A stretch of DNA of 64,000 nt, filler included, from Globobulimina sp. (taxonomy: Eukaryota): assembly GCA_003354225.1 (NCBI GenBank). It is 21 parts of 21 records of this genome, joined end to end, with 100 filler letters (N's around TTAATTAATTAA, not from the genome) between each part and the next. Parts side by side here need not be neighbours in the genome. Positions count along the whole stretch, not along the records: positions 15,290 to 18,246 come from PIVH01004234.1; 20 more parts are not named here. The stretch is one strand, 5' to 3'. The notes beneath the pieces are model-generated. The model ran no database searches, was not told the origin of the DNA, and saw only the letters and a list, made by a program, of their open reading frames with translations. Shown here in pieces: positions 1-64,000 of this stretch. The translations under genes were made by a program, and so were the position numbers. Every line of letters starts with the position of its first letter. The first letter of the stretch is position 1.

Positions 1-62
1 AATGTGAGGCTAAAAAGTCAATTAATTAAAATTAAATTTGTAACAAACTCTTTTCGTATTTT

Positions 63-548
63 CTATGCACCAACACTCAGCAACATAAAAAAAAAGGAAA
101 ATTCCTGTTCCCAGTTTCCATCAATCATTTCCAAATATGCATCATATTTCCTTTCCGTCCAAGTATTAAGCCACGCATCAATATAATGCTCACCTTTATA
201 AAAATCAATCATTGAAGTATTTACGACGATATAATACAGCAAAAAACACCATAAAATAAATATTGTGACAATATGAGTAAGAATACGCCGGCCCCACGAA
301 GCTGATCCATATGTACCACCATCTCCGCCTGACGCTGAATACCAACCACAACAACAAAACGATCCGCAAACAATTACAAAAATTAAAAAAAACCAAATAT
401 ATAATATTGAACCAACAAATGTATGAGTAACTAATCCGCCATCTTGTGGACTAAAAAACGCTCCGCTCAAATCTGCAGCAGCCAATATGTATAACGCTAA
501 CATATACGTAACATGACAGTCATCTCCATCCAATATGCTCTCATCCAA
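63..548 (-). CDS. Hypothetical multi-pass membrane protein (probably one exon of a larger gene)
   Basis: 161-aa ORF with 3-4 hydrophobic segments; no recognisable family. Confidence 0.45.
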   Translation of the reverse strand: MDESILDGDDCHVTYMLALYILAAADLSGAFFSPQDGGLVTHTFVGSILYIWFFLIFVIVCGSFCCCGWYSASGGDGGTYGSASWGRRILTHIVTIFILWCFLLYYIVVNTSMIDFYKGEHYIDAWLNTWTERKYDAYLEMIDGNWEQEFSFFFMLLSVGA

Positions 549-1121
549 TACATACGCTGCAACTGCATATTTTTAATATAAATTTGTATATGTTTGTCGT
601 TTAAACTTTTGTTGAAGTGAACTAGTCATCAGTCAACAAACAAAAATCGCAAAACAAAACTTCCACAAAATATTAATGCATTCACATGAATCATATTTGC
701 ATTAGCTGCGAATAAAAATATTTGACAATTATATCTTTGCCATCTGTCTGGGAAATTAAATGGCTCTGATTATTATAGACAAAATGAGTAAAAATGGAAG
801 AGTCAAAATTGCATAATTATGACGGTTTTGATACCTGCAAAAGCATAATAACGAAAGGCAACAATATAATCTAATACTAATTGTATCCACGCACAAACAA
901 ATATAACTGCAGCCCATAGAATTTTAAAAACGCCAGCAACTGGGCCTTTATTTTTCCATAATAATGGTAATCCATCGTTGACTAAGGTATGTTCCATTGG
1001 TTGAATCACATGTGAGTGCGTTGAATAAATTCCTGGCCTGCGAACAACAAGAAATCTGATTGCTGTTGCCATCAAGAAAAAAACTCTCAAAAAACCTTTT
1101 ATTTAGCTAGAAAAAAAAACA

Positions 1122-2822
1122 ATGTGCGATGCAAAGCCAAAAGTGTTAAACCATTCACTATTTGAATCTCAGAACATTGCTACATTCAAACAAGAATTCA
1201 ATAGTAACTCCAAGCCATTCCCTTTTGTTCGCGTAGAATCTTTCTTAAACAAAGAGTTTATTCCAAAATTAGAATCATCAATAGATGAAAACATAACATT
1301 TTCCAAAAAAGACAATGACTTATTTAAATTTTATCAATCTTATGATTTGCAACAAGTTCCCCAGAACACAGCCATTCAACATCTAATTAAATCCTTGTAC
1401 AGCCAAGAATTTATTGACTTATTATTCCAAATCACAGGAATTAAAGTAAGTGATAAAGCCAATTTATTCGCATCATGTTACAACGATGCTTCATACTTAT
1501 TATGTCACGATGACCAAGTTGAAGACCGAAGCATTGCATTTATTCTATATTTAGTCCCTCAGGATTGGGATGAAACGGATGGCGGCGCTTTAAATATTTA
1601 TAATTCATACAATTGTGACTCGTCTCAGTCTGGAAACTCTAACTCATCAAATGATTCAAACGTCGTTCAAATAAATATATTTCCACAAAGTAAACCATTC
1701 CAACAATTACTACCAAGCCGAAATAGCGTTGTTATCTTCAAAGTATGTGACGAATCATTCCATTCTGTGGATGAAGTATTAACCAGCGATAAAAATCGAA
1801 TTGCAATCGGTGGATGGTGGCATGATGAAAAATGTAATGATAAAATAATAAAAATTCCATTTGCTGATCCAATGATTGTTTGGAATGAGTGTACAAAAAG
1901 TAAGCATGCAAATTTATTACAAAAATGGTTGAATCCAACTTATTTAAAACCTGATTCAATTAAAAAGTTACAAGAAAAGTTTGTGGAGGAATCACATCTG
2001 ACACTCATTTCATTTATTAATGAGGAGTTATATTATAAATTATTAAAGCAAGTGTTTGCGATAAAATGTGCGGAGAAAAATGAAAATGCGTTTTCATGGA
2101 AATTAAAAGGTCCAATACATCGAAGATTATATTATTATTTAGATTCGGCAATGCAAGCAATGGATGTTGGAAATGTTGGAGATGTTTCATTGGTTTTTGA
2201 GTTTAAAGAATTGATGGAATCGATTGAATGGAAATTATTTATTCAAAAAATAACTTGTTTGGATTTATTGAAATATAATGTTGAAATAAGAAGGTTTGAT
2301 CATAGACATTATACTCTTGCTCATGATTTGGATTTATTTAAAGATATGGCTGGTTTGGATGTAAATATACAATTTATAGAAAATGAGGAAAATGGATGGG
2401 ATCCGATATTTGGTGGTAGTACTTATTATACGTTAAGTAAGCAAATGGAAAATGAAAATGATTTGAATGAAAAGGAAGAGGAAGAGGATGAGGAAGAGGA
2501 TGAAAGTAAGAATGAAGACAATGTGTTGATTATTGAGGAAAATAAAGAAGAGGATGATGATAATGAAGAGGATGAAAATATATTAATGTCTGTACATACA
2601 TTTCCAAATACATTATCAATTACATATCGATCGGAATGTGGAGTAATGAGTTTTGTTAAATACATAAATCATAATGCACCGTCGTCAAAGATTGATTTTA
2701 ATCAAATATGGACTGTTGATGATAACGAAAGTGGTTCGGATCAAAATGATTTAAATGAGAAAAAACGTAAATTGAGTGATGGGAATAATGATGAGCCACA
2801 GCATAAAAAACAAAAGGTGTAA
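1122..2822 (+). CDS. OGFOD1: Prolyl 3-hydroxylase OGFOD1/Tpa1 homologue (2OG-Fe(II) oxygenase)
   Basis: LLCHDD (HxD), RSIAFILYLV, DGGAL, SFHSVDEV, RIAIGGW; second degenerate oxygenase domain (KGP, RRF, YTL, FVKY). Confidence 0.9.
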   Translation: MCDAKPKVLNHSLFESQNIATFKQEFNSNSKPFPFVRVESFLNKEFIPKLESSIDENITFSKKDNDLFKFYQSYDLQQVPQNTAIQHLIKSLYSQEFIDLLFQITGIKVSDKANLFASCYNDASYLLCHDDQVEDRSIAFILYLVPQDWDETDGGALNIYNSYNCDSSQSGNSNSSNDSNVVQINIFPQSKPFQQLLPSRNSVVIFKVCDESFHSVDEVLTSDKNRIAIGGWWHDEKCNDKIIKIPFADPMIVWNECTKSKHANLLQKWLNPTYLKPDSIKKLQEKFVEESHLTLISFINEELYYKLLKQVFAIKCAEKNENAFSWKLKGPIHRRLYYYLDSAMQAMDVGNVGDVSLVFEFKELMESIEWKLFIQKITCLDLLKYNVEIRRFDHRHYTLAHDLDLFKDMAGLDVNIQFIENEENGWDPIFGGSTYYTLSKQMENENDLNEKEEEEDEEEDESKNEDNVLIIEENKEEDDDNEEDENILMSVHTFPNTLSITYRSECGVMSFVKYINHNAPSSKIDFNQIWTVDDNESGSDQNDLNEKKRKLSDGNNDEPQHKKQKV

Positions 2823-2830
2823 ATGTGTAA

Positions 2831-2956
2831 TAAACACTTCTTTTGTGATTGGCAAGGTTTTTGGGTTAGCTAGAGTGGTTTTCAACCTAGTATTCGAAGT
2901 TGACCTAGTATTCGAATCCTAGTATTCAAAGTTGAAAACCACTCAAGTGTTTAGAA
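2831..2956. mobile_element. Truncated copy of the palindromic MITE-like repeat (see 28462-28663)
   Basis: Near-identical to the left arm and core of 28485-28597; most of the right arm is deleted. Confidence 0.8.
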
Positions 2957-2958
2957 CT

Positions 2959-3058
2959 NNNNNNNNNNNNNNNNNNNNNNNNNNNNNNNNNNNNNNNNNN
3001 NNTTAATTAATTAANNNNNNNNNNNNNNNNNNNNNNNNNNNNNNNNNNNNNNNNNNNN
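2959..3058. other. Artificial contig-joining spacer (first of 20)
   Basis: N44-TTAATTAATTAA-N44 with stops in all six frames. Others start at 6017, 9075, 12133, 15190, 18247, 21304, 24360, 27416, 30471, 33525, 36579, 39632, 42685, 45738, 48791, 51843, 54895, 57947 and 60999. Confidence 0.99.
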
Positions 3059-3228
3059 TAAAAAAAACAAATGGTATGATGAATTATTACAATAATCAAC
3101 GTGTATAAAAGTAGAACTGAACCAAATGTATATACGCCGGGGGTGGATTATCTTAATTTAACTTACTTGAAAGGTTTTCACAGATTCGCCACACTCAGTT
3201 TTTCATTGAATTACAATTTAAGCAATAA

Positions 3229-4723
3229 ATGTCGATTGTCACTAATGATCGAAATTACGGAAGTTTCCCGACAACACAAACACATTCGTCAAGTCCACGA
3301 GCAACCATATCATCTCTTCTTGATATCAAGCAACATAGGAATGCTTCCATATATTCTGCAGATACGGATACGGACACTGATACAAATGATGATCATTTGT
3401 TACTCATCCCACCAGCTGCTGTACCATATATTCATGTTCTTACAAGAAATGCTTGCAATGTGGAAAGTATTACTAATCAATCAAAGTCATCATTGTCAGC
3501 AGCGGATATTGATGGAATCAACGGAGATCTGTCAGATATGAGCCACCATATTGAAAAACATGGATTAGTGGCAATGATGCATGGTACGCCACATCATGGC
3601 GAGGCACATGAACAACATCTACAGCACATCGGTTCATCGCCAATACGCAGGGTAATATTCAATATGTTAAACTGTATCATCGGGGCGGGGGTTGTGGGAC
3701 TTCCATTTGTTTATAGTACGGCGGGCTTATTTGGTGGCTTATTATTAATGGTATTTTTTGCCTTTATTTCCGCCTATTCCTTAAAACTATTAATCATTTC
3801 AGCCAAGTGTTGTCAGCAAAAAAATTATGAAGATTTGTGTGAGTATTTATTTGGATATAAAGGATATTTATTTGTATCTGTTACAATGTTGCTATTTGAT
3901 TTTGGTGCGACATTAAGTTATTTAATTATTTTAGGCGATTCTGCATCGCAAATTATATCAATTTTCGGATTTACATCAAATACGGACAGACGGTGTGCCA
4001 TTGCCATAGTTTCCGTACTCATTATTTTACCAACCGTATTGCCACGCGATTTAAGGTATGCTTTTTGTAGCGTTGTCGTGCTCACATTTTGTTGATTTTT
4101 GTATTAGTAAAATTGAGAAAGTGTCGGCATTTTCTGTATTTTCTGTGATTTTAATTATGTTGGTTGTGATTTATGAATGGATTGCGTTGCAATTGGATGT
4201 TTATGAAGGCGGTACAGCAAAACATATAAATATAAAATGGGGGGTTCATTTGGAAGGATTTCCAATGGCAATTGGTATCATTGCATTTGCGTTTGTTTGC
4301 CATGACAGCTCATTCTTACTATACAATACGTTGAAGGATCCGAGCATTGCAAGATGGACAATGTTAGCGTATGGCGGCTGCCTTTCTGCAGTTATAATTT
4401 GTGCATGTTTTGCAGTTCCCGGATATTTAACCTTTGACAGTGGTGTAAGTGATAATATATTAAATAATTACGATACGTACAATCCATTAATAATCGCAGC
4501 GCGCTGTATTTATTGTATAACAATGGCATTAACATATCCATGCTCTTTTTTTGTAGTTCGACATGTGTGTTATGCGATGTTTCACCATGGACCAAATTAT
4601 GAATCTATTTTATCTGCGCCATTATGTTTAGAAATTATTACATTTAATTTTGATAAGCATAAATTTATTAAATATTATCACAACAATCAAGCCATCTACA
4701 ATGCAAATCTGCGTATAATATGA
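3229..4723 (+). CDS. Amino acid transporter, AAAP/SLC38 (SLC38A11-like); intron 4056-4107; 3' end uncertain
   Basis: FNMLNCIIGAGVVGLPF, IIAFAFVCH, GYLTF and LTYP motifs. Removing the 52-nt GT..AG intron joins the two ORFs (PRDL-S-KIEK). Confidence 0.88.
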
Positions 4724-6533
4724 TAACTAAATTAGCATAAGATGATAATACACATAATACACATAATTATAATAAATTATGGAAGTTATTATGGTATCAC
4801 AGTTCAAAAAAATTAAAATGAATGATTTTTATTAAATTATAATGAAATATGTTTATTAAAATGAATGAATGGCAATTTTTTATGAATCACGAATTAATTG
4901 AAATGCATGAAGTGCTTTCTCAGCTGCTTTCTCCTTTGCACATAAAAAAAGAAGAAAAAAAGAAAAAAAAGGAAAACATATTGATTCCACTATGTCAGAT
5001 GGATAGAATTGTAGAATTTTACAAGGTCATATTATAGAATTTTACTGATATAAAAATTTACAGCAGAAATAATGGACCAAATTGATCTTTTGTAGGAATT
5101 GGCACAGAATTAATGCCAAACACATAACAAAACCAGCCGCAGAAATAATAGGACGGTGGTTGTATTATTACAAAAACCAAATACATAATCATAATATAAA
5201 TATAACTCATTATATGTGAATTCTATGATGATTTCTTACATGAAATGAATATATATATTCATTATATACATTTATTAGTTATAAATTTTTTAAAGATTGC
5301 AGCAATGCAATAACAAGATTACAATTTTTATGTGATCGGGAAAATACAAAAAGTATTGACTTATGGTTGCGCCATGCTCGCTAACTATTAATTTATAGAC
5401 AAATTACAAAAGTTTTTTTTTCTTTGAAAGCAAAAACTCGTTGCTTCAAGTCATTGGTTCTTGTGGTTCCATTTATTTTCCATTCGTAGTGTATTATATT
5501 ACATGGGTTTGACACTACCAACTTGAAAGCACAACATACATAAAACTAAATTGAATAATAAAAATATTGTGTATATAATCCAAACATATCAAAATGGCAA
5601 ACAAAAACTATGAATCGCTCTATCAACAATTACAAAAAGAAACCTACGACAAACTGAAAAAACAAGACCACATCGTATGTAATAATAATAAGCCACAATG
5701 TATCCCACCAACACACAAATTATATACATCAAAAAAATAGATAGCTAAATTGGAGAAAAAGGTATGACACTGACACATAACCCGCAGGCATACCCCATGA
5801 ATACTTATAGCATTTACAAACAAACAGATTGAAAAAATGCAAGCTCAAAACCATGCGCAAATGCAGACATTGGATGTTCGCATGCAGCAAATGATGGGCA
5901 TGTTTCAGATGTTTATGATGAATCAAACCATTGGCATGAACCAAATGCAACAACAACAGCAACAACAGACCAAACTGCAACAACAGACATTAACCACCAA
6001 CAACAACCCACCCAACNNNNNNNNNNNNNNNNNNNNNNNNNNNNNNNNNNNNNNNNNNNNTTAATTAATTAANNNNNNNNNNNNNNNNNNNNNNNNNNNN
6101 NNNNNNNNNNNNNNNNTAGTTTCATAAATACTGCACAAACATTTCATTCAATACAAGTTGCAAGAACTGAAAATCGTTGCAAAATAACATGATTCATCAA
6201 GTTTTTTTTTGTTTACTCCTGCAAAAATGCACATCACAACAAACAATTTGCAAGAGTAAGCAAATTGTCGTGCGAATATTGCTATGTGCCACATAGCAAA
6301 ATCCTCATAATGTGTGATGTGCCACATAGCAATTTGCAATTTGTTGACTCTGTATTTTTGCACATCACATCAACTTTTTTATACATCTCGACAAAGACTT
6401 TGCAGGAGTTGACAATAAAATTTTGTTTGTACACTCATGTTCATGCAAAATTTGTGCACTCATGTTCATGCAAAAATCCAAGGCTCAACAAAAAAAAGTA
6501 TATTAATATTTAAATAAAAAAATCCACAATTCA

Positions 6534-7976
6534 CTAGCCTAAAAGAGCTTCAACAATCCTTTTCAGCGCAATCCAATGAGCAATGCCATCCATTCCATCA
6601 TTTGAAAGTACATCAGGCATATGATCATTCAAAATATTCATTTGTGCATTATTTAAAGCTGGATGTGGTACTGTGGCCCAAGAATGTTGATGTTCATCTG
6701 ATTCAAGCCATCTCGACTCCCTTTCATAACCAGCACCATAACTAGTGTCATTATCCCTCAGATCATTAAAATATTGTACAGATTGATCTAAACCTTCTGT
6801 TGCTCTTTCCAACATAGCAGATCTAAACTCATTACTGTTTACAATCTGTAATCCTTCCATAAATCTTTGTCTTGGTGATCTTCTTAACTGGTGGACAGGA
6901 TCACTGAGATGAGGTTTATTGTTTTGTGCATCAACCCATGTAGAGAGTTCCTGGTTAATTCTTGGTAAAAACACCTTATGCAAGCACCATAAATGAGTAT
7001 TGTTATGTCGATCTAAACCATGATTTCTCTCCATATCTCTGAATCTTCGCTTCCATTTCATTATTTTATGATTCCCTAAAGTTAGCCATAACCTTTCGAT
7101 CCTAACATTTCTTGTGCTTGGTCCAACGAAAACACATTTCAAATATTGATCACCACGTTCCCTGACCATACTTTGCCACATGCCTCTGTTTTCCCACCCT
7201 CTGTCAGTTCTCAGATGAAATGGATAACAACCAAGTCTGGAGCAAGCATTGTCAAATAGTGGTCTGACTGTTACAGAATCATTTTTGCCTGGCACCATCA
7301 AACTAATTCCCATTGACATATGACTTATCACAGACACGTCTGGTGGTATTGCTAAAACAATAGTACCTTTTTTCAGCGGTAAATGTTTACCAGATGTAAT
7401 TTCTTCATTGCAGGTTAGTCCTGCAGAATGAAAACATAACACCTTCTGTTTTCTTCTGTTTGGATACGTTGTTTTGAAAGTGTTTGACTCTTCTTCATAT
7501 TCAATGTCGCAGTTAACTTCAGCGTTAATCATAAACAATGAAGATTTACCTTTTTGTTCTTCTTCAAGGTCCATTAACCAACGAGAATCTGTATGTTTCT
7601 GTTGTTGCCCTTTATAAAATAAAAATGCCACTAAATCTTCACATGTAAATTCAACTCCACGCATTTGACGTAACTCATCATATTCATAAGATGCAAACTT
7701 GATAAATTCATTAACAACACGAGTAATGTTCTGGAGGTTGCTATGTAAACCTTTGTTTTTAACGTCACTCCAATTGCTGTGTTCAGTAACGTTAAAGACT
7801 TTCATACTTTCTTTTTCAAAAGCAGCAAATTCTTCCTCAGATAACCTTGCTTTTGCTAAAGCATGAATAACTTTGTTCTTTACCACTTTGTATGAATAAC
7901 TTTGTTCTTTGTTCTTTTGTCGATCCTGCACATTTAACTGATTTGCTTCTTGAGTCGATTGAACGTGAAGAAGCAA
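6534..7976 (-). CDS. Integrase-core (DDE) transposase fragment fused to an unrelated N-terminal region
   Basis: NDSVTV..LF...GCYPFHLRTDRGWEN...GPSTRNVRIERLW...HLWCLHKVFLPRINQEL..W matches eukaryotic IS3-like integrase cores. The motif carrying the first catalytic Asp (WHxDG) is not visible. Confidence 0.8.
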   Translation of the reverse strand: MLLHVQSTQEANQLNVQDRQKNKEQSYSYKVVKNKVIHALAKARLSEEEFAAFEKESMKVFNVTEHSNWSDVKNKGLHSNLQNITRVVNEFIKFASYEYDELRQMRGVEFTCEDLVAFLFYKGQQQKHTDSRWLMDLEEEQKGKSSLFMINAEVNCDIEYEEESNTFKTTYPNRRKQKVLCFHSAGLTCNEEITSGKHLPLKKGTIVLAIPPDVSVISHMSMGISLMVPGKNDSVTVRPLFDNACSRLGCYPFHLRTDRGWENRGMWQSMVRERGDQYLKCVFVGPSTRNVRIERLWLTLGNHKIMKWKRRFRDMERNHGLDRHNNTHLWCLHKVFLPRINQELSTWVDAQNNKPHLSDPVHQLRRSPRQRFMEGLQIVNSNEFRSAMLERATEGLDQSVQYFNDLRDNDTSYGAGYERESRWLESDEHQHSWATVPHPALNNAQMNILNDHMPDVLSNDGMDGIAHWIALKRIVEALLG

Positions 7977-8362
7977 GGATTAGACGAAGAGAATCACCGA
8001 ATCGTATGTTCGCACATAATGGAAGCCGAGAGGATAGGTTGCGATTATGTCGTTTTTTCAAAGACTATGTCAGATCTTATGGAAATGATATTGTTCGATA
8101 TTATGATGGTGAGACACAAATTTTGTCTGCACGAATAACTGAGTTTATTACTGGTAATCAATATGGATTATGTGGAACAGCTAAAGAGATTTATATTGAA
8201 ATTAAATTTCCAAACAGAGAAAATTTGCCGCACGCTCAAACGTGTTCAAGAGTTATAAAATTTTCAGAGGATTGGATGGTTGCTTCAATATTTAATGCTC
8301 GATTGGATGTTTTATTCCGTTCTGTTGCAAGATGTCAAACAACAGCTTTCACCTCTACCTGA
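7892..8362 (+). CDS. HECT E3 ubiquitin ligase C-lobe-like fragment inside the transposon
   Basis: ITEFITG...IYIEIKF...LPHAQTCSRVIKF...FNARLD resembles HECT FxTG...LPxAHTCFNxL, with the catalytic Cys retained. Confidence 0.6.
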   Translation: MNNFVLCSFVDPAHLTDLLLESIEREEARIRRRESPNRMFAHNGSREDRLRLCRFFKDYVRSYGNDIVRYYDGETQILSARITEFITGNQYGLCGTAKEIYIEIKFPNRENLPHAQTCSRVIKFSEDWMVASIFNARLDVLFRSVARCQTTAFTST

Positions 8363-9207
8363 ACTAACTTGTTTCATTTGTTTCCTTGACTTTTAGATTT
8401 GACTTTCGTAGTTGACTCATAATTGACCTAATTATCTTTAATCAAACTATTTTTGTCACTTCACTGCAGCTGTTTTCATAATTTGTCATTTACACAGTTT
8501 CTGTTCAACAAAAAGACTTGTCATTAACGAACAGAAAGTGTTCACTACTGCACAAATACTATGAGTAGTTTAGGTTATGAACATGTACATACAGGAGTGA
8601 ACAAACACTTGTTTGTTGGGAGGTGCATGCAGGATTGAACAAGAAAAAAACTGCTGGGATGTACATTTTTGCAGGATTAAACAATAAAAAACTTGATTAA
8701 TCATGTTATTTTGCAACGATTTTCAGTTCTTGCAACTTGTATTGAATGAAATGTTTGTGCAGTATTTATGAAACTATATTCACACTATAATTGCCAATAT
8801 GCAGAAAATAATGATCATTGCTAAACCGATTTCCATGACAGTATATGCTGCAAGGAATTGTTGTGGAGAATCACAGAAATCAAAACATAGCCCAAATTCA
8901 CATAAGTTTTGTCTAAATTGTGACAATTTTCAGTTGTACGTTGCACTGTTGATTGAGTTAATATGCTTGCAATTGCTTCCTGTTCAGGTTCATGTTGTTC
9001 ATCTTTAACCTCCTCATCATTTTTTACATTTACTACAGTTGTCATTATAACTCAGCTAAACATATTAAAAATTANNNNNNNNNNNNNNNNNNNNNNNNNN
9101 NNNNNNNNNNNNNNNNNNTTAATTAATTAANNNNNNNNNNNNNNNNNNNNNNNNNNNNNNNNNNNNNNNNNNNNTGTATAGTAAAAAACTGGAAAATCTT
9201 TTGCTCA

Positions 9208-12132
9208 ATGCATTCGAGTTCAAATAATGATAATAATACCAATAGTTTCCCAAGTGGTGTTTACGAAAATCAAGCATTATTAATTGCACCACAATATTTG
9301 AATGGAGCACATACATTTTCATTGGACAGATATGATTTAGTTGTTCAATTTATAATTAATTATGTGACATCATGCGGTTTGCATGGTTCATGCTGGAAAC
9401 AAATCATATCGGCTATTAATACAATATTATCACATCAATCAAATAAAAATGAACAAAAAACAAGCAGACAATCAACATTTGAGCCCTGCTCATTATGTAA
9501 TTTTTGGCATTCAAACAATAATAATAACCATTCACACAAATCACATAAAAATGGTACCATTTACTTGTACGTATTAAATCAATTTCTATCATATCTAAAA
9601 TCAATCCATCAAACCTCAAATCAATCCGTACCATTCCATTTCTATCTCATTGATAAACGGATTCAAATGCAAAATACGCAAACAATGAATGCCAAAAAAA
9701 CAATAAAGACTACATCATTTGGAGTGAGTTATCCGTGTATGGACAATAGGAAAGAAATGAGTTTCGATGATGTCTATGTTCGATATAATAAATTCATAAA
9801 ACGTAAAATTAAAAGTAATGATAGCACATGTTTTGTCTGTGATATTTATATTGTTTCAAACATATCATTACGGCGTAGATACTTAGGATATACATCGATT
9901 ATTAATGATACCTCAATTGCTGGATTGAGATATTCTGTTTCAGAGAAATTAGGGCGAGCTGGCATTTGTGGATTATTGCAAACTGATTTAATATCTCAAT
10001 TAAACACTGAGTCAAACAGTTTATTCTCTGCTATTAAACACCTACAACATTCAGGACTCATTATTACTGAAAACGATAAGTTATGGCTCACTCGATTTAA
10101 ATTCACATCAAATATACGCACATTTAACAATAACAATGACAGATATAAAAATGCATTAATTCCAGGCTCGCATGCATTGTATTGCTATAATAAGCAAATT
10201 GAAGTAAATACAGAAAATAAAATAAATAACAGCAACAATAGCAACATTATTGACTGTAATGATGAAGTGATTCGACATATTGATCAAGGATTAAATCAGC
10301 AAATATACAAATTAATACATGCAGCAAAGGCATCGGGTATTTTATTCACAGAGATCTGTTCAAAATTAGGTATTCAAACAAAAGAAGGACATAATAGATT
10401 GGTTGCCTGTGCCTCGTCCTATGATATCATCATAATCGAAGACAAAAACGATAAATCCAAACCAGAACGATTATTTACGGCACAATTTTATGATAAAAAA
10501 CAAGGAACAAATAAGTTAACCAGAACCGAAAAGAACTCCTTATATTTATTACAATATTTAGACGATAATAATGGTGTTGTCTCTGCCATGGAAGCACGGC
10601 GATATTTAAAAACAAAGGATGAATATTGTAATACTGTTGGAATGTTCTTAGACAGCAAAACATTTCAACGATTAACGGATAAGTTAGCTAAAAATAAGCA
10701 GATTAAGGTGGTCCATTATAACCTCAATGATTCGCAGACAATGCGGAAAGTAAAAACCCACTCTGTATTGTTACATTACAATTTATCGCCGCACGACAAA
10801 GCCATTATAAAATATGCGAAAGAAGCCATACATCGCAGTCAAACCAAACATTCGCACGTATTAAATCATAGCGATGTAATGACCAAAGAAAACACAAAAA
10901 AGCGGAGAATTACAGGAATAAATACAAATAATAACTATCAACCACCACCGTTAAAAAAAAGGAAATTAAATGCTGATGACGGTGGTAGTGATAGTAAGAC
11001 AAATAAACCCGTACAGCATGCATCATATTGTTCGTATTATGGCTATATTCGACCGACACTGTCTCGCATCAGATTATTGCATGAATATTTATTAAATTAT
11101 AAACAAAATGAAGATATGGGTTTAATTGAAGACATTGAGTATGATGAAGAGACCGGTTTGATTGCCTCACCACCGCCACCATCATCGACTCATTTGTGTG
11201 CATTGACGCCGCCGCCACCATCACCATATCATAGGGGGAGATATCATAAAATAGCATTACAGGATGATATGATTAATAATTATAATAAAAAGAAAGAGAA
11301 AACACTGAAACACTCTCCGTTTATAAATATATTGAAAACGTTTCCATTTAAATTATTTTTGCAGATTATTGGCGGGGATGGCAATATAATAAACATTGAG
11401 GATGATTCGCTTTGGAATGTAAGGATTTGCAATTTACCCACAAATATGTACTATGCCATTATGGAGATAAATGACTGTCGAACTATGCGGCTCTGTCGCT
11501 TGATTCTGCACTTAAAGAGATTGGAATTATTGGAGTTTATTAAAAATCCATATCAGGAAATCATGGCACGATATAATCATAATGATAATGATGATGATGA
11601 CCATGGTGATGGCGAGGCAGATGTGGCTATGATGGATATGACGGATATTAAGCTACAAAAACAAGAACAAGATTATGAAGAAGAAGAAGTGGAGGAAACT
11701 GTGGTGAAAAAAAAGAAGAAAAAAAAGAAAGATAAGAAATCAAAAAAGAAAGATAAGGGAAAAAAGAAAACAAAGTCCAAAAAGAAAAAATCAAAAAGTC
11801 CGAAAAAAAAAAAGATAAAAAAAGCAAAAGCTCCGAAAGGAAAAAAAAAGAAAATCAAGAAAAAAGAAGCAGACTCCGAAGAATTGGGGCCACCACAGAT
11901 CGAGATTATAGACTTCGGTTTTTTAGATATTGAAGAAGACGAAGATAAATATTCAAATTACAAAGTAAACAAACTGAAACCATCTGAAATAATTCGCATC
12001 CACTCCACAAAGATAACCGTGGATAATATCTCAATGTTATCGAGCTCCATCACCGGCGGCAGAGAATGGCCATTAACCTCAAATGATAAAATTGATAAAT
12101 TCTGGAAGGAGTTTAAAAAGGAAGTACATATC
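9208..12132 (+). CDS. TFIIIC B-block-binding subunit (GTF3C1/Tfc3)-like, 3' partial
   Basis: YSVSEKLGRAGICGLLQTDL...SLFSAIKHLQHSGLI winged-helix motif; YGYIRPTLSRIRLLHEYL conserved block; Lys-rich NLS-like tracts. Confidence 0.72.
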
Positions 12133-12255
12133 NNNNNNNNNNNNNNNNNNNNNNNNNNNNNNNNNNNNNNNNNNNNTTAATTAATTAANNNNNNNNNNNN
12201 NNNNNNNNNNNNNNNNNNNNNNNNNNNNNNNNATTTATGCATGATTATATTGTAG

Positions 12256-15189
12256 CAAATCTTATAAAACTGACGATATATCACCAACATGCCAAATCAA
12301 TGATGATTTACAAGTTATATTTGCTCGGAGTTGTGGTTTATGCGATAAACGGATATCAAACGGATTACCAAATGCAGCATGTTCCAGTTCATCAGATTGT
12401 AATGGTACAATATATAAACTCACAAGAGAACTATATGGCGATGATGCGAGCCAAATATGTCATTTTAATTTGATGGATGATGCAACAACACAAGAAAGCA
12501 CAGGATTTTGTTTATCACCATTTGCTCGACCTAGTTGTGGTGTGGTTGATTTTTTGATGCCAGCTGCAGATACTCCTCACTTTTACACACAAGATTGTAA
12601 TAGTCCGTGCATTGAAGATTATGAATGTTTATCAGGATACTGCTGGAGTAGAAATGGTATTTGTTTGACTTTACCAACACCAGATCCTACGCCATATCCT
12701 ACGCCAAGACAAGGTTATTTTAATCGTATACGATCAGAGGCTGCGCTACGTTTAACCCAATCTATCAAACCATTGCGTGCTGCTTCAACTTGTCAAGATT
12801 TAACCCATTGCGCTGACGAAAGTGTTTATATTTCATCATTGATTGCTTTTGGTATAATACCAATCATATTTGGCTCTATTTTACTGGGTATTTATTGCTT
12901 TACTTGTTTTACGTTTTGTGCCTGGTCGCAATGGAGCAAATTTACGTTTTGTCGCTGTTTTGATGGCCTAAATGCCAAACATTGGTGGTTTAAATGGATA
13001 TTTGCTGCTTTATTGTTTATTGTATTGGCTATCATTAGCTGGCAATGTGCGAAAGGATTGCAAAGTAATACAGCAATGCATCAGCATTTGTTTGATACCA
13101 ACCAAACCGTATCATTTAAAGGTGAGATATTAGAAATATTGGATACCACTACTGCACGATTTAAAAATGTTGGTGATGATACAAAATGGATCGCAGCTAC
13201 AATGGCTCTCGTTTTAGAAGAAATTTCCGATGCTATTAAAAGAACTAATTTTGATATCGATGTGAATATGGAGCCCATCTACAAACTTTTAGAATTTATA
13301 ATTAACACATATTCTGATATTGAATTAAAAGCCACAATCATTGATCCACAGACAATGCAGCCGGTGGAGGTTGTATTGACTTGTTCGTTTTGTGAAAATA
13401 TTGGAGAATATATACTGGTAATAAACAACTCATTATCTGACGCAGTGGCGAGTATGAAAGAAATTGAGTTGACGATAGAACAATATTCGACATTGGTGGC
13501 TGATAAAGTCGATATCGGTGCATCATTGCTGAAATTCTCAGATGCGAGCACTAATTTTACACAATATATGGATTTATATCGAGAGGGCGCAGCATTTGTG
13601 ATTGATATATTTGAGATATTAGACACTCAGAGACAATATGTTGGAACTGGCATTTTCGTGGCACCCTTATTTTGGATATCATTATTTTGTATTGCTTTAG
13701 GCGGATTTGCATTGATTATGTATGTGATTAATAAAAGGAAATATTTGTGGCTCAGTGAATATGTGTTCAGAATAACGTGGTGCTGTATGATGTTTGTTGG
13801 TTGCAGTATGTTAATGGTATTTGGTGTGTTAGCAATGGTAAATATCGGCTGGGCAGATTTTTGCGTTTTTTTGGATAATTTTGAAGCGGATCCAATGACA
13901 AATAGTCCGAAAAGCTTCCATGACGGAGCAAAGGTAATAAATGCATGTTGGAGTGGAGCTAATTTATTTGAGACATTTAATTTGAATCAAATTCAAGATT
14001 GGGCAGATTATGAAAAGAATATAAGTTTTTCATTGCATGTTGATATATTTGAAGCATTAAATATTGCCAAATTAGATTTATTTACCTCCGAAATTGGTTT
14101 ACTTGATATTGATGAATTCCAGACCGATGGTGATGTATATTTATCTTATTTGAATCAGATTGGTCCGCCATGTACTTGTAACTGTTTGCCGTGGGGCTTT
14201 GATGAAACTGCATTTTCGAGGCAGAAATTTCAAAATGGACAGTGTTTCACTGATACGAGCTGTTGGACGGATATCTCTTCCTTTCTTGATATGACTATAT
14301 CGCAAATATCGCAGCTGTTACCCCCTGAATTCGCACATTTAAATGAATTAATACCGTCAGATGTAAATGATCTGAGTGGCTTACCACTCATCAATGATAT
14401 GAGTGGTTTGCCACTTATCAATGATTTATTAGCGTTGCAAGTATCTGGTGATATTAATTTGACTCAAATAAATAAAATGATAAGCCAACATGTTGTACCA
14501 ATTAGTAATTTAGATTTAAGTCAAGTAAATGTTGGTGGTTTTACAACTGAACAATTGATTGAATTAATGATTGTAAACAGTAATATTGCCTCAGATTATG
14601 ATCCAACGGAATGTATGCAATATGTAGCATTATCGTATGGGAAAGTTATGGCAGAATATATACTATTTAATGAAACAATGTCTTTGATAAATAATTTGAA
14701 AGATGAAGTGTATAATTTATCACAATCATATGATGGCATTTTTGTGATTGGAATTGGCATTGAAAATGTATTAGCAAATATCACTCATTTAATTGCCCCA
14801 TTATTGGAAAGATTCGATTTAATGATTGATGATTATGCACGATGCGGATTTATTGGTGAAATCTATGGCGGATTTAAAGAGGTGTGCTGTGTTTATGTGT
14901 TCCAAGATATGACAGGCATAACAAAGGCGATGCTGATTATCTCTATTTTGTCAGTATTTGCCGTGTTTTTAGCATTATGTACGCAATATTTGTTTCATCC
15001 AGTTCGGAAACTTATAATTTATAGAAGTGTGTATGCAGATGACATTGATGAGGATGGTGAGGAAATAATTTCATGCCCTCAATGTGGTAATAGGTTTCCT
15101 TTATCACAAGGAATAAATCATGCGGCTCATGCCTATCATTCAGAGATTAATCAAAACATTGAATTCGGAGATAATAAACAAGAAGACAT
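12256..15189 (+). CDS. Tweety/prominin-like 5-TM membrane protein with N-terminal Cys-rich region, partial
   Basis: Frame is open from the TTGTAG acceptor at 12255. Five TM segments, two large helical extracellular loops, WADFC motif after TM4. Confidence 0.5.
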
Positions 15190-15291
15190 NNNNNNNNNNN
15201 NNNNNNNNNNNNNNNNNNNNNNNNNNNNNNNNNTTAATTAATTAANNNNNNNNNNNNNNNNNNNNNNNNNNNNNNNNNNNNNNNNNNNNAT

Positions 15292-15483
15292 GTTAGATGT
15301 ATATATAAATTAGTTGAAGGAGAATTGGAAGAAACATTATATAGAAAATATAGTGGAATAGAATCAAAATCAATATTAGGAAAAGGAGAAGTATCTTATA
15401 TTGATGATCACATGGGAGAACATTCAATTGTGAATAATGATAATATTTATTCTTATTCCCTACATTTATATTATAAATATTAA
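15292..15483 (+). CDS. Cysteine dioxygenase type I, C-terminal part (missed by the ORF track), probably viral
   Basis: Translates as VRCIYKLVEGELEETLY...LGKGEVSYIDDHMGEHSIVN...SYSLHLYYKY*. It has the CDO Cys-x5-G-x-L-x-E strand, YIxDxxGxH metal ligand and SLHLY triad. Confidence 0.82.
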   Translation, partial: VRCIYKLVEGELEETLYRKYSGIESKSILGKGEVSYIDDHMGEHSIVNNDNIYSYSLHLYYKY

Positions 15484-15529
15484 AATTCTACATTAATAAT
15501 TTATTTATAAAAAAAGAAAAATCCAAATT

Positions 15530-15537
15530 AAAATTGA
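15530..15537 (+). promoter_or_regulatory. AAAATTGA Mimiviridae-type early promoter motif
   Basis: Exact octamer 112 nt upstream of the ATG at 15650, inside a duplicated upstream block. Confidence 0.7.
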
Positions 15538-15649
15538 TTAATATATTACTTATAATCAAAACTATTAACTTTTATCCAAACATTTAAACCTTTAAAAACC
15601 TTTTAAAACTTTAAAATAAACTTTTATTCAGTTTAACTTATAAATTATT

Positions 15650-16555
15650 ATGTCCGTAGAACAAAAGTGTAAAGATAAAGTTGAACCATTTTTTGTTCAA
15701 TATCAATGGGTTGCTGATTTAGAAAAAGATATGTTTAGAATGTTAGAAAATGACTATACAAATGGAGATAAATTAATTTTATATGATAATCAACTTAAAG
15801 TAAATCATAAAATAGTTTCATTAGAATATTATTCTTCTTTAATAAGAATTGAATATTATAATGAAAAAGATTTAAAAGAAATCCACGATTTGATATACGA
15901 ATGTTTTAATGATTGTAATATTACAGTTGAAATGATAATGAATAATGATAAATATATTGAAGTTGAAGGATTAACACCAACCGAAGAGGAAGAAGAAACC
16001 GAAGAGGAAGAAGAAGAAACAGTAGATATAAAAAAATTAAAAGTTTCAGAATTAAAAAAATTATGTAAATCAAAGGGAATTAAAGGATATTCAAAATTAA
16101 GGAAACAACAATTAATTGATTTATTAAATAAACAATGTGAGTGTGAAGTATGTTATGACTGTGATGAGGAATATTATAATGATTTCATTGCTGGTGAAAT
16201 ATGTGAAAAATGTGATGAATGGGTATGTGAAAAATGTTATAAATTAGAAGAGAACACTATGATGTATTTCTGTAATAATTGTTATGATTATTTAAAAAAC
16301 AATATTGAAAGTGATTGTGAGGAAGAAGAAATATGTGGATTATGTAATGAAGAAAAATCATTAAAAGGTTTTTGTGAAAATAGTAATTGTAAAAACCCAG
16401 TATGTAAAGATTGTGATGGTTATAATAATAAATATGATAATTTTTATTGTTGTGAGGATTGTTCAAAAGAAGAATGTTGTGATAGTGATGAAGAGAATGA
16501 ATGGGAAAAAGAAAATTGTCTGAGTGAAGATGAAGAACAATCTGAATGTATGTGA
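15650..16555 (+). CDS. Rho_N-domain, acidic Cys-rich (CxxC) protein, NCLDV-like
   Basis: KKLKVSELKKLCKSKGIKGYSKLRKQQLIDLL (Rho termination factor N-terminal domain), many CxxC pairs, intronless, very AT-rich. Confidence 0.75.
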   Translation: MSVEQKCKDKVEPFFVQYQWVADLEKDMFRMLENDYTNGDKLILYDNQLKVNHKIVSLEYYSSLIRIEYYNEKDLKEIHDLIYECFNDCNITVEMIMNNDKYIEVEGLTPTEEEEETEEEEEETVDIKKLKVSELKKLCKSKGIKGYSKLRKQQLIDLLNKQCECEVCYDCDEEYYNDFIAGEICEKCDEWVCEKCYKLEENTMMYFCNNCYDYLKNNIESDCEEEEICGLCNEEKSLKGFCENSNCKNPVCKDCDGYNNKYDNFYCCEDCSKEECCDSDEENEWEKENCLSEDEEQSECM

Positions 16556-16589
16556 AGAACTAACAAAAAAACTATGATGTATTTCTGTA

Positions 16590-16622
16590 ATTATATTTTA
16601 TTTTAAAAAAACAAAATATAAT
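16590..16622 (+). terminator. AT-rich hairpin, mimivirus-type 3'-end signal
   Basis: ATTATATTTT...AAAATATAAT perfect 10-bp stem, extendable past one mismatch, 35 nt after the stop codon. Confidence 0.5.
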
Positions 16623-16667
16623 AATGGACTTATTTACTATTTACTTATAAAAAGAAAAATCCAAATT

Positions 16668-16675
16668 AAAATTGA
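16668..16675 (+). promoter_or_regulatory. AAAATTGA Mimiviridae-type early promoter motif
   Basis: Exact octamer 112 nt upstream of the ATG at 16788. Confidence 0.7.
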
Positions 16676-16787
16676 TTTATGTATTACTTATAATTAAAAC
16701 TTATTAACTTTTATCCAAACTTTAAACCTTTAAAAACCTTTTAAAACTTTAAAATAACCTTTTATTCAGTTAAACTAATAAATTATT

Positions 16788-17768
16788 ATGTCTATTGAAG
16801 AATTACAAAAAAGAATTGAAGAATTAGAACAAGAATTAGCACCATTAAGAACATTCAAAGATTGTTGTGTCATTCAGTATTACGGAAAAGAACATTTTGA
16901 AAGTGAATTAGAAACATTAGATATTGACCGAGAATTAACTGATGAAGATTTCATTTTATTAAGTAATAAAGTAAGAAATGATGAATTTATTATACAATGT
17001 ATTGGAGAACGTCTTACTGAAATTGTTGAGGAATGGAATGAAGAAAATGAGGCAATTGAAAATCAAAGTTATTGTAGATGCGGACAACCATCTCATCCAA
17101 ATGATATATGTGGACACGGAGTTGCTGACGGAAGATGTTGTAGTTGTGAAGAATGTAGAAAACAAATGGAAAGTGATAGTGAAAGTGAAGAAGCAGAGTG
17201 TCAAAGGTGTGGTTGTGATCAAGAAAGTGAATTTTTAGATATATGCGAAGAATGTGGTGAAAATGTTTCTTGTGCCGAATGTAGAGATGAATATAATTCT
17301 GTTGAAAGAAATATAATTGACGAATGTGAAGAATGTAGTAAAAAGGTATGTCTTGAATGTAAAAAAGAAAAACACGAAGATTGTGAAGAGGAAGAGAAAT
17401 GTGAAGTTATTGATTATAATAAAGATTATGATAAAATGAAAGTTCCAGAATTAAAAAAATTATGTAAAAACGAAGGAATTAAAGGATATTCAAAATTAAA
17501 GAAACAAGAAATAATTGATTTATTAAATAAAAGATGTCAATCTTGTTTAGAAGATAAAAATGAAGAAGATTGTAAAGTATGCATTGATTGTGAGAAGAAA
17601 TATTGTGAAGAATGTATGGATTTAGATGAATATCAAGATGATTGTAATCTTAAAATTGATGGTCATATATGTGAAAAATGTGATGAATGGGTATGTGGAA
17701 AATGTTATAGATTAGAGAGTAATGCTATGATGTATTTCTGTAATGATTGTTATGATGATTTATATTAA
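16788..17768 (+). CDS. Rho_N-domain, acidic Cys-rich protein; paralogue of 15650-16555
   Basis: DKMKVPELKKLCKNEGIKGYSKLKKQEIIDLL, plus the shared ICEKCDEWVCxKCYxLExNxMMYFCNxCYD module. Confidence 0.75.
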   Translation: MSIEELQKRIEELEQELAPLRTFKDCCVIQYYGKEHFESELETLDIDRELTDEDFILLSNKVRNDEFIIQCIGERLTEIVEEWNEENEAIENQSYCRCGQPSHPNDICGHGVADGRCCSCEECRKQMESDSESEEAECQRCGCDQESEFLDICEECGENVSCAECRDEYNSVERNIIDECEECSKKVCLECKKEKHEDCEEEEKCEVIDYNKDYDKMKVPELKKLCKNEGIKGYSKLKKQEIIDLLNKRCQSCLEDKNEEDCKVCIDCEKKYCEECMDLDEYQDDCNLKIDGHICEKCDEWVCGKCYRLESNAMMYFCNDCYDDLY

Positions 17769-17800
17769 TTATATTTTATTTTTTAAAAACAAAATATAAT
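17768..17800. terminator. AT-rich hairpin between convergent virus-like genes
   Basis: Same stem as 16590-16622, lying between the stop codons at 17768 (+) and 17816 (-). Confidence 0.55.
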
Positions 17801-17815
17801 AATGGACTTATTTAC

Positions 17816-18246
17816 TTATAACTTTGCTATCTCATCACATAATGCTTTCTTCTTTAATTTTGATTTTCCTACTGATTTTGGTAATGCTTTATATACTGCT
17901 GATTTCTTTATTTTTGATACTGTATTATTCATACAATCATCTTTTACACTTCCTACTACTTTCTTTACTTTCTTTTTCTTTACTACTTTCTTTGCTTTTG
18001 ATTTCTTCTTCTTTACTACTTTCTTTGATTTCTTTTCTGGTGTTTTCTTCTTCTCTGCTAAGATTTCTGCCTTTATTAATTTTCCAATCTTTTCTACTCT
18101 GCTTGGTTTAATTGAATGTTCTAATGCTAAGTATTCTCCTGATTTTACTAATTTCTTTAATTCGTTAATTGATTTAATACCTAATCTCATGAAGTTATCA
18201 ATTATTCCTTCTGATTTTCCTATTTTGAAATTATCTTTTATAAATT
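17816..18246 (-). CDS. Lysine-rich basic protein, 5' partial, virus-like
   Basis: Open from the contig end; KKVVKKKK repeats; C-terminal KSKLKKKALCDEI resembles a Rho_N-type helix. Confidence 0.55.
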
Positions 18247-18346
18247 NNNNNNNNNNNNNNNNNNNNNNNNNNNNNNNNNNNNNNNNNNNNTTAATTAATT
18301 AANNNNNNNNNNNNNNNNNNNNNNNNNNNNNNNNNNNNNNNNNNNN

Positions 18347-20713
18347 CCGCTCCCACGCTCGCATCGATGCCATAGAACAGCGCCTCCTCTTCGCCCAGGC
18401 CGCAGTCCGCCACCTCCTTCCGCCTCTCCTTGCAATTCGAGTGTGCGTGCTTCACCCATTGCGGCCGGATATTCTTGCTCTCGCGAGCCGTCTTCAACTT
18501 GATCGCCAGGTCGGCCTTCTTCTTATCGTACTTCTCGTTCATCTCAGTCTGCAGCTCTTTGAGCCGCTTCCGCAGACTCGAGTCGTGCCGCAGAAACGAG
18601 TTCAGTTTCATGGACTGCCGCATCGCGTAAATGCTGCGCAGGAAATGCGTGCTCTCCACGTCGAACATGGTGTCGCTGACTACCAACAGGACGTGGCAGA
18701 TGCAGCTCAGAAACAGCGCGTGTTTCACCATCTCGATGTCCCACGTCTCCATCGGCGCAGACGAGTGCGAGTGGAGCAGGTCGGCGTTCTCGCGGATGCA
18801 GCGCCGCCGGTGGTTGGTCAACGAAAACAAGATGCTCGGCGATAATATCGGTTGGCAGTCCAAGTAGATCACGCGTTGCCCGCTGCGGCTCGCATAGCCC
18901 TGGATGCCGTGCGTGCAATGCGTCGAAGAGATCAATTTGTTGAGCTCCGCAGTCAGGAAAATGTCCTCTCCGTCGCCCGCCAAACACGACAACAGACGCG
19001 ATTTGCCCACGCCTTGCTGCCCAATCACGCCAATCATCAAAAAATCGCTGCATTCCGGCGATAGCTGCTCCTCAATCTCGTTCAGAACATGCGGACACAT
19101 CCGGACGTCCAGAAACGGCACAGATTGGCATCGGCGTTGCCGGCTGTTGTTGTCGTAGCAGTTGACGTACCGGTTCAAAATCTCGTTTTCTAAGTCGATA
19201 TTGCTCAGACTGTCGTCGCTGAGGACGTCCTCCTCGGTGTGGCTGATATGCGCGTCCCACTTCACACTGCTGCCGTCGCGGTGCGTATTGAATTTCTGGT
19301 TGTAATGGCGATGCCGCGGGCCCATATTTGGCGAATGGATGGCAGTGTCGTCATGTTTGCGGGCCGAGGAAGCAAAGCCATGCTTGTCATGCGAGTGTGA
19401 ATGTGAATGGTGTTTATCCCATTCGTGGTTACGATGCCGTGGCGGTTCGAACTTATTCGGCCGTTTGTCCCAACGACGAAAGCCACGGTCTCTGTTATAA
19501 TCCTCTTCATCGCTCCATTTGTCACTGGCAAAGTCTTAATTGTACGTGTTTTTTGGTGGTGTGTTATATGCGAATTTGCGTGCGTTCATATATGAATATG
19601 TTAACTTGATCTGTGCCGATTATAATGTTTGTAATGATGCTTCCCTCTCCGTACGCGTCCACGCCCTCTGCCTCGGCCACGGCCACCGCCACGGCCACGT
19701 GTACGGAAACTGGCCGCTCGGTCACTGTTACTGTGACTGTTGCCTCTTCGCCACGATCGCGTGTCTTCATGCGATGTATTCGCCTCTTCAGGCATTTGGA
19801 GCACAGCGGGGGTGGCAGAGACGGCGGCAGGGACTGTAGTGGCAGCGGCGGTGTTGTTGCTCGTTGAGGCCGTACTAGCACCAATGTCAGCGATTATGTT
19901 GGCGGTTTCAGACCCAATGGCTATATGAGGCTCACTTGCATTGTTATCGGACGGTACAGTGGTGGCTGTGTCGTCTGTCCCATCTGTATAATGTGTATGT
20001 GTGTATGTGCAAGGATGGCGATGTTGTTTTTTGTTTGATAATAAAGTGGTTTGTCTGTGTATAGTGATACCATTGTTTTGTTGGGCGAGTGCTTGTAAGG
20101 CAGCTTCGCGCTCTTTGTCGAATTTCTTGCCTCTGCCAATGGATTTGTTGTAGTTTTTCTTGTGATGCTGTGGGATGGGGATGACAGCGCCGGTGCCATC
20201 TTTGCGTTTGTAATGATAGAGGCGGCCGCCGCGTTTTTGCATGCCTAATAATTGATGGCCAAGGCTGTTTTTAGGAGGAATGTAGGCAATGGAGCTGGCG
20301 GAGAGGTTGCTTGGATCAGAGATTACGTTTTGTAGCACTGCGGCGACGTTGTCGTTGGGATTGGTGAGGTTGGGGAAGCGAGACAGGGCGTTGTTGTTGG
20401 TGTTGGTGTTAATGTGGGTGTTGGTGGTTGGGTGTGCTTGGTGCGTAGGGGAATGAAGCTGTGTGTTTGTGTTGTTATTGGTGTTGATGTGATCGATATT
20501 GTTGTTGTTGGTGGTGGTGGTGTTTGGGTCATTCACTTGTTTGCGTTGTAAGATACGAAATGGTTTATTGCCATTGTCGTTTGTAATTTGACCATTGAAA
20601 TGTTGTGCGTTATTGTAATGGTCAATGCTTTTATTGTATCGACCGCGTCGATGATAGCCATTGTTGTAACCATTGGGGTTGTAGCGTCTTTTACCTCTGC
20701 CATAATTGCTCAT
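18347..20713 (-). CDS. SMG9: SMG9-like NMD factor with long low-complexity/RGG N-terminus; intron 19535-19605; 3' partial
   Basis: IGVIGQQGVGKS P-loop, HCTHGI, RVIYLDCQPILSPSIL, LFLSCICHVLLVVSD. The 71-nt GT..AG intron joins ORF 19601-20713 in frame (HRS-N-FASDK). Confidence 0.85.
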
Positions 20714-20848
20714 GGCGTGTTTTCACTGCGTTTTTTACTTTCCACGGTGATTGGTAACCAATATTTGGTTATGTAAATATTGTTTCTTTGCGTGCATGGA
20801 ATGTCATTGTCGACAAAGTACACTGAAAAAAGTTTACTGAGATATATC

Positions 20849-21303
20849 ATGTTGCCAACATCTAGAAACTCCTCTCATTTCATACAAATCTGTGTGCGGA
20901 GTCGAGCGCATTTCATACAATGCACTCACAAGCAACTATTCCAATTCAGTACATCGTCTAAGAAAGAACGAGAAGCAAAATTAGCAACAAAATACAAAGC
21001 CAATACGAAACTGCCAAAACGTATCGGTCAACATGCAAACACCAACATTGATGAACTTGTTTATTTTCCTAAAGTTGACCAACAATTAAATCCACCATTA
21101 TACGCATCGCATTTATCAGACAATGCATCGAATTCGAATGGCAAAGTATGCATTTATAATTATAAAAAAAGATTCATTGATGTGAACAGATCCGAAATAA
21201 AAGAAACATTACAATTTGCGTTGTTCACCTGTTTAGCACTCGGCTTCCCCGCCATGTTAATGTACACATTATATAAAGGTCCAAAATACAATCTGGGCTG
21301 GAC
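20849..21303 (+). CDS. Hypothetical protein with possible mitochondrial presequence and C-terminal TM
   Basis: Arg/Ser-rich, acid-poor N-terminus; one hydrophobic segment. Confidence 0.4.
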
Positions 21304-21787
21304 NNNNNNNNNNNNNNNNNNNNNNNNNNNNNNNNNNNNNNNNNNNNTTAATTAATTAANNNNNNNNNNNNNNNNNNNNNNNNNNNNNNNNNNNNNNNNN
21401 NNNAAACAAAAAGCTATCTTGCTTTATAAATAAATTTGTTCCGTTGATTAACTCGTCAGACGGTTGAATATGTGATGTATAGATGTTATATGCCAATATT
21501 AACACAATCACAAATACCCAAAATGGTTGTACCATGATCACGCATCCATTTAAAATGAACTAAACTTTTCGAGCTCACTAGGAATACAGTCATGATGGCA
21601 TCCTGTGACAAAGCAAGAGAAGTTTTAAAGATTGAATATTGTATTACTGGTATTGGTATTAATTATTATGAAGAAATAAAATGGATTCAAGGCATACAAT
21701 AGATAGAAAAAACCAGAAACAAAAGTGGATAAAATCGCAAAAAATAACGGACTAACATCCTTAAAAAACAACAATTTAAAACAAAAG

Positions 21788-23494
21788 TCACATATTTGGC
21801 AATTGTTTTATGTCAGGAAACACCAATTTGTTATTTGGTGCATTTTGTAACAAATGATCAGAATAAAAATCTTTATACCATTCGCTATATTCAATTTTAC
21901 ATTGATATTTTGATGAACAAAAATGTAAAAACGCTTCAAATGACCATTCATTATTATTATCCTCATTTTTTTGTTTTTGTTGCAAAAGCAAAACATCTTC
22001 ATATAAAGTCATATAATATCTCATTATATGGATCCAAAAATATGTTTTTGTACAATTATAATTATATTTATCAAAAAGCATCCATTTCCTTTGTATGATG
22101 GACGTAAACTGGGCCTTTAATGTATTGATATAACACCAGATAACTCTTAAAAATGACGTATGTCCTTCCCATGATTTAAATGTTTTATTTTCAAACTCTT
22201 TTAAAAATATTTCATCGCATTGTTTAAATCTTTTATATTTTCCTGTTTTTACTGTAACTTTCACATTTTTAATATTTGTAATTAATGATGGTAACGGCAT
22301 AAGATCCGGTAAAATCATCTCATTTTTACAGTTTTCATCGTCCATTTTATTTAATAATTTATTTGAATAATATTTCTTCATTAAACAATTATAATCATTT
22401 GAAAATGATGGATTTATAATTAAAAAATACTCAAAATCTCGACATTGAGCTTGCTTAAACATACCAAAATATATCAATTGACTCCAAAAATATGTTTTGG
22501 TTACATTGTATGGCGTATATTCCCAAATTTGTTTCAAACCTTTTCTTCGATCAAACATTGTGAAAAATATCCAAATCATTCTCATAAAATTATAATGATT
22601 CCATTTAGTTTCACTTTCATTCAACTTTAATTTATAAATTTTTATAAATTGTTCATCATTTTCAATGTAATTCTCGCAATATTTCCTATTTATAAATTGC
22701 ATCAATAATATTGTTTTTTGACTCTCCTCATTCTGCTCATTATTGAGCTCACCGTAATATTTATATTCATTATAATCATAATCTTGATTTTTATATAATA
22801 AATGTATAAATTTTACAATTTCAATTGGAATAAAACTTAATAATTTATATTTTGCGTCTGTTTCCCGAATGTATCCGGAAATTAATAATATTGATTTTAA
22901 TTCAGATTGAATACAATATTTATTCTCATTCAATGTATATAACAACCATTCAAACGCCACATTAATGCCATTCTCGTCGTTGTTCTCTTTTGTTGCATTG
23001 CATGAGGTTATAAAATATTGTCTATTCCGTAATGAATTTAATTCTAATTTGTTATTCATTGTATTTATATCCATTGCAGATGTTAAATCTTGTTTATTTG
23101 CTAAGATTAATAGTGCTGCATTGCGGACATAGTCTTTTTCTAACAACATATCAAAATGTCTCCGTACTGTGTCCCAAAAGAATCCCTCGCTGTTATCCAT
23201 TCTTATTCTGTCTGCACTGTCAATCACAAATATAATACCATCCGTACTCTCATACACTAAATCTAATAATGTGTTCCATTCGGATTTATTGCTATTTGCT
23301 ATATTCCATGAATGAATGAATAGGTTTTGAAATTTGCAGCTTTCCACAACAAATCCACTGATTGGTTCAGAGCGTGTAATCTCATTCGATATTCGTTGTA
23401 ATATTCTTGTTTTTCCAGTGCCATCTAAACCTACCATGATTACTTTTTTTTGAGGAAGGCTTTGGTGTCTATTGCTCTTTAAAGCGTTTCCCAT
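21788..23494 (-). CDS. Arf/Arl-like GTPase domain fused to two copies of an uncharacterised helical domain
   Basis: MGN start, MVGLDGTGKT, IIFVIDSAD, LILANKQDL. The C-terminus repeats H..F.R.IW...YN.TKTYFW...FE.FL...YS..LL...PD...LP twice. Confidence 0.8.
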   Translation of the reverse strand: MGNALKSNRHQSLPQKKVIMVGLDGTGKTRILQRISNEITRSEPISGFVVESCKFQNLFIHSWNIANSNKSEWNTLLDLVYESTDGIIFVIDSADRIRMDNSEGFFWDTVRRHFDMLLEKDYVRNAALLILANKQDLTSAMDINTMNNKLELNSLRNRQYFITSCNATKENNDENGINVAFEWLLYTLNENKYCIQSELKSILLISGYIRETDAKYKLLSFIPIEIVKFIHLLYKNQDYDYNEYKYYGELNNEQNEESQKTILLMQFINRKYCENYIENDEQFIKIYKLKLNESETKWNHYNFMRMIWIFFTMFDRRKGLKQIWEYTPYNVTKTYFWSQLIYFGMFKQAQCRDFEYFLIINPSFSNDYNCLMKKYYSNKLLNKMDDENCKNEMILPDLMPLPSLITNIKNVKVTVKTGKYKRFKQCDEIFLKEFENKTFKSWEGHTSFLRVIWCYINTLKAQFTSIIQRKWMLFDKYNYNCTKTYFWIHIMRYYMTLYEDVLLLQQKQKNEDNNNEWSFEAFLHFCSSKYQCKIEYSEWYKDFYSDHLLQNAPNNKLVFPDIKQLPNM

Positions 23495-23533
23495 TGTATT
23501 AAAGTAGCAAGTGCACTAAAAAAAAAAAACTTG

Positions 23534-24359
23534 TCACACAGATATAATTTGTCCTGGATCCGGTTCAAAAGGTGATTTCGGAAAAGAGTCTCTCTCTCCA
23601 ACATGTTGCAAAATAAAATGAGCCATTTTCACGATGGTATAATCGGCTTCGACAAATTTGCCCACAAATACTGGCCAAGAATGAAACATAAATGGCTCAA
23701 CCTCACATATTATATCTGTACAGCCATCATTATACGCTTTGGCTGCAACATCCAACGTATCATGCAACAAAGCCTCAGTTGCACCAACCATAAAATACAT
23801 AGCAACGTCTTTTAATGCGGTAAAATCATTACATATCGGATTGAATACTGAGTGATTGTCCTCCATCATTTTAGCCAGTTTATTTTCCATCGAATTCAAA
23901 TTTTCATCCATTTTGCCCAATGCCATTCTGGCGCAAATATTAATAGTCGGATAGCTTAAACTAGCATCATATTCATAGTTTGCTCTCTTTCCATGTAATT
24001 GACTCAAATCATCCACATTCTGTGCGTCATAATTCAAATAACACCACGCGCCTTGCAACACGGCGCAAGCCGGTAATCGAGTCCCTGTCTTACTTAATTG
24101 CTGCAATGTTAACAATGCTAAGCCACCGCCGGAGCTATCTCCCACAAATACTATATTCGAAGCACATACTTTCAAATCATTTACAAAGTGATTATAAACC
24201 GCAATGCTGTCGTTTAAAGGTGTTGGTAACGGGAATTGCGGCGCTTTCTTATAGCTGACCGCTACGCAAACCATTCCTGTTAATTTTGATAACAATTCGC
24301 ATTCCGCAAATGTCCAATTATGTGGTATTACATATGCTGAACCATGAAATACTAAAATC
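23534..24359 (-). CDS. Alpha/beta hydrolase, HSL/GDXG lipase family, 5' partial
   Basis: YKKAPQFPLP, GDSSGGGL nucleophile elbow, VGATEAL, MFHSW. Confidence 0.85.
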
Positions 24360-24459
24360 NNNNNNNNNNNNNNNNNNNNNNNNNNNNNNNNNNNNNNNNN
24401 NNNTTAATTAATTAANNNNNNNNNNNNNNNNNNNNNNNNNNNNNNNNNNNNNNNNNNNN

Positions 24460-26366
24460 TAGTCACATTGAGTCTCCATTGCGCCACAGTTGAAGCCGGA
24501 CGCTTTGCTGAGTAATGCAAATTACTTTGTTGCTTCTCTTCTATCTCTGTACTTATTTTGCTGCACAGAGCCGTATTCGCAGAAATTATTTCATTAATTT
24601 TTTGCCGGATTTCTATATATAAAAACAGTCGAATAACATATGCAAAACAAAGAGAAACAGACAGCACACCACACCTTCGTTCATTGCACCAATTTGTTTG
24701 CAATGTTGTTGTCCTGGTTCCACATTATAATCATAGTTATAATCTGCAATGAGTTTGTTCATATCAATGCTGCTATTCTCGAGCCTCCAAATATCCATTT
24801 TCAGCGTGGAAAATGTTTTCATAAATTCCGCAGGCTAAATATGCACCAAAATTAACAAAATTAACAGTTTTATTTAAGAAAAATAAATAAATCTTAACAT
24901 CTTGTTCCTTTGCAAAGTATAAATTAAAATCTTCATTGGCTAAAGCACCAAATATATCATTCTCTTTTTTCTCCTCAACCTTCATTTTGCCATCGTCATC
25001 AAATGTGGTCGACCACTGTTTACTATCTCCCTTCTCCTCGTCATCAACCACTGTGACAAATTTATTTTTTTCAATACGTTCCAAACCTGCAATATTTCTG
25101 ACTCTCTCTCTTTTGCTCTCCAGGAATTTGGTCATATTTTTCATGATATTATCAACATAAAATTGATGATCACCGACGTTTGTATCCACCAAACTGATTT
25201 TAAGCTTATCAATTGCACGAATCCTAAATCCGACATCAAATGAATGGACAAAAAAGCAATGCATTGAATCCATGACTTCAACATAATATTTTGACCGTGC
25301 TTCAATTTTTTGCCTTTCTCTGTTTCTGTTATTTCGTTGAAACTTGACACAATTTTCTAATGAGCACTTATTCAATGCATTGCAAATATGATCACAAATA
25401 CATTCAAACTGTTTCTGTCTCTCCGCGGCAGGCATCAAATCGCCTAAATGTGCGACCAAAACATGATTGTAATCATCAGCCAGCAATGGATAACTATCTT
25501 TGTTAAATATGTGCCAAATGTCTGTTAAATTTGTATGCTGATACCGTTTCAAATAAGTTCTGATTCTGGTTATTGACGGACATTGAGATACAGAGTCATC
25601 ACAGCTCAGCACATCAACAATTTCAATACCTGATTTTTCCTTTTTTACCGTATTTGTGTCAATTGATGTATTTGATACAGAATGACGGCGAGATGTGTCG
25701 TTGGAGAGATGCAACGGTTTTTGTGGTTTGATCCGATCAAACACTGCATATATATTCAAAAATCGTTTGGTGAGAATTCAACGCAATGTAATATACATAA
25801 CTTGTGTGTGATCGCTTGTGTTTATGACTTGTTGTGGCTGATTTCGTTTCTTTTGATTGCTTTGAGAGACCTTTGACAAATTGAAATGCAGAGTTAATTC
25901 TACGATGCTTTCCCTTTTTTCGTGTTTTGTTCAGTTCTGTGATCCTTGGTTTCGTAGTATTTTGTTCAAATATATTAGCTTTCTTTTCGTCAGACACAGA
26001 AGTCACAGACTCGACATTATTGTTATTTGTTTTCTGTTTTGTTTCATTTTTTGTTATAAATTGTATGGCAGAATCTATATTTGGACATTTTGAAGATGAA
26101 ATAATGGATAATTTTGCACTAAATCCCATTTCAATGAGTTGACAATAAACTTGCAATTGATTATCATTTAATTTATGTTTGTTGTCAACGTTGGTGCCAA
26201 ACACTATGTTTTCGCAGTTGAGACATATTTTCTCTTTATTTTGAAATCTATATTGAGACAAACAGTCATAGCATATTAACTTTTTGCATTCCCTGCAATG
26301 ATTTCTACCAGTTCGAAATGGAAGAGCTGACTTGCACTGCGAGCTGCATGATTCGCACAAATTCAT
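24460..26366 (-). CDS. FYVE-like Zn finger + UBA + lineage-specific Cys/His domain protein, multi-exon, 3' partial
   Basis: CESC...RNHCRECKKLICYDC; QLIEMGF...IDSAIQFI; CPSITRI...DDYNHVL..H...C...C...RNNR...MDSMHCFFVHSFDVGFR, shared with 41418-42371. Confidence 0.65.
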
Positions 26367-26412
26367 TCAGTTCTGAGCTCGCGTTAGCATTGAGTTTTTA
26401 GAGCTAGCAAAC

Positions 26413-27415
26413 ATGAATTCCTTCATACTGTTCACATTGTTGCCGGATCTTGTGTGGCTCATTGTGTCAATGGCTATCAAGATATTGTATTTTCTTATTT
26501 ATATAATACTTTACGGCATTTATTTGGTGATTTGGTGTGGTTGGTTTATGATAACATCATTAGCAAACTTGACAACACTAGCGATTGACACTGTAGTTTA
26601 TTATATCATTTATGTTTTTCATTTTATTTGGTCATTCATCACATCAGCTCCATTCATGATACATTCATATATGATATCACCTGTAATTACACCTATTATG
26701 TCGTTTATTGGCGGTTATTTTATAGTTCCGATATTAAACATAATCTATTATTTCGTATTCTATGCTATAATATACATGATTTACTTATATTTCAACAACA
26801 GCAGATTCAGCACACAAGTAAACACCGTATGTGATGGTGTAATTAGTACATTTGAGCATATGATACAAGCAATATTAAGGCCAAAGGCAAGAAAGGAAAA
26901 GGAGAGTGATGCCGTGTTGGCCAAAGTGAACCATAGCAATAAATTTTCAGGTTTAACGTTTATAATTTCGAGAGTATTTAAAAGCGACGATATTTACAAA
27001 AAATATTACGACGTTAAATGGCACATATTACGAGATTTGGATAATAATATCACCAATTTACAACGAAATATATTATGTGTATCAATTATAGCCATCACTT
27101 TACTATTTATAATTGGACAAAACCCATCATTTATATTCCTGATACTCTTCGTATGCATAACAAGTCTATCCATACAAAATCAAGATTTCAGAAACGAATT
27201 ACTTAAAATCGTATACGTTGATCCTAACATAGCGTCCGCAAATTCAGCATCGCATAAACGCAGAAGAGAGTATCCTCCGCGAAGCTATCCAGGGCCTACA
27301 GAAAATGTTATAAACGCAATTAATAAAATAGCACCGCGATCCGTGGCAAAAAATGCCGCCACCGACGGGCTTTTAGTGGTCGACGTTGGCGAATTAAATA
27401 CAGTCACCATTGAGG
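26413..27415 (+). CDS. Hypothetical multi-pass membrane protein, 3' partial
   Basis: Long ORF with several hydrophobic segments. Confidence 0.5.
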
Positions 27416-27515
27416 NNNNNNNNNNNNNNNNNNNNNNNNNNNNNNNNNNNNNNNNNNNNTTAATTAATTAANNNNNNNNNNNNNNNNNNNNNNNNNNNNN
27501 NNNNNNNNNNNNNNN

Positions 27516-27635
27516 TCTGGATGGGCGAAGGCGATCGGCATGCAGTCGCCGTGATCGGCGACGGTGCTTTTCCTTCTGGAATCGTCTACGAAGCGATGAA
27601 CAACGCGGGCGGCTTAAAGAAGAATCTGATCGTTG
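27516..27635 (+). CDS. dxs: Bacterial 1-deoxy-D-xylulose-5-phosphate synthase fragment (chimeric contig end)
   Basis: [33 protein letters not shown]-binding motif; GC-richer than the rest of the contig. Confidence 0.85.
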
Positions 27636-27636
27636 G

Positions 27637-28461
27637 TGCGTCTCATTCCCTGTGGCCTGGTTATCGGATTACGGCAATGAAAGGGAACATTTATATGTTC
27701 AATGCAACGGTGTTTTTGAAATTAAAAATATAGTCGATATGTTCTCAGGCAATGAGTATGACATAATTTTGGCAGCATTGGATTTTATCGACAATCCATG
27801 CCAACCAATCGATATGAGTCTTGCAATGAAAATGTTAATTCAAAGGATTATTGATCATCAATTGTCAAAAAAGTTAGCATGCTCTCAATCGTTCAGTAGT
27901 TTGGATGCATATTCTCGAGGAATGGTCAATGTATTTTGTCAGAACAAGACATACTGCGAAATATCATATGGACAGAAAATATTTACACAATTTCACGTTG
28001 TTGATCATCAATGGATTAATTTGAAATTGGTGTATTTAATGTTTCCCAATGCTCAGATCATTCATATTAGAAACGTTAATTTATGCTCATTTTCTGTGAT
28101 GTGCGTGCTTCAATATTTGGGGTTGACACAAATCCAGGAATCTAGTTTGCTGTTAATATGGATCAAACCAATGAAAAAAAGTGATTTGAATATATCGGAA
28201 GTAATATATAAATATAAAGAACAGTTTGAAGCACTTAATTTTGAAGCAAGTAAACTCGAAGATATTGGATATAAAGAGACAAAATTTGATATTGGTTATC
28301 TATCCATTGAACGAATTGGATCAAGCCCAAAGTTTGTGACTGGTAAAAGTATTGTTGATAAGCCCCAATTCGCAACATATTATTATTTCAATTATGATGA
28401 AGCTAAAAACAAAACACAAATCAAATCTGGTAATTCCTCAAAGATTCGATGCTCAAAGTAA
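27637..28461 (+). CDS. C-terminal part of an ART-like family protein (paralogue of 40257-42371)
   Basis: [19 protein letters not shown] aligns with FDVCWLSDFNESEQLFIQ; downstream FCxNKT and FPN motifs are also shared. Confidence 0.65.
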
Positions 28462-28663
28462 TTGACTTTTTAGGCTTAAACTTCTAAACACTTCTTTTGT
28501 GATTGGCAAGGTTTTTGGGTTAGCCAGAGTGGTTTTCAACCTAGTATTCGAAGTTGACCTAGGATTAGAATCCTAGTATTCAAAGTTGAAAACCACTGTA
28601 GCTAACCCAAAAACCTTGCCAATCACAAAAGAAGTGTTTAGAAGTTTAAGCCTAAAAAGTCAA
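28462..28663. mobile_element. 202-bp palindromic MITE-like element
   Basis: Perfect 63-bp inverted arms (28462-28524 and 28601-28663), a further 13-bp inner stem, and a core of CCTAGTATTC-like repeats. Related copies lie on two other contigs. Confidence 0.85.
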
Positions 28664-28906
28664 ATGTATATCGTATTGTATTGTTACTCGTTTTTTGTTG
28701 ATATTTATTTTTCGTTATCATAATTATTACAAATCCTAATTATTATACTTAGAATAGGACGTGTTAGAAACACTGGAAAAATGAACCACGTGTTAGAAAC
28801 TCCAACAAAATGACTTGGGAATGTGCGAATTTTTAAAACGAGGTGTTTCTAACATCACGAAGGTTTTCTGAAGTAAACTAGCATCTCCATATAAATTTTT
28901 GTGACC

Positions 28907-29554
28907 ATGCAAGCAAGGATCAAGAAAGAATTAAAGGATTTCCAAAAGAAGAAACATGACGGCGCAGGCGTAGAAGCCGAAGTAGTCGGCAAGGATATGC
29001 AACATTGGATAGGTCGCTTAAATGGCCCTGAAGATACACCCTATGATGGTGGTATATTTACCGTCGACATCAAAGTGCCGGATCAATATCCATTCGCACC
29101 CCCAAAAGTGACATTTAATACACGATTATGGCATCCCAATGTATCCTCGCAAACCGGCGCAATTTGTCTAGATATCCTTAAAGATCAATGGTCGCCAGCT
29201 ATGACAATACGGACTGTATTGTTATCATTGCAGGCTTTGCTATGTGCGCCGGAACCTGATGACCCACAAGTTACTATCCACACAATTACGCTACATCTAA
29301 TTTACAATATGTTTCCCTGTGATTTGTAGGTTGCGCAGGTGGCCCAACAATATAAAAAGGATAGGAATGCATTCAATAAACAAGCAGCAGAATGGACTGC
29401 GAAATACGCAGCCAAAGGGTTATCGATCAAAGAGCAAGAATCGAAGATTAAAAAATTAATGGAGATGGGCATAAAACGGGATCATGCCAGGGCTGAATTG
29501 TCCAAACATGGATGGGATACGGAAGCGGCAATCAATGCATATTTTGGAAATTGA
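28907..29554 (+). CDS. UBE2K: Ubiquitin-conjugating enzyme E2 K (Ubc1) with C-terminal UBA; intron 29270-29329
   Basis: GPEDTPYDGG, WHPNVSSQTGAICLDILKDQWSPA, PEPDDPQ; UBA LMEMG...WDTEAAI. Confidence 0.93.
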
Positions 29555-29850
29555 GATTGTTGTGACTAAGGTTTTAAAATACACTTTTTTTTTTCTGTCA
29601 TTCTTTTTCTCGGTTGTGATACTGTTATTTATTTTACATGGAAATAATTTTCAACGAAACACAGTTTGATTTTTTATTTATCCTTGCACTCATATGACCC
29701 AATGGAGACTATGAATTGTAAAGAATCGTCACATAAGTATTGAGTGGATAAGATTTAAAACAAAGTGCATCAAAAACACAAACATCGACCGATTTTGTGA
29801 TGCGCAAAAACTTTGTTTTGAGTGAAGTCATTATCTCAGTTACATTTTAC

Positions 29851-30470
29851 ATGGCACACATAATTACTGCGAAAAATGTTTTGAAAACAGCACAGAAAGG
29901 GCTCTGTTTAACGGAAACGACATGGAGAGGAAGTCAACCAGCCTGGTCCATAAAATGTGAGAAATTGCAATTAATTGTAACCAAACATGGTTTAAACATT
30001 GCATCGATAACACACGTGGATGATCCAAATGAGATTAATCCATTTTGGATCCCTAAGTGGCCCTGGAAATCACCAACAGAATGCAAACATTTATACATAT
30101 CTGGCGAGGACGAGGCCATCTATGGAAACAGAGAAGATTCGCAATTATTAACCAATATTTGTGGCCATAGTATATGCATTGATAGGTTTGGAATATGCAA
30201 ACTCACCGACGAGCCTCGCACCTGTCATGGTGAAGCACCAGGTTTGTATTAAAATTCTTGAACTTTCTTATATTTTGCTATAACAAATATAAATAAAAGT
30301 GAGTGAATGGGAAGTAAATGAATGTACAAATAACATCATCTCATTTTGTGTGGATTTGCCGTTGGCTCGATTGCATTTAAAACGTGCATTTAATTTTGAC
30401 AACGATGTAATTTATGTTACGACCTGGTTGACAAATACAAGCAATCGATTTGTTGATTTCTTTGAAACAG
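29851..30470 (+). CDS. Hypothetical protein, possibly galactose-mutarotase-like fold; intron near 30242-30299; partial
   Basis: GHSICIDRFG...HGEAP...W resembles the aldose-epimerase HG motif. Confidence 0.35.
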
Positions 30471-30570
30471 NNNNNNNNNNNNNNNNNNNNNNNNNNNNNN
30501 NNNNNNNNNNNNNNTTAATTAATTAANNNNNNNNNNNNNNNNNNNNNNNNNNNNNNNNNNNNNNNNNNNN

Positions 30571-31418
30571 GGAACGTTGTAACAGTCCCATATTTCCAAC
30601 GGCTTTTCATCGCCTAATTTGATAATATTCCATAACCATTGATGTGTGAATGAGTGCCATATCTCTTTAATAGTGGAGCGATCATAGGGGTGCAACGGAG
30701 TGTATTTTCGAATGTAATCGGGAGCGTTTTTGTGCAGTGGTTCTGATGGCAACGATATCTTAAAATGTTTGAAGTGATTTGGTGGCAATATTTTGAGGAT
30801 CAGCCAGGCGAATATTATCAACGCAGCGTAGGATATCAATGCAATGATTAACCAAAATGGATATGATATGGAGAGATTGTTTGTGAATGCAATATTGTAA
30901 TAATCTAAAAAAGCAAAAATGGATAAAATGAGTGAGAGGAAACATGAGACGGTGCCAAATACATAAATTGTAGGCAGGTTGCTGTTGCTGTGCTCGTCAT
31001 AGTAACATGTTGTTTTTAGCTGCCATCCGGCAGAAAACAGGAAACATGAACCGATGCATATTAACAGAATCATATATGATGAATTGATGTAAATGAGGCG
31101 ATCAATGGTGTTTTGATGAGCTATAATCGAGAAAGTTATGATGACTGATCCAATAATGAATAAAATTGAAGTTAACAACATGTCGAATATGCTGGATTGT
31201 GTCTGTGTGGTCATGTCAGTATTGGTGGATTTCTCGTTATGGTCTTGGTTTGATTTTTCATCGTTGTCAATGAATGTATCGAATGATTGATAGGTTTGTC
31301 TTTTTGAAGAGTCATCGATCGAACTGGCTGGCATATTTGCCACACCATCAACTGATTGTGAAAACAGACTGGGTTCTGGTTGGATTAAAGGCGTTTTTAA
31401 TTTCCTTTTTGTTATCAT
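30571..31418 (-). CDS. ABC transporter C family (MRP) N-terminal TM region; continues at 33405 through the terminal overlap
   Basis: Five TM segments followed by FTHQWLWNIIKLGDEKPLEIWDCY lasso motif. Confidence 0.75.
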
Positions 31419-31614
31419 GGTGGAGACTGAGGTTTAAATTTACAGCTTAAAAATAATGCTTAAATTTCAATGACATATTATTTTACAAACAGCTGTGAGA
31501 GGATATTACTAAATTATGAATTATTTACTAAATTTGACACAATCATCTATAATTATTTTCTAAATTCACCTCTTTCCATCAATCGATTCGATTCAATTCC
31601 AAATCATTGTGAAA

Positions 31615-32430
31615 ATGCCAATCATTTCAACAAAGAATGCCGCTCAAATGTGTTCCTGTTTTGCGTTATTCAAAGCATTAAAATACATGAAAGTGTCTCG
31701 GAAAGTATCAGTGTTTACGTCTTGCACTGTGTATGGATATTTCGCAGACAAAGATCACTTACAATTTTTATGTCCTTTGATCCTGTCACCGTTCATCAGT
31801 CCACAAATAGCCAAAACAGGTTATTCAAAGCACATTTATTCGTTAGCAATGGCATATATTTGCAAAGAGTGGTGCTATGATCACGACATGATCGGAAACA
31901 AATTTCGTATATTTTTGGATGCGAACTGCGGACTAAAACGAGATATTTTAAAGGAATTCCGCAAAGAAATGAAAGAATTTGGATGTGTCTCAAAAGAATT
32001 TACACATACGTCTATTGATCGTACAGTGCCAATAAACTGTCTAAAAAAATTGTCAATCAATATCGGGAAAATTACAGTGTTTCAAATATTGGTACAAATA
32101 TTTCTGACAATTGCAAGAAAGCCTGGAATTATTATAAATCTCGAAAAACATTTGCGAAATTGGACGAAAACTGTTTTATTTTTATTTTCAGTCTTTCAAA
32201 TTGGTATTCAGGGACCAGTTCAATACAATAAATACATTCATTTGTTTACTAATAACGAGACAGATATCGAAAAATACAAACCGAAATATTGGATGGTTTA
32301 CGTTTGTTTTGTTATAGCTGCATTCATCGGAATTCAAATACAATCAAAAAAGAAACAGCATTTCGTGGCCGCGTATTGTTTGGTTCAAGCAATCATTACA
32401 TTTTTAAATCAATATAATGTCAATATTTAA
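31615..32430 (+). CDS. Hypothetical membrane protein, divergent from the ABCC gene
   Basis: ORF of about 270 aa with hydrophobic segments. Confidence 0.5.
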   Translation: MPIISTKNAAQMCSCFALFKALKYMKVSRKVSVFTSCTVYGYFADKDHLQFLCPLILSPFISPQIAKTGYSKHIYSLAMAYICKEWCYDHDMIGNKFRIFLDANCGLKRDILKEFRKEMKEFGCVSKEFTHTSIDRTVPINCLKKLSINIGKITVFQILVQIFLTIARKPGIIINLEKHLRNWTKTVLFLFSVFQIGIQGPVQYNKYIHLFTNNETDIEKYKPKYWMVYVCFVIAAFIGIQIQSKKKQHFVAAYCLVQAIITFLNQYNVNI

Positions 32431-32687
32431 ATAACTAGTGTCAGATGTACAAATTTTCATTTTCAAATGTTTCACACCAATTATTTCTGCTTTACAATAT
32501 AATTTGACACGTGTTCCAGTTCAACTGTGTCTGTCAGATTTTAAGCCTAAAAAGTCAAATATAAATAATTCAGCACTCATTCAATTTAACTGTGCTTTTT
32601 TCAAATATTTGCAATCATAAAAATGATAAAATAAAATAGAATACAACCTTTGCTCCTATTCAACTGAGCATTGAATCTATAAAATTT

Positions 32688-33524
32688 TTAGAACTGCAAA
32701 AACCTTTCGTAGTCGATATAGAACTGCAAAAACAGAGGATTTAATATGTAAATATTTATCAATACGTACCTGAATGGGACCGGTGAACAGTATAAAAAAA
32801 GCCCAACCAATAAAAGCCGCATAGCCAATCTCATAAAACAGCAACAAGCAAATAATAACCACCAGCAACAGGTTGGCGAGTAAAAAATGTAAACCTGCAA
32901 AGGCCCACGCAATGCTCCGTGTGTCGCTGCCCATCATTGTTATTTTCTGACCAATTGTTGACAGTCGGATAGCTTTTCTGTATACGACATAAATCAATAT
33001 GGCTCTGCAACGCGCAAAGCTGCGACCTATGTAAACAAACATCAGTGGCATGTGACTTTTGTGTGTATTGCAACAACATTGATATTACCTGTCATGGTGA
33101 ATATAACCGACACGATCTCGATCCTCACAAATGCAGCACACCACAGTCCGAGCGAGAGATAAATGCCAACAGTGAGTGGAGTCGATTTATTTTCATAAAA
33201 CTCAGACAACGCAGAAATGAGAAAAGGAACAGCCAACGACGTAATCAATGCGCCCATATAAATGATGCATCTTCCAATGAAAGACCTCCCTTCTAACTGC
33301 CACACACATTGAAATGTAGAAAACTTACAATTACCATCATCAAAATTAACTTGCTTCAGGTAGTTATCCCATACTTTACATTGCGATGCAATATTATCAG
33401 TTTGTGGAACGTTGTAACAGTCCCATATTTCCAACGGCTTTTCATCGCCTAATTTGATAATATTCCATAACCATTGATGTGTGAATGAGTGCCATATCTC
33501 TTTAATAGTGGAGCGATCATAGGG
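32688..33524 (-). pseudogene. Continuation of ABCC TMD1, disrupted by a duplication and in-frame stop
   Basis: VYRKAIRLSTIGQKITMMGSD...LLFYEIGYAAFIG; intron at about 33030-33089; 15-nt duplication (32689-32703, 32719-32733) followed by TAA; no NBD on the contig. Confidence 0.65.
33406..33524. repeat. 119-bp exact terminal direct repeat of the contig start (30571-30689)
   Basis: GGAACGTTGTAACAG...GCGATCATAGGG occurs at both ends of the contig. Confidence 0.95.
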
Positions 33525-33637
33525 NNNNNNNNNNNNNNNNNNNNNNNNNNNNNNNNNNNNNNNNNNNNTTAATTAATTAANNNNNNNNNNNNNNNNNNNN
33601 NNNNNNNNNNNNNNNNNNNNNNNNTGCTATCTATATT

Positions 33638-35360
33638 ATGGGGGATTTAGTGTGGTTAGATATTGATGGCAATATTGCGGAATGGCATGACGGACCGTCT
33701 GATTTGGACCGAAGCAATTATTATGCAAATTATTATAATATTTATATGGCGAATCCTTTTGATGATCCTTTGAATGCGTCATTATCAAATATTTGCATAC
33801 GATCTTCCTATAATACATGTTAAGTAAATAAATTTATTATTGTTTCGACACAACGTGTATATTTTTGCAGTTTCACCGACCTATGATCCGACATTCTCCC
33901 CAACAAACGATCCTACATTTGATCCAACCAACGATCCAACCACTAATCCGACCCAACCTACGAGTGATCCGACAAATGACCCTACATTTGACCCAACCTA
34001 CGAACCAACCACTGATCCTACCAAAGATCCAACGTATGATCCGACATTCGACCCAACCAAAGATCCAACCATGGACCCAACCATTGACCCAACGGTAGAC
34101 CCGACCACTGATCCCACAAATGACCCCACTTCTGATCCAACATCAGACCCAACCAAAGACCCAACAACCGATCCAACAAATGATCCCACTGTGGAGCCGA
34201 CATTTGACCCAACCAATGATCCAACATCCGATCCGACAACAGATCCAACCAATGACCCAACCCATGATCCTACAAATGATCCAACTGGCGATCCAACAAC
34301 AAATCCAACCTATCCACCAACATCTGATCCAACAAGCGATCCCACAAACGATCCAACCACAGAGCCGACGTATGACCCAACTGATGATCCAACGACAGAT
34401 CCAACAGATGACCCAACATCTGATCCAACCTCTGACCCAACAATGGATCCGACATTTGACCCAACAAATGATCCCACTGTGGAGCCAACCTTTGACCCAA
34501 CATTCGATCCAACCCATGACCCAACAACAGATCCAAGCAATGATCCAACTGCCGATCCGACTTCAGACCCAACAGATGAGCCAACAATGGAACCAACACA
34601 GTATGTTGTCGTTACTTGATAATATTAAATATATAAATGATTTATGCGGTGTTATATTCTGTAGATACCCTAGCTTTAATCCTACCAATGATCCAACAAT
34701 GTATGTAACATATATTAATATATAAATGTATGTATATATTATCTTAAATAAATATATTGCAGTGATCCTACAGTATATCCAACCAGTAATCCAACAAAAG
34801 AACCCACACAATATACAACAACAAATGTTGGTGATGATGCAATAAAAAGTGAAAATTTCTTTGAATTGGCAACAACGAAGCCATGGATGTTAATCATCAT
34901 CGGATTAATCTTTGTTTGTTGTGTAATATTTGTAATTGGTTGTTGTTATAGAAAACATAGGAATAAAAATGATATGAATATAAACCAAGAAAAGGACAAT
35001 AATGTAGCACCTCCAATAAAGTTGGAATTAACAGAACGAACAAACAATGCGAAAGGAGAAACACCGCATGATGATGATGCGGAGTTGGATGGAAATAAAG
35101 CCACAACAACTCCTGTACATTGGCATTCATTCGATGATGGTGCAGATCCCTTTGATGCAGCCGATGCAGCCGATGGAAATAAAACATTTCCGGCAGTAAA
35201 TCCATTTGATGATGATGCTGGTGTTGATGATAGAAATTCAGATCCTGCAGAAACAGATGACGAAAATCCATATTTAGATACAAATATCGATATGGTGGAG
35301 GGTGATGCGGTTGAAACAAATAGCCCAGCACATTGGGCAACTTTTTATGATGAGGATTAA
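33638..35360 (+). CDS. Type I surface protein with long PTxDPT stalk, TM and acidic tail; multi-exon, 5' partial
   Basis: About 60 degenerate 12-nt units encoding PTxD (33876-34600); TM WMLIIIGLIFVCCVIFVIG; NPF/DPF motifs in the tail. Confidence 0.8.
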
Positions 35361-35841
35361 ATGTATTTTAAATTATGTATGTCAACTTATTAGTAAGTTA
35401 GATATAGATTTGCTGCAACTGTACTGTATTATATATAAAGTTTGATTGTGTTTTTTTTTGGAATCTTTAATATGTTAAATATTTGATTTTTACTGACTTG
35501 ATTTTTAGATTGCGGATGTTTTACCAGATCCTTTTAATCCGGCAAACCAGATTCTTGCTTCGCGTTGTTTGGCTCCGATGATTCACAGCAAATGGTATCT
35601 ACTCATCCATCATACACTTTACAAGCCTGAATAGTACGTGTTTCGAATATTCTCTCTATCCATATCTAAACTCGTAAACTCCGATAGTTCATAATCATAA
35701 TCTCTGATATATACCTTGTTGCTATTTTTAGTTCCTATTTATATTAAATTTATATTAAATTATTATCTTATCTTATCCCCCCTTTCTTCTAAATCTTGTA
35801 TAACTCAACAGTACACAACTGAATGAAAAGTGTTAATTACC

Positions 35842-64000: not shown

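Follow-up and report, generated by a model that had tools for sequence, protein, structure and literature searches.

A very AT-rich contig of probable giant-virus origin, with two paralogous genes framed by shared putative regulatory blocks, in a Globobulimina sp. assembly

Introduction

Does a short, gene-dense and very AT-rich contig in the assembly of the protist Globobulimina sp. (GCA_003354225.1) belong to the protist, or to a giant virus sequenced along with it? The contig (PIVH01004234.1) lies at positions 15290–18246 of the window, i.e., the whole 64,000-nt stretch of DNA analysed here, in which ~2.95-kb contigs are chained by N/TTAATTAATTAA spacers. The original prediction assigned it to an Imitervirales-like giant virus with intact transcription signals, citing the octamer AAAATTGA upstream of two genes and an AT-rich hairpin downstream of each. 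Passages of Claverie and Abergel 2018 (PMC6163669) name the AAAATTGA early promoter and hairpin-forming 3' ends as key recognition features of Mimiviridae, and according to a review (PMC5294985), 45% of mimivirus genes have the early-promoter motif no more than 150 nt upstream.

Results and discussion

Composition and gene layout

The layout first described, an AT-rich contig with tightly packed ORFs, was confirmed. The GC content of 24.2% makes the contig a compositional outlier among eukaryotic contigs, as the remaining 20 contigs of the window range from 29.2 to 49.0%, and its four ORFs contain zero internal stops and are separated by 166, 232 and 47 nt.

15290..18246, no strand: whole contig, 2957 nt, compositional outlier
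15292..15483, + strand: ORF0, 63 codons, 3' fragment of a cupin gene resembling cysteine dioxygenase; 5' part beyond the contig
15650..16555, + strand: ORF1, 301 aa; unique N-terminal part, acidic run, SAP/Rho_N, Cys-rich zinc-finger modules
16025–16132, + strand: ORF1 SAP/Rho_N domain (Rho_N E 1.9e-8, 34.6 bits)
16788..17768, + strand: ORF2, 326 aa
16788–17057, + strand: ORF2 family-specific N-terminal domain
17055–17192, + strand: ORF2 zinc module, CxCG..H..D.CGHG.ADG.CCxCxxC
17424–17531, + strand: ORF2 SAP/Rho_N domain
17532–17765, + strand: ORF2 B-box-like zinc fingers
17816..18244, − strand: ORF3, ATG at 18190, lysine-rich, 124 aa counted from the ATG

ORF3 may be 5'-truncated, because its frame is still open at the contig end. 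An Rfam scan of the contig returned nothing above noise. Across the remaining 20 contigs of the window, 37 long ORFs were scanned for hallmark genes; none was found, and these ORFs are cellular or unassigned.

Proteins encoded by the four ORFs

A Pfam search of the four ORFs returned domains but no NCLDV hallmark: Rho_N/SAP and a weak CDO_I match were the only hits, and MCP, PolB, A32, VLTF3, D5 and RNA polymerase were all missing. ORF0 matched CDO_I (PF05995) at E 3.1e-4 and 20.8 bits, under the 23-bit cut-off, and its metal-binding residues were judged by eye only. Its relative P0025 (146 aa, 77% identical to ORF0) matched solved CDO1 chains at E 3.6e-9 and carries PF05995 in a precomputed table.

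ORF1 and ORF2 are tandem paralogues whose similarity is a mosaic, and they encode proteins with a SAP domain and zinc fingers that most likely bind DNA. Both pass the Rho_N (PF07498) cut-off of 24.9 bits (34.6 and 30.5 bits, respectively) and fall slightly below that of SAP (PF02037; 21.7 and 23.1 against 23.9 bits). ORF2 also matched the Ku70 chain with its C-terminal SAP (PDB 1jjr) at E 8e-7, and its residues 249–278 matched MID1 B-box1 (2ffw) at E 0.0063, while Pfam gives no B-box match. The two proteins share their domain with SAP/Rho_N (HeH) proteins but differ from them in that SAP is joined here to an uncharacterised N-terminal domain, a CGHG zinc module and B-box-like fingers. The full ORF2-type combination was met only in metagenome proteins, and the closest full-length relatives, P0001–P0005 and P0025, also come from metagenomes.

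In IMG/VR, SAP is matched best by loci that carry the gene-end motif described below (67–74% identity). The domain is nevertheless a poor discriminator, because it is also present in prokaryote-labelled genomes (47–68% identity) in the same pattern, and we rejected it as a viral marker; Pfam annotation of 38 SAP-bearing matches gave no taxonomic clue. A profile of the ORF2 zinc module, built from whole proteins without P0001, P0003 and P0044, had a sole IMG/VR match among 32 candidates, a 69-aa gene in L066 with AAAATTGA ~50 nt upstream and genes for Rpb11, topoisomerase IA and a UvrD-helicase adjoining it. Single-protein IMG/VR scans with ORF2, P0003, P0025 and P0044 found no match, and the metagenome scan gave, among the matches listed, only the weak 1.2-kb locus L030. 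The ESM Atlas held nothing usable for ORF2 or ORF3. No family or relative of ORF3 was found in Pfam, the ESM Atlas, the fetched loci or G001 (a public MAG labelled Gammaproteobacteria); P0025 likewise had no match in G001 or any fetched locus.

A duplicated putative promoter block

15526..15581, + strand: promoter block 1 (AATTAAAATTGATT...), holding AAAATTGA at 15530–15537
15586..15616, + strand: AAACCTTTAA repeat with a 10-nt period, 3.2 copies, part of the ~64-nt leader discussed below
16664..16719, + strand: promoter block 2, holding AAAATTGA at 16668–16675

As predicted, AAAATTGA ends exactly 112 nt before the ATGs of both ORF1 and ORF2. This distance reflects a ~64-nt repeat-rich leader that is present here and missing in L060, a G001 contig in which AAAATTGA lies 20–48 nt before 4/4 complete gene starts. 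The exact coding-strand octamer less than 150 nt from the ATG, in an AT-rich spacer, resembles Mimiviridae, whereas 112 nt differs from the 20–60 nt typical of relatives and from the fetched giant-virus loci, where the median is 41 nt.

Two genes with the octamer and a hairpin are present, but they do not count as independent cases. Both promoters lie within one direct repeat (157 nt, 86% identical ungapped; 134/141 bases identical when gapped) and both hairpins within a second (56/63 identical), so they represent a single duplicated signal, and the reading of two independent promoter occurrences was rejected. The regulatory DNA of ORF1 and ORF2 is 95% identical, conserved far above the synonymous sites of their shared coding part (pS 0.22).

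When the 166-nt spacer was shuffled 20,000 times, 0.985% of the shuffles had the octamer on the correct strand. Three copies occur on the contig against 0.85 expected (P(≥3) = 0.05), and the window as a whole shows no enrichment (13 found, 18.8 expected). It precedes 2/2 contig genes with a complete upstream region, both in the one duplicated block; the upstream region of ORF3 is cut by the contig end and holds only a one-mismatch copy. Among IMG/VR loci, AAAATTGA lies within 200 nt upstream of 6/21 ORFs in L001, 7/18 in L004 and 7/14 in L005. The exact promoter 19-mer was found in two GC-richer IMG/VR contigs, L031 and L032, which we dropped as relatives since the ~21 nt shared with the window are probably a chance or generic promoter match.

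A gene-end motif at fixed spacing

16590..16622, + strand: A/T hairpin 1 (arms 16590–16604/16608–16622), 15-nt arms, 3-nt loop, 93% complementary
16601..16632, + strand: gene-end motif copy 1, TTTT AAAAAAA, spacer, ATAATGGACTTA
17768..17800, no strand: A/T hairpin 2 (arms 17768–17783/17785–17800), 16-nt arms, 1-nt gap, 94% complementary
17779..17810, + strand: gene-end motif copy 2, TTTTTT AAAAA, spacer, ATAATGGACTTA

The AT-rich hairpins expected after the two stop codons are there, with 15- and 16-nt arms. Hairpin 1 begins 34 nt past the ORF1 stop, and hairpin 2 lies between the convergent ORF2 and ORF3 and overlaps the ORF2 stop codon. Both consist entirely of A-U pairs and are weak, at −8.3 kcal/mol (z −2.65) and −5.0 kcal/mol (z −1.05), with −8.7 kcal/mol (z −3.42) on the minus strand.

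The conserved element is a sequence motif, T4-6 A5-7, ~10 nt and AT[AT]ATGGACTTA, at fixed spacing. It also lies just past stop codons in the IMG/VR loci L001, L002, L004, L005 and L017. Sixteen copies (two each from the window, L060, L001, L005 and L017, four from L004, one each from L002 and L003) align gap-free from the T/A run to ATGGACTTA, the L003 variant excepted, with the two boxes conserved and the spacer and flanks variable; every compared locus was fetched through homology to the contig's own genes. The 9-mer ATGGACTTA occurs 2–4 times per locus against 0.03–0.15 expected, 11/14 full-pattern sites begin 0–12 nt past the stop of a same-strand ORF of at least 60 aa, and the motif is always oriented as the preceding gene. 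Conservation in the motif family does not extend to the long hairpin: 66.4% of cells pair compared with 64.5% in shuffles, 106/500 shuffles reach equally high helix pairing, and RNAalifold found no consensus structure in the 16 copies. An exact IMG/VR scan with a 23-mer of the gene-end block gave no match. We rejected the reading that a small ORF starts at ATGGACTTA, as the downstream frames are unconserved and one stops after 4 codons. Our literature search found, among the papers listed, no description of the ATGGACTTA box and none on viruses; no paper named both GGACTTA and Mimiviridae.

A palindrome past the stop, and one palindrome common to two convergent genes, are further likenesses to Mimiviridae; the difference is that a sequence motif rather than a hairpin is conserved here. 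Byrne et al. in 2009 reportedly described the hairpins of Mimivirus as unique in sequence.

A clearly unlikely reading of the hairpin and motif blocks is that they are selfish repeats of the MITE or REP kind, docked on stop codons, instead of working terminators. In its favour, the blocks recur at high summed depth with many different flanks, and the stem of hairpin 2 includes a stop codon. However, copies from several genomes keep only the two boxes, the motif follows the orientation of the preceding gene, and inverted ends or target duplications were seen neither on the contig nor among the 16 copies. Two fixed boxes with a variable spacer and flanks are more in keeping with a recognised signal than with a repeat that has spread recently.

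Relatives with the same signals

The motif-sharing IMG/VR loci encode a fused mRNA capping enzyme, TFIIB, eIF4E, thymidine kinase, 2-cysteine adaptor and RNase III; a PDB search with the L004 capping enzyme gave no match at E 1e-5. That the motif follows ordinary genes in long contigs of giant viruses (L004, for instance, is part of a 140-kb record) speaks against a small giant-virus satellite (transpoviron-, virophage- or episome-like) that has borrowed its promoter and gene-end signals, as does the lack on the contig of a terminal inverted repeat, a transpoviron-type helicase and a virophage capsid gene. We regard a satellite as very unlikely, even though the contig's genes are all ORFan-like, the relatives P0002/P0003 and P0005 sit on contigs of only 8679 and 8744 nt, and part of the text of PMC11788076 describes small paralogous or zinc-finger genes behind AAAATTGA in transpovirons and a 2-kb pacmanvirus episome.

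The closest DNA relative lies in G001, of which 10 AT-rich contigs (18–28% GC) carry 12 copies of the motif in all, against 0 of a backwards control. Compared with the window, their terminator blocks are 84–95% identical over 33–57 nt and their terminator-promoter stretches 70–75% over 100–174 nt; of the window's 21 contigs, the target alone matches them, save for one 49-nt match. The spacer from the terminator to the ORF2 ATG aligns throughout with that following the SAP gene of L060 (121/133 identical), scoring 122.5 compared with 66.0 ± 8.1 in 300 shuffles. On four G001 contigs, AAAATTGA lies 31–105 nt before 7/8 plausible genes with complete upstream regions. G001 also encodes a 1381-aa helicase-methylase-SAP protein related (E 8e-31) to one adjoining a PolB fragment in L007, and a VLTF3 fragment (E 4e-44) on an AT-rich 502-nt contig, which is tied to the motif contigs only by shared AT-richness in one bin. 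G001 yielded no match to the major capsid protein (two Pfam models), A32 or the capping enzyme.

The bacterial label of this MAG, together with the lack of a viral hallmark gene on the contig, the similarity of ORF0 to eukaryote-type cysteine dioxygenase and the presence of SAP/Rho_N domains in cells, would accord with an AT-rich cellular source (another eukaryote, a nucleomorph or a bacterium) in which the motifs are chance or cellular repeats. This appears highly improbable, given the low GC of the G001 motif contigs with AAAATTGA before 7/8 plausible genes with complete upstream regions, the large multidomain gene that they share with an IMG/VR giant-virus locus, the VLTF3 fragment in G001, and a gene-end motif common to loci with capping enzyme and TFIIB. 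Read directly, the 25-nt stretches that precede the start codons of ORF1 and ORF2 also showed no Shine-Dalgarno-like sequence.

Repeated blocks in sequencing runs

In run X1, word depth is ~9–12 in the unique parts of the contig, 212 in the promoter block and 581 in the gene-end block, summed depth being distinct from copy number. Gene-end motif copy 2 falls in the contig stretch of greatest summed depth. The repeated blocks in X1 show several different flanks, and copies of the promoter block in the runs diverge upstream of 15526 and beyond about 15572–15581. The promoter block follows the gene-end block by 5–26 nt in X1, X2 and X3.

These runs bear on whether the giant-virus DNA is an endogenous viral element, integrated in the nuclear genome of the protist, or instead derives from a virion, an infection or a meal. 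The modest depth of the unique parts is compatible with integration, as are the position of the contig in a eukaryote's assembly, among contigs with midasin, Arf, GTF3C1 and WD40 genes, and an ORF1/ORF2 dN/dS of ~0.94, which would suit relaxed constraint. We consider it rather unlikely, however: X2 and X4, from the same sample as X1, contain the repeated blocks without the unique parts, whereas X3, a sediment metagenome from another study, has ORF2 pieces 92–97% identical. In addition, neither contig end shows host-like sequence, the complete ORFs are all intact, the regulatory blocks are 95% conserved, and the GC3 of ORF1 and ORF2 (11–12%) is unshifted towards the 25–44% of nine long AT-rich neighbour ORFs.

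Origin of the contig

A mimivirus-like giant virus is the most likely source of the contig, because its signals at gene starts and, distinctively, at gene ends recur on known giant-virus contigs. A Nucleocytoviricota origin is well supported by sequence comparison and rests mainly on the gene-end motif, the terminator-promoter spacer and protein modules shared with giant-virus MAG relatives. The giant-virus assignment originally proposed thus stands on these shared features, while its own promoter and hairpin argument is weaker than stated, because the cassette is duplicated, AAAATTGA is found in pacmanviruses and ASFV too, and the long hairpin is unconserved. The contig is probably from a relative of Mimiviridae/Imitervirales, judging from AAAATTGA frequency and the gene content of relatives; the label "Imitervirales-like" has that basis and not a phylogeny. 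Taken as a whole, a very AT-rich contig of an uncultured giant virus with framed paralogue genes, sequenced along with the protist, is in our judgement a highly probable explanation.

A possible terminator-promoter cassette

The sequences of both blocks are shared with giant-virus contigs. Each paralogue would lie within a regulatory frame, with the extended early promoter (AATTAAAATTGATT...) upstream and a two-part gene-end signal downstream; the latter begins on the stop codon or a few tens of bases beyond, and would comprise a T-run/A-run palindrome, ~10 variable bases and AT[AT]ATGGACTTA. From position, orientation and conservation, we infer that the promoter block starts transcription and the gene-end block ends or polyadenylates transcripts; the transcription signals originally described as intact are in this sense putative. 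The ORF1–ORF2 spacer may act as a compact terminator-plus-promoter unit, recurring beside unrelated genes in relatives, and recombination between such units would account for the mosaic similarity of ORF1 and ORF2.

According to the pacmanvirus report (PMC11788076), AAAATTGA is used by pacmanviruses as well as ASFV and is present at 44% of pacmanvirus genes, and 221 ORFs have a WWTTTATTTTTTAWW motif at their 3' end. As far as that text describes these viruses, the contig resembles pacmanviruses and the extended Asfarviridae in combining the early octamer with a T-rich sequence signal past the stop, and the 15-mer WWTTTATTTTTTAWW is present exactly in gene-end copy 2, at 17773, as the sole exact match; the second box, ATGGACTTA, lies outside the pacmanvirus motif described there.

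The promoter-early stem-loop (PeSL) cassettes of T4-type phages, as portrayed by Arbiol et al. 2010 (PMC2839356), likewise join a compact terminator stem-loop to an early promoter in many copies that flank small ORFan genes with mosaic neighbours. The virus here would be eukaryotic with another transcription system, so the likeness concerns possible working and not descent; recombination between cassettes and mini-circles, as given there, are phage features, and the recurring unit and the ORF1/ORF2 mosaic are what can be read here. We tentatively propose, as a possibility short of an even chance, that this clade ends genes with a two-part sequence signal (0–18 nt past the stop) in place of sequence-free hairpins, that this signal and an extended AAAATTGA promoter together form a portable cassette, and that cassette recombination shuffles and duplicates ORFan genes in a PeSL-like manner.

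If the giant-virus reading is right, a fragmented protist assembly holds DNA of an uncultured mimivirus-like virus, and collecting every cassette-bearing contig would offer a route to matching a virus with its host in a protist group that has been little studied. The motif also suggests that some mimivirus relatives may end transcripts at a recognisable sequence. It can serve, too, as an inexpensive marker that needs no alignment, and has already picked out at least 10 giant-virus-like contigs in the bacterium-labelled public MAG.

Composition and gene content of the AT-rich contig

The contig at window positions 15290-18246 is best read as a fragment from the genome of an uncultured giant virus that is mimivirus-like and very rich in AT, and we document its anatomy, its duplication, the non-coding signals it has in common with giant-virus contigs and its protein links at the level of modules. 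The window consists of 21 contigs of ~2.95 kb each, separated by N/TTAATTAATTAA spacers, and the target contig has a GC content of 24.2% compared with 29-49% for the others. Its intergenic spacers fall to 11-15% GC, and GC3 is 11-12% in ORF1 and ORF2 versus 25-44% across nine long AT-rich neighbour ORFs. The contig encodes four genes, that of ORF3 possibly cut because its frame is open up to the contig end.

15292-15483, plus strand: ORF0, terminal piece of a gene
15650-16555, plus strand: ORF1, 301 aa
16788-17768, plus strand: ORF2, 326 aa
17816-18190, minus strand: ORF3, 124 aa

The neighbour contigs code for ordinary eukaryotic proteins, including midasin, Arf, a GTF3C1-like protein, WD40, guanylate kinase and Ofd1. 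Host-type sequence has 30-37% GC. Among the 37 long ORFs scanned on the other window contigs, none matched a giant-virus hallmark, and these contigs contain neither paralogues of ORF0-ORF3 nor copies of the regulatory blocks. The contig at 18347-21303 (49% GC, with GC3 of 75% in one ORF and no Pfam match for its three long ORFs) is a second compositional outlier, probably from yet another organism. On a host-type contig, a 481-codon open frame (6537-7979, minus strand) carries an integrase core domain (rva_4, E 3.6e-23) and probably represents a protist mobile element.

A duplicated cassette of promoter and gene-end signals

The Mimiviridae-type early promoter octamer AAAATTGA lies exactly 112 nt before two ATGs, as the original prediction had it, with copies at 15530 and 16668. 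Pacmanviruses and ASFV also use AAAATTGA, according to a passage in PMC11788076. The hairpins predicted after the genes are real on this contig, where ORF1 is followed by an A/T stem with 15-nt arms and ORF2 by one with 16-nt arms, but they are not what its relatives share. Both fold weakly (-8.3 and -5.0 kcal/mol on the plus strand; the second reaches -8.7 on the minus strand), and over the aligned motif copies 66.4% of cells pair in the named 14-pair helix of the extended hairpin versus 64.5% after shuffling, with 106 of 500 shuffles as high. RNAalifold predicted no consensus structure for these copies. The feature common to the contig and its relatives is thus a two-box sequence signal.

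The two promoter/hairpin cases represent a single unit present twice. ORF1 and ORF2 agree at 134 of 141 bases over promoter and leader and at 56 of 63 in the post-stop regions, and the chance of one independent AAAATTGA in so G-poor a spacer is ~1%. At 95%, conservation of this regulatory DNA far exceeds that of synonymous sites where the two coding sequences are shared (pS 0.22; dN/dS ~0.94). The two proteins have the SAP domain and C-terminal zinc fingers in common and differ in their N-terminal parts. In the best-supported reading, the viral early promoter and a gene-end signal of specific sequence frame a duplicated gene cassette. The promoter block would start transcripts some 10-20 nt past AAAATTGA and the gene-end block would end them at the two-part motif or just behind it, on the strand of the preceding gene alone, and recombination of the cassette may have produced the mosaic paralogues. 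An exact 21-nt direct repeat (16256-16276 and 16571-16591, also 17725-17744) flanks the final 93 codons of ORF1, and a relic of ORF2-type C-terminal coding sequence lies 3′ of the ORF1 stop, continuous with the terminator; together they suggest that the ORF1 tail arose through insertion or duplication within an ORF2-like gene. An ATAA box located 13-19 nt 3′ of AAAATTGA in all six aligned promoters (alignment A7, with window 15515-15652 and 16653-16790, L060 and L066) may mark the transcription start region.

Gene-end motif in giant-virus loci

The decisive link of the contig to giant viruses is non-coding. When the regulatory blocks of the window were compared with all fetched loci (IMG/VR and MAG contigs), the gene-end block recurred among them. 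It matched L060, a MAG contig, at 94% over 48 nt immediately 3′ of the stop of a SAP gene, and weaker copies were present in L004 and L005. We collected 22 distinct ATGGACTTA sites, and 16 of them, chosen by eye, were aligned. The aligned sites are gapless except for the L003 variant and consist of a T-run/A-run block, a variable ~10-nt spacer and AT[AT]ATGGACTTA. A 9-mer of the motif occurs in 2-4 copies per locus versus 0.03-0.15 expected. The stricter full pattern yielded 14 distinct sites, 11 of which begin 0-12 nt past a same-strand ORF stop, and the remaining three 45, 85 and 97 nt past it. It is present in 6 of the 29 IMG/VR loci fetched through SAP (L001, L002, L004, L005, L017 and L020), the sites of L017 and L020 being identical. 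Further contigs with the cassette would be recognisable by the patterns T4-6A5-7-N8-15-ATGGACTTA or AATTAAAATTGATT. Two GC-richer IMG/VR contigs, L031 (2000-2019) and L032 (2001-2020), contain the exact 20-mer AATCCAAATTAAAATTGATT of the window promoter; they have ~25 nt in common and nothing further matches.

L060, a 6.1-kb contig with 22% GC, comes from a public MAG labelled Gammaproteobacteria (G001). All four of its complete gene starts are preceded by AAAATTGA at 20-48 nt, and its spacer, running from the gene-end motif through the promoter to the leader, agrees with the spacer between ORF1 and ORF2 in 121 of 133 bases (score 122.5 versus 66 ± 8 shuffled). The odd 112-nt distance from AAAATTGA to the ATG arises because the window leader is ~64 bases longer than that of L060, the extra part including a 10-nt periodic repeat. 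The first L060 ORF has two modules in common with the metagenome protein P0004, which carries the N-terminal domain of ORF2 (50% over 86 aa, E 2e-21).

At least 10 AT-rich contigs and a VLTF3 fragment in G001 look like mis-binned giant-virus DNA. The 6.9-Mb MAG contains 12 motif copies over 10 contigs (backwards control, 0). The GC content of these contigs is 18-28%, and they have stretches of terminator and of terminator plus promoter in common with the target contig. In the four that were read whole, AAAATTGA lies 31-105 nt ahead of seven of the eight plausible genes whose upstream region is complete, and the gene-end motif begins 0-18 nt past four stops. Encoded on these four contigs are DNA methylases and a helicase-methylase-SAP protein of 1381 aa, related to one in the IMG/VR locus L007 (E 8e-31), which also has a PolB fragment. 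VLTF3 was found on an AT-rich 502-nt contig (E 4e-44); MCP, A32 and capping enzyme were not found in G001, a bin too fragmented to show absence. The G001 DNA concerned comprises L060 and contigs C119, C216, C260, C324, C377, C639, C683, C864, C938, C1094 and C133.

Sequencing reads are consistent with a genome, and relatives of it, in which many genes are separated by these blocks. In run X1, possibly the source, 89% of the sampled words of the target contig are present, and small shares occur in X2 and X4, from the same sample, and in X3, a sediment metagenome of another study. Word depth in X1, given as sums over all contigs aligned to the target contig and not as copy numbers, is ~9-12 in most unique parts, 212 in the promoter block, 86-116 in the second promoter region and 581 in the gene-end block. 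These blocks meet several different flanks, with for example 6 (X1) and 14 (X3) diverging records at 17813, and in five joints (X1, X2 and X3) the end block is followed by 5-26 other letters and then the promoter block. The ORF2 pieces in X3 are 92-97% alike.

Protein relatives

The SAP/Rho_N domain exceeds the Pfam cut-off in ORF1 and ORF2, and these SAP-zinc-finger proteins would bind DNA. ORF2 matches the Ku70 SAP chain (E 8e-7) and, weakly, the MID1 B-box (E 0.006). Its full-length relatives are a handful of metagenome proteins (P0001-P0005, in a search with 24 matches). Scanning 1.8 billion representatives gave 215 matches at E ≤ 1e-3, 14 at E ≤ 1e-10 and 2 at E ≤ 1e-30, the majority dependent on the SAP domain. 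A family-alignment search of IMG/VR returned 29 loci, all matching the SAP region only; at 67-74% identity, the best matches are loci of very high AT content, several named GVMAG, with adjoining genes for a fused capping enzyme, TFIIB, eIF4E, thymidine kinase, RNase III, MutS and PolB. The same SAP pattern, with identities reaching 68%, occurs at 33 loci in prokaryote-labelled genomes, so little can be concluded from the domain by itself.

The second ORF2 module (residues 90-135, CxCG..H..D.CGHG.ADG.CCxCxxC) is common to about a dozen short acidic proteins and has no Pfam family. Among 32 IMG/VR candidates it had one match, a 69-aa gene of the GVMAG locus L066 with AAAATTGA ~50 nt upstream, adjoining genes for Rpb11, topoisomerase IA and a UvrD-helicase. 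Its consensus (window 17055-17192; alignment A4; L066 4075-4284) is CxCG-x3-4-H-x2-[DN]-[IL]-C-[GAS]-HG-x-[AG]-[DA]-G-x-CC-x-C-x2-C; an acidic tail usually comes next, and its short metagenome proteins include both AT-rich-type and ordinary amino-acid compositions. ORF0 is 77% identical to P0025, a metagenome protein resembling eukaryote-type cysteine dioxygenase, and neither a relative nor a family was found for ORF3. Three contigs of Asgard-archaeon-labelled MAGs (L042, L045 and L056; 30-32% GC), with a SAP-domain gene and 7-9 AAAATTGA per 10 kb, may be additional giant-virus contigs that were assigned to cellular genomes.
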